Assembly: GCA_964036045.1 (NCBI GenBank) | Contig: OZ038378.1 | Span: 158,596,001 to 158,660,000, forward strand | Direction: 5' to 3' | DNA length: 64,000 bases | From: Eutreptiella sp. 'Long Island Sound 2002' | Lineage: Eukaryota; Protista; Euglenida | Part shown: positions 1 to 64,000 of the stretch, piece after piece | Numbering within the stretch: position 1 is the stretch's first letter | How the letters are laid out: the number at the start of each line of letters is the position of its first letter | The notes under the pieces: model-generated | What the model saw: only the letters and a program-made list of their open reading frames with translations | The model's database searches: none | Told to the model about the DNA's origin: nothing | Made by a program: the position numbers and the translations under genes

Positions 1-601
1 CCTTGCTGCAGTATAGGTCCAGTACATGCTGCTTGTCGCTGGCGAACAGCTCCACACTTAGGTCTTCTCGAGAGTAACCCAACTCCTTCAGACCTTGGTC
101 TAGGACTTCACCCAATAGTTGATAGTCCTCAGTTTTGGAGGCCGCCATCATGTTCGAGGGCTCCTCCTTCGATAGTCTCAGGTAACTCGAGGTATGTTCC
201 GACTGCTCCAGTGGCACAGACTCTCTGCCACTGCCGTGGTCCACGTACAGGAGGTAGGGCGCTTGCAGCGTCAGGGATTGTATCTGGGAGTGCTGCACGA
301 AGAAGTCAGTACCCAGTACAAAGTCGAAGGCATCAGTGTCCATCACATAAAACCGATGGGCGATAGTCTTGGAGCCCATAGGTACCTCCACTTCGCAGTC
401 CCCGCAGCTGTGCACCACATGTCCATCCCCCATCCGTATAGCGGCGGTGGTCATGGTGTTCTTCAGGCTCCCACAAGGTAAAATTTTCTTGGCCACTATC
501 GATATTGTGGCTCCAGTATCCAGTACCCCCAGGTATTCACGTCCCCCTAGTCGGATACGTACCCAAAACACCAGGTCTTGGGTGCCACCAGAGCGTCCCC
601 G
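1..601 (-). CDS. pol: Pol N-terminus (partial): retroviral-type aspartyl protease, then possible Dam-like methyltransferase start; no ATG of its own before the protease, in frame with gag
   Basis: Manual translation after the gag TGA gives 200 stop-free codons: RGRSGGTQDLVFWVRIRLGGREYLGVLDTGATISIV... (LDTGA at 509-523), VLGTDF (302-319), ending ...LSVELFASDKQHVLDLYCSK at the edge. Confidence 0.85.
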
Positions 602-1921
602 TCAGAACTCCGCAGGACAGGTCACCTCGAACCCCTTGTTCCGCAATTTGCGGGCCATCCTCATAAAACGGCTTCTCTTCTTGGCGTTGCCGTCGTCACC
701 ACCTTCATGCTCAGGCTTGGCTCCTTGTTCTTGCTGGGCCTGCGTCTGTGAGCGTGTGGTAGGTCCAGACTGCCCTCCAGAGGGCTCGGAGTTCCCCCCT
801 GGATTAGGGTTGGGGTTACCTCCGTTCTTGTCCTTGTTCTTGTTGTCGTTCTGGCGATTAGCGCCTCCTCCTCGTCCGCCTTGACCCTTGTCTTGACCAC
901 CTTGACCACGTCCTTTCGACTTGCCCTTGCCGGAGTCGTTGCCTTTGGCCTTGCCTCCACCTTTGCCTGAGCTTTTGCCAGGATCTTCCCCCTTAAGCTT
1001 CGCCGATAGGCGTTGCTTATGGTAGCACTCGTCCTCATAGTGCTTCCGCTTACCGCAGAATGCACACGTGATGGTGCAGCGGTAATGATCCGGCATCTTC
1101 ACCTTGGCGCCGGTGATCTTTTCCTGCTGCTTCCCCTGGACAACAAAGCAGTCTCGCTGCTCGCAGTCGGAGGCATGCTGCAGGTGGCCCTGTTCATCTC
1201 TGGCATCACACCAGAATAGCTCCTTCACGTTCTCCATTAGGCGGGCGTGGGCGTGTTTGGGGGTAGTCCCCTGCCCAGGTCGGGACCCTTGGTACCCTTT
1301 GCCTCCAGAACCTCCACCACCAGGACGGTAGTGGTTCAGGTGTTGGTCGCTCTCCTTCTCCAGCGCCATCTCCAGGAGCAGCACGCATAGATCCTCGTAG
1401 CGGAGGGATCTAGCCTTGCGCTCAGCCGTCAGACGGCACTCGTCCCATAGCTCACGGGGGAGCTTGGAGCACAACCAAAACAGCAGGTCGTCGCTGCTGT
1501 AGGAACCGGGCGTCAGTCGTCCAGCCCAGTGGTCCAGGTCCGCCAACAGCTCGGAGACCCTGCCGGGTTTGGGGTTGTTGGGCAGGACGGGCAGGTTCTG
1601 GATCTCGGCCCTGATGGAGAGGTCGGTCTCGTAGGTTGGGTACTGCCTCTCCAGGGCAACCAACACGTCGGCAAAGGTGGCGGAGTTGGTGACGATCTGC
1701 CTGACCTGCTTCTCCAGGTACTTCGTCTTGCAGCACTGCAGGAGCAGGTCGCACTTCACTCGCCCACTCGCGTGGGTTTGGCCGGTCAGTCGTAGGAACC
1801 GGCCAAAGTTCTCAGCGAACTCGCTGAGGTCCTTGCCTGTGAATTCAGGCAGGTTCACCACTATCTTGGAGGTGGCAATAGCCTTCGCCTCCTGAGCTCG
1901 GCGTCCTTCAGGGCGTCGGGT

Positions 1922-1953
<32 letters not shown>

Positions 1954-3106
1954 CCTTGGAGTCCTCGGGGTCCTCAGGGTCTTCGTCATCCGATGGCGAA
2001 GAAGAAGTCATCGAAGGCGGCCCATCATCGGAGGGGTCTCCGCCTAGATCACTGGAGCCATAAGGCTCCACGTCCACCATAGCCCTTAGGGCTGTCAGCC
2101 CCAGCTGGTCCAGCTCGGCCCTCGTCGAGTTCGTCACGTGACTGTAGGGCGGCTGGGCTGTCCTCGGGACGAATGGGCTTCTTGGTACTGCTGCAGGAGT
2201 CGGCATCGGTCGGCTCCTCAGGCTCCCCAGGGTATTCGTCAACCCTGCCGCCAGGTGGTTAGCCTGTACTCGGTGGGGTGACATCCCCACTGTCGTAGGT
2301 GACGCATGGGACGGGATCATCAGGGGCTGCAGCTTCTCCCTGATCTCTTGCGTGAGGTCGCTCACGATTTTCGAAGTGGCTCCTTGGAGCACCTCGTTGA
2401 TCTCCGACCGCGTCAGGGACCTGTTGGAGGATCTTCCCGATCCTCTACTCCTGCCTCCCAGAGACTCTGGTCCTCTCCTCAACCCACTCAGGGGTGCATA
2501 CCCAGGTGTACACCCAGGAGCATACCCAGGAACTTCCATGTAGGTTCCCGTGGCGTGGAGTGGATGGGGATGGTCAGCCGCATACCAACGCGGCGCAGAG
2601 CTGGAAGCCACCGGCTCACTGGCAGTAGTTGCCTCAAGGAGCGCAGTGGTAGGTGGGCCCATGCCATAGGCGGGGTAGTGAGGCATGCCAGTAAAGCCTG
2701 TGCCCTCTGCCATAGGCTGGTTGGTTGTGGAAGTGGATGTAGCGGCGGCTGGGTGTGTGGTGGTTATGGGAGAGGGTGATGCTTGGAGGCCAGAAGCGCT
2801 TGATGCGCCTTCGAAGGTAGGGATATCCGTCGGGTCTTGCCCTTGCTCCTCTCCTTCGTCTGCTCCTTCTCCAGCATCCTTCTCACTCTCGTTTCCTCTC
2901 TTCCTCTTCACAGGCTGAGGCTGAGAGACCATTTCCTTCACCGACAGGGCCCCAAAGGCCGTCTGGAGGCCATCCAAGGAGTCCTCCGCCGTATCCATTG
3001 GCCCATGTAAGGGCTCCACCGAAGGTACAGCGTCAGGCGCCGGCCTTGCCGGTGTCTCTGGCGCTGGCGCTGTGTTCACCTCGGCGTCCACTCTTCCTGG
3101 ATCCAT
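602..3106 (-). CDS. gag: Retrotransposon Gag (low-complexity N-terminus, capsid-like core, CX2CX4HX4C knuckle CAFCGKRKHYEDEC)
   Basis: ORF track, 834 aa; one canonical zinc knuckle; helical core around TYETDLSIRAEIQNL...DDLLFWLCSKLPRELWDEC. Confidence 0.85.
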
Positions 3107-3194
3107 CTTAATCCACCCTTCTGCTTATATGTTTGCCTGCTCGGAGCACTGGTTGTACGGCGCGGGGTCGCTGCCGGTGCACAGAGACAGGCTG

Positions 3195-3207
3195 CCTCTT
3201 GCTACCA
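3195..3207 (-). promoter_or_regulatory. Possible primer-binding site (TGGTAGCAAGAGG), initiator tRNA-Met-like
   Basis: TGG-starting motif ~100 nt upstream of the gag ATG, resembling TGGTAGCAGAGG with one extra base; the adjacent LTR end is not a canonical CA. Confidence 0.35.
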
Positions 3208-3674
3208 GAAAAGTTTATAGTGTTTTCAGCACTGTGTTTTTGCTTCTCCTGCTGCTTGTTGTTGCTGTAGGGTGTCCTGCTGCTGGTTTTGGATGATGAA
3301 AAGCTTTTATTTGTTGAAATACAGTAAAGCCAACTCAATCCAGGATAGCCCAAGCCAACAGTATGCAAAGAGAAGGTAATTCAGGATCAAAGCATGAAGG
3401 GCTGCAGTGTAAACAGTGAAAGATGATTAGATATTCACAGAAACTGCAACTCAGGATACAAATGAATGCATATTCACAGAGATAGCTGAAATGTTTTGGG
3501 AAAAGAGTTAGAAAACTGCCTCAGGATCACTCTCTCTCCATAGTGCCATCTTAGGAGATGTGCACTCTTTGTTTTGGCTCCCATATGTGCTGAGGTGGCA
3601 TGGTATGTGGCGATGAGGTCACTGCCATGTCACATGGGATCTTCCTACTTAGTTGGGATCTTCCTACTTAGTTA

Positions 3675-3748
3675 GGCTGACCAGGAATTGAACCCAGGAC
3701 CTCTCAAAAAGAGGTGCCTAACCCCCTATGGTGCATACCACTAGGGCA
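3675..3748 (-). pseudogene. tRNA-derived fragment inside the putative LTR region
   Basis: A-box-like TAGTGGTATGC and B-box GGTTCAATTCC at tRNA spacing; no convincing cloverleaf. Confidence 0.35.
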
Positions 3749-5110
3749 GATAAGTATTCATGGAAAAACATAGATAAATTCATAGGTTCTACCTTTGGTA
3801 TGTCAGTGCTCAGTCAACTCAGGAAAAGATGTTTTACTTCTGATTGAAAGGGGATTAAGGGGTCCACTCCATATCCTGATTGGGTGTTTGGTTCCATAGG
3901 TCAAAATGTGTTCTCACCACTTTTGGCTGGACCAATACTAAGATAAAAATGCATGGTTGCTCAGTGCATCCCTAATACAACTAGAGTATGTCCTAAAGCA
4001 ATGGAAAAGCACTTTTTCTTACTGGCAATTGGTATGCGCAGAAATGTACGGTGATATGTCTGGCGACATCGGCAGCGCCCGGCGAATGGGAATCGAATTC
4101 ACGCCTGTTGGCGCCAACGACTTGCGCACTGCCAACTGACGCCAATTCTCTGTCTCGTCGAAGTATGTTTGAAATTTTTAAAAAAAAAAGGCGAAAACCC
4201 CGGGCGATCCCGGGGCCATGCTCGCACTTGGACTGAACTTGCACTGCCTCACACCTTTCGAAGACATCAGTGCACGTATGTTCACAACATTTGGGAGACA
4301 AAGGAGTACATACATAGGTCAAAGTAGGTGTTTTTGAAATGCCTTGATGATTTTTGTACCATGGTGCAACAACCGTGTTTCCCAAAGTATAGAAAGGTAG
4401 CCTCGGCCATATGGTTTGGACCCTGGTAGTTTTGAAAATAAACAGCTTTTTCCGATTGTTTTTTCAAAAATAACCGGTCGATAGGATTATTGTTTTCAAA
4501 ATAACCGGTTTGATGCGACTATTGCTTTAAACAACAGCGATGAATCGGTTATTTCATATTAATCGATCTTTGGGACTTTTTTGCACTTTTTGATTGTTTG
4601 GTGTTGGCTTCTTTTTTTTCTGGCTTTTTTGAATGAAGCATCTTTGGAACACTTTTTTAAAACTTTTGATTTTTTCGTTTTGGCCTCCAACTTTTTTGGA
4701 CTGCCCCTTTTGGAAAATTAATGATTCATGACATCAAGTATCATGTCATCGATGATGTCATCATGCCACATGGGGGGCGGCATCATGAATGATGTCATCA
4801 TTATACCATCAATCCAACATGTTGATACAACATCCACCTTGTAGGCCAGGCCGTCAGAACCATGCTGGCTTTCACTCTCGGTGGCTTGCCAAACTCACCT
4901 ATTGGTAGCACACCACCAGAAGAGGCATGGCTCGTCACGCTCTTGCATGTGACAAAACAAACTTTTTGATTTTTCCGCTCGTCTTTAGATGTTACAAAAT
5001 GTGGTCTAAAAACCGCTGCTAAACCTTCTGCAGCGCAACATTTACCAGCAAAAAAAAACCAAAAAAGAAAACTTCACAGCACACCACACCATTTTGCCAA
5101 CCCCCATGCA

Positions 5111-5219
5111 GTGTCAGACACATATGATGTTGAGAATATTATTGCTGAACGGATGACAAAAAACACAGAAACGGGGAAATTTCAAAAAACAGTGGCTGGT
5201 GCATTGGAAAAGATACCCT
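5111..5219 (+). pseudogene. Chromodomain fragment with a 1-nt frameshift
   Basis: YDVENIIAER...KFQK, then after a shift in the A6 run at 5184-5189, QWLVHWKRYP; matches the chromodomain pattern Y-x-VE-x-I...Y/W-LV-x-W-K-x-Y. Confidence 0.55.
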
Positions 5220-6104
5220 ATTGTGTTGATAGCCATCTTGCACCACTGCTTTACAACCGCTGTGCCGCTCTGCTTTTCCTTGGGCTGAAATATTTCCAAA
5301 ATCAGAAATTGGAGACTTCAACACAGCGTCAAGATGCAAGCGAGCGATGGAGCGGCAGTTCAGGATGAAGACCACAATAAAAACGAAATACCAGAACATA
5401 TGGGGTGTGCAGTGCAACAATAATGGGTTCACATGGACTTGCTGCCCCATTTTACCTAGCCAGGATCACCTGCCTAGGTATGTCACTTCAGTGATTTTTG
5501 CCTAAGTGCCTAGTTGTGTTTTGCTTCTCTGACCCAGCCAACCGGAGCTTTTTGGGTTGGGGCCTCAGCCTAGGGCTTGTTTTTGTGCTATATTTTGTAC
5601 ATACTTTCGTTGCATTATATGGCTCTTCTCGTCCTTTTAGGTACGAAAGAGCTCTTTTGTGATCGCTGCGCTTACTTCTAAGTCTGTGATTGTGCAGTTA
5701 CTGTGATGTAAGTAGTGCTGTGCTTCGCTGTGCTTGCTCGGCTTGGGAAACACGCCCGTACCGGACCCTCACCCAAGAGTGAAAATAGCACCGGGAGTAC
5801 TATCACAAAAGTCTCCTGAGGGCTAGCCGGCGTACCAGCCGAGAAGTAGCGCTCGCAAAAGCCCCCCCAACAAAAACACGATGAACCCTGTAGCCGCCGA
5901 GCCCATGCAGGACTTGGACCCCCACACTGGGGAACTCCGTGCCGCTGACACCGCACCCCCATTCCGGATTGACATTCACAAGCGGCAGGAAGGACATGCA
6001 GACATGGTCAGGGAGTTGGTGGCATCGTTTTAGAGCGGATATGGAGGCGGGGAGACCTATGTCCATCACCCCTTGGTCCCAACCAGCCCCTCCATCATGT
6101 TTAG

Positions 6105-6105
<1 letters not shown>

Positions 6106-6142
<37 letters not shown>

Positions 6143-6145
6143 GTG
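6106..6145 (+). repeat. (TG)n microsatellite
   Basis: Direct reading. Confidence 0.95.
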
Positions 6146-6876
6146 ACCTGTTGCAGAAGTGATGCGTGTCTGCCAAACCCCCAGGCCTCACACGGACACG
6201 GAAATCCTGTCAAATCTGACATGCAATGCAGCCGAGTCAGGTGCTTTGGCAACGAAAGGTCAAAGAACGGGTGAGAGCGCGGGTTCGCCAGGGCGAGGTC
6301 AAAGCCCATGGGGCGCGACGGGGTGGGCAATGTGGGCAGCGCGGTGGTCCATGTGGTACCCGCGGCCGATGGCATGCCACAGAGCAAGCTGAGCACCCAT
6401 GTACCCCTCCCCCTTGCAATCTCCCCCCTTTTGTCAGGCCGGTCCCCCCCCCCAGGGGGGGGGTTGGCACAAGGCCTCGGTACTAGGTTGTTTGCCTTTG
6501 GCGGCACCTATTGGCCTCTCGCCACTGCTCAGTCTGACCCTCTATGGGTCGGAAGGTGTTTTCATTGTGTCAACGGAGCCCCTGGATGACTTGTCCTGTT
6601 TAGACTCCTCTGGGGTCAGCTGTCCCAGAGACGGGCTGTTGCCCGTGCCGTTGACCAGGTGCATGCAGATGCACACTCCGAGTCCATGCGGGGGTTTGCC
6701 GACTCCAGCACTGACTCGTGTTCATTCCATGATACAATTAGGGGGCCAATCATTTGGCCATAGAACAGTCTGAGCTTCGATCGCCTCCGAGAAGCAAAGA
6801 GGTGATAGTTGATTTGTGCGCTCCTTCCCACATTTGCCGCATTAGACACGCATGACCGGGTCACATTGTAAACTTC

Positions 6877-7480
6877 ATTACCGAGCTGGGTTTACCCTGT
6901 CGAGGTTTTACACCACCTTTTAGGGGCCAAGGGTGAGCAACACGTTTTAGCAGCAGCAGCAAGCAGCAGCAGCAGCAAGCAGCAACAGCAGGCGAGTAAA
7001 AAGTCCTTGCGACGACACCGTGGGTCAAAACCGGCATCCAAGTAGCTCAAAACGACCGGGGAGCAAAGGCGCATCACGGCAAACAACTTTCGTTGCATTT
7101 TGAGCCGTGTAGCCCGTTCTATGGCCGATTTAGTGTCCAAAAATGGCCGTTTTTGGGCTGTTTTCAGGACGATCGTCCTGAAAACTCAGGACGATCGCCG
7201 GTGTGTCAAGTGGGCGTTTGCAATGAGGGCTGTTGTTCTTCCATGGCGATTGGGCTATCAAATGATGGCAAATGGGTGTTCAATAAGGCATGTACCATGC
7301 CGTGGTGCCACGTGGTGGTCCATTTTGAGGTGAAAATGAGCCGTTTTTGAGCCGTTTTACAGGACGATAGTACTGACCGTTGAGGCACATCTCCAATGCA
7401 GGCAGTGTTTCCTCCACAGTGATTTCCAATGCGTTAAGCAAGACTAGGACCCAGCTCGGTCCTAGTTCGAGTCTTGATCA
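6877..7480 (+). repeat. ~600-bp dispersed non-coding repeat, copy 1 (inverted copy at 60099-60700)
   Basis: Shared blocks ATTACCGAGCTGGGTTTACCCTGTCGAGGTTTT, (CAG)n-like tract, TTTAGTGTCCAAAAATGGCC, CATTTTGAGGTGAAAATGAGCCGTTTTT; ACCGAGCTGGGT (6880-6891) recurs inverted at 7449-7460. Confidence 0.85.
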
Positions 7481-8019
7481 CATGTTATCCGGGAGATTCC
7501 TTCAGACTTAGTACTTTAAAAGTGTTAGATGGAGGTGAGTTTTCAGGACCCTTCTGCGCTCTGCGCCGTTTTCGGTGATCGCAGTCTGCCCTGGGGGGGA
7601 GAGGGGGATTGCACCACAGAACTGTACCATAGTATCACAGTGTAAATCAGCTTCGGCGCCTTTGGCGCCTTGTAAAAGTTTTCTTTGGCGCCTAGTATTT
7701 TCTATGCTTTTTGGGCCAAGTGACGCCCCCCCCCCCCCCAAGAGGAGGGGGGGGTACAGCAGGATCCCTGTCTTACACGGGACATGGGGGGGGGTGTGTG
7801 GAAGATCCAATACAGGTGCTGCACCACTGCCCATGCATGCCCGCAGGCCTCGGTCCCCATGGCGTCCTTGGTGCCCAATGAAGGACGTGGAGAGGGGGGA
7901 TAGCCCCCCTGGGCCGGACCCGCAAAGGGGGCTCCATCGGCTCAAAGGACAGCCCCCTGCAGGACATCCCTCCCCCCTTCGGTCACGACAGCCCTGCCCC
8001 CCCCCCCCCCATCCAGAGA

Positions 8020-8088
8020 GCTGGATGTCCGAGTGGTTAAGCACCTACATTAACATGTCATCAGTCGTGGGATCGAGCCCAGCCGCCT
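8020..8088 (+). pseudogene. tRNA-derived (SINE-head-like) sequence
   Basis: GTCCGAGTGGTTAAG D-arm/A-box and GGGATCGAGCCC B-box-like motifs; anticodon and acceptor stems do not pair. Confidence 0.45.
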
Positions 8089-9248
8089 TCAGTCCACAGA
8101 CCGGTGCCCGGGGGATCAGAGCAGTGCCGACCTGCGCGATACTCGGGAGGTGGGGCATCCATTTTCCACACAGTACACTCACCACAAGGCCTGGGATAGT
8201 GCACAGGTGTCTGTCTCGGAACACTGCGAGGACCGCCAAGATCCGCGCGGGGTCTCCGATGGCCGGCGCCCGGTGTACCCAGACCGCGGACACTCGTCAG
8301 GGAAGGCGAGGGGTGTCCCGGGGCCCCGGGTCTCAGAGCTGCGCCTACGCGCGATCGGGTGAGAGGCCCAGGGTACCTTCCCTCTTCCTTCCACCCCCCG
8401 CTGGGCCGCTGAACAGTTTATGTGGGGGGGGGTGCGGGGCCCTTAGAGCCCTTTTCAAACCCCCCCCCCCCTCTGGAGGGGGGCTGCAAGGGCCGGCTCC
8501 CTTTTTTCCATGTTTCTCATGCATATTCCATGACAAAACTGCTGGCACTGTCACAGTCTGTCCCTGTCACTGTCCCTGTCCCTGTGTCACTCCAAAGAGG
8601 GGGGGGGGGGGGGGCTCCTCCTACGGTTGTCAGCCGTTCTAATACATCCCTGCCCCCCCACCCCCCGCGCCCATAAGCAAGCTGGAGCCAAGATTTTCAG
8701 GCATTTGCATTGAGGAAATAAGCGAGTGGCCCTCGGAGCCCCTTTCCGCAACCCCCCCCCCCAAATTTGCCGGGGCTCCAAGGGCCCCCCTCCCTCCCCC
8801 AAAAGTAAAATTGTCACCAGCCCTGAAAGGAGCCCCCGGCACATTGGGCCCCCTTGTCTTGTGGACCCAAATGGGACCGGTCAGATTTTCGGCGGCTTCA
8901 TCATCGCCCACCCCCCCACAACCCCAACGCCCACGTCCACAGACCCCAGGAGGCAGTCCTGCAGGGGGGCCTCCCCAAAGGGAAACACGCACGACGGACC
9001 ACTGACCATTCCCCAAAAGGCGCGTTGGCCCCAGGCCTTTGCTCAGTGGGGGGGGGAGGGTCAGGGCGGGTTCCGAGTGAGGAGCCTGGTGGATGGCGCT
9101 GGGTCCTACTCAGTTGCCCATAGGGCGGGGCTCCTTCCTACTGAGCTGACCGGCATGCGGGGCTGGATCCTACTGAGATCCTCTCACCGGAGCAGGGGGT
9201 CACCCCCAGCCCCCGCCCCCACTAAGCAAAGGCCTGGTTGGCCCTCAG

Positions 9249-9644
9249 TCACTGGCGTGCCTTGGCCTTCCCGCCCTTGTACCCCCGCCGCACCAGGACC
9301 ACTTGGTAGGCGCTCCTCAGCACCCGCCAGCCCCGGCCCCGCAGCAGGTCCACCACCAACTTGCACTTGCCCCCGAACGGCAGGTCGCAGTCGTCCAGCA
9401 CAATCATGGACTGCGAGTGCAGCAGCGGCAACGCGGCCTTGACCTCCCTCAGCGCATGCTCCTGCGTCGGACGGGGGTTGAACTCCGTTGCGGGGACGTC
9501 CATCCACTTGAACTCTTCGCTGTCCAGGTACAACAGGTCAATGCTTTCCCCGTAGTACGCCTGGAGCGCGGTCACGCTGTCGTCTGCCAGCAGCGTCACG
9601 GCGCCCCCATATGCCTGGAGCGTCGCGCGCGCGGCTGCCTGCAC
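9249..9644 (-). CDS. Tandem SAM methyltransferase gene, exon 6 (C-terminal half of domain 2, stop)
   Basis: CAG acceptor at 9647-9645; VQAAARATLQAYGG...DSVTAL...IDLLYLDS...MIVLDDCDLPFGGKC...GW...YQ, typical of Methyltransf_24-like proteins. Confidence 0.85.
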   Translation of the reverse strand: MQAAARATLQAYGGAVTLLADDSVTALQAYYGESIDLLYLDSEEFKWMDVPATEFNPRPTQEHALREVKAALPLLHSQSMIVLDDCDLPFGGKCKLVVDLLRGRGWRVLRSAYQVVLVRRGYKGGKAKARQ

Positions 9645-11857
9645 CTGTTGATGGTATGGGGCACTGGAAGGCAGAGAGGGAGGTTTCTAAGAGGCTACAC
9701 AGAACGACAAAACCGTGCAAATAGGGGGGGTGATGTGGACGAGGCGGGTCTTGAAGGGGAACGGGGGAAAGCAGCTGTGCTCCCGAGCGTATTCCTTGGC
9801 AACGCACGTCTCTCTTGGGACAGCAGCGCCACGGCGAAAGCTCGTTTGATTGAGGCAAACAGGGCCCATGACGTGGGTCGAATCCCGTGGGCAACAGGAA
9901 CAGGTCCACACAGTGCGCACACACGGGCTGTACCGGACACAACCCCAAGCCCAGCAGCCGCTCAAAACGTCATGCGGGGCCCAAAGGCTGAACCAAACCA
10001 TCTCGGAGCAGTGCAACGCTGATGTCCACAATGCCTTTGAACATAGCGGGCTCCTCGCTTCGGAGAGCTGGGCTGAGGGTTGGCAATCTTGGGTCTTTCT
10101 GACCCACAAGCCTTCGGCTGAAGCATGTTTCTCCTCATTTTGGACAGCTCGGTCTTGAAACATGTTGCAGTGCCATCAAAATACCGAACATTACCTCAAA
10201 ACCCTGAAGTGCCTTTTGATTGTCACTTCTCTCACTGCGCTGACTGCAATCTCGGGGACCACTGAGCTGAGCGCACATGGCGCTTCTTGTTCCTTGAACT
10301 TGCAGGGAAGGGCAGCAGACTTGGAGTAGGGATCAGTGGAAATGGAGAATATGAAGCAACATGCCCTGAAAACAGCCCAAATATCATACATACACCCATG
10401 ATACCCACACATCCCCATTGAAAAAAAAGAGGGGGATGAATGCACGGAAATGCACTCACGGTGGCCTACGCTGGCATCGGTCGGCGTCTACTTGTGGTTG
10501 CCCAACCCCAAAAAAAACAACAAAAACAAAAAAAACCCCTCCCCCCGAGTAAGAATAAGTAGCTGTTATCATCGGTTGTTGTCATTGATTCACTTGTTAC
10601 TGTGCATTTTGAGATAGCATTGGATGGGTAGAGTCACAGAAACATCAGCAAATATCTGCTGCTGAGACTTGTAGGGGTTGTGTCTTTTGGTGGCCACGTC
10701 AGAATCCGATGACCACTCAATCGTAGCAAGCCCCCCCCCCCCATGTGACATTCCGTCTGGTTGTTGTTCCTTTACGGGGCCCTGGACAGTCACCCATTCT
10801 TCCCTCCGCATGTTGCGTCAGGTCGTTGCGTTCTGTCGGCCGCTGTGGCCGGTGCTCCTGCCGGTGTCGTTTCCGCGTTCGCGGAGCCCAGTAGTTGGTG
10901 TGTTGGGGCTGTGCTGGATGTGGCGGGATGTGCCGTTTGCGCGTCAGCGGCGCCCAGTAGTTGGCGTATTGGGGTTGTGCTGGTTGTTGCGGGGGTCGTT
11001 TGACTGTTTTTGCTGTCCACTCAATGATAGCAATGCTGACCACTCAATGGTAGCAACCCCCCCCCCCGCTCCATTCACAGAAAAAAATTCCAACCAATGG
11101 ACCACAAATCAGGGACTTGTGGGGCGTTTTTTAGGAAGCTCTGCAGGGGAGGGGGGCACCCATCCTTAACCCTGTGCACTATGCGCCACTTCAGGACCGA
11201 CCGTCAACCGCCAGCAACCGCCAGCGACCGTCACTAAACGCTGACGACCCAACTGCAACCCCCGATGCAAGTCATCACCCACTACCGAGTCATGTCGGTT
11301 GTTTTATTTGCCACATACATGAGCAACTGGAGTGGCAATGTTTAAGTCACAGATCCATTGCCCATGGCTTTTCGTCACTGCGGCTCATCAAGCCCACATT
11401 GGCTCCAGGTGTAAGTGGGCTTCATGACTGAGCTTCCTCTCTTTTTTTTACAGGGCTAAGAACGGCCCCAAGCCTGCCACTGCTCACTGTCATGCACCCG
11501 GCCCCAGCCACTGAGAATCCGAATTGGGCCATTCACTGGGGCCGGCGCAGGTGATGAACGGGCCGCAATTGGTCAGGTGTGGAACCGCCACTTTCGCTCC
11601 AGCAGCGCCTGCCGCACGGCCTTCCTTGCGTAATCAGTTCTCAAGTTCGGGCTTGTGGCCAGTGGCCTGCTGCATTGTCCCAGTGTTCCAGTCCCTGCCT
11701 CCCTGGCTGGGGTCAGGGCTGTAGGATTAGGGCTTTGGGTTCTGGGCTTTATCGCCTGGGGTCACTTCGCCGCTTTAGTCCGGGGTTCGGGTCGTGGCGT
11801 GCATTCGGTGTTCCATGTTTGGGTTGACTGCGCGGTGATGAACGGGGGAGGGTCCAC

Positions 11858-12293
11858 CTCTGGGTCCTCGTCGACGGACACGACTTGGCCGCCGTAGCGG
11901 GTGACGTACTTGGCCCAGAGCAGCGTGGATTGCCCAGCGCCCCAGCGCTCACGGTACGGACTGCCGCGCGACGGCTGGACCGTCCCCGTCTCGAAGATCA
12001 CCGTGGCATTGCCTTTGCCCAGGCTCAGGAGGTGCGCCACCGCCATCTTCATTGTCGCCTCCCGGTCGTACCAATGCGCGTAGAAGGGCCGCTCGCGGAG
12101 GGCGCGCGTACCAAAGTACACGTGCCACGGCAGCTGCAGACTATGCACCTCATCGACCCACGCCGGCACCAGTTCTCCCGCGATGGAAGGCTTGTCAAAC
12201 TTTGTCTTGGCGTGTTCAGCGCGCATGAGCAGCTGCTGGTAGGCGTTGTGGGTGATGACCCAGCCATGCCGCATCAGGAACTCTGCCGCTTCC
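11858..12293 (-). CDS. Tandem SAM methyltransferase gene, exon 5 (end of domain 1, N-half of domain 2)
   Basis: CTCAG acceptor, GT donor after DEDPE; motif I VIFETGT and motif II VVSVDEDP; phases join exons 4 and 6. Confidence 0.85.
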
Positions 12294-14978
12294 CTGAGAT
12301 TTGAGGGATGGGATGCCAAAGATGTAGGTACAACACCACCGGCCCCCCTCCCCGCCCGCATCCCCATCCCCATCCCCATCCCCATCGCCAATCCCAGCGC
12401 GGCCCTGGTATCCCAATCCACCTTCCCATGCCCATGCACATCCCTGCCCACAGGTGCCTCTGTATCCGCCACAACACTGTGCCTTGGTGCACTGCCGGGT
12501 GGTCCCGAGAAGAGAGAAACACAAACCGCTGGCATCCACCAACGCCGGCCCAGCAGTCGGAGGGCGGCCAACAGCGGTTGGAGGGTGACGAATGGCGGTC
12601 CAGAGGGAAATTCTGGCGGTCCCTGAGGGTGATCCTCAATGCCAAACAAAAAACCCGCAGACGAGTGTCCTCATTGACCACCCTGGCTGACAAATACACC
12701 TTCCCTAACCACATCCGGGGCCTAATCAGTGTTGTACCTCAGTCTCTCACACCCCTCATTTCGCACCCCTGCCGAGGAGCTGTACTCCTCCCGCCCTCTG
12801 CCATGCACATGGGGCAGCATCTGCACGACCGGACCTGAGATGGTCCGTTTGGATGCTTCCAGAGATACACAGACTTACACACATGACGACAAGGTCCATA
12901 GGGCCGTGACCACATTTTCCTCGAGATACAGCACCAGTAAAACGCACACGTGGGCGTGCCAGTCCTTGGCTGACGATCTTCCAATGCCAAAGGCGTGCAC
13001 ACATTGCATGAAATGCCCACAGGCGAACACCACGAGCTGCTACGCCACAGCCGAGCTCATCCCTCCAGGAAATGCTCCTTTTGGCTGTTTACAAAGGACA
13101 TCATTTGGTATATGGGGGTCGCTTTGTCGTGCCGAGGGGGCTTGCAGCTCCTTCTACCCCTCAACAGCTCAGACACCACAGGGGCTGGAGGTAGCAACAC
13201 CCCATGGCTTATCACGGAAAAGGGGTTGTTTGTATAATACCTTATTCGATGCCTCCGTGCGGGAAGGAAAAACATAAACCACAGTGCAAAACGAGAGCTG
13301 GGGATCCCGTTCATGAAGCCGGGGTGAAAGCCCCAACCACTAACTTCATGACTTTGGAGGTGGCATGCCGGGCTATTTTGCCCCACCCCACGGACACATA
13401 TCTTGACTTGCCCTCTGACTGGCCCTCCCATGGCCACCAGCGACCGAGAAAAGCCACAGTAACAGTAAAGAAGAGTGCATCATATCAATGCACTTTACAT
13501 GACGAGCAACCATCAGGCCACGGAGCAATGGTTTGCCAAATAGTGAAGGCAAAGCAAAACTTGGCTGGGGAAGGGACGAGATGAGAGGGACTAGGGAGGT
13601 GACAACATGCCGTCAACAATATTCAATCCTTTTAGATGAATCTACTTATCTGCGCTTTGCTTCCCATCCCATGAGAGCCAAACAGATACATCTTACATCT
13701 GTGGTTGCCTTTCGCATGCACGTTTGGACTGAATTTGTGGTTCCTTTACTGTGTTTGCCCTGTTGTTCTTGGTCATCCTGCTGTGACCCACCACAGCTGA
13801 TGGAAACAACGCTATCCTATCCAAAAGCAGCATAAAACACAAACACTCAAAAAATACAGTAGAAGCACAAATCACCCAAATCCATACATAAGTCGCAAGC
13901 CCGTCAAAATAATTATTTGCTTTGGTTTGTTGGTGAGGGCACCCCACTTGTTTTGGGGGACGATGCCCCCCACCCCTTATGCAGGGCGATCCAGTCTGCT
14001 CATCGCTTCTTGGCCACGGTTTTTGAGGTTGAGAATGCAAGAAGAGGTAATGGGGGGGGGGCTGCTGAATGGGACTTATCTTCCAGGGGTTTGCCAGATG
14101 GTTCCTGAGATGTCTCCCACCACGGCGCTGCCCATAATGTACCTGCAACATGCACATTCATGGGCCGGACCCCGTTGGCAAATGTGACGTTCACACATTG
14201 TTCTTCGTCTTAGAACTTCCACTCACACCACCAAAGGGCTGCGGCACTCACGTGGATAGGCAGAGTCCTGGACTAAAACTCCTTCTACCAGCACACAACA
14301 TGCGGGTTGCAGTCCAGAAAAATCTGTGGGACAAAAAACATCACACCTTCCTGCTTCACGACAAAGGGAGTGGCGCCATCAGGCCTCACGTGCCCAGTCG
14401 GGGTGCCAACCACCAAATGCACCCAAGAGAGCCGGCCGTGGGGTTGAGAGGGGGCTCGCCACCGATGATGTTGTGGGTTGCGCAACACAGGGCCGAGGGC
14501 TTCCACATCACCCGGGGGTTAGCCATCAAAGGTGCGCCCCCGTTATTTCGCAGTTTGCTATCTCATTGTATTCTCGCGTTCGGTCCGCATCAACCCTTTG
14601 CCCTTGGAGACAGAAAACAGGCGCCCGCAGAATAAACTGCAACGGACACATGGACTCCATGCGGGGCTTAGATCTAAGTCGGTGAGACTGCGACTGACTG
14701 CCAACGGCGCAACCGTCAGCCAACCATTCACCGCCATTCCTTCACCACCGGAGCGAGGGCAATCCCTGCGCAACAATCTCAGACGGGGCTATCCTTGATG
14801 CCACAAAAAAAAAGAGTGCCATCAACTGCTGTCAGTCAAGCGGCAACCGCTCTCGTTCGACCGAATCCAAACATCAAGACCCTCAAGGCCGTCCCCAGTG
14901 AAAAAGAAAGAAACGTCCCGTTCCCAAAGGGCCGCCCTGATAACAAAACACGGCCCCCGCAGCAGAACGAACACATAC

Positions 14979-15373
14979 GCACAGGGCCCCCCATAAGCCA
15001 CGCCGCAGTCGTCCAGCAGCACCACGGCCTTGGGGCCCAGCAGCGGCAGCGCGGCCTTGACCTCCGCCAGCACCTGCTGCTGCGACGGCACCGGATCGAA
15101 CTCATTGGTATGGGTCATGAGCCACGGAAAATCCGTGCCGCCGACGTACAACAGGTCAATCGTCTCGTGCAGACTGGCCAGGACCCGTGCGGCCCCGCCA
15201 GCGTGAGCCACAAGGTCCAGAACATCCGCATATATCTTGAGCTCCGCCTTCAACGCGGCCAGTGCCGCAGGGTCACGGCCGCACGAAATCACACTGCCCC
15301 CGAACGTCTGCGTGTACTTGGCCCAGAGGAGTGTGCTCTGTCCCGACTCCCAGCGCTCGCGGTACGCGCTCGC
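14979..15373 (-). CDS. Tandem SAM methyltransferase gene, exon 4 (domain 1 core)
   Basis: TTGCAG acceptor, GTATGT donor; ASAYRERWESGQSTLLWAKY...IDLLYVGG...VVLLDD. The splice gives YGGPCAEAAEFLMRHGW, aligning gap-free with FGGKCKLVVDLLRGRGW of domain 2. Confidence 0.85.
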
Positions 15374-15535
15374 CTGCAAGACACAGAGACCGGGCAGGTT
15401 GAGGCAGAGGGGGCGCCTGTGCCGCGTCGCGTGCGCGGCGAACCTATTTGGACGTCTGGCGCACCCCGACCGCCGACTGAAATTCTGCTGTGAAAAGTGA
15501 AAAACACAGTGTGCCATAGCCCCAATGCGAACATA

Positions 15536-15895
15536 CTTGACCCTAGTCTCTGGCGTGCCGATGGCCGCCGGATGTGAAGGCAACCTCTTGCCGGAGGTCG
15601 CCGGATGTGGCCTATTCCTGTGCCAGAGGCTGCCAGATGTGAGTGTTGTGCGGTTGGGTTTGAATCGATTGTGTGGCGCGCTCACAACTCCACACCAATC
15701 TTCGTCAGCGGCGACAGTCTCCAGGCAACCCCGCTGCCCTCCCAGAAACTTCTACTTACACTTCTGGGAGAGTGGTGTTTGCCCTGCCAGAGGGTGCCGG
15801 ATGTGGACCAAACTTCTGGCTGGCCGATGTAACCTCATGTTTCTGCCGGAGGCTGCCGGAGGTGGCCAAAAATTTTGCCGGAGACTAGGGTCAAG
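15536..15895. mobile_element. MITE, 360 bp, Tc1/mariner-type (TA TSD)
   Basis: TIR CTTGACCCTAGTCTCTGGC / GCCGGAGACTAGGGTCAAG (1 mismatch), TA on both sides, internal CCGGATGT/CCGGAGG repeats. Confidence 0.85.
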
Positions 15896-16666
15896 TATGA
15901 ATGCGAAAGAAGCATCAAAATACCCGCCTTCAAACAACAAAGGGTCCCCAACACGGGGACGAAAAACGGGGGGAATGGGGGGGAACTGGGGGATTGACAA
16001 AGGGGCACAGTCCCGTCGGAAGGGGTCCTATTGCTGCTCTAAGGGGGTGGGAAAGCATTGCGGGACAGTTGCCTGTTCTGGAAACGGCCGAGGTCATGGG
16101 GTGCAGCGTTTGCCCTCGATCTTCACGCCGGTGCACTTCTTTTTTTCGACACAGACCGAAGTTTGGGGGGGGGTGTTTTATTTTCGGCCGGTATGTTTCG
16201 GCCATTTTGGGCGGAAAAGTATCGGCTACGGGTTTTTTATTCTCTGCCAGTACATTGGAGGCATTTTGAGCACGGCTGGGGATTTCTTATTCTGAGTCGG
16301 TAGATTTTGGACATTTTAGGCGAAAATGTACCGGCTCCGGGTTTTTTATTCTCAGCCGGTGCATATTGGCTGTGCAGTTTTTGAACCGTTCCCTACATCC
16401 ATTGAGTGCTGGCATTATCGCTGCCTTGTTGCAGGAAAGGGATGTGCACAGTACTTCCAGCGGCCGAAAGGAACTCCGGGGTCTTCCATTTTTTTTGTCC
16501 TGTATGGGGCACTGTTCGCACACCTCTCCGTGCCCGGTGCACATGGGGAGTACGTGAGCGCGCCGGGCGCTCCGGGAATTTGCCTCCTATCTTGTGGCCA
16601 GGCATTTCAGCGCCCCTTCGCATCGCCCCAAAAGCACTGGTTTCGTTCACTTCAAGCCCCACACAC

Positions 16667-16899
16667 CGTCGGGCGCATCGCCTGCGTCTCGAAGATGACG
16701 GTGCGGTCGCCCTTCCGGAGGTGTGCCGTGTTGACCAGAGCAGCTTTCATCGTTGCGTCACGATTGTACCACTGGCGGTAGAATTGCTCATCCAGCAAGC
16801 CCTTTGCAATGTAGGTCTTCCACGGCAGCTGCAGCGAATGCAAAGAGATGACCTCTCGGATAGGAGCGGCAGACATGCGGGAGGGGCGATGAAGCAATG
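16667..16899 (-). CDS. Tandem SAM methyltransferase gene, exon 3 (N-part of domain 1)
   Basis: CAG acceptor, GTGTGT donor; HSLQLPWKTY...QFYRQWYNRDATMKAA...TVIFETQA, paralogous to exon 5. Confidence 0.8.
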
Positions 16900-17031
16900 C
16901 TGCTAATGCTTAAACTGCGCAGGCCCAACTGATCTGCAGCAAATCGTATTTTCGTGCCTGGGCCCGCGGGCCACTGCAACTCCGGGGGGAGCAATCAATT
17001 CACTATGCGCTGAGGTACCCGGGAACAACAC

Positions 17032-18553
17032 TGCCCTTCGAGCATCAGGGGAGGAGGGGGTCTGGAAAACAGGCTCGAAGGGCCAGTCCTTACTTTGCCC
17101 CATTGACATTGGTCCAGAACAGATTTCTGGGGGAAAAAACGGGTGGTGAACCGGATTTCCCAAATTTATGTGTGAAAACACGTGTTTCAGCGATTTCAGA
17201 CGTCCTGCGGTGCTTCTGGTGGGCCCGGCCCTTGGAGCCTAATTAGAGGGGGGGGGAGGGGTCCACACCGTTTCCTAGCGACCCATAGACTTGAATGACC
17301 GTATACACACTGCAGGCGTGTTATACGTGGGGCGCTCAGGGCTGGCACTCCTTCAGCCAAACCCCAACACCTTTTCCTGCAACTCCTGGGGAGGGGGGCT
17401 CTTTGAGCCTGCTTTCCAGAACCCCCCCCCCCCTTCTAACACACAAGTGGCCGATCAGTCAACCTCTAAGGCCGAAGGAGTGCCGAGGACGACACGCAAA
17501 GCCGCCTGTGTTTTCAGGTTCAGATGAAACTGTCCTATAATATGCATGTATGCCCTTGGTCTGTAGATATGCGTGACTCTTCTAATTTTGGTGCGAGACA
17601 CACTGTACATAGTGTTTTGCAGTTTTATTGTGAAGAACACACATTGGACTAAAGGCTGGAAGTGCCTATGGCGGGGGCATTCAGTCAATCAGAACCGACC
17701 ATTGCTCTCTCTCTCTCTCTCCTTCTAATTAGGCTCCAAAGGCCGCCCCACCAGAAGAACCGCAGGAGGTCTGAAATCGCTGAAACACGTGTTTTCACAC
17801 ATAAATTCTATTGCCTTCGGCAGTGCACCTCAAAGAGAGGCTGACAGGCAGCCAATCAGTCAGTTAGCCAGGCCAGCAGTCAGTCAGACAGAAACACACA
17901 GGTTGGGTTTTTTGTCAGTGGCAGACTCGGCTCCAAGCAGTGGGGAGGAAACTTGTCCTCAGGGCAAGCAGTGGCCGAATGGTAATGCAGCAGACCGCAG
18001 ACTTTTTGGTCGGCAGTTTGAACCCCGGTCGGGCGAACATGGCGGCGGCGCCGGCGATGACCGTCGACCGGCAAGGATTCGAACCGCCGACCCAAAAGTC
18101 TGCAGCCAGCCGCGTTACCATTCGACCGGGGTTTGCTGTGGCACAACATGCCTCCCCACTGCTTGGAGCCTTCTGAGCACAAACTTTTGACCCCCCCCCC
18201 ACCCCCCCCCCTCAAAAGTGATATCCAGTTTTAGGGGATAGAGGCCTCAGAATCCAAAAATCCATTGGGGGATTGTCTTATTGGGCAAAATAATAATTTC
18301 ACAAGGGGTTGGACATCAAATATCACGCCTTGGAGTATGCTACGCGAATGACCCCCCAAAAGGGGGGTATACGATGCCCGCGCCTGCGTTTGATCTAACA
18401 ACCTCTCTCCGAGGTGATTTGGGAAATCCGGTTCACCACCCGTTTTTTCCCCCAGAAATCTGTTCTGGACCAATGTCAATGGGGAAAAGTAAGGACCTCC
18501 CCTTCGAGCCTGTTTTCCAGACCCTCCCCCCCGCCCCTGATGCTCGAAGGGCA
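17032..18553. repeat. ~216-bp inverted repeat pair (left arm 17032-17247; right arm 17724-17805 plus 18418-18553, split by an insertion)
   Basis: TGCCCTTCGAGCATCAGGGG...TTGGAGCCTAATTAGA matches the reverse complement of the two right-arm pieces. Confidence 0.85.
17806..18417 (-). mobile_element. Non-autonomous Helitron-like element carrying a tRNA-derived segment, copy 1 (with an extra internal insertion)
   Basis: Inserted in AAA^TTT (empty site visible in the left arm of the inverted repeat); minus-strand 5' TC, 3' TGCC-GAA-GGCA hairpin, no TIRs; homologous to 43696-44121. Confidence 0.5.
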
Positions 18554-18896
18554 CCCCTCCCCCGGAGTTGCAATGGACCGCGGGCCCTGGAGTCTGCTGC
18601 TGAGCATTCTGAGGCCTCAAACAACAGGGCGTCATGCAGACGAGGTGAGGGGGCTGTTCAATAAACGCTGGTTGGGCACCACCGGTGTCCAGTGTGACCC
18701 GCTTGTTAGGAGTGGGGAGGGAGTGGAGTGCGGGGAAGGGGGGAAAGGGGAGGGGGGGGGCGAGCGCAATTCTGTGGGCGAGATTTGAATGTTTGTCCCA
18801 CTGCTCACAATTGCAGTGTTCTACGGCTGCAGCCCTTCCCCCCTTCCAGCGCGGGGAGGCTTCACATTCAGGCAGGTAGTGCCACCCCCTGCACAC

Positions 18897-18987
18897 CGCA
18901 TGCAACCCACTCCCTCCGGTGGGCCTTTGTTGGACTGACCGACTGACTGCCTGTTGGGCTTGGGCTAGCAAGAGCCCTGCCGCTTTC
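18897..18987 (-). CDS. Tandem SAM methyltransferase gene, exon 2 (S/P-rich stem)
   Basis: Polypyrimidine CTCTTTCCTCCAG acceptor, GTGTGC donor; 91 nt (ESGRALASPSP...EWVAC); phases 0 and 1 match exons 1 and 3 exactly. Confidence 0.6.
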
Positions 18988-19983
18988 CTGGAGGAAAGAG
19001 GCAGGGCTACAACGGACTACGCAGCGGTTCCACAGGTCATTCTGGTATGCACAGGGGGTTGGCTAATGCACAGTAGCAGCACTCTGCTGACTTTGTGTAG
19101 CACGCCAGCACCCCCAACACACTTCATTTGCCTGCGGATAGTGTGTCCCAGCAGCAGTATGCCTATCTATGTATGAGGGGGGGTGGGGGGGGTTGGCACA
19201 AGGCCTTGGTGGTTGGCTCTGTTAGCCTGTGGCGGCGCCTATTGGCCTCTCGCCCTTGAACCTTCTGCTATGACAAGCAGGCATCCGCACTACTGCGGGC
19301 ATCCGCACTGCATGGGGGGGGAATCCAGAATGCAACTTCTGCCCATGGCGTCCTCCCCTGACGGCCTGATCAGTGCCCCGGTATGCGGTCATCACGAAGA
19401 CCCCAGGCTGGGAGGTGCTCACCACAACCAGCAACGTGAATGTCACACAAGGCCATGGGTGCTGTCTCACCAATGTGTGACTTGAAGGGGGGGGGGCGGG
19501 TTGGCCCATGTTCCATTGCTCCGACCGGACGGGTGGCGTTGTTGATTGCGAAATGCCGTTGCAGTGTCGGAGTGCTGTTCTCCTGGTCCCCACTGAACAC
19601 TTTGGCACTTATTCCTGACAGGGCATGGCCCAGAGGCACCAGCTGCCTTGGGGCACCGGCTCGGATGACTCTGAAGCCACCCCCGACCGCAAGGCACAGG
19701 TCCGATCCAAAGGCTGCTCTAACAGCGGGCAGTGGCGAAACAGGCACCGGGACATGGCAACAACTCAATGCATGCGCACGTACTACGCGGCGAACTGATG
19801 GTACCGTGCACAAACAGTCTATGAATTCTCTCCCACCCGAAACCTGGGCCCACGTAACATGCACATGTACGAGGCTCTGCATGAGATATGTACTCGGTAT
19901 GCCCGTGCGCAGGCACGAGGCTGCTGTGCCTGGCACTGCCCCAAATGGTGCAGCACGCTGGTTGCTGCGCTCTGCCACAAATA

Positions 19984-20226
19984 CCCGCTGCGGGATACGA
20001 GAGTTGAATGCTACACTGCTAAAGCAAGCAGGCGAGTGCAATACAACAAAGTCAGAACAAAAAGCTCTTCAGTGACATTGCCATAGGCGCCTTTCGCTGT
20101 GAAACAGAAGGTACCCCGAGGTACAGTGCAGATGGGGGCTCATTCCTGTGACACGCACAAAGCTACTCCTACTGAAATGTCGGACACACAAATCAAATAC
20201 ATCAGACCAACATCAGTGCACCCCCC
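19984..20226 (-). repeat. 3' pseudo-LTR (243 bp)
   Basis: Identical to 25369-25611 except one base (20096 G vs 25481 A); contains the ORF2 stop. Confidence 0.95.
20063..20098 (-). ncRNA. Hammerhead ribozyme core, type II permutation (3' pLTR copy)
   Basis: Sense sequence AGC-GAAA-GGCGCC-UA-UGGCAAUGUCA-CUGAAGA-GCU: all conserved core nucleotides present; stems I, II and III pair. Confidence 0.7.
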
Positions 20227-23200
20227 TCCCCCGGTGGACTCCCCAGCCCACCAACGCCGAGTTAGCCAGGGCACACAAGGTGTCGCCGTCTGCTGCCCAA
20301 TCACTGCACCACTCCGTACAGGGTCCCTCGTGTGGTACATGCCACGACGCATAGAAACCCAACCTCCATTCGGCCGTTCTGCGCAACCATCCCCACAGGT
20401 CAGCTACAGAAAAGGACATATCCTGTGGCAGGCGCCCTGTTATAAAACAAATCCACTGCACCGTCTTCGCAGTGTCCCAGGGTGTACGGGCGAGGACACG
20501 TACAGCGGCGCATATCATTGCACTGCGCACCACGGACACGGGGTACTGTGACAAAACCGCAAGCTGCATCCAGGCTACAAGGGAAAGAAGGAAACCTCCC
20601 CATGTGGCTACAGACGGCAGTGCATTGCACAGGGCCCCAATAAACGTGTTCGTGACCCGTTTCCGCGTGGTGGCCCAAAAACTCTGGAGAGGGATCCCCA
20701 TCTTTAAATTCCACTGCTTGCCCAGGGCATTTGGGTGTGCATGGGCCAACACGTCAAGAGACCCCAGATGCACGGAAATGCCCATTGCCGTCAGCGACTT
20801 GCGCATGCAAGCACCGGTACAGGGCAGGTCAGGGTTTTTCGACCGGCAGTCACATACAACTTTTAGGGACCACACCTCTTCAAGGACAGAACATACCGGT
20901 TTCATCACGTCGGTGGCCTCCGGGCCTTGTGACGCAACGACGAGGTTATCCCTAAATTGCTGGAGAGCAAACAGGGTGTCACCTGCAGACCACTGAACTA
21001 CCCCATCACTGGTTTTGGAAAACCGTCCCCACCTCCTCAACAGATCAACTCGCAACTTGCAACACCACACTGAGTGGAGGTCTGCGCTTTGCGCACTGAA
21101 AGACCCGCCCATGGGTATAGCTCCAGTGCGTCGCCACAATTCTCCCGCTGCCACCACCACATTATCCTGAGACAGGCTGAATTCTACCAAAGAAATAAGG
21201 TCATTCCTCGACAAAACATGAAACGTGCCCCGTTTACCTTCACCAGCCCTGTCATGTGACTTATTGGTTTTGTGAATGCTCCAGACCAGTGTGGTAGCCC
21301 TCCACCTCCTGCGTGTAGTGAGCCAAATGGCTGCGTCACGCATATGCTGCAGTACAGAGGAGGGTGGGATGACATTAAACTGCTCTTTGCAGTCTGCTTC
21401 ACCTATGAATTCTGCACCCCATTTTCCTAGTTTTTGCAGCCAGGCTCCCATATCCTGCAGGCGCAGAGTTAAAAAAGACCCGGGTATCTCCGCAGCCAGA
21501 GTACGCACAAACAGGGTAAATGCACGGGCCGCCACCCTCAGCTTCTGGCGACTAACAACAGGTGCTGCAGCAGCCGCAATTGGGCGCCATAGCACCTCCG
21601 CCGGCACCTGCGACTTGGCCTTCCCAATCAGGTACAAAAGGGCCAGCTTGCCCTTTGTTCCCAGCGCCCAATTATTTGTGGAGATTGCATTATGCAAATC
21701 TCGTAACACTTCAGGCATATCACGGGACTCACGTGTGTACCCCTGCTGAACAAGAAAATTTTGCAGTTCATCCCAGGCCCACCGTCGGCAAAAACCCCAC
21801 ATTTGGCTAGGCCCTTTATCAACAATCCGGACCACCGCCACTTGCGACAAGTCGCGTGCTAACATCTGTACACGACGCCGAAGTTCAGCCCCCTCACTGA
21901 ACTCACTACGGGGTAACAGCAAAGACACATGGTCGTCAGACAAGGGTGGAACACCAAGGACAGCAGCTAGCTGATGCAGACTTTTGATTGCACCCTTCCG
22001 TGACAGGTCCCCATTGCACGGCAAAGGGTCATTAGCCCTCAGGGTCGTGTCCAGGTGATCAATGCGCACAGGGAGCAAGCAAAAATGGCCCTGAACCCTG
22101 GTGACGTCGCCTCCCGCAGACCAAACAGACATATGGCTGGCAGAGCAAAAACAGGGCGGCCTGCCAGTCTGCACTCCCTGTTTATTGGCACCACTTTCAA
22201 AGGCTCGTCTAACAGTAAGTGGTACAGAGCGTACAACAACGATACGTGACAGAATAGCCTGTCGCTGTGCTAAGGAGAGGCCTTTACTGCGCACAAGTTG
22301 ATTTATAGCACGGGTAATATATGGTGTCTGTGAGGGCTTCAAATACGGTACAATAACAGGGGTAGTACGCACCAGGGGGATGTCCAAGTCTGTGGCAAGT
22401 GAAGTGAGTTCGTTGGAGATGGCCCGTTTTTTTGCGAAGTCGCCATCCTGTTGTGCTACCCTGATCTGTTCCAAAAGTTGTTGCAGGCGTTTAGACTTTT
22501 GGGCTGAGGGAGGACCCCTGTGGACATCAGCTGGCACCGCGGGGGCATTATCGTTTAATGCCCATCTTTTTAGCCGAAACCACCACTCTCGTTCAACGAA
22601 ACAACCTTCCACATCGTCACACACATACTGTAGGGGGATGGGAGTCCATTCATGCAGGCCCGTCTGGCGCAGCATTGCATGGAACCTGCTGTCTTCTGCA
22701 CCCTCTGTGGCAGTGGTTCCGTGTTTTCTTAATCTCTGGACGGGTGCAAGATGGGTTTTCCCCACGTAGACACAGAGCATATGGACATGCACCATGACGT
22801 ACACAAGTAAAACAGGTGGGGGCGTACCAAGCTGCCAACAACCTGTGTGGCTGAGGCCACGAATCAGCCGCAGGACTGGGTTTGTGTGGTAGGGTAAATG
22901 GGGGATGCGCTGTTGCACAATATTTGCCCACACACCAAGATTTGTCGCAGTAAGTGCACGCTGTGCGCCGTGTGTATACAGGCGTAATCTGGCGTCGCTC
23001 TCAGGCTCTCGAGACCACAGACGTGAAGTACCGCGGCGACGCGCTTTAAAGAAACAATGTAACCGACAGCGCTGGACGTCGGACAAAACTGACACTGCCT
23101 CTGGGGAACCATAAAGTAACCAACACTTACCCTGGAACTCGGCGCTGGCTAAGCGCGTCACTGAATGAGGGAGCAGTGGAGTATACTCAGGGTCGTCAGG

Positions 23201-23896
23201 AGACAGTAACCACAAAAAGCCCTGGTCGGGCATGGGGATAGGGGAATCACGTATATCAGGCAGGACAGCCAAAAAATGACGAGTACCCTCAGGTATCAAC
23301 TGGAGATTCTCCCATACAGGGTCCAAAGGGAGAGACACTGTAGAGCAGAGCGCAGGGCTATGCAACCATACATTGACTCCAGACAGGCATACCATGATGA
23401 ATCTCTGCACATAGGAAGGGGGACAAGGGAACAAAGGGGGAGGCGGATGTGCCTTCGCCACTAACCAAGACAGCGGTTTGGAAAAGGCAGCAGCCCGCAA
23501 CGACGCAACAGCAGCTTCAGAATTGAAAAGTAAAGCGTCAGAATATTCAGAGGCTTCCGAAAACATCCATAGCTTTGCTTGGTAACCTGAAATCTCGAAA
23601 TGGTGTTGCCATTGGTCTGGGGGGTAGTGGGGCAGTTGCAGTGGACGGTATGTGTCATGGAAATTCACAGGATCATGCAGGGCACATTCAACAATATGAG
23701 AAGCGAGTGCCATTTTTGACTCCAGGCGTTTGATTACCTCAATTGCCTCAACCAATTCCAAATCAGAATTGCCAGCATCCTCTATGGAGTGTGCATCGTG
23801 ATCGGAAAACTCTGGTGCAGCAGGACAGGCGATGACGGGAACGGGATTGCTACGGGCGCTTGGTTGATGCACGCAAAGATTTTCGTCAAGCTGCAC
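20213..23896 (-). CDS. PLE ORF2: GIY-YIG endonuclease, CxC linker, reverse transcriptase (1227 aa, no stops; frame open up to 24055)
   Basis: VYVMVH...VYVGKT...RLRKH (GIY-YIG); PPCFCS; EADCKEQF (motif A); GAIPMGGSFS (motif B); QFRDNLVV (motif C). Confidence 0.9.
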   Translation of the reverse strand: MQLDENLCVHQPSARSNPVPVIACPAAPEFSDHDAHSIEDAGNSDLELVEAIEVIKRLESKMALASHIVECALHDPVNFHDTYRPLQLPHYPPDQWQHHFEISGYQAKLWMFSEASEYSDALLFNSEAAVASLRAAAFSKPLSWLVAKAHPPPPLFPCPPSYVQRFIMVCLSGVNVWLHSPALCSTVSLPLDPVWENLQLIPEGTRHFLAVLPDIRDSPIPMPDQGFLWLLSPDDPEYTPLLPHSVTRLASAEFQGKCWLLYGSPEAVSVLSDVQRCRLHCFFKARRRGTSRLWSREPESDARLRLYTHGAQRALTATNLGVWANIVQQRIPHLPYHTNPVLRLIRGLSHTGCWQLGTPPPVLLVYVMVHVHMLCVYVGKTHLAPVQRLRKHGTTATEGAEDSRFHAMLRQTGLHEWTPIPLQYVCDDVEGCFVEREWWFRLKRWALNDNAPAVPADVHRGPPSAQKSKRLQQLLEQIRVAQQDGDFAKKRAISNELTSLATDLDIPLVRTTPVIVPYLKPSQTPYITRAINQLVRSKGLSLAQRQAILSRIVVVRSVPLTVRRAFESGANKQGVQTGRPPCFCSASHMSVWSAGGDVTRVQGHFCLLPVRIDHLDTTLRANDPLPCNGDLSRKGAIKSLHQLAAVLGVPPLSDDHVSLLLPRSEFSEGAELRRRVQMLARDLSQVAVVRIVDKGPSQMWGFCRRWAWDELQNFLVQQGYTRESRDMPEVLRDLHNAISTNNWALGTKGKLALLYLIGKAKSQVPAEVLWRPIAAAAAPVVSRQKLRVAARAFTLFVRTLAAEIPGSFLTLRLQDMGAWLQKLGKWGAEFIGEADCKEQFNVIPPSSVLQHMRDAAIWLTTRRRWRATTLVWSIHKTNKSHDRAGEGKRGTFHVLSRNDLISLVEFSLSQDNVVVAAGELWRRTGAIPMGGSFSAQSADLHSVWCCKLRVDLLRRWGRFSKTSDGVVQWSAGDTLFALQQFRDNLVVASQGPEATDVMKPVCSVLEEVWSLKVVCDCRSKNPDLPCTGACMRKSLTAMGISVHLGSLDVLAHAHPNALGKQWNLKMGIPLQSFWATTRKRVTNTFIGALCNALPSVATWGGFLLSLVAWMQLAVLSQYPVSVVRSAMICAAVRVLARTPWDTAKTVQWICFITGRLPQDMSFSVADLWGWLRRTAEWRLGFYASWHVPHEGPCTEWCSDWAADGDTLCALANSALVGWGVHRGRGVH

Positions 23897-23916
23897 ATGG
23901 GAAACGCACTGGGATG

Positions 23917-25227
23917 CTAAACTCTGGCCTTTGGGGGCCGGGCGCCGAGGACTGATGGCGGCATGCGTGAACCTTGCAGGACAGCGGGCAGTCCATTGCG
24001 CAGAGTGCGTGCCGTGGTACCAGAAGATCGCAGGCCTCGTGCTGTAGCATTCATTTCACTGCCTGCCCATTCTCCCAGCCAATCCAGCATTCGCTCCCAC
24101 TTACTGTCGCCCCATTCTGTCACTACTGCCTCAACAATGTCCGAATGCCATATAGTGGTGACTTCTGACTGCTCCAGGGGTTTCAGTGAGAGCCACCACT
24201 TTGCAGATGACGAGCTTGACCGCTTGTTAGGTGTCTCTGGGGGGTCCCTACCTGTAGCAGACCTCTTACCACTCACCGGAGCCTGAACCATGGCCGTATC
24301 TGGATCTTGCGATACGACGATTGGAGAACCTGGAGAACCCCCTTCTATATGTGAACTGCTTTGTCACTGGAGAAGATCCTCAAATTTGCTCGCGTGCATC
24401 GGCCATGTTTCCTGCAAGAAATCCTCGAAAGATTTATTAAGCGAATCCTGCTTTTTCTCCAAGGCTTTGGAAGCCCGCACATGCTTGTCATAGGCAACAA
24501 GATGATCTTCAAAAGATTTTTTCATGTCAGCAGATGCTTTCTCCTGAGCAGACCTCCACTGCATCAGGCCTTGAACTCGAGATGTCAGGGATTCCAAATC
24601 TCATTTCATTTCCGGCAAAGGTGCGACCGCGGACTGAAGAGATGCAACCTGTGACTTCAATGTTGCAATATCCTGAGCGTGACCGGCTGCAGAGGCTTTG
24701 TGGGTGTCAAATTCATCGCGTAGTGCAGAAGATTTTTGTTGCTCCTGTGCTAATGTCTCTGGAACCCTGCGCAGGCAGTCATGATAATTGTGCCCCCGTG
24801 TTCCGCACCATAGACACACGCCGTATTGCGCTTGCCCACCCTCTGGCTCGTGAATTGGCGCACCGTCGACGGCGCATTTCGCTGTGCAGTGGTCGTCTGT
24901 GCCACATCTCAGACACCAAACTGCAGTAACCGGGGCTGAGGATCTCGGGTTGGCTCCCATGGTTTCCGCGTAACGGTGACATTCTCTCACCTAGTGCTGG
25001 TCTGATCCACACAGCAGGCAAACACCTTTTTGCATACGGTCTGCTCTAACAGGACAAGCTGACGCATAATGGAGTTCACCACAGGACCAGCAAGGTTGAA
25101 TAGAACGCTTAACAGGGGAAGCAGAAGACACGGCTGCACCGGCGTCGGACCGCTTGGGACATTCATATGGTCGATGACCGCTCTTGTGACAAATGCCACA
25201 GATAACAGGCTTACTGAAAGTTTGCAT
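23917..25227 (-). pseudogene. PLE ORF1: Gag-like, five CCHC knuckles plus coiled coil; one 437-codon frame with three internal stops
   Basis: Track ORFs 24991-25227, 24601-24990, 24364-24597 and 23917-24291 are all in one frame; stops TAG 24993-24991, TGA 24603-24601, TGA 24366-24364. Confidence 0.8.
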
Positions 25228-25368
25228 ACCCCAACTAAGAAATTGCAGTCAAAAGTTGAGAGAGATCTTGATACCCTGTGTACACTACGATGGTCTGACG
25301 AAATTCGAAAGCGGATGTGTCAATCGCGCCGAACGGAAGCAACTTGCTGCGCCAACGGCTGCGGCGTC

Positions 25369-25611
25369 CCCGCTGCGGGATACGAGAGTTGAATGCTACA
25401 CTGCTAAAGCAAGCAGGCGAGTGCAATACAACAAAGTCAGAACAAAAAGCTCTTCAGTGACATTGCCATAGGCGCCTTTCACTGTGAAACAGAAGGTACC
25501 CCGAGGTACAGTGCAGATGGGGGCTCATTCCTGTGACACGCACAAAGCTACTCCTACTGAAATGTCGGACACACAAATCAAATACATCAGACCAACATCA
25601 GTGCACCCCCC
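25369..25611 (-). repeat. 5' pseudo-LTR (243 bp)
   Basis: See 3' copy. Confidence 0.95.
25448..25483 (-). ncRNA. Hammerhead ribozyme core, type II permutation (5' pLTR copy; G10.1-U11.1 wobble)
   Basis: Same as 20063-20098, except C11.1 is U. Confidence 0.6.
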
Positions 25612-27006
25612 CCCTTGTCCTAGCTATGCAAAAGTCCCAAATTAATACAGTCCCTACGCCTACTGTAGCTTGGACAAGGGCGTAGCTTGCGCGACACACA
25701 TGAAACTACCGGCATGGTGAGCCTCAACCAGCATGACGAAGACGAGAGGACTCTGGGCTGAGCCGCTCACTGCTCGCTGCATGTTTTAGCATATACCGGG
25801 GTTTGAACCAGCGACCGATCGCAATGCCAATCCTCTGCGTTACTGTTCTACCCCATCGCACACCTACTTGCTGCCACTGGCCATAGGGGCGGTCCCCGCG
25901 TCGGTCCAGTCTCGTTACCAATCCAGGGGCTATGGGGGCACTGCAGCCCTCCAGCTGCTGCCCTTATGGCGCAGCTTGTGGGCGCTGAGTTGCTGTCACC
26001 GCGGTGGAGCCCTTCGCGGTCCCGTTCCTAATCCAGGGACTATGGAGGCACTGTAGCTACTCCCTGCCGCCACTGCCCACACGGGCAGCACCGTTGTGTG
26101 GCCCATTGGGGCCCGCACTCCCCCCAGTGGCCAAGGGGGAGAACGGGGGGGGGGGGGCTAAAGCGGCACTCAGAGGTCGCCAGTCCGCACCGTGGCACAC
26201 ACTTGAGCGGGCAGCGAGTGGTGAGAGGCTCACACCCGAGTCCCATGGCCACGGAGAGCGCGTGGCGGCTAAAGCGAGGGAAACTGAGTGACCGGACGAG
26301 GATGGTCCCGAGTGGCCCCAGGAGCGACCCGCCTGGATGGGCAGGGGCAGTCATTTGCACGGCGATGGAGGCTGCAGAGCAGCAGGTGGCGCCTGCCCGT
26401 GTGGGCACAGAGGGATGAGGGCGAACAAGGCCCAGAGCGGCCTCAAACCTCGCGCCCCATGCCTTGGGCCTTGGGCGCCGCGACGAGGTGGGGCCACGGG
26501 CCGGTTGCGTTCCAACCAACCAATCAAGCCCCCCCCCCCCCCCCCCCCTTCAAGCCGCGAGGCGGGTGCGGCTGATGCAAGAAAGGGGGATATGGTGCAC
26601 AAATATCCCCAAAATCAGAGCTATGTGGGTTCAACTGGGCAAACACTCACAACAAATGTGTCCATGACTCTATGTAACTGGCGAATTTGTCACCAAACCC
26701 ATGTCTTATGTGGCCGCACTACATTTGGTACCGAATTAAATTAGGTCCCAAATTAATACGGTCCCTATGCCTACTGTAGCTTGGCCATAGAACAGTGGAA
26801 AGGTCAGCAATAGGTCCCCACCGACAGACCTATGCCCTCAATCAGCAAGTATCACGCGGCGGAGCCGCGGCAAACATTGTCCCATCTGTCCAGCGAAGCG
26901 CCACAGCCCTCCTTCGGATACGGCGCCGGAGGCGCCGCCACAGTTCTTCAGGATAGGTCAGGTCGCCCTCCCTACCCTCAGCAGGGCGTAGCTAGGACAA
27001 AGGGGG
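25606..27006. mobile_element. pogo-family MITE with nested insertions
   Basis: Ends (C)nTTGTCCTAGCTATGC...GCGTAGCTAGGACAAAGGGGG; 25615-25715 and 26586-26784 match the intact copy at 59463-59833. Confidence 0.8.
26785..26982 (-). mobile_element. 3'-end fragment of a LINE related to 31565-34642
   Basis: Shares GGTCCCCACCGACAGACC and GATACGGCGCCGGAGGCGCCGC with the 3' UTR at 31565-31700; splits CCTACTGTAGCTTGG from GGGCGTAGCT. Confidence 0.75.
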
Positions 27007-27110
27007 CCGCAAGCAGGTCATAAAGCGCTCCACACATGTACGTCCTGGTATGCATATGCAGCAATGACAAAAGGGGGGGGTAGGTTCAGGAGTTTGGAGC
27101 ATCATGAGAC

Positions 27111-27455
27111 CTTCATGTTGTGCACCCCATCCATGAACCGGGATGCCTCCTCTGCATAGAGTTCTGTGGGGACCGTGTCAGCACCGGAGCTGCCAAAACG
27201 GAGCCATTTTGGCCACCAACTGCGGGTTCTTGCGGGGAGCTCAGGCACAGCATCTGTTGGGGTCGTGCTCAAGGCTGGGCTGTTGTGCCGTGTGTGGGGC
27301 CACGCTGGCGTTGTGTACGGCAGGGCCACCAGGCCACAAATGAGCAGCAGAGCGCTGCATACAACAATGTGCAGCCGCCCACCAGAAGGGGCGGGCACAA
27401 CGCCTGCAGGGCCCAGCAGGGACTGCTCACATAGCATTGGGTCGTTCCATGCCAT
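27111..27455 (-). CDS. Tandem SAM methyltransferase gene, exon 1 (start, type II transmembrane anchor); linkage to downstream exons inferred
   Basis: Polypyrimidine CAG acceptor 4 nt before the ATG; MAWNDP...LHIVVCSALLLICGLVALPY (TM)...HNMK|GT; phase-compatible with exon 2; donor (GTCTCA) is weak. Confidence 0.6.
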
Positions 27456-28014
27456 GGTCCTGCGGATGAAAAGCAGAAAAAGATCACTCCCAAAGTATCC
27501 CACACGCCAGAACATATCCAGCGGAGCCATCTGAACACTGATAAAGAATTGTTCAGCCATGTGCGAACCTTGCAATAAACTGGAGAGCGTCTTGCTGTGT
27601 CTTGCTGCAATATCCCCAAGAAGCCCAATGGATCATCCACACCAAAGAGGGAAGGAGGTGTTCAGTTGAGAACAACTTGCAAGCGAAAGCTATGTTGTCA
27701 CACCAAAGAAACAAGGGGGATTGCTCCCACAAGCCAAAAAAATTGGTTTCGCTTTTGCCGACGCATCTGAGATTGTGTGAAGTGCAAAAAGACCCGGTTG
27801 CTAGAATGCAGGTCCTGAAAAGGTCCTTAGAACCTACCCCATCAGCCCCCCCCCCCCCCTGCCTACCCCCCTAATCTGCAGTTTTTCGGGGCCATAGGAC
27901 GACACTCCTCGGGGCTCAGAACCCAGGGTTGCAAGGTGCACAAACATGGAAACATGCAAACTCAAAGAAGGTACCCCCCCCTCCCCTTTCGCAAGCACCA
28001 GGAAAGTCAAGAAA

Positions 28015-28810
28015 GTGACGGTCAGACCGGGTCCTGGTGCTTAGACAAGGCGGTGCTAGAGCGCAACACGCGGTACCAAAAGAACGCATGTCGCGAAAAC
28101 CTCGCAAATTGTAATTCCTCGGCTGTGGTCAAGGTAATACGGGGGGCGTTCAGCCGTGGTGGCAAGCCCCCAACCAAAAGGCAAAGGAGCTGGGGGGTAG
28201 GACCAGTACGAACCCGGGGGGAACGTGTTGGTGAACGCCCTCGTGTTCCCAAGGCCTCTGGGCTTGCCTCTTATGGCGATGGCGATGGGTTGCGGATTGG
28301 GAAGAGTACACGGTCAAAAGGGGCATGATGCTCAAGCTCATGCCCATTCCTCATGGACTTCAAATGAATGAAATCTTCCCCACGAGTAGAACGGGTGATA
28401 ATAGTGGCAGGCGCCTACTCACCGGTGGACCGGATGTACATGACAGCCAAGCCAAGCCAAACAACATTAGTCATGGCTGAAAATCAGACCAAAATAAAGA
28501 GCAATGGGGTGCAAGCAGAATGTCGTTATGAGCAGGAGGACTCATCACAATCATGACACAGCCCCTCTTTCCTTGTAGAATCGGCCCACAATCACGCTTT
28601 GCCTAGTTTCTAACCATTAAAATTGTGGTCGGAAAATTCGGTAAAAGTGACGGTCAGACCGGGTCTTAGTGCTTGGACAAGGCGGTGCTTGCGCAAGGGC
28701 CATGAGCAACGGATACTGAGCTTGCATATACCCCCATGTCACAGGCATATGGTCATAGCCACCATTCTTAGTTTATTGTTTTGCCTTGCTGCATTGCAGC
28801 ACAAACCAGA
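28015..28810 (+). repeat. Dispersed repeat family (blocks at ~28015, ~28646; third copy ~55035-55145)
   Basis: AGTGACGGTCAGACCGGGTC...GACAAGGCGGTGCT occurs twice; GGGCCATGAG(G)CAACGGATACTG...TTTTGCCTTGCTGCA is shared with 55035. Confidence 0.6.
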
Positions 28811-29710
28811 CCAAATCCTCTCCGAGCTCTATATGTCCCCGGCACCGATATACCTGGGGCCATGCACGAAAGGGGGGCACAAACCCACCCACCCCCTCAA
28901 CAGAATAGACTAAAAACTGCCTACGAGAGTGGGCAAACAAAATTTGGCACAAGGGCCAACAAGTGAAAAACACCAAGCTATTTGTTGTGTTGAAGCCTCC
29001 GCAAATTGGGTGCATGCTTCGTACACAATTGCAAACAACGCTTCAAGCAATTGATAGTAACACGCGCAAATGGTAGCAAGATCCCAGGTTAGATGCGGCA
29101 CACATCTTGGCGTCCACTAACCTACCCCCCCCCCCCTTGTATAAGCTACGCCCATGTACGGAATTATTACGGTCCCTACGCCTACTGTAGCTTGGACAAG
29201 GGCGTAGCTTACGCGCAATAAATACAACTACCGACACACACGTGCGCGCGCGCATGGTACCCCCCCCCCTTGTATAAGCTACGCCAATGTACGGAATTAT
29301 TACGGTCCCTACGCCTACTGTAGCTTGGACAAGGGCGTAGCTTACGCGCAATAAATACAACTACCGACACACACGTGCGCGCGCGCATGGTATGAGTGCA
29401 CCTTGACCTCCGCCCACATTACCAAGTGCATGCAAACACAAGAAGGCCTTGGGAACATGAAAATTTCAGGTTTACACAAATGTTGGCACAAGCAATGAGG
29501 AATGCGAAGCCTACAAATGTTCGGCTTGGAAACCTTCTTGCGATCATACACCATGCGGAACAATTGCACATGCTCACCACTTGAAGATGCCTTTGGCTGA
29601 GGCTTAGGGGCTGGTTTGGGCTTGGGCAACGTCAAATTCTTGGGAATGAAATTGCCTTGCATGTGGCCCCTTGTAAAATACAACTTACCATCGAAGACAT
29701 GGGCCATTTG

Positions 29711-30686
29711 TCACACGCCTCGGGCAGCCTTAGCCCAAACAACTTCAGTGGGCTCATCATCGGAGTCATCGGAATCATCACTTGAGGAAGATTCAGAAAT
29801 GGGACCATCATCATCGGTGTCCGTCCCGGAATCAGAATCAGAATCAGAACTTGAATCGGAATCAGAATTGGCAAAATACTTCAAATCCTCAAGCTCCGAC
29901 AACTTCATCCCCTTGGGGAAGTAAGCCGCACGGCACGCGGCCCTAATATCATCCTCCGTGATGGCATTGAATGCCTCCAAAACCCATGTGGCGGTTTCCT
30001 CACGGGAAGGGATGGGGACGGGCCCTTGTTTCCTTTTTTCCCCCATCAATTTGTCTTCCACCCACTCGGCATAGTTCTCCTCCAAAGAGGATTTGAAGGA
30101 CCCATTGATCATTTTTTTGTCACATGCTTGAATGTACGGAGTACAATTTGGGGCCGTGATGTAAAGCCACAAATTGGCATTCTTGAAGGCAAGGGCAACG
30201 GATGCATGCATGTGGGCAGGGGCCCCATCAGCCGTAAAAACACATTGCTCACCCTCTCCCAAAGGAATGGCATGCCGCAAAGTTTCCTTAACAATATATA
30301 GCATGGATGCCTCATTGGTCTTGCCCTTCTTGGTGACCGTTTGCACCATGCGCCGCATCTTCCGGTTCAACCCGGTGACCTCCCTTTTAATTCGCCCTTC
30401 CGTTTCGCCCTTCCAAATCAACACCGGCTTTAACTTTACCACCCGGCCCAACTTGATACATGGGTCGTTATCTTCATCCGTTCCATGTTCCAATTTGACA
30501 GCAAACTGCAAAAAGGCGGTGATGTTGTTCTTGTGGCGGCCGTTGATGCGCACCACAACGCGGTGCGCGGACTTGTCATCCAAACACTTCCCGGAAAGTG
30601 GCTCCAACGACACCTGGGTTTCGTCGCCGTTGGCCATCCATTGGACCTTCTTTGTCCGAATGGTGCGGTGTAGAACAGCACGATAC
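29711..30686 (-). CDS. pogo-like transposase, catalytic exon (DDE_1-like, acidic tail)
   Basis: TAG acceptor at 30689-30687; NGDET...KPVLIWKG...TADGAPAH...TPYIQACDKK gives the D..D..D triad; no HTH domain seen. Confidence 0.85.
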
Positions 30687-30706
30687 CTACAGTGACAGGT
30701 GGAAAG

Positions 30707-30975
30707 CATCAGACTAAAAATTAAAAATTCCCGGTGCACCAGCAAGGGGCCACATGTGCTGAAATTTGCAATTCAGGACCAATGGGATGTATCAAACTAA
30801 AAAAAAAAAATTCTTGGTGCACCAGCAGGGGGCCACATGTGCTGAAATTTGCAATTCAGGACCTATGGGATGCATCAGACGGAAAAAAAAATTCGTGGTG
30901 CACCAGCAGGGGGCCACATGTGCTGAAATTTGCAATTCAGGACCTATGGGATGCATCAGACTAAAAAAAAAAAAG
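30707..30975 (+). repeat. Three ~82-bp tandem units in the transposase intron
   Basis: GGTGCACCAGCAGGGGCCACATGTGCTGAAATTTGCAATTCAGGACC at 30733, 30816 and 30897. Confidence 0.9.
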
Positions 30976-31022
30976 AAGTGCTCCATGGTGAGCTGCCCCC
31001 ATGCGGCAGCCCTGGGGGGACC

Positions 31023-31327
31023 TTCGTGGTGTGCCCGGGCTTGGGACACGGCTCAGCCACCACCTCTGGTTCATGAGGAACTTCAGCAACGGTGGGAGGG
31101 ATCGGCGGTGTGTCCGGCTCGGGGGAGGGAGATGGGGACCGGATGAAGAACTCGATTTTTGAGAGGGGGGCACAGGGGTGTGTGACCACCTGCCCACTCT
31201 TCATGTACTCCAATACCGCAAACTGGTCCCCCTTCTCTGATGGTCCCTTCATTGTAGCATCCACACGGTCACCGGTGGAACGTGTGAAAATAACTGGACG
31301 GCCAGGTTCAAAAAGAGAAGATTGCAT
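31023..31327 (-). CDS. First exon of the pogo element: unknown ~50-aa domain plus Pro-rich linker
   Basis: CAG acceptor 6 nt before the ATG; MQSSLFEPGRPVIFTRSTGDRVDAT...; homologous to 39881-39720. Splice phase to the catalytic exon unresolved. Confidence 0.55.
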
Positions 31328-31737
31328 GGTGAGCTGATGCAAGAAAGGGGAATATAAAGCACAAATATTCCCAAAATCAGAGCCATGTGGGTTGAAGTGG
31401 GTGAAGGCTTGCAACAAATGTGTCCATGGCCCCATCTAATTGGCAAATCTGTCACCAAACCCATGTCTTTTGTGGCCGCACTACATACCGTACGCAATTA
31501 AAATTACGTACACAATTATTACAGTCCCTACGCCTACTGTAGCTTGGACAAGGGCGTAGCTTATCCATGAGCGATGGAAAGTCCAGCGACAGGTCCCCAC
31601 CGACAGACCCACGCTCTCACAATGTGCAGAGTCATCAATACGGCGGCGAAGCCGCCGCCACAGATCGTTCACAGATACGGCGCCGGAGGCGCCGCAACAG
31701 ATAGTGCTGCTCTCCCTCCCTTCGGTCAAGTGCACTT

Positions 31738-33438
31738 TCAGCCTCTGCGCCTCTTGGGGTTAGTGCTGACATCCGTACTGAATCCTGACGACGAGCCCCC
31801 CCCTTCCGATCCCTCACTCGAGGTAGACGCACTCTCCATGTCCTCCGCCTCCGACACTGTCGTAGACGAGAACTCTGATCTCTGTGAGCTGGACACCTCC
31901 GACGACAGCTCTTCCAGCCCCAAGTCCTCCCACATTGGTTCTATCTGCGGTCTCTTGGCCACAGGCCTCTCATCGTTCGGATGGGACATGCGCCCTGCTT
32001 CTGCCAGGGCATCCGCCTCCTCATTACCCTGCACCCCGAGGTGTGACGGGATCCAGTGGATCTGCAGCTCGTCCCCCGCCCGTTCCCGCTCCCAGAGTAT
32101 GGTCTCCCACAAGTCCCTGTGCCCCACCTCCCCTGAGGACGTGCGCCACCCATGCCGACGCCGCTTTGGTGACCATTCCATAATTCCTTTAAAAACGTAC
32201 TCCGAGTCCATGACCACCGCCAATCTCTCGCCAGGGCGCCTGGCCAGTACTGCGTGCAGTACCCCCCGCAGTTCCCCCCTGCTAACCGACTGTTGTTCGC
32301 TAATCAGCACATGGGCTGAATGGTTCCGAGGGGACCCCCTGTGAAACCATACCCCAAAACCCGCCTGAGCCCAACCGCGCACCGTCTTTGCCGACCCATC
32401 AGTATATGCCACTGTCCACCCCCGCTGCTCCAGGGCTGCCAGCTGCTGTACTTTTCCATTTTTATATTTCACCCACTTCGCCTCTTTGAGCGCCAATGTA
32501 TCCGAGGCTCGCGGCGGGCGTGCCGTCGTGGGCTTGTGCGCCGGGCCCTTAAAAATACCCGGCATTGCTGGATCACTGAACCATCCGTCCAGGATTTCCA
32601 CAAATGTGTACAGATCCAGCCTGGAACAGGACATGTTCACTTCCGCGCGCCAACGCCGCAACACCCCCGCCCACCCGGCGATGAACTCGTCCAGTACTGG
32701 CATGTGCTTCTGGTACTGGGCCCGGCAGCGCAGGCTCCACTTTACCTTGAGCCCGGCCCATAGGAGCAAACCCTGCGTTGTGGTCAGCGACAGGAGGGGG
32801 TGATCACGCAGTAGCCGGCTCGGTTCTGCCACCCCCGAGGGTCCCTGTACTACCCCGAAGGCCCGCCGCACTGTGTCAAACATAAAGTTGCTAAAAAAGC
32901 AGTTTCGAAAAACATGCTCATGGTCCTCCACCCGACAGTCTAACGGGCACAGCTTCCCCCCCAGGCGTTCCATGCGTGTGCCCACAAGCAGTTTCTTCCA
33001 CGGGCACCGCTGGATGAAATCTCTGTCCCACCTGGGGAGGTGGAGCCGTCCAAACGCCTGCCACACTGGTGGTGGCTGCCGCGGCGCATGCCGCCGCGTG
33101 TGTAACATGAACAACAACATCTTCCTCGACGTCCACAACTGTCCCCACCTCCCCAAGTCCGGTCCCTGATACTGGTCGCTGGAACCGAGGATTTCCCCCA
33201 CCCTGCGTAGGTACACCGGCTGCCACGTCGGCGCCAGCAACTCCAACAACACCAGGGGGATGGCACCGTCCTCAACTAGGTCCCCCCACCGCATCACCCC
33301 GCGCTTGAGCAAGGCAAGACAGTGATAGGTCAGGCGTAGCGAGTTCGCCAGAAGCGCATTATGCCGCCGGCGGTGGACCGGCGGCGGCGGCACCTCACCC
33401 CCCCCACCTCCGCGTGATGGAATACGCTTTGAGCGCAC
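31738..33438 (-). CDS. LINE ORF2 C-terminus: zf-RVT cysteine domain plus RNase H
   Basis: CPLDCRVEDHEHVFRNC; YTDGS, SRGEL, MDSEYV, WIPSHLGVQGNEEADALA. Confidence 0.9.
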   Translation of the reverse strand: MRSKRIPSRGGGGGEVPPPPVHRRRHNALLANSLRLTYHCLALLKRGVMRWGDLVEDGAIPLVLLELLAPTWQPVYLRRVGEILGSSDQYQGPDLGRWGQLWTSRKMLLFMLHTRRHAPRQPPPVWQAFGRLHLPRWDRDFIQRCPWKKLLVGTRMERLGGKLCPLDCRVEDHEHVFRNCFFSNFMFDTVRRAFGVVQGPSGVAEPSRLLRDHPLLSLTTTQGLLLWAGLKVKWSLRCRAQYQKHMPVLDEFIAGWAGVLRRWRAEVNMSCSRLDLYTFVEILDGWFSDPAMPGIFKGPAHKPTTARPPRASDTLALKEAKWVKYKNGKVQQLAALEQRGWTVAYTDGSAKTVRGWAQAGFGVWFHRGSPRNHSAHVLISEQQSVSRGELRGVLHAVLARRPGERLAVVMDSEYVFKGIMEWSPKRRRHGWRTSSGEVGHRDLWETILWERERAGDELQIHWIPSHLGVQGNEEADALAEAGRMSHPNDERPVAKRPQIEPMWEDLGLEELSSEVSSSQRSEFSSTTVSEAEDMESASTSSEGSEGGGSSSGFSTDVSTNPKRRRG

Positions 33439-34612
33439 CTTGCAAAAAAATCGGCATCCTCAAGGGCACTGGGCCCAGCTGGAGGTAGCGGAGGTATTCC
33501 ACTTCTATCACCAGCCCAATGGAAAAAGCCCACCGCCGGAACGGCCCAGCATGTTGCTCCGCAAATTTTTCTGCCCGTAGGGCATACGTTACAAAAGTCT
33601 GGCTGTGCACCCACTGCGCATATGCCGACAGGCTGGCCTGCCCCAGCCTCCCCTCTGCCTGCGGCAGCTGCAATATTGGCATCGTCAAATGCCAGTTACT
33701 CAAGCCTAATGCCGTGCGATGCGTGAGGTCCAATTGCGAGCACACATGCTCCGTGGGTCGATAGGCCCGCGCCGTCAGATAGCAAACCGGAGCAATCCAG
33801 GACACAAACAAATGGGCTCTCTCCTCCGGGCTTAGAGACATAGACGCCACGGCTCGCGCACGCGTCAGCATTTTTGCCACCACCGGCACGTACGCTTTCT
33901 CCACGGAAACGTTTCCCAGTAGAATGCCCAGGTATTTGACCCACTCCTTCACTGTTACCCCTGCCACCGTGGCTGGCATGGTGTCCCCGTCACGCACTTT
34001 AACCACCGCAAAGGTTTTCGTCGGGTTCACCCTCAAACCAGAAAAATAGCCAAATACATTCAGCCGATATAGGGCTGCCCGCAGGTCACTTTGGTGCGTT
34101 GCCCCCCTCCCTGGCACACAGAACAGCATGTCATCGGCGTACAACAAAACGGTGAGCTGAATTTTTAAAGATTTAACATCATAAATCAACAGGACGGTAA
34201 TGACATCAAACAAGAGGGGGGAGAGCGGGTCCCCCTGCCGAATGCCTGATCCAGGCCGCAGCTGCACCGAGGGTTCAAAGGACTTGCCTACGCAAAAGAG
34301 AATGGGGCCCGCCATGACCGAAAGCAGCACCCGCACATATATTGCTTGCATCCCCAAAAACATCAGTGTGGCCTCCATCAGATTGAAAGTCACCGAGTCA
34401 TACGCTTTCCTAAAGTCTACTGCCACCATAATTTGCTCTGGCAGCCGCTCCCATTCTGATCGGGCAAAAATGATGTGATCGAGCATCTGTCTACCTGGTA
34501 GGAAGCCCTTTTGCTCGGGAGGGATGATTTGCTGCAGGGCGTCAATCACTTGTAACAAAATCGTGGTGGAAATCCATTTGAGACAGGCGTTTTGTAGTGC
34601 AATGGGGCGCAA
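33395..34612 (-). CDS. LINE reverse transcriptase (5'-truncated; frameshift to the next piece near the C-run at ~33400)
   Basis: RPIALQN, VDFRKAYDSV, GIRQGDPLSPLLF, LYADDML, YLGILL. Confidence 0.92.
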   Translation of the reverse strand: MRPIALQNACLKWISTTILLQVIDALQQIIPPEQKGFLPGRQMLDHIIFARSEWERLPEQIMVAVDFRKAYDSVTFNLMEATLMFLGMQAIYVRVLLSVMAGPILFCVGKSFEPSVQLRPGSGIRQGDPLSPLLFDVITVLLIYDVKSLKIQLTVLLYADDMLFCVPGRGATHQSDLRAALYRLNVFGYFSGLRVNPTKTFAVVKVRDGDTMPATVAGVTVKEWVKYLGILLGNVSVEKAYVPVVAKMLTRARAVASMSLSPEERAHLFVSWIAPVCYLTARAYRPTEHVCSQLDLTHRTALGLSNWHLTMPILQLPQAEGRLGQASLSAYAQWVHSQTFVTYALRAEKFAEQHAGPFRRWAFSIGLVIEVEYLRYLQLGPVPLRMPIFLQGALKAYSITRRWGG

Positions 34613-35929
34613 GTCCTTTGGCCATTCCGCGCCTGCAAACTTGGGCGTAGCTTATACAAGGGGGGGGGGGGGGGTAGGTCTAAAGGTCTCCCACTACTGT
34701 TGAAGGAAAAGATGCCATCCATTAAGGTATTGCCGCAGCTCACATGTTAATTTACAATCCGGCCCAGGTACAAGGCCAGCAAGTAGCGCATCAAGGGTGA
34801 TGACCACATCTCTCCATAGTGCACTGGTGTAAAACTCAAATGCGTGGCGTTCTTCAACAGTACAATAGGCACAGATCGATTGTCTTATCCCAAAGGGGGG
34901 AGGGGGGTCCCTCTCATCGCACATTTCCCAAGAGCTAGCAGAGCCACACCATACATCTGGTACCCTTCACGGGCAACCAGGAGACCCAGTGTACATTGGG
35001 AAATCCAAAGGTGCGGCAACACCGGATGGCCCATTTCTTTGCTGGGGTAGGCGCTATACCCCCGCATACCACAATGGCTCATGGGTATGCAGGCTCACAT
35101 GGGGGTGGGGGAAGAGCAGTGGCTATCTTTGCCCACTTATCAACTTTTGCTTCGCGATCCTCAGCACTGGTAGCCTCTAACTTTTTTTGTGGCTGGGGTC
35201 AAAATTACCTTTACTTTTTTACTTTTGACAAAGCTGCATCAGTTCTGCAACAATACGAGACAGCCCCGGGATCGAAATATACTCTCAAAATATACCATAG
35301 CTTCTTCCCCTTTCAATGATAGGAGCCGAGGTTGACACACAAGGAGCCACTTATATTCCTACCTTGAGTATATCCGCAATGCGACCTTGGATCGCCACAA
35401 CCTTGTGAGGGCCCCATCATCTTCCTTGTGTGAAATCTTCTTTTCTCTGGGCAGGCTCATGGGTGAGTCCGGTGATGGCCTCATTCGTCCCGGTATCTTC
35501 CTAGTGGTACATGGATGCTTGGCCCCGGCTAGGGAGTAGGCAATTTCACATGGTGCTTTTGCGTGCTTGTGTAAACCATTCCAGATTAGTGCGTGTCTTA
35601 AACCCGGTATATAATATGCTAAGTCCACCTCATGCACCCATGTCTGATATGCTTTTCCCATGTACTGCAGCCACTTACCCACCCTCCTACACCACATACC
35701 GTCATAGTGCTGTGCTCTGGAGACACCTTGGCACCCGGCGTCATGTACTTTCTGTGCTGCCTGCACCATTCTAGCGGCTTGGTACCCGACCCTGGAGCCA
35801 ACAATTTCTCCATCACTCCATCACAAGGGATCAAAAATACCTTTGCCTGTTTCCTGACTAAAGTGGTGGGCAATCATGCCCACCAATCTGTGTTGCATGG
35901 CCTCATTACGCCAAAAAATGGTGCTGATG

Positions 35930-37980
35930 GGGGCGGGGGGGGGGGGGGTGTTTGCTTGGCGCGCACCTGGTGCGCTTCTTTTATATTAAATATCTTGACT
36001 CATACCCCGGATTTAACCCCCTAGAGGAGCCCCCCAAGTCAACCACAGTGGACCGCAAACCCGCCCTACAAAGCACACCGCATAAGGCAAAATGGAGAAT
36101 TTCAACATCAACGTGTATTACTAATGTACTGCTTAACAAACAATTTGTTCCCCACAAGTGTGGGCAACAATACATTCATAACAATAGTGGTGACGCTGGA
36201 GTGCTTCTGACAACAAGGCACACACATTTGCGTCATCCTCTCCTTAGTCTTGTGTGGCGGCCGAGTTGCTTTTATTAGTCCAAACATGAGTCAAGACATG
36301 GTCCCATGGTCCATAAGAAGGGTGATGGACCCGCCTCTGAATGCAAAACTGTGTGAAACATAACAGAACACACTCTGACTGGTGCAACTCATTAGGGCCA
36401 CCACACCAAATATTCCCTGCGCATCCCACATGCTCTTATCCTATGTTGGGCTTTGCCCTCACATAGGACTTGAGTTCGTTGTATTCAGCTGCAATGGAAC
36501 TTTACATGCGTGATCCTGATACAATCCACACACCACAGAGCTTACCCACTTGGATTGGCCCACAGATGTTGCCCCTATGTGTCCTACACGCACTTGTCCC
36601 GTGTTGGGTTTTGCCTGTACACAAGACCGGGCTGCACTATGTATGCACTTAGAGTCGCATGTTCCCAGCGTCATAGCCCCCCATCGGAAAATCAAAGAAA
36701 TCACCGCACGTACGAGACAATCCATACCCATCCCAAAATAGAACATCTGTGGATGTTCCAGGGGCCAAGGGGCAAATCCATAGAATGTTGCCCAACATAT
36801 CAACAGCAACAGTTACCTTGTAAACATGCGACACATACTTAGGCTTCCACAAGTCAGCACTCCATATGCCACCAATGGAACTGATGGGCAGGGATTCCTC
36901 GAAATGTGTCACAAAGAACGGAAAAATGGGGAGAACAGTTGAAAGGATTCAACTTGTCGGCCTAGGGAATTTCTTGTACAACAAGGTGAAGATATTCAGG
37001 AACATAGGAAACACTTTGACGCCAAGCCACCTCCAAACACCCTTTGGTGCCCAGCAACAACGGTTTCTGCGGGTGGGGTGTGTTTCATCCAAAGAAAGAA
37101 ACAAAACAATGGCTCCCGGTCAAGAAGCTGTGGATGGCTATATTTCCTCAAAAATTCCTCCATAGTGTATGCGTGTGCACCCATCCGAGCGACTTGGATA
37201 CGTACAGAGGTGGTGTTTCAACGCTTCTCCCACCAATGCACACCATTGTTGTTACCATCATCGCAAACTGGGTGCAAAGTGTGGGCCAAATTCTGAGACA
37301 TAACGAGGAGATACTCCTAGATCACATGCCCCGTCTTCTTGCTCTCCCTCTCACGCTCTTCTTCTTGGTACTCTCGGTAGACGGTGGTAGCATAGCGTCA
37401 CGTTTGCGTTTGGGCTTGGGTCTCGCACCAGTAGGTTGGGGTTTGGGATGTGGTTCAGGAATTGAACTAGAACTTGAAGTAGAACTTGAAGTAGAACTTG
37501 AGCTAGAACTGAAATTGGCAATTGGGTTCAACATTGCAACAATGCTGCATTGCCCTTTGGTTGCGGGGAGTGGAGCCGATGGACTCCTCTTCCGAGCCCA
37601 AACGTGAAACATCTTAGTCCCCTACACCCCTGAAATGTGGTAGACTAACAATCAAAACTAACAAAATGAATGAAAGTAAAAGTAGGTCCATATTCCCAAT
37701 CAGAAAGGGGCAAGTCCACATACCCAACTGGAAAGGGGCCACTCCATATCCCCAACTGGAAAGGGGCCATTCCATATCCCAACTGGAAAGGGGCCGGTCC
37801 ATATCCCCAACTGGAAAGGGGCCGGTCCATATCCCCAACCGGAAAGGGGCCATTCCATATCCCCGACTGGAAAGGGGCTGGTCCATATCCCCAACCACAA
37901 AGGGGTCATGCAAAAAGCGTGGATTAGGGCTCCGTATCAAAAGTGGCCCAAAAAGATGCCCGGCGCACTGATGCTCCGCG
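35930..37980 (-). mobile_element. Degenerate PIF/Harbinger-like (DDE_Tnp_4-type) transposon; transposase relic ~36270-37230
   Basis: KPKYVSHVYKVTVAVDMLGNILWICPLAPGTSTDVLFWDGYG; later NIWCGGPNELH...YGPWDHV; multiple stops and frameshifts; ends match the MITE at 62536-62885. Confidence 0.55.
37683..37905 (+). repeat. 28-bp minisatellite, ~8 copies (CCGGTCCATATCCCCAACTGGAAAGGGG)
   Basis: Direct reading; head-to-tail, no spacers. Confidence 0.9.
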
Positions 37981-39218
37981 CTGGTGAGGTCCATTTTCCC
38001 CTCCTTTGCGCCCTTCTGTAGCAGATGCTCTGCATGGGGGATGGCAGCTGCTTCATCTCATAGCTCCTACCAAAGCTCTTGGACCTCATTAATGGGAGGG
38101 CATTTGGTCCTGTCCACTTCCACCCAAACCTCCAACATCCACCCCACCCTCTTGATGACGGCGTTCCCAACCCTGCAGGCACGATGGCTGTAGTACCCAA
38201 TGCACCTGCAGGGCACAATGCATATCAGAAAAGCCCCCCACCTACACAGCACATCACAACTGCCAGAGGGTATCTAAAATTGGACACCACCAACTCTTCT
38301 GCTACAGGTTGCTGACCATGATGAGAAAGCAACGGAGAAATGCTCTGCTTAGTGCAGGCAGACCAATTATTTTTCGCGGCAGCAGCTTCCAGAAATTCTT
38401 GGGTGTAGGGTGGGGCTGCAACCCTCCTGGGGTGTAGAGACTGCAATCACGCAGACATGGATTTGGAGGGAACAACGGATGCAACATATCAGAGGGGGCA
38501 TAGAGAGGTCACTACAAAGAGCGTTACAGCAGACCAAATGTGATATGCTTACACAGAACAGAGCGCTCCGTCAACAAGAGACTGGGGATTCCAGAGGTGG
38601 GAAACATGCAGCCCCTCAGCAAATACCTGTGCGGGACATGAGACACTTGAGCATCTCCCAATCTTGAAGTTCTTGTGCTTTGGCTTGCATCTAATGCATG
38701 AGCAATCAACAGCATGTGGCTTGACGTACAGAAGATGCCCTGCCTGTTTCTGACCAAGGCATAAAAGAACGCAGGGCATCCAAAGGAGGAAGCTACCTTC
38801 CACACAACCCCTCTCACCATCCTATCGCAAGACGCACCCCTGATTTCCTCCAGATTGCAAAATCAAATTATCCGCGGACATATGCTCTCTCACATGCAGT
38901 CCGGAAGGTAAGAACGGCACTTGTTAGATTTCTACCCGTGCAACAATGATCAATGATTCCAGCATCCACGTGCAGGCTGCACAACTTGGAGCATTTTGAA
39001 TATGCCTGGAATACATCCCTCTGGGGACATGGAGCAGTACCTTTGTGCAACTTTGCGAAAACAGTCGTCAGCGGCTGTCCAATATTCCAGCAGCAACCGC
39101 AATGCAAAAGCTGTGATTTCTCACATAGCTGCCCCTGCCTATGCCACCAGGAGGAGTGCCAGCGGGTGCCGAGTCCTCCATGAGAACGCATGCAAGGGCT
39201 CTCCAACCAGCATCCCTA

Positions 39219-39972
39219 GGGGGCGTTGTCGCACGGTGCGCGCACGGTGCGCGCACGGTGCGTGCACGGTGCGCGCACGGTTCAATGTTTTTGGGATGGT
39301 TGCCCAACTTGTACCCCGTTGAATGGCCCCCATAGAAACACACCCAGGGTCCTGATTTCTGCACCTTGCAGTCCATACTGGCATACCAGGATTCTTCAAT
39401 TTTTAGTCTGATGCTTGTCACAGGTTCCAGGGTCCTATTTTCTGCACCTTGCGGCCCCTATTGGCGTACCGGGAATTTTTTTTTTTTGAATCTGATGCTT
39501 GTCACAGGTTCCAAGCTCCTGATTTCTGCACCTTGCACGCACCTCTGTAACAAACCATGCACAGGCGACAACACAGGCGATAACACTGGTTGGGTTACGG
39601 GACTTGTGTCTTGACTTGGGTCTTGTGGCCTGAGAACAGGATATACAAGAACGGTGGCTGCGAGTCATGCAGCGCAAGGAACTAACATGTGTGCCCTGCT
39701 GCGCATCCTCGGGTGCATGCTCGTACAAGACCTCTTCACCACCCAATTCGTACCGAATAGAGACGCGACGCCCACCTCTTGGAGAAGGGCCAACGACAGT
39801 GGCCGACACCCTATCCCCGTTGGAGCGGTGGTAGTACACAGGCAGTCCGGCGACAAGCCAGGGCAGCTCAGATTCAGGCATTGTGGATCTGGTGGACACA
39901 GAATACGCAAAAAGACGCACGGTGCGCGCACGGTGCGCGCACGGTGCGCGCACGGTTCAGGCAACACCCCCC
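39219..39972 (-). mobile_element. Non-autonomous TA-TSD element retaining a first exon with the unknown domain
   Basis: TA|GGGGGCGTTGTC...GGCAACACCCCCC|TA; (GCACGGTGCGC)n arrays at both ends; CAG acceptor before MPESELPWLVAGLPVYYHRSNGDRVSAT (ATG 39881). Confidence 0.7.
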
Positions 39973-41760
39973 TAGTCTCTTCGCCTCCATCTCTCCATCC
40001 GGATATATATTGCAGGAACCTGTTCTCAACTCCGCCGCTGCTCCTTGGCAGCATGGTGATTTAGATATAACATCCTCTGTCCCGGGTTCCCCAACATGGG
40101 GAGGAATCAATTTGGTTGCGCTCCGGTGAGTAACAAGGAAATTGCCGAAAAAGCCGATCAACACAGAGAAAACAAAGAAGCGCAGTCTGACCAACACTGC
40201 CAAAAAACTGTGCTACTTAGTCTTTTTTTTCAGAGATATCTTGTTAATTCGCAAGGTGTCACCTCAAACAAACTTACTGCATTTGCTGCGTGGCTTGTGC
40301 ACGGTGGCCCTGGCATGTATGAGCCGGCAGGAGTGGGTTTGGCACACCGATCTGCAGGAACAACGGAATAGGTCTTCTCCCATTTCCCAACAATCAGCAG
40401 CAGTGCACCACCTGACCCAGGGAGGGAAGTCGAAGGGAGGAGGGTATTACTGCAAGCAAGCGGTGATCGCCAGACACTACCAGACTTGGGGTGTGAGAAG
40501 TGGGTCAGGGCGTGAAGGTGCAACATAGAGCTAGTCACAACACAAGAACAATCCAGAAAAAAGAAACAGGATTGTTTCATGGTTCCTGTTACCAACACTC
40601 CAAACAACAGTCAAATGATAACTCCAATACTTAATTGCATCAACAAAAGTGTCAATCTACAACATTCAACATGTAAACCATCGCACATAATACCGCACAT
40701 CGCTGATTAAGGTCAGCATGTGCACCAAGATGCAAGCTGTCTTGGCAAGGGTCATAGTTCTGGACTAATGCTATCATTAGGTGATGGATGTGGGTAAATC
40801 AGTGGAAAAAAAAAACAGATTGCAAATGGAGGAATAGGCTACAGAGTGCACAGGTTTTAGGATGGCGCTGAAACTAACTGGTATGTGCCGCTGCATACAG
40901 CAAGGCACTGTTGAAGCCTGACATGGGCTTTGGTGTTCTTGAAAACAGGCTGCAGTAACAACCACTCAAACAAAGGCCCTAATCAAACGTTGTACCAGCT
41001 GTCAGCAACACCAGCAACCAACCTGTAACCTCGATGCGAAAGCAAACAGAATTAGAGGACTCTGCCCAGCGGCCAGCGCTATAGGCACCAGCCTAGCAGC
41101 CTCATGGGCTTGTCAGAAGCGGGCATCCAGTCTTTGCGCTGGTGGTGGCCGAAGGAGTGGCCTGCCGTGTGCCAATGGGCCTGAAGTGATGCACGTATGC
41201 AGGCCCTGCAACGTTCAGGCGCTGCAAGATTCAAGTGCCGCGTCCGTCTTCTGCACTCAGAAGGTGGTCCCATGGAACAGGTCCCAAGTCCAGAGTATGT
41301 CAATTGCTAGAGCCCTTTATGGCAACTCTTGTTGAGCCCACCGGTGCCTGCTTTCAGTGGAGTTAACGCAGGATATGTCATGTGTTTGGTGCCTCTGTCA
41401 AGCCATGTTGGCTCTGCAGTTGCCGAGTGGACAGCCCACGTGCCCTTTTCGTCTCGTTGTCGTGGCTGGCGAGCCTATTGATGGGTCTGCAGTCTTGGCA
41501 GAGCCACCCTGCCATCTTTTGATGACTGGTGGCGTGCAATGTATCAAGCTCTGCCTAACCTGAGTATCCGTCTGTGTTGTTGGTTCTGCGCAACCATTTT
41601 TATTTGATCGGCCCTCGAGGATTCCAAAGGCGAGACCACTGGAAAATCAGTCCCAAGAGCAACCACCGTCACTGCGTTTGGTATAAACGGCCAGTTTCAG
41701 GCAGTGTGCACAAGCGGTGACAAACCGATGCAGCAGCAGCTAAGCGCATCAACGCAGCAC

Positions 41761-42366
41761 TCAATCGCACCCCTCCAGCAGAGCTCCAAAGAAATATCCC
41801 GCCTGGTGACTAGATGGCAACACACGGCAGTCCACTTGAATACCCTTCTCCAGCAGCTTTTGCGGCAGCAGTCTCTGCATTTCTTCAATCAGTTTACTGC
41901 GCACCACCTCACGCACCTTCCCATCAATGAACGCATCTGCCCCCGGGATCCTCATCCGCGTGATGCACTCCCTCATCGTTGCAAAGTCATGCGCAAACTC
42001 TGCCCCCTTCACTTGGGGCAGCAGTTGCTTGGTGTCGATCTCTTCCATCACCAATCGAAACACCATGTAGGCCCCTTTGCGAAACACAGGGGTCACCGCC
42101 ACTTGCAATCCTAACTCTTGCAGCTTCTCGGGAAGCAGCTGTTTGATCTTTGCAACCATTGCATCGGTCACCCTTTCTTCTTTCATCATCCGACCCGCCA
42201 ACAGCGCCGCTTGTCGCCGCAGCCAATCTGACGGATATCGTTCTTTCACTATGGTCTCAACCGCCTCCGGCTTATTCAGCAGTGCCAGGTTGAGGTACAG
42301 TGCATCTTCCACTGGAACATGACTGAAATCGCCAGATGACTCAGGTCTCATGTCTCTTTGGGACAT
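41761..42366 (-). CDS. Hypothetical protein, 201 aa, intronless, with an internal repeat (LLPEKLQELGLQV / LLPQKLLEKGIQV)
   Basis: Clean ATG-to-stop ORF with globular, protein-like composition; TTTTTAG acceptor 9 nt upstream of the ATG. Confidence 0.8.
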   Translation of the reverse strand: MSQRDMRPESSGDFSHVPVEDALYLNLALLNKPEAVETIVKERYPSDWLRRQAALLAGRMMKEERVTDAMVAKIKQLLPEKLQELGLQVAVTPVFRKGAYMVFRLVMEEIDTKQLLPQVKGAEFAHDFATMRECITRMRIPGADAFIDGKVREVVRSKLIEEMQRLLPQKLLEKGIQVDCRVLPSSHQAGYFFGALLEGCD

Positions 42367-43695
42367 GGTGATGTGCTAAAAACAACGCCACTGAGAACAT
42401 GCAGCGCACATGCGACGAGCTGTGGGAGAAGTCCAACTGTCCCTCGGTGAGCCACAGAAGCAACAACACAAGGTCGGTATGCTTCGGGAAGCGTTCAACT
42501 CCGGCTACATGGTCCACATTGAGGCTGTGGAATGTGAGAGGACAGACCCAGTGGATGAAACCTAAGCCGAGGGGTCTACCTCACTCTGATCCCTCAGATT
42601 CCCCTTGTGCCAGGCACGCGAGTTCAGGGCCTTGGTCACGCGTGACCAGGGCTGCGTGGTTGTCACTACTCCAAACTCTGCTTCGACCTGTGCACATGTG
42701 CACCTGTTGGCAGCACCCTGGCAGACTGGTCAGCATCGTGGGCATGTGGGGGGGTGCAACACTTTTTGCGACCACGTCCCCTGGGCACTTGCCTGTGCAT
42801 GCTTGGTCCCTGTCCCTGTAGTGGGAATGCGACGCTGTCATTTTGCCGCATTCATCTATTGCCACCCTATGTTGCTCTGCCTAAGGTGATTGGGTATGAT
42901 TTCGATTATAGACTGCACTCGCAACTTGGGAGGCTGTGATAGGTTTGAGAGAAAGTCCAAGAAGGGCACCAACATTTTGTTTGAAGGCAAAAGAATCTGG
43001 CTCGGGAAAGGCGGCTCGGTACTGGCGCACTGGTAGTGGTGGTGGTCACTTGAAGAGGTCTGCACCCTGCATTCTGCATCCTGGACATACACAACGTATG
43101 ATTCATCGATTTGCGGGGATGGTGCCATGGCTCGCTGCCACCGGCACCTGCAAAGGTAACTGATAGCAATGGCAGGTGGCAAAACTGTAGTTTTTGGGAA
43201 AACTTGGGTTTCCATGTGCCCTGAATGTAGGTTGGGTGTCAAAAGTGGCAGCTTGGAATGCACCTGAGAAATGTGCGTTTTTGAGGTTTGAATAGTGAGA
43301 TTCTCGTGCTTGTACCCCCCCCCCCCTGTCCAACGAACAATTTTACCCTAAAAAACGGGAGTGTTCGTTGGCCACACAGTTCGGTGCGCACGACAATGTG
43401 CGGTAACACATCCCTAGGCACAAGGTTACCTAGCCCATTCAAAAGCACAATGAAATGGAGGCCTCCAATTAGCACTTTTTAGAGTAGAAGCCCTTGTTGC
43501 AGTCCCCCTGCATGTGGAAAAGTTGAACATGCTCCCTGGGCCTGGGGCCCTTCTTGTTCTTGGCACGGGGGCAGAGAAAGGGTGGTACCGCTTGTATAGC
43601 ACCTCCCGGCCAGGTACAAGCAGAGAATCAGTCGTGGTGGGCAATAGAGGTCCTGTAGTTGAGGGACACCATTCCCTCACAACCTGCTTTACAAA

Positions 43696-44121
43696 TTCTA
43701 TTGCCTTCGGCTGTGCACCTCAAAGAGAGGCTGACAGTCAGCCAATCAGTCAGTTAGTCAAGCAAGCAGTCAATCAGACAGTCAGTTGGGCCAGCAGGCA
43801 GGCAAACAGAAACACACAGTTTGGGTTTTTTCATCCGCGGACTCGGCTACAAGCAGCTGGGAGCACATCAACCATTGGAACAAGCAATGGTCAAATGGTA
43901 ATGCAGCCAACTGCTGACATGCAGGTTGGTGATTCGATTCCTGGCCGCCTCAGAATCCAAAAATCCATTGGGGGGTCGTTTTATTGGGCAAAATAATGAT
44001 TTTACAAGGGGTTGGACATCCAATATCATGCCTTGGGGTGTACTGCGCGAATGAACCCCCAAAAGGGGGGGTATACGACGCACGCACCTACGCTTGATCT
44101 AACAACCTCTCTTGGAGGTGA
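43696..44121 (-). mobile_element. Helitron-like tRNA-carrying element, copy 2 (426 bp)
   Basis: Same ends as 17806-18417 (TTCTATTGCCTTCGG...GAGGTGA), again in AAA^TTT. Confidence 0.5.
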
Positions 44122-45349
44122 TTTGCCCACCATTGCTGCAAGATCAGCAAACCTTTCGCCTGAAACCGTGGTTCTGGAGCCCGCTACCCAATTAAGTACC
44201 TCATCAATTAGGTCCTCAAAAAATACAGTCCGAATGGAAGTGTTCGCTGGGCAGTGTTCATTGGACACCGGGGGGCTTGGCCCACGAATGGTGACCCGCC
44301 AGAAACAACACAATGGGATGCCTCGATAATACCAACTATAACTTGGCTTTGCGTGTCGCCAAGGGGCAAAATAACCTTCACCGGGCACCGAAGTACCAAC
44401 GAAACACCATAGCCACCTTTCACGGTTCATGACAGCTTAAGAGCTGCAAACGGGATAACTTCAGGGCAACAACAAACATACTAAAAATGCACTGTGCGCC
44501 TATGCTACCGCACTCTCAATGCCATGTTAGCATTACATTCATCTTCCCAGAGCACTGTCGAACATAACGTCAGCCTCACTGTCTTTAACGCTGTGCAATC
44601 ACTCCTCCCCCTATCACTATTGTCGTCCTCACCACCAGGATTGGGGGTCAGGTTGTCCCTGAGCTCAGTCAGATACATATCATGCTTGGTGCCGTTGATC
44701 CCCATGTCCTCCGTCAAGGATCTACTTGGATGGCCACGCATCCCGCTGTTGCTCCTGCGGATTCCCACTGGCATAACGGCCACTCGGCTGTCCTTGCAGG
44801 TGAGGTTGACCAAATTAATCAGACACGACATGTGCCTTAGTGTCGGCGACCGTTGCAACCAAAATCAACAGGATCAAGCTATGCCCTGTGTCTAATTGAA
44901 TATGAATTCTTGCTGGTCACATCTAATTGGACAGACGCAGCGGCAGGTCTACACAGAATGCTGTGTTTCAGGGCGTGGCCATACTTGCCCCTGCGTTTAA
45001 CATTACCACCGTAACAGCAGGAAAAAATCCAATTTCTCCATGGCTCAGCTGCGTCAGATCCCTCCCACCTCCGGAACTCCTCCGCCTCCATCTTTTCCTC
45101 AATCCCCAACTCAGGACACAAAACATACTCCGTGCACAAATTGTATTCTGTATGCCAATCCCTCACCTCACTAAAACCTGTAGCAGCCGCATGCTCAGGC
45201 TAATTTATTGTCCTTCTAGTGGCCATCGACTTGCACATGCAACAGTACCTCTTGCACATATCTCTCTGGGATAACAACATAACTGCCAACACAGAGCGTT
45301 TTCAGGGGTTGGTGCCTTTGTTGCCTCGTTTCTGCCCACTGAGTGTCCC

Positions 45350-46920
45350 AAACGGGGGGGGGGGGGGGTATGTGGGGTATATTTGGAAAGCCCTTCAAAA
45401 GGGCTATTTGGAACACCCGGGTCTGTATGCTGTACTGACGACATGTCTGAGATTTTCGTCCGTTTTGGACGGCGTGTGTGCTGCCTGCTGCCTCTTTTTG
45501 TCAACAGGCTGCTACTATGTCTGTATACAAATTCACGCAACGTGCTGTTGCTTTCCCAGATGCACCACAGAAACCTTTGGTGCGCAAAAGGGCTCGCTCT
45601 GGGGGTGCAGAGTGGGTGCGTGTGACTCACGTTTTGTCTGGGTGAAATCAGGGTACAGCGAGGCCATTGCATGGCGCAAGGCCCAACTGACCAAACAGCG
45701 AAATGTGGACCTCACAACTGACGGCCTTTGGGCCATGCCCTTGAACACAGGGTGCGTGCCAGTCAAGGCACGCAGGCTGCAGGATTGGGAAAAACTGAAG
45801 AAATACAGGCAGGGGAAAAATTTAGTACAGGAAAATTTTTGTCCGGAAAAATTTAGTGTGGGAAAAATTCCGCCACAATCATCAAAAGTGATGGGGAAAA
45901 TTGCGCCACACTTTTCCATGGTGAAGGGCAAGGCCTAAGGTCGGCTCTCCTTACTGAGGGGGGCACCACTTGAGAAAAAGGTGTGATGAGGGTCTAGTTT
46001 TCTCAGATCCACACAGTTCCCCGCATTGCAAGTGGCATCCAAATTACTGATTGCTCCCAGCCGCTGACCCTGGTCATAACTCCCCAATTTAGAGTCCCCG
46101 GGAACAGCGACCTACAGAGAACGCAGTGTCAGTTGACACCGCACTCACTATTAACTGGCAACTACATGTGGTAGGCAGCCTGAAGTGCCCTGAAGGATAC
46201 AACCTTGTGTTCATCGCAGCGGTATTCACAGCCGCCAAGTAGACAACACAGATTCGAAGCAGACCATCCATCCACATGACAAATTTAATTCTGCACCCAC
46301 CTCCCCCGATCATCCCCCCCCCCCCCCAGCGTAGGGTACAAATTTTGAACTTGATGTCCAAAACAAAGTATGGGAAAAATTCCGCCACAAAAGTGATGGG
46401 GAAAATTGCGCAAGAATTGGGCGTACTAAAATTTTCCAGACAGGTTTGTTCAGCTACTAAATTTTTCCCCTGCCTGTATGTTCCCAGTCACAAGCAGGGG
46501 GATGTGTGCCCCAATGGATTCCCAGCCCTTGTGGAGAGGGGCAACAATGAGAACGACTCGGATTCAGAATAATGAGTGATCCCTGGTGCATTGGCCCGTC
46601 CTGTGCGTCGTCCCATGTACAGCTCTGTGCTCAAAACTGTGACCACCTACCCCCCCCCCCCCCAACCCATACATTTCTGAAACAGCCTTTTCTCACAGAT
46701 CTCAAAAAGCCCCTACGGAACGAATTTTTGGTGCATTGGACCAAAACGTGAGAAAACCCTGAAAAATTGCGAATTTGCGCCGTGTTGGCACATAACAGAT
46801 GTCCCTGAGAGTGGCCCGAGGGTGGGAGATATGTGTTCTCCGGATAGCTCCCACGGTGTGCATAGCCTTTCCCACAAATGACCATGCACTAACACACGGT
46901 ACCTTTTTGAGAAAATGAAC
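45350..46920 (+). repeat. ~0.9-kb dispersed element, copy 1, interrupted by a MITE (copy 2 at ~51820-54120, interrupted by hAT)
   Basis: GGAAAGCCCTTCAAAAGGGCTATTTGGAACAC, AAGGCACGCAGG.TGCAGGATTGGGAAAAA.TGAAGAAATA and CAACCCATACATTTCTGAAA are shared. Confidence 0.8.
45806..46476. mobile_element. MITE, 671 bp, 22-bp perfect TIR, TA TSD
   Basis: CAGGCAGGGGAAAAATTTAGTA / TACTAAATTTTTCCCCTGCCTG; empty site GAAGAAATATGT seen at ~52255-52266. Confidence 0.92.
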
Positions 46921-46955
46921 TCTTACCTTTTTACAAACAAAAATAACAAATTTAG

Positions 46956-46958
<3 letters not shown>

Positions 46959-47045
<87 letters not shown>
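46959..47045 (+). repeat. (AG)n microsatellite
   Basis: Direct reading. Confidence 0.95.
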
Positions 47046-47052
<7 letters not shown>

Positions 47053-49763
47053 AGAGAGGACAGGGAGAGAGCACATGACGCGTGCAACGTGGATTGTTTT
47101 GATTGGAACACTCGGGACTTACACAGTCATCGCTTGGTTGTAATTGTAATTGAGCTGATATGTCAGGACCAACGATCTAATTGCACCTTCTCACTTGCCT
47201 ATGTTCCACCCATGGCCATGCATACATGCATGCAGCATGTTCCAGCTCATGCATCTACCAACATTTAGGTTTGCAGCCCATCCACCCGTGTCTCTTCTGC
47301 TTGGCACATTGTGACATGATTGACAATGACAGGTGCAAAGGGCACTCAACTGACCAATGCATTTATGCTGTGTGCAATTGATTGATGTGACCCCTGTCAT
47401 GTTGACTGGTAGACATTGGGCATTGCCCAACACAATGACTTTGCGTTACAACCTGAGAATCAAACTACTGGTGATGAAACTTGCAAGGCCGGTGCAATTG
47501 GAGCCACATATAGGGGGTATCCTTGCACTGCATGCCACTGGACACGCACTGTGCGCTACTTCCCATGTGCCATATCTCCAACACGGAAGAAGCAACAATA
47601 TACCTGTTAAACAACAATGATGCCCCTAGTATCACAAATTATGGGTTTCTAGTACGGCTAGACGCCCAAATAGTTGCAGTGCGCGCACACTGCGTTCAGG
47701 GCACCCCAATAATCTGTGTGGATATAAATGTTTCAGAGTCATGGAAACTACCTTTGCCCTTTATTCGTGGTCACATTTGCCATGCTGGCTGTTGGTAGCC
47801 GTACAAATGGACACAGGTCGAAAAAAAAGAGGATTTTGTAGGTTTGATGACTACAGCGGCTGTGTTGTGGTGCTATTTGGCATCGCAATAGCTTTGTAGG
47901 GAAACACAGTGGAAAACAGCATGGCCATTTAAATGAATAAATAAATAAAACAACGTTGTATGGTGGGTAATACAGAATGCATGCAGTGTGATCAATAGAG
48001 CCCCTTGATTTGAAACGCGGTCAAAATGTGGTCAATTTCTCCATCCTGTATCCTCATTAAACAAGGTGACAGCTTGAGCTGGAAACAACGGAAACAACAG
48101 TTGCCGGAAACAATCTATGCCTCCGGCCCCCTGCATTGCCTCGGCGAGGCCTACGAAAGGATAGGAGGTACAAACAGGTCCACAACAGCCCTTGCCTCCA
48201 AAGAGAGAGAGTGCAGACGGATGGAAGCGACCAGCCCAATTCGTCCACAAAGAAGAGCAGCCCGGGGCCACAGGGACCTCACAGGCCCCCTGTCCCCACA
48301 CACCACACAGAGCCTCTACAGCCACAGGCCACAACAGCCTGGGCCTAGGTGTACAGCACGCAAGGCGGCATCAGACCCCGGCAATCCCCACAGGAGGAAG
48401 CAACAGCTGCGACGCCATGACATGGTAAGCACCAGCAGCAGGTCCCATCCCTGTAACTTGCACTCCCCAGTTGCAACCCATTCCCGGATTCACGCACGGA
48501 CGTGCTAGCAGGCAGCCAGCGTGCTGTAGACGTCAACACCTGACGTGAAATCCGTTGCACCCAGAGGAAGCTACCTGTCAGCTCCCCAACGTCTGGCCGA
48601 CATTCTTGACATCATTGGATTTCGTGCCAAGGACGTCGAAAAAAAAATTAGACACATGTCTCGATGGATGTGTTGCCATAACTTACAGATTCAGCAGCAG
48701 GAGAGAAACACAACTCTTCGCTGCCCCTGTCGACTTCTCACCCTCAGTCCTGAACCCATTTACCCAACGAACACGGCAAAGCTGTGATTCAAGCACCGAG
48801 CGAGGCATCCTGCTCTGGGGCGTGGGCACAAGTTAGATTAGGCAAGATTGCACCAAAGAGCAGCTTACACTGTGAAGAATTGCCCGCGGCGATCGGCTTC
48901 AGTAGCTCAAAGACTTGGGAGGGCGCGCAAGAAACCAATTCAAACAAGTGAAGCAGCAGTCACAGCAGCTCTCTCGGGTGGGAGCAGCTGCCAAAGACCA
49001 GGTCAGGTGACGTTTCATGGCAGAATGGTCCCGGTCGCAATCTCGAGTCCTCCACTGCACTGCCCCCAAAAGAAACGCGAACAAATGGTGTTCAATGTAG
49101 CGGCCTCGCAAACTGAGAGCACTGGTCTGAAAATGCAACGGGTTTGCTACGCATCATGGCATTTATAACATGCGCCGGTTTTGTCCGATTTCGACGGGCC
49201 ATGAAAATGGGGCATGATGGGACCGAAATTAGTCAAAAGTGAGTGAAACACACAGTTTTGCAAAGTTATGTTGGGCATCTGGGGATTTTAAAGCGGATTG
49301 GGGGCAAGTTATCCATCAAGCATCAGTGCCTCGACAATGAAGGAAAGAACCCAACAACAGAGGAATCACTGCAGCAATTGTCTTGCACCTCCATCTCCAC
49401 GGACTTCCACTACCCGCTGACTCTCCAGTATGCCGAGCAATGCCCAAAAGGGCTAAAAATGGCTCCGAAACTGCAGTTCACTTGAGACAGCCCCAATCAA
49501 AGATTGGACAATACGTCCGGCCACATTGCTCGAACCCAATTTCAAGGGCACAACGTACACCTGCTAAACACCTCATTTAGCCAATCCAGCGAAAGCAAAT
49601 CAGGCCGCATAGTGAGTTTTTGTTCTGAAACCGGGGGGCTGCCTGATGGTGAGGGCACTGAGTTGAATGGACTTGTGGCGCCTCAATGGAAGTAGCAACG
49701 GGGATCCACCCCGAATTCTTTAGCAGCAAATTGGTATCTCAAAACCGGGAACGATCTCACCCA

Positions 49764-49883
49764 TTATGCTTTGCTGCCTCCGAGACAAGGAGGGCTCTCG
49801 TGAAGTACACCGCTGGACGCGTTCCATTTCGCGGGGGTCTTGGTGGAAAGTGCAAGGGCATGCAGGCCATTCGTGAACTCTTC
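49764..49883 (-). CDS. bolA: BolA family protein, last exon
   Basis: CTCACTGCAG acceptor; EEFTNGLHALALSTKTPAKW...SPPCLGGSKA*; phase 0 joins the upstream exon. Confidence 0.88.
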   Translation of the reverse strand, partial: EEFTNGLHALALSTKTPAKWNASSGVLHESPPCLGGSKA

Positions 49884-49929
49884 CTGCAGTGAGAATGTTT
49901 AGAGTTTGAACCTTGGGAGAAGAAATGAT

Positions 49930-50320
49930 GATGCTGCTGCTGCTGCTGATGAGACAGAGAAAGCGACAGAGACAAAGATAAAGACAATGATAGACACAAA
50001 AACAGAGAGAGAAATTCAAGCTCGGGCACACAGACAGACTCAGGGACAGAGGCAGGGGTAGAAACAGAGACAACAACAGAGACATGGATAGGGACAGGGA
50101 CACAAACAGAGACAAAATAAGAGACAACAGGGGCAGGGACAGGATACGGGACAGAGACAGACGCAAAAAGGGATGGAGACAGTGACGAACAACGACAGAA
50201 GTAGAGATGGAGACAAGGACAGGGACAAAAAAACAAGAATGGGGACAGCAATGGGGGCAGAGACAAGAACAGAGACAAAGCAGAGGCGGAGACAAAGACA
50301 AGGGTAGGGATGGGCGCAAC
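49930..50320 (+). repeat. Degenerate (GACAGA/GAGACA)n low-complexity tract in the BolA intron
   Basis: Direct reading. Confidence 0.85.
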
Positions 50321-50605
50321 AGTACGGACAGGCACAAGTTGCAACAAGCATAGCTGGGCCCATTGCACAGCACACCACACTAGTCGTCAACGTGACTGTA
50401 TCATCCCCCCCCCCCCCCCAAGGGCCTCTGCCGTCATTCTGCATGTTTGCATGAACGGCTAGCCCAGCACATGTAGATGGAACGACCTCTTGCTACCAAA
50501 CACATAGCACTACACATGACCCTACCCTGCAGGGCAGGCTCTAACAACGAGTTGATTGGGGGGGGTCACCAGTTGGAAGGGAAAGTCCCTATGGAACAGG
50601 CATAC

Positions 50606-50800
50606 CTCCAACACATTGTTCACCATCCGGTGTTGTTCCATGATCTTCTTGCCTTCGAACAACTCTGATACAACGAGTACTTTGAAATGTGTCTCAGAGT
50701 CCCGAGGAACATTGTGCTTGTGGCTTTCGTTGACCACTTCCAAGTGGATTGGTGCAAAAGCGGCACGAATTTTTTCTTCAATTGCACCCTGCAAAGACAT
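50606..50800 (-). CDS. bolA: BolA family protein, first visible exon (an upstream targeting-peptide exon is possible)
   Basis: MSLQGAIEEKIRAAFAPIHLEVVNESHKHNVPRDSETHFKVLVVSELFEGKKIMEQHRMVNNVLE|GTATGC; 104 aa in total. Confidence 0.9.
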
Positions 50801-52506
50801 CTGCATAAACAAACACATGGACAAGGGCACATGAATTTGGCCCCTACACTACCCCAATGCAAACTGCGCAGGAGAGCAGAAGAGAATCGTTCAAAAATGT
50901 TGGAATCTGGGGAAACAAGTCCACCATGGAGATTGCCTGGCCAACGACCACCACAAAAAATCAAGTGAGAAAAATGTCTTTTGTGTTTGTATATTTCCAT
51001 GTCACTGACTGCACAAGATGTGCGCGTTTTTTCCTTTTTTTGGGGGAGGATTGGCCTCACAAATCGTTTCCATCAGAATAGATGATGCCCTCACTCTGAA
51101 TGCAGCTGAACAGATCTGCAAAAGGAATATGTGTGTGATGATTTGCAAACCATGTTGAGGTGCTGCGTTGCACCAGGTTGCAACTTGCTCACATGGCAGG
51201 CATTGAGCTACGTACTTTGCCAACCAATACCCCCCTTCACAGGCTTCGGCTGCGCACAGTCATGTTCTCAGTGCAGCCTCTGCTGGGCTCAAGTGCAGTC
51301 TGTACTCTATGTTATGGCTGAATACGACAGCTGAAGTATGTACACAAGACTGCCCCACATACAATGCACTCTGAGTGCGGGCCAAGTACGTGCCCTTAGC
51401 ATGTGTGGCACACTTCATTGTCTTTGGCGGCCGTTTGCACAGCCAAGTTTCACAAATGCCCATGTTGCATGCACTAGGACAGAGCGGAGCTGCTGGCCTC
51501 AAGGTCCGCAAGGGGCAATGCAGTGTTGGTGCCCTCAGGTGGGCAACGGCCTCACGAGGCAGGTGGGCGGTGCTAGCTCGAAACAGTAGAGATGGCCATG
51601 TCTAGCAATGGCCGCCACCCGTGCATCACACCCTCAACAACTGCAGATCAGTTTTGTTTGTTTGTTTGTTTGTGAGCGTTCGTGGACTGCAAATCTTTGT
51701 ATGTACAGAATCCATCTTCATCTATTGGCCGCAGGCGCCTCTCCTCACCTCATACCACACAATCAAAACGACAAGGGCACAAGAACGCCCTCCACACAAA
51801 GGTCACATATCTCTCGGGCTATATGGGGTATATTCGGAAAGCCCTTCAAAAGGGCTATTTGGAACACCCTGGGTTTGCATGCTGTACTGACGACTTGTTT
51901 CAGATTTTCGTCCGTTGCGGACGTTCCCTGTGTTGCTTGCTGCCTCTTTTTGTCACCAGGCAGCTGCCATGTCTACATACAAATTCACTCCACGGGCTGT
52001 TGCTTCCCCTGATGCACCACAAAAGCCTTTGGTGCGCAAAAGGGCTTGCTCTGGGGGAGCACATTGGGTGCGGGTGCAACGGCATGAGCCTGGTAGCTGG
52101 GCAAAAAAGCCCCGTACCTCCTGCTCACAGCCACCTGCATGCACCCACAAGGAGCACGACATTCTGACAACCGCTGAGGACACTGCTTTTGCTGCCCAGT
52201 GAACGAAGGTTGGGTGCCAGTGAAGGCACGCAGGTTGCAGGATTGGGAAAAATTGAAGAAATATGTCCCTGTCCACAAACAGGGGGATGTCTGCCCTAAT
52301 GGGGTCTCAGCCCTACCTGAAAAGGCAATGCATTTGATGACGATGGTTAAGAATAAACATGATTCAACGCCGTAGTGCCATGTTTGTGTGCACCGTCCAA
52401 TGTGTTGCGCTGTGCTGAAAAATGTGACCCCCCCCAACCCATACATTTCTGAAATGGCCTTTTGTTACAGATTTCAAAAAGTATACACATACCCCCCCGT
52501 GTGATG

Positions 52507-53943
52507 CATGGGGGGGGGGGGGAATGTGGGCGCCGGGATTGGAAAAAAATGCGGGAAAATGCGAAAAAAATGCGGAAAATGCGAGAAAAAATGCGGCATA
52601 AAATGCGGTTTTGCTAAAATGCTATAGGACTCCCAAAACCCCTATGTTTATCAAGACGCATGTTGATCTGTTGACACCATCGCTCCATCAATGTGAAGAC
52701 TACGGCCCCGGCTCAACATGCAAAGTGTGGTAGGGAAGTCTCACCCTTCTACTGTGGTTTAGGAGGAGGGGCGTTACACCCTCGGCAAGAAGCAGCAGAG
52801 CCCCAATACTGCCTCCGCCCCATACCCCATTGAAGCAACCGGCTATTGCAGCGGCGACCACGGTGCTTCCCTCGTCGGAAATGACAAAGTTGATGCGGTC
52901 CGGATGAATCTGCGCAGTGGCTAAGGAGCTCAGAAGGGCACCCGCGATCTCTTTGTGCTCCACACCCCGCTGCGGACCCTTGCCCTCGAGGAAAGCAACG
53001 TCGATGCAGAACTTCAACCGGCCTCCAACGTGGGCAATAATTGCAAGAACGGGCACCCCGCGTTCATCTGTCCACTCATCAAAAAGTAGTGTGGTGTTGC
53101 GGTTGGTAGTCTTCTTGCGAATTGCTCCTTGGTGCCCGTCAAGCACACGCTGGCCGTTGACTTCGGGGGGGGTCAGAGCTGCCTTGCGGCAAGCAACCGG
53201 CAATGGTGGTGTACTTCTGCAACCAAGCACGCACGAGGGGGTGATCCAACTTGTCCAACGGGATGCCGGCACCGGCGAAGGCAAAGACCGTATCATCAGC
53301 GGCCTTGTTCTTGTCGTTGCATGACGCCACAACGGATTGTAGGCTGGGCTGCCTCATTGCGGCTTTATGAGGTAGAGCCTCTGCCTCTGCCTCTAGGCGG
53401 CGCTCGACCCGTGCCTTCTCCCTCTTCTGCATAGTCTCAACGGCCGCCTGTTGCTTTTTGGAGTCCAAATGACCTTGGACTGTGCTCTTCGTTGTGTGGC
53501 TCACGGGGCATCCACACACATCGCACCATAGTACTTCAATACCAAGATCATTGGTGCGGACACTAAGGGGATGGCCAGGGAATTGTTCCTTCCGCTTCCC
53601 GGGGCCCATGGTGCAATACTTTGCGCCGGCACCACCTCTCCCCTTACCACGTACTTTGCGGCGGGGTGGGCTATTTCCATCATCAGATGTGGGCTCAGAG
53701 GGAGGGCAATTGGAGAGCATAGCATGTGACATGTCTATGGAAAGGGAGCAATGTAACGAACAAAAGTGGCGGTGTTGGATAGGTATGCAAACACTGACTT
53801 GACTACAAGACTACCCTTTAGTTGAACTACACAATGCCACTTGAATGTTTCCTCTTGAACATTACACTAAGGGACCTGCCCAGAAAATGCGAAAAAAAAT
53901 GCGGAAAATGCGAAAAAATGCGAATCGCATCCCCCCCCCCCTG
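52507..53943 (-). mobile_element. Internally deleted hAT (CGGBP/DUF659-like) transposon
   Basis: 8-bp duplication GTGTGATG (52499-52506; 53943-53950), CA(T)GGGG...CCCCTG ends, AAAATGCG arrays; BED-like CDVC...H, FAFAGAGIPLDKLDHP, LFDEWTD and VISDEGS in two frames. Confidence 0.75.
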
Positions 53944-55295
53944 TGTGATGACATCTTTGCGCATGGAAGCAAAACTTGTAAAAAAAATCCCAAAAACGGC
54001 CAAAACGCACAAAGTTGGCACATTCTGAATGTCCCCGAGAGATATGCGCAACAGCGCACGCGGTTCTCTACTATGTCTGGGCACAATTCATGCATATTAC
54101 ATATACATGCACTACCTTGGTTCCCTTGCTAGCACAGCGTGGGCACCGCGCTGCGCTACGCCATGGCCTTCTAGGATGCGGCGGTCGTCGGCCCCCTGCT
54201 GCTTCCCAAGGGGGCCGAGCCGGGGGCGGGGGGACTTACCCACCTCAAAATATTGGCCGCAAACATGTTTCCGACGGACGTTGAACCCCTCCCCCAGCGG
54301 CGTTCCAGCCCCCTACATGGCCTTCTTTCCTCGTTAATCGCCCTCCCCCTATACAGGGGGGGGGGGGATGGGGGGGGGGCAAACCATCGCACCTATGGGC
54401 GGTTCACTAGGCCCCTGCTATAGCTGCCGAACCCCCCCCCCCTCTAGGAGGTCGTGGAGTCATCCATGTGGACTAGTGACAAGTCGCAGCCGGAAAGGGG
54501 GGGGGATGCAGGTGACGGGCCCGCCAGCCCGCTCGTCACCCTCGGGGAGCGAGTCATGGGGACGGCCCCCTAGCCAAGGTTCTGAGGCCGCAAACTGGAC
54601 GGGGGTATCACTGGGGCTAAACCCGCTAGGAAGAACTACAGTTGTGTGGGTTGATTGTGGGAGGCTTTTGCTTTCTTGGGGTGAGGCCCGGGGGCTGCAC
54701 TCGGATGGGCTTCTGTTCCCTTGTGTTCCCTGGTGAATGTGTGGAATTGGAGTAGCAATTTGTGGTTGTCTTGGCAGCGACGCCTTGGTGCCGGTGTCGC
54801 TGGCATATGATGTGGCGAGGTAGCAGCGCTGCTTGCTATGCGCAGGGGCGTAGATACGCACCCCTCCTCGCCTGATTTGAAGGTCCAGTCTGGAGCCACA
54901 AAGGTACTGAGACAGTGACCAAGTGTACTCTCCCCACTCGAAGCCACAGAACCTAGCACAACATTGCCATATAAGCCATAGACAATGCGCCAAGATGGTT
55001 CTTAGCCTCAGCCAACAGAATGCATAACCCCTCCGGGGCCATGAGGCAACGGATACTGGGCTCGCATACGCCCCCGTGTCACAGGCGCATGGTCATCACC
55101 ACACAGTTCAGTGTTTTGCCTTGCTGCACTGCAGCGCAGACCAGTTATGTACCACTCCAGGTGGCCTTTGATATTGCTGTGGCCTTGGCCAACTGTACAT
55201 CTGGGTCAGCTCGCACCCACCACCCTCCCACAGTGCCGGTTAGTCTCTAACCCTCGCTCTGTGGGTCTCTTTCTCTCTGGCCTTTCTCTCTGTGG

Positions 55296-55296
55296 G

Positions 55297-55374
<78 letters not shown>

Positions 55375-55435
55375 CTTGTCCCGCCCACTCTCTCTCTCTC
55401 TCCTTGTCCCGCCCACTCTCTCTCTCTCTCTCTCT
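55296..55435 (+). repeat. (CT)n microsatellite with a duplicated CCTTGTCCCGCCCA insert
   Basis: Direct reading. Confidence 0.9.
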
Positions 55436-56440
55436 GTGTCTCGACCTTTCTCTCTCTCCCTCTCCTCACCTTCCCCGGGGGTTTTTCTTCCTTGTCACCC
55501 TCTCCCCCTCCAACCCCTCCGGGGGCAGGTAGGGTAACCCCAATCTGGATGCCGCCTAGGCGATCCGCTTATGGTCAAACACGAGGTTTTCACTACCCCC
55601 CACAGCCCCTCAAGCTGGGACCATTGCCTCACACATGTTCAAGTATGCAAGAGTTCTTCGGCTATGTACATACAGAGGTGCTTTCGCTAGCACATGTGCA
55701 GCCTTCTCCATCTGCATTGGATGCTGTGAAACTCCTCCTAATCCTAACTCTCAGTGCTTGGGGCACCTGACAATCTAAACTGGTGATGGTACGTAAAGAA
55801 CGAAGTAATGTGCTGGCCAATGTGGGGGCTTGCCCCACCATGCCCTACCTGTGCCGTGTGTGCACTCAAGTGGGCTGTGTGATGACCTCTTACCCCGGGG
55901 CAGCGCGCAACTTGGTGCGCTTGCGCCTTGGGATGGACCTGTCACTGACATTAGTGCTATAGTCCTCCTTGTCACTAAAAAGGACACGCTCGACCGGTTC
56001 CACAAGTTTAGGGTTTGGTACTGACCGCAAGCAAAGGTAGAGGGGTTGGGAGGCCAGCGAAAGTGTTTCCTTGTCCCTGGACTTTTGGTAGCCTTCCGTC
56101 ATGAGTTCTAAGCCTAGTGCCCGCCAAACTGCCCTTGGTGATGGTGTGGCCTCAGGCAGTGGGGTCCTCAGCACAGCACAGAGTGCTGGCAAGGAAGGGG
56201 TTGGTGAAATTGTAGCGCCATCACATGAACCGTCTGTACTTTATTGGTCGGGGGTGTTGAACAATGCCATTACCATGGGGCAATCTTCGTCTATATCATA
56301 AGTGCACAGCCGTGGTCTGTAATGTTTAGCTAGAGCTGGAGCTAGAGCTGGCGGGCTTGGTTCACACAGAGGATCCGTTTTTTGTGGTGATGTGTAAAGC
56401 AAGAACAGGTGGGCTCGCCTCCCTTGTTCCGCCAGCGCAT

Positions 56441-56803
56441 CTACGCGTTCATTGCCCGGGATCCCCTAGTGGGAAAGGGGACTAGTCCCATCGCGATTAC
56501 ATGTTGCATCCGCTTATGGACTCGACAAACCACCCCATCGATCCAGCCAAGTGCCTGAGCGGCCCACACAGCCATGTTGTAACCCCGCAAGGTTGACTGA
56601 TGCTCTCCGGCCCCCGCCTTGGCAACCAAGAACTCCGCCAGGACCTTAGTTAGCGACGAGGTCCCCATTCTCTCTTGGAACTCAGCAAGCTTGGCCAACT
56701 TCTGAGCGTACGCTCTACGGGTTCTAGGTTGCCACGATTCGTTGGCCCAAGCATTTAGATCGTAGGGTTCGTCCATGGTCCCACGAGGTAGCACTGGGAC
56801 CAA
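56441..56803 (-). pseudogene. Tyrosine recombinase N-terminal fragment (DIRS/Ngaro-like relic)
   Basis: SWQPRTRRAYAQKL...VLAEFLVAK...STLRGYNMAV resembles the core-binding domain of retroelement YRs; catalytic residues not recoverable. Confidence 0.45.
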
Positions 56804-57769
56804 ATCCGGCGATAAGAGCGCTCACAATCTCTTGTCGTAGACCCCGAGGTGGTGATGCAACCGTCCGTGGTTGCGCAGCGTAGGGTAGCGTAGCGTACCC
56901 CGCCCCCTCCACGCGGTCCCTTTGGCTCCAATGGGGAAATTGGAAATGCCACTGCTTGGCTGGGAGGGCAGTCTCCTTCTGCACGCAACGGGGCCAATAA
57001 GCAGTTGGCCTCTCCAAGGTGGGCCCTACTCTCTGCATGTGTGTTGCGCCACTGCCCATTCATTATGTCTCTCCCTACCTCCCTCCTCCCTCTACTTTGT
57101 GTTTCTTGATGGATAGGGGGTGATTCGCATGCAACATGTACTTGTGCCTTTTCCTTCTACTGACTCGTGCTCACGTGACTCGCTAGGCGCTTACATTTGT
57201 GGAACACGAATGTGACGGCGTTGTGGAACCTCCTCAGTCCACATCTGGCCCCACTTCGTGTGTTGTTGGTGTCGGCATGGGCGCCGGGCCTCATTGTGTA
57301 TATGAGGGGGAGCATGGGCCGTAATTGCATGTGCTCTCCGAAGGAGTGTCACTCGCTCTAGTTTGTTTTGGTGCGCATGCACAGATAGGGCTACTGTGTG
57401 AGGGAGGGCTTTGGAGCCCGAGGGACGAGTGCGGGGACTCACTGATGCCAGAAAGCATGGTGATAGTGGTGCCTCGTGTGCCGAAGCAAGGTGGGGGAGT
57501 GCGACCACAATGTGAGATGTCATCCGATGCACTAGACAAATACTCAATGTTGCTTTGGGGCCGCTTTGGGGCCGTGCTTGTGTCACAGTGGAGATGGTAT
57601 CATCTTGTGATGTGGGGGTCAGGGGTCACATATTGTCATCATGGGGTCCAAGTTAGGGTGTGAAGAAAATTAGCTCACAGTGGATGCTGACGGGGCAAAA
57701 GGGGAGGGGGGGGGGTCATCATCCAAATCAGTGGCGCAAGGAGAAGGAGTGGCCAAGTGGCAAGTATCA

Positions 57770-58927
57770 TCATGATACAAAGGGATTTGCCAATCCGCCT
57801 TCCTCAGCTAGATCATTGGCCGCCTCGTTGCCTGGAATTCCATGGTGTGTGGGCATGTGCATCGATTCGAGAGTGTCAATATGTGTATTGATGAGTTGCA
57901 GTAACATGTGCCATAGCCCTGCGTGTGAAACTAGATCAATTGCCGTGCGCCAACCCCGTGCCTTCCATTTGCATGCACGCATTGTGGCCCCTTTGAAAAC
58001 CCATTGAGAGTCACTAATAACAACGAGGTTTTTATTTAGAGATTTATGCAGCAGATGATGATGGCAGCAAGTAACTCCGCCACTTGGTTGGTTTGAATGT
58101 GGTGTGGTGGCATGAGACTCGCAAATGTCCACAGTTGTTCGATAAAATGCCAAATCCCCCATGTAGCCTTTTGTCGGGTGGAACTTGGAAGAGCCATCCG
58201 TGTAGCAAAGAAGTGCATCTCTGTGCTGAAGAGTGATGAGCACCTTTTTAAATTGCACCGCCGCCTGCTCTTTGCGCACCTGTCTGCTTGTTTCTTTTAT
58301 TTCCGCCGCGAAGTGAAGGGTAGGAACTCGTGTGTATCAAAGGAGGGCCGCCGAAAGAGGCATGTCGGCTTGAGGTGTAGGCCACAATCCAAAAATAGAG
58401 CTTAAAGGCGCCAAGGGGGTTCGCTTGGTGATCATTGGTTGCTACCCAGCCAACAAGCGGTGCCAGGCTATCAGTAGGTGGTCCCATGAGTGGGCTTGAC
58501 TGCGATGTTTCATAGCTCGTGTAGCTCGTGTAGACGTGTTGGCCAGAGCGGCTAACTAGGCAAGGACCCCTCTCGTGTGCGACGGTGTAGAACACATGGC
58601 ATTGTCAAGCACAAAGATCACTGTGCAATGGGTGGTGTCATTGATGGTCAAAGGGAAGATTGTTTTGTCAATGAGACGAAACAAAACTTGCGGTTGCTTG
58701 CATTCATACAATACATGGCGAAGGGGTTCAGGTTGGTGATCCAACGGGCAGACGTGCTCCGCCCATTTCCCGTGCTTGAGTCTGCGACCTATGGGGAGCT
58801 TGTCCCAAAGTGCAAACAGTGTTTGTTGCTTGTGCTGCTCAGGGGCGGGTAGCGCATGCCATGACCTCCAAAGGTCAATTGTGTGCTGGGTATGGACCCC
58901 TTTGTTAGGGGAGAGCACGTTGGCCAC
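57770..58927 (-). pseudogene. Degenerate second LINE family: zf-RVT (58556-58927) and RNase H (57770-58279)
   Basis: LWDKLPIG...CPLDHQPEPLRHVLYEC; YTDGS, QVAEL, ISDSQWV, GIPGNEAANDLA; same order as 31738-33438. Confidence 0.8.
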
Positions 58928-59462
58928 ACGCCTTGTGGACCATGGCTTCCAGAATTAGGGAAGGTGGTATGGTTGCGGATATTTGCCTTTTGCAGAGGAA
59001 ATACACTTGTGTGCAAGCCTATAAATGGATTTGTATATGTGTGGAAGCATATGTTTGTGGTGGGAGGGCACTTGTGAAAAATTGCAGCACACCTTGTCTA
59101 ATGAGGCGTGGGCACTCCCCACTACCACATGTTTTATTGCTCAAACAGGTGCAACACCCTATCTCATAGTAAACGGGATGTTTCAGAGTTAGAGTCCAAG
59201 GGATTATCGTTGCACTATGTGGGCACTGCGTGCATACTTGGTAAGCCCCAACAAATAAGAAACCCTCTAAAACCACCCACCACATGTGGTGCTCTATGGT
59301 GCTTGGACATCGTGCCAAGCACCGAAGAGGCTAGAAAAGTCCTCCCTCTACTACAATATAACAACTTGGTTGACCCAATTCGAGTGGAAGGCCAAGGGGT
59401 AGCACTGGCAAAGGCATAATAATTTGCAAAATTGGTCCTTTGATTGGGGCTAACAAAGTATA

Positions 59463-59833
59463 CCCCCCCCCCCCCTATCCTAGCTACGCAAAAGTCCCAA
59501 ATTAATACAGTCCCTAGGCCTACTATAGCTTGGACAAGGGCGTAGCTTGCGCGCAACACATACAACTACCGGCACACATGTGAGTGAGCGCATGGTATGA
59601 TATGGTGCACAAATATCCCCAAAATCACAGCTATGTGGGTTCAAGTGGGCAAACACGCACAGCAAATGTGTCCATGACTCTATGTAACTGGTGAATTTGT
59701 CACCAAACCCATGTCTTATGTGGCTGCACTACATTTGGTACCGAACTAAATTAAGGCCCAAATTAATATGGTCCCTAAGCCTACTGTAGCTTGGACAAGG
59801 GCGTAGCTAGGACAAGGCGGGGGGGGGGGGGGG
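59463..59833. mobile_element. Intact pogo-family MITE, 371 bp, TA TSD
   Basis: TA|(C)nTATCCTAGCTACGC...GCGTAGCTAGGACAAGGC(G)n|TA; interior matches the subterminal regions of 29125-34674; provides the empty-site reference for the LINE insertions. Confidence 0.9.
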
Positions 59834-60098
59834 TAAGTAGCCAAGTCACCCCCTCCGAGTAAACCATCAACAAACGTGCTTGTCTCTAGGCTACAAGCAA
59901 GGGTGACCACATTGGGCTTGACATTTGGTGAAATTGGTGAAAATTGAGATTCTGGAGTGAAGAAGGTGAAGCCAACAATATAGGGACCTAGTCTTCATAC
60001 AGTTGTGCAAAGTCCATATGACAAACCCCTCAACACCAATCAAACACCCTTTCCATGCCCTTCCGCTCAAATTCTCATCACATGGATGCCACCAATAA

Positions 60099-60700
60099 GA
60101 TCAAGACTTACAACTGGGACTGAGCTAGGTCCTAGTCTGGCTCAATGCATAGGTAATCGCCATGGAACAAAAATGGGTTGCGTTGGATGTGGTCCTGCAC
60201 GTTCAGGACGATCATCCTGAAAAACGGCTGAAAAACGGCTCATTTTCACCTCAAAATGGACCACCGCATGGCACCAAGGCGTGGGAGATGCCTCATTGAA
60301 CACCCATTTGCAATGGTTTGATAGCCCAATCGCCATGGAAGAAGAACAGCATTCATTAGAGATGCCTACTTCGCGCACTGGCAATCATCCTGGACTTTCC
60401 AGGCGATCGTCCTGAAAACAGGCTGAAACTGGCCATTTTTGGACACTAAATTGGGTGTAGAACAGGCTGAACGTCTCAAAATGGCACAAAACTTGTTACC
60501 ATTGATGTGCACTTACTCTGCGGTCGTTTTGAGCTACTTCGATGCCGGTTTGGAGCCACGGTGTCCCCGAAAAGAATTTTTACTCGCCTGCTTGCTGCTG
60601 CTGCTTGCTGCTCTACTGCTGCTACTGCTAAAATGTGTTGCTCACCCTGGACCACAGGAGGGGTTCCAAAACCTCGACAGGGTAAACCCAGCTCGGTAAT
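60099..60700 (-). repeat. ~600-bp dispersed repeat, copy 2 (inverted relative to 6877-7480)
   Basis: See copy 1. Confidence 0.85.
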
Positions 60701-62535
60701 TAAGCTGACTTTCTACCCAACAAACTCTTCAGCTTGTGGTGCAAACCCAAAACTAGGGTTGGAGTAGTTGCCCACAGAAAATTGTGGCATTGTGTGCATA
60801 GTACATGGGCACTGCATAAATGGAATTCCCCTAAACGAAACCATGACTGGAAAACCAAATTCAGAAAAACCTTGCAATCTGAACTTTGCTCTGAACCCTC
60901 CAACACACCTCAAGAGGATGCACATGACAAAGCGATGTGGAGACCAGATCACACCTAATGCAGGCCCAATGTGTGAAGATGCAAACCCAAAAATGCGGAG
61001 TCCCAGGAAACCTGCATAAGCTATTCTGTGGGAGGGCGTGCTGCCTGTGCATATCAACAAGACCCTAACCCTACAAGCCCCCCACTCCAGGATGCTATCT
61101 TCAATTCTGCTGGTGCCCGAAATCAAGTTCACTTGAAACTGTTTGGAGTCCAACATGGAAAACATCAAAGTCAAATCCTCTGAAATGAGGAAGCGGGATC
61201 TAAATAAGACTGCCCAGAGAGCTTCGCCGATATGGACCATGGGCATCGACAGGGCCAGAAACAAAAAAGCGGTGCAACGGAACATGCTTTCTTTTATTGC
61301 ATTCATTAGTCTTGTAACTTTGTGGCCCCCCTCTCAAAAGAAGTTCAGGGGCTTGAGAAGGAGCCCCTGGATTTTAACAATCGCTTTGGTTTGTTGCTGA
61401 CACCCAGGGTTGAGGATTACCATGCTTCCAATTGTTGGCTGGGATGTGGATGCTGAGGGCAGCACTGCTGATGTGGCACGCAACGAGCACTCCACGGCCA
61501 CTCATATGGGCTACTTCTTACTCCCACTTTGCACTGCTGCTGGTGGTGTGGTGACTTTTCCCCCGCGCCGTTGCCGCCCTGTCACCCCCTTGTTACTACC
61601 CTGTCAATTTTTTTTTGCCTAGCATTGCCCTCCTGTCCAAAGTACCCTGTTATCCCAGTGTCGCATCCCTTTACCTCTCTGTCACCCTCCTGCATCTCCT
61701 TATTGCGCACCTGTTGCTCCCCTGCTGCTCCCCGGCTGCTCCCCTACCGCTCCCGGTCGCAGCCCTGTTGCCTCTGGCTTGTTCTGCCTCATTTTGCCTC
61801 ATTTTGTTGCGTGCTTTCACCCAGATTGTGAGCAGAACGGGCAAGTGTGCATCCACAAGAAGAAGTAGTGCCACCAATGCCGACATATGTAAACAATAAT
61901 AATACCAGTGGCAATGCAAGAAACCATAGATGAGTGGCTTTGGTGATAAAAATGATCTGAGGGCAAATGCTCACTCCTGTAGCGGACAGGGCATTCCAAT
62001 CACAAATCTGGGTTCTTATGCTGGCGCGACGTGCATCTGTGTCACCCTAATCAGCAAAGCGCTGAGCAGGGAGAGGTTAGGCGACAAAAGTTGTGCATAA
62101 CTGGGGGGGGGACAGAAAATTTCATGGGAGGAGAGGTGACAAGGGGTAGCTGGACAGGGGAAGAAGTGGGCGAAGTGGTAAAAAAAAATGGATCCTCAGC
62201 GAGTCTCTCTCTTCTGTTGCCGTCAACTTCAGCGCTGGCCTCAGCTCAGTCCAATCTGCTTTTGGCACCAGAAAATTTCCTGATGCAACTTGTCTGTTCG
62301 CGTGGGTGTCAGAAAAGGCCACTCGACAGCAATTATTACTTCCAACCACCCTCAATTCCCCGTCAGCACCAGGCCACATCCCCTGGCAAAATACTTCTGA
62401 GCCCTTCACCAAAGTACATCGAAAATTTCAGAAAACAATGACACTGCTAGTGCCGCGTCAAATGCCCCCCCCCCCCCTTCAAAAAAATAACCTACGGCTA
62501 GCCGTGCATTATTCCTTAAATACCCATGAGCCATT

Positions 62536-62885
62536 GGGGGAATGTTTGCCCAGCATGCGCCCGGCGCATCCCCGGCGCGATACCTTTGTATTAAGTATCC
62601 TATCTCTAGCCCTAGGGAAATCCCCCAAGTAGACCGCACTAGACCGCAAACCTTCCCTGGAAGGCACCTTGCATAGGCCGAAATATGAGAATTCAACAAC
62701 ACAAAATGTCACTCCCACTACTTCCAACCACCACCCTTGCCATCATCATAAACTGGGTACAAAGGATGGGCCAGATTCTTAGACACGGCGAGAAGGTACT
62801 CCAAATTGTTTGGTCAGGGGTGGCAAAAACAGGCACGGGTGGGGGATGGTTAAAAAAAAGCTGCCCGGCGCGCTAATACACCCCC
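62536..62885. mobile_element. Harbinger-like MITE (deletion derivative of the 35930-37980 family), ATT TSD
   Basis: ATT|GGGGG...CCCCC|ATT; blocks match ~35960-36120, ~37240-37320 and ~37950-37975. Confidence 0.7.
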
Positions 62886-64000
62886 ATTGAAACCAGTTGT
62901 ACTGACAAATCACACTGTAGTTTGGCACGTGCGCGCAATGCTCAGACCAAGCACCCCATACCCACCCTTCTGACACCACATCCTCCCCACTCCCCTCCAT
63001 TCGTTGGCATTGTGGACTCGATCGCCCTTGAATCACGCAGGAAAGGACCACTAGCGACTGCTGTTGGAGACCCGCCAACCTAAATCGATCCATCAGCAAC
63101 ACCTTCACTGAATGACCAAGTGCTCAATGAATCCGCCGTCAGTCCAGAGCGAGTGCAGGCAGTTTACCAAAAACACAAAATCCTTAATCATGAGGCCTGC
63201 CCTGTCTCCGACCCTTCCTGAGATCCCTCACCCCCGCCTGCTTCCCAGCTTACGGCCACACTGACAGCATGCATCTGCTTGCATTCATCAGGTTCTTTTA
63301 TTCTTTTTGGGTTCAGACCAAGATGGGCTGGCGTAGCCCGCTCACTTCACAGTACTCGAGACAACCTCTTGGAATCAAGGTTCAGAGCTGCCCAGTGCTA
63401 CGATGATCCCACAAATGACTGTGGTAGCGGATCTGACACGTAGTGTGGATTAACTGAGTCTCAAACCAGGTTATGCACTGGGAGACTGCCAAGCCCGTAG
63501 GCTGGCTTGCATTCATCAGGTCCTCATTTGTGCACCTGCCCTGCCATCCCACTTAAATTACCCCCGCCCTCTTTTTTGCAGTCTAAGGTAATCTGAGATT
63601 GGCCTGCCACACGGGGGGGGGGGGGGGGATCGAGGCCACTGCTTCAACAAGGCCCACTGGACAGGCACACTTGCCCTGCCATGCATCGCAACATGCCTCC
63701 TTGTCTTCCTGCTCAACCAGGCAACAAAAACGCCACCATCTGCCGAGCAGCCTCTCAGCAAGTGCTGTTTTGTTTGTCTGCATCTCTTCTGCTTCACTGG
63801 TGTTAGTTAGGACTTGGGTCAAGAACTAGAGGCCTTTAATGAGAATTCAGGAACTGGAGGCATTTATTGAGAATTGGTTTGAACTTTGGGCCACACAGAG
63901 TTACAATGATGGTTTTTTTTTGGGGGGGGGGGTCGTGGATGTGTGTGTCTTCGTGCTTGCACTCGTGTGTGTGTGTCTCCGTGAAGATGTGCTTCACAAT

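Follow-up and report, generated by a model that had tools for sequence, protein, structure and literature searches.

Hammerhead ribozymes are a hallmark of Penelope-like elements (PLEs). The mini-hammerheads of canonical PLEs carry a palindromic helix III through which they are thought to act as dimers, and in vitro they cleave poorly and only in the dimeric form (PMC4209133). Their helix II is large and closed, their helix I is open, and a nucleotide is found between positions 9 and 10.1. In the Penelope element of D. virilis, the end of an intron abuts the open helix I, and the spliced and unspliced RNAs bear different hammerheads (PMC4209133). In the literature that we searched, hammerheads of type II are common in bacteria and occur in some archaea, and the hammerheads of eukaryotic repeats are overwhelmingly of type I. 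The stems II of natural hammerheads are commonly as short as 2 bp, one tested construct had a 1-bp stem II, and bacterial type II hammerheads with short stems II are supported by a pseudoknot between loop I and the tail (PMC3088659).

The survey of endonuclease-first PLEs by Craig et al. 2021 reported that canonical hammerheads are lacking from Naiad and from most Chlamys elements; its searches used the CUGANGA-spacer-GAAA order and relaxed type I descriptors, and yielded eight 'half-core' cases, of either side (PMC8557442). Both the dimeric action through a palindromic helix III and this lack of hammerheads had been stated in an earlier note on the present DNA, and both agree with the published accounts. 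The reported absence had questioned the importance of the ribozyme for such elements. Here, we analysed a window of 64,000 nt (the whole stretch of DNA under study) from the euglenid Eutreptiella sp. 'Long Island Sound 2002'. The endonuclease-first PLE group represented in it keeps the full hammerhead core, in a permuted order that would escape the published CUGANGA-then-GAAA searches. If Chlamys and Naiad elements from other hosts possessed the same permuted motif, the lack reported for them would be accounted for. The locus also extends endonuclease-first PLEs to euglenids and, the motif being placed at a spliced-leader (SL) acceptor that has been used, it ties a ribozyme motif, trans-splicing and retrotransposition together in one 60-nt region. 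Neither Euglena PLEs nor Euglena hammerheads were the subject of any paper that our literature search retrieved.

An endonuclease-first element and its pseudo-LTRs

The element lies on the minus strand. Two direct repeats of 246 nt (family D1, 99% identity) flank an ORF of 1227 codons, and the following features were assigned, the RT motifs by eye.

19984-20229, minus strand: 3' pseudo-LTR, a direct repeat made of the last 17 nt of the ORF and the 229-nt 3'UTR
20213-23896, minus strand: uninterrupted ORF of 1227 codons
20945-20956, minus strand: RT motif FRDN
21104-21118, minus strand: RT motif IPMGG, which reads IPMGG..SAQSAD
21389-21403, minus strand: RT motif GEADC
21578-21589, minus strand: RT motif WRPI
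21812-21820, minus strand: DKG motif in the ORF
22145-22153, minus strand: CxC motif in the ORF
22697-22804, minus strand: GIY-YIG domain, a weak Pfam match
25369-25614, minus strand: 5' pseudo-LTR, a partial upstream copy of the ORF end and 3'UTR, with its 5' edge within a G-run

The GIY-YIG domain occupies residues 365-400 of the ORF and is followed by a P-x-C-x-C link, the DKG motif and the RT-like motifs. Its Pfam match is weak in the window ORF (E 0.066); five of seven homologues match, the best with an E value of 0.0025. Six homologous ORFs, of 43-56% protein identity, share P-x-C-x-C, DKG, WRPI, GEADC, IPMGG..SAQSAD and FRDN with the window ORF. Searches of the ORF against Pfam and PDB profiles did not recognise the RT, and the AlphaFold model of the ORF was poor (pLDDT 46) and lent no support to a fold search. 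The GIY-YIG domain placed N-terminal to the RT motifs, together with the CxC link, bears out the earlier assignment of the element as an endonuclease-first PLE. The same architecture, pseudo-LTRs (pLTRs) and insertions in (C)n/(G)n and (CA)n/(GT)n microsatellites characterise Chlamys and Naiad (PMC8557442). The element is Chlamys-like in having no CCHH finger before GIY-YIG and in keeping DKG, a likeness of architecture and motifs. It differs from the published Chlamys and Naiad elements, for which canonical hammerheads were reported absent and neither a euglenid host nor SL trans-splicing is mentioned (PMC8557442). Every relative compared in this work belongs either to this genome or to a single ENA assembly, whose organism is the same or a sister one; beyond these, protein searches yielded fragments only.

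The 246-nt repeat is a pseudo-LTR of the Penelope type, arising from a partial upstream copy. Since the motif described below is located in the 3'UTR, it is present in both pLTRs. The two copies differ at two places only, 20096/25481 (position 11.1 of the motif) and 20227/25612 in the poly-G at the edge of the repeat. Position 11.1 is thus the sole difference within the 243 bp that had been delimited previously. At least 1643 candidate copies of the pLTR were counted in the genome.

Several peculiarities of the element were also observed. RT motif C (20945-20956) reads FRDN and not the usual ..DD; all seven homologues have the F, the R and the final N, and they differ solely at the third residue, which is D in six of them and N in the seventh. 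Despite FRDN, recent activity of the element families is suggested by near-identical pLTRs and by copies numbering in the thousands. Inverted arms made of G-runs and C-runs (19481-19527 and 26508-26554) bracket the whole insertion, and a 43-nt direct repeat (25634-25676, 26745-26787) is found just upstream of the 5' pLTR. The arrangement of these arms and repeats suggests insertion into a homopolymer microsatellite, with neighbouring repeat copies.

A hammerhead core in type II order

On the minus strand, positions 20098-20063 read AGC-GAAA-GGCGCC-UA-UGGCAAUGUCA-CUGAAGA-GCU. The second copy (25483-25448) is identical save for U at position 11.1 (AGU). The motif and its surroundings comprise the following elements.

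20044-20065, minus strand: GC and U-rich tail, conserved with the motif and complementary to GAAAGGY
20063-20098, minus strand: hammerhead-like motif, copy 1, in type II strand order
20098-20096, 20095-20092 and 20091-20086, minus strand: segments AGC, GAAA and GGCGCC of copy 1
20085-20084, 20083-20073, 20072-20066 and 20065-20063, minus strand: segments UA, UGGCAAUGUCA, CUGAAGA and GCU of copy 1
20066-20072, minus strand: CUGAAGA (C3 to A9), in which N7 is the sole variable core base
20073-20083, minus strand: stem I hairpin UGGC-AAU-GUCA
20085-20092, minus strand: stem III, the 8-nt palindrome AGGCGCCU, able to pair only between two copies
20084/20083, minus strand: predicted cleavage site between A17 and U1.1 (hammerhead numbering); 25469/25468 in the second copy
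20097-20098, minus strand: AG trans-splice acceptor (25482-25483 in the second copy), positions 11.2 and 11.3 of the earlier note
20099-20111, minus strand: pyrimidine tract CCUUCUGUUUCAC upstream of the acceptor
25448-25483, minus strand: hammerhead-like motif, copy 2, with U at 11.1, the majority form of the family

The earlier note had given the letters and coordinates of the motif correctly at both sites. It had also described the difference at 11.1 as a change from C to U that retains a G-U wobble; the change and the wobble are there, although C is not the norm. Among 32 copies of the family, U occupies position 11.1 in 25 and C in only three, so that G10.1-U11.1 is the family norm.

The likelihood that the motif arose by chance was evaluated with a type II descriptor that called for GAAA, an A..U stem III, then H17, a hairpin with 3 bp or more, CUGANGA and flanks that pair over 3 bp or more. 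Over the 64-kb window it retrieved these two sites only. The expectation from Markov shuffles, per 64 kb and on both strands, was 0.075 loose hits, and 0.01 if stem III was required. In the 2.28-Gb genome, the pattern GAAAGGNNCCTA-N9-25-CTGANGA occurs 2068 times as compared to two for the reversed control, and the GGCGCC class with N7 other than A adds a further 851 occurrences (none in the control). The motif is short, and the Rfam hammerhead models, including Hammerhead_II, gave no match at the gathering score in the window and none at E<=10 in 19900-20300, as would be the case for a chance resemblance or for a palindromic signal acting at the DNA level. Set against these numbers, and against a covariation score (see below) that was reached by none of 500 shuffles and by no slid control, such an explanation carries practically no weight, and chance resemblance is effectively ruled out. 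A metagenome pattern scan for the permuted motif returned two chance hits, both inside ordinary genes.

The motif was found 3' of the ORF in families that are only 43-56% identical in protein (L031, L032, L033), and also in more divergent families, intact in L080, decayed in L081 and truncated in L079. Outside the motif, the UTRs of different families cannot be aligned. Because homology between families in the assembled contigs breaks at 20044-20051 and at 20099-20102, the motif and its short tail form an island of conservation. Throughout 23 family-level variants, G12, A13, A14, A15.1, U16.1 and A17 are invariant, and so are C3, U4, G5, A6, G8, A9 and G10.1. The only core base that varies is N7, which is A, U, C or G depending on the family. 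In hammerheads, N7 is the single core position that is left free. Judged from these alignments, an invariant core with a free N7 is the conservation signature of a hammerhead. The order GAAA - stem III - UA - stem I hairpin - CUGANGA is kept in every family and corresponds to the type II topology, stem III being 'closed' only as a loopless palindrome.

Stem I differs between families in its sequence, length and loop while its pairing is kept: the variants include UGGC/GUCA, UGAC/GUCA, UGGUC/GGCCA, UGGA/UUCA and a long bulged GCC.../...GGC. Its three outer pairs are paired in 98.6% of cells, and all three show changes on both sides. Stem III is paired in 97.8% of cells. Between A15.1 and U16.1 it consists of the 6-nt palindrome GGCGCC or GGUACC, with a compensatory change from CG to UA at the centre, and once of AGCGCU, where GG..CC has changed to AG..CU. 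A search for other helix III palindromes gave decayed single copies only. These data uphold the earlier description as regards the hammerhead core with its strands ordered as in type II, the hairpin of stem I and the palindrome of stem III: over the 23 variants the core is conserved and both stems covary. The 3-bp stem II of that description is not conserved. Just 56.5% of its cells pair, and whole families lack it: AGC/GCU pairing holds in the GGCGCC families of the same register as the window element, while ACA...GCC, UCA...GUC or GCA...CCA is read in the GGUACC families and in several of the GGCGCC ones.

Possible substitutes for stem II were looked for. Upstream hairpins, UGGC boxes and the U-tract of the SL offered no partner that was consistent across families. 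A pseudoknot between loop I and the 3' tail was sought by inspection, and no complementarity conserved across families was seen, only L031 offering 4 bp. The conserved U-rich tail can pair with GAAAGGY in 79.7% of cells, without covariation. As this pairing is also the predicted minimum free energy fold of a 56-mer monomer, it may represent an inactive alternative fold. The hammerhead fold of the monomer has a nearest-neighbour energy of +0.9 kcal/mol. The palindrome-mediated dimer of the 56-mer is predicted at -38.5 kcal/mol against -23.2 kcal/mol for two monomers, a gain of about 15 kcal/mol.

Like the PLE mini-hammerheads (Cervera and de la Pena 2014, PMC4209133), the motif occurs in both pLTRs, has a minimal core with a conserved G10.1, has a helix III that is palindromic at 15.2-16.2 / loop 3, is very short or lacks a loop and thereby implies dimers, and is represented by many covarying families in one genome. 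Unlike them, it is permuted, its stem I is a closed hairpin, its stem II is open and nearly absent, it has no nucleotide between 9 and 10.1, and its host element is endonuclease-first. The permuted order and the absence of a closed helix II show that it is not a member of the type I PLE mini-hammerhead family. The same permutation and the tolerance of short stems II are found in the type II hammerheads of bacteria, archaea and phages (Perreault et al. 2011, PMC3088659; Rfam Hammerhead_II). The motif is distinguished from bacterial type II by having no Rfam match and no detected loop I-tail pseudoknot, by a stem III that is a loopless palindrome rather than a hairpin, and by its setting in a eukaryotic retrotransposon.

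Additional elements accompany the motif. Upstream of the acceptor, at a distance of 15-30 nt, there is a hairpin that covaries, GUACC-UCGG-GGUAC in the window (20111-20124) and CUGUGG-CCCACC-CACAG or CAGUGG...CCACUG at GGUACC-class loci such as L033 and L060. Downstream, at 10-22 nt from the motif, a conserved YUGAY box is present. Another family, GAAAGGCGCCUA-UUGGCGUCGGACAUGCUCUGUUUGUCUUGU-CUGAUGA-CCAA-CUGACGA, was found at L076, at L080:4302-4360 and in many other genomic places. It has no clean stem I and contains a second CUGACGA; the 9-nt box AUCCUCGUC found upstream shows complementarity to GACGAGGAU, a sequence overlapping the second core. This family may adopt a different fold.

A spliced-leader acceptor at the 5' edge of the motif

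The AG at 20098-20097 is directly preceded by the pyrimidine tract CCUUCUGUUUCAC, and comparable tracts are found in other families. In several short copies, located after a (G)n or (GT)n microsatellite, TTTCTGAGTGTCTATTTTTTTTCG is directly joined to (Y)GAAAGGCGCC. The leader on these copies is that of the Euglena gracilis SL primer ACACTTTCTGAGTGTCTATTTTTTTTCG (PMC5654406). The fusion GAGTGTCTATTTT...-AAAGGNNCCTA is present in 251 genomic copies and in none of the control. Seven of the 251 carry the stem I of the window family, with junctions in which ...TTCG is joined to CGAAAGG or to TGAAAGG. The leader is therefore fused exactly at AG 20098-20097, which identifies this dinucleotide as a trans-splice acceptor that has been used. 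The acceptor had gone unnoticed in the earlier note, and the Euglena leader marks the host as a euglenid. From the structure of these copies, reverse transcription has proceeded to the 5' ends of RNAs that were SL-capped and uncleaved.

Two acceptor registers were distinguished. The first, to which the window family belongs, is AG followed by YGAAA; the spliced RNA keeps Y11.1 and G11.2 and loses A11.3, which leaves a stem II of 2 bp. In the second, G12 itself serves as the acceptor G, and C11.1-G12 is restored by the terminal CG of the leader. Because position 11.1 is A in the genomic sequence of this register, the G10.1-C11.1 pair exists only after trans-splicing. The situation recalls Penelope of D. 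virilis, where a splice junction likewise abuts the open helix, with an SL trans-splice site here in its place.

The block could be seen as mainly a trans-splicing signal, an acceptor with an exonic enhancer that captures the spliced leader, its likeness to a hammerhead being secondary. The AG and the pyrimidine tract stand directly 5' of the block in nearly all families and in two registers, and the 251 fusions fall exactly at the acceptor. This would however leave the covarying hairpin, the covarying 6-nt palindrome and the two core strings at hammerhead spacing without a reason, as we know of no need for any of them at trans-splice acceptors. Furthermore, the motif persists in copies that lack the AG (e.g. 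L070, L071). We regard this reading as very improbable; the block is very probably a selected RNA element derived from a hammerhead.

Short insertions of 140-190 nt, made of the SL, the hammerhead motif and the end of the 3'UTR, were observed in (G)n/(GT)n microsatellites (L034, L037, L053, L078), and such SL-headed copies occur among the 251 fusion places. Judging by their structure, these insertions resemble SINEs and would be retrocopies of 3'-terminal RNAs that had been trans-spliced. Of the class C/D motifs, about one in four may belong to this short, SL-headed type.

Proposed dimerisation and cleavage, and derived repeats

The combination of the invariant core, stem I and the palindrome leads us to favour, with some reserve, a selected minimal hammerhead of type II order whose cleavage would depend on dimers. 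Dimer dependence is probable by analogy with the canonical PLE hammerheads. We infer dimerisation, catalysis and the purpose of cleavage as follows. The palindrome AGGCGCCU would be the only strong intermolecular contact and would pair two copies of the motif, carried either by two RNAs or by the two pLTRs, 5385 nt apart on one read-through transcript. Since stem III is a loopless palindrome of 8 nt, the active core would form only when two copies pair. Each GAAA strand would then face the UA-stem I-CUGANGA strand of its partner, and the core would be closed by the vestigial stem II (0-3 bp) or by the CG of the leader. Two forms of RNA are expected because the 3' strand of stem II coincides with the SL acceptor: the unspliced RNA would carry an AGY leader, and the leader of the SL-capped form would end in ...UUUCG. 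The terminal CG of the leader would supply G11.2 in the window family, and C11.1 and G12 where the acceptor G is G12. In the monomer, the U-rich tail would provide a competing 'off' fold. Cleavage after A17 would detach the capped leader together with 12-13 nt, or would trim a tandem transcript to unit length.

As a proxy for the 5' ends of cleaved RNAs, we counted the genomic copies starting at U1.1 within the copies that bear the exact 20-mer of the window family. There was no excess of copies starting at the predicted cleavage site. Only 14 exact-20-mer copies lack A17, most of them by A17G point changes, and at most three to four are possible true junctions; cleaved RNAs thus left no visible 5'-end footprint in the genome, in contrast to the 251 copies that descend from uncleaved, SL-capped RNAs. 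If the cleaved RNA was circularised, or if copying did not extend to its end, this result is neutral. Two estuary metatranscriptomes contain the element family, as assembled contigs in which read ends are not visible.

The same data can be read in terms of a hammerhead derivative that is no longer catalytic and serves in RNA dimerisation, in recognition by the RT at the 5' end of the SL-capped RNA, or in both. The GGCGCC or GGUACC palindrome would then resemble a retroviral dimer-initiation site and would promote template switching, giving rise to pLTRs and tandem arrays. A vestigial stem II, SL-fused copies that come from uncleaved RNAs used as templates, the lack of copies beginning at the cleavage site, a palindrome that is the strongest predicted interaction and the existence of tandem arrays of motif-bearing units would all fit with this scheme. 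It does not explain why C3-A6, G8, A9, G12-A14 and A17 are invariant around a free N7, nor why the geometry of U16.1-A17 and U1.1-A2.1 has been kept. We therefore consider a loss of catalysis to be possible but rather unlikely, and retain the dimer-dependent hammerhead as the preferred reading. A more elaborate proposal, which we put forward only as a doubtful one, is that SL trans-splicing and the permuted dimer-dependent hammerhead constitute one coupled device, with the acceptor built into the ribozyme. If so, the capped leader could be removed again by self-cleavage 12-13 nt downstream, the device would switch the RNA between a capped mRNA and an uncapped template of unit length or able to circularise, and it would be the source of the SL-headed SINE-like and of the tandem retrozyme-like derivatives.

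Head-to-tail arrangements were seen in the estuary metatranscriptome contigs. One joint links 20102 back to 20052 and repeats the hammerhead block of 51 nt in head-to-tail order; its shorter side measures only 31 nt. A second contig joint (20238/25368) links the 3' end of one pLTR to position 20238. These joints may correspond to genomic tandems, to assembly paths through repeats or to RNA forms.

Short non-autonomous units, such as the SL-headed copies of 140-190 nt, and tandem arrays of units with one hammerhead each recall the non-LTR retrozymes and tandem hammerhead repeats of animals. Unlike here, where the units are known from genomic sequence, retrozymes carry type I hammerheads and have documented circular RNAs. 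The short units and the arrays are probably mobilised by PLEs. The array at G000:C1:154845699-154862403 (L082 = C1:154852400-154856000) comprises 20 or more units that measure about 716-1486 nt. In each of them, one permuted hammerhead motif, whose stem I UGACAUGUCA is itself a 10-nt palindrome, is combined with the end of a PLE ORF, its 3'UTR and an unrelated short element that is present twice and delimited by G-runs. In its layout, this array resembles a retrozyme.
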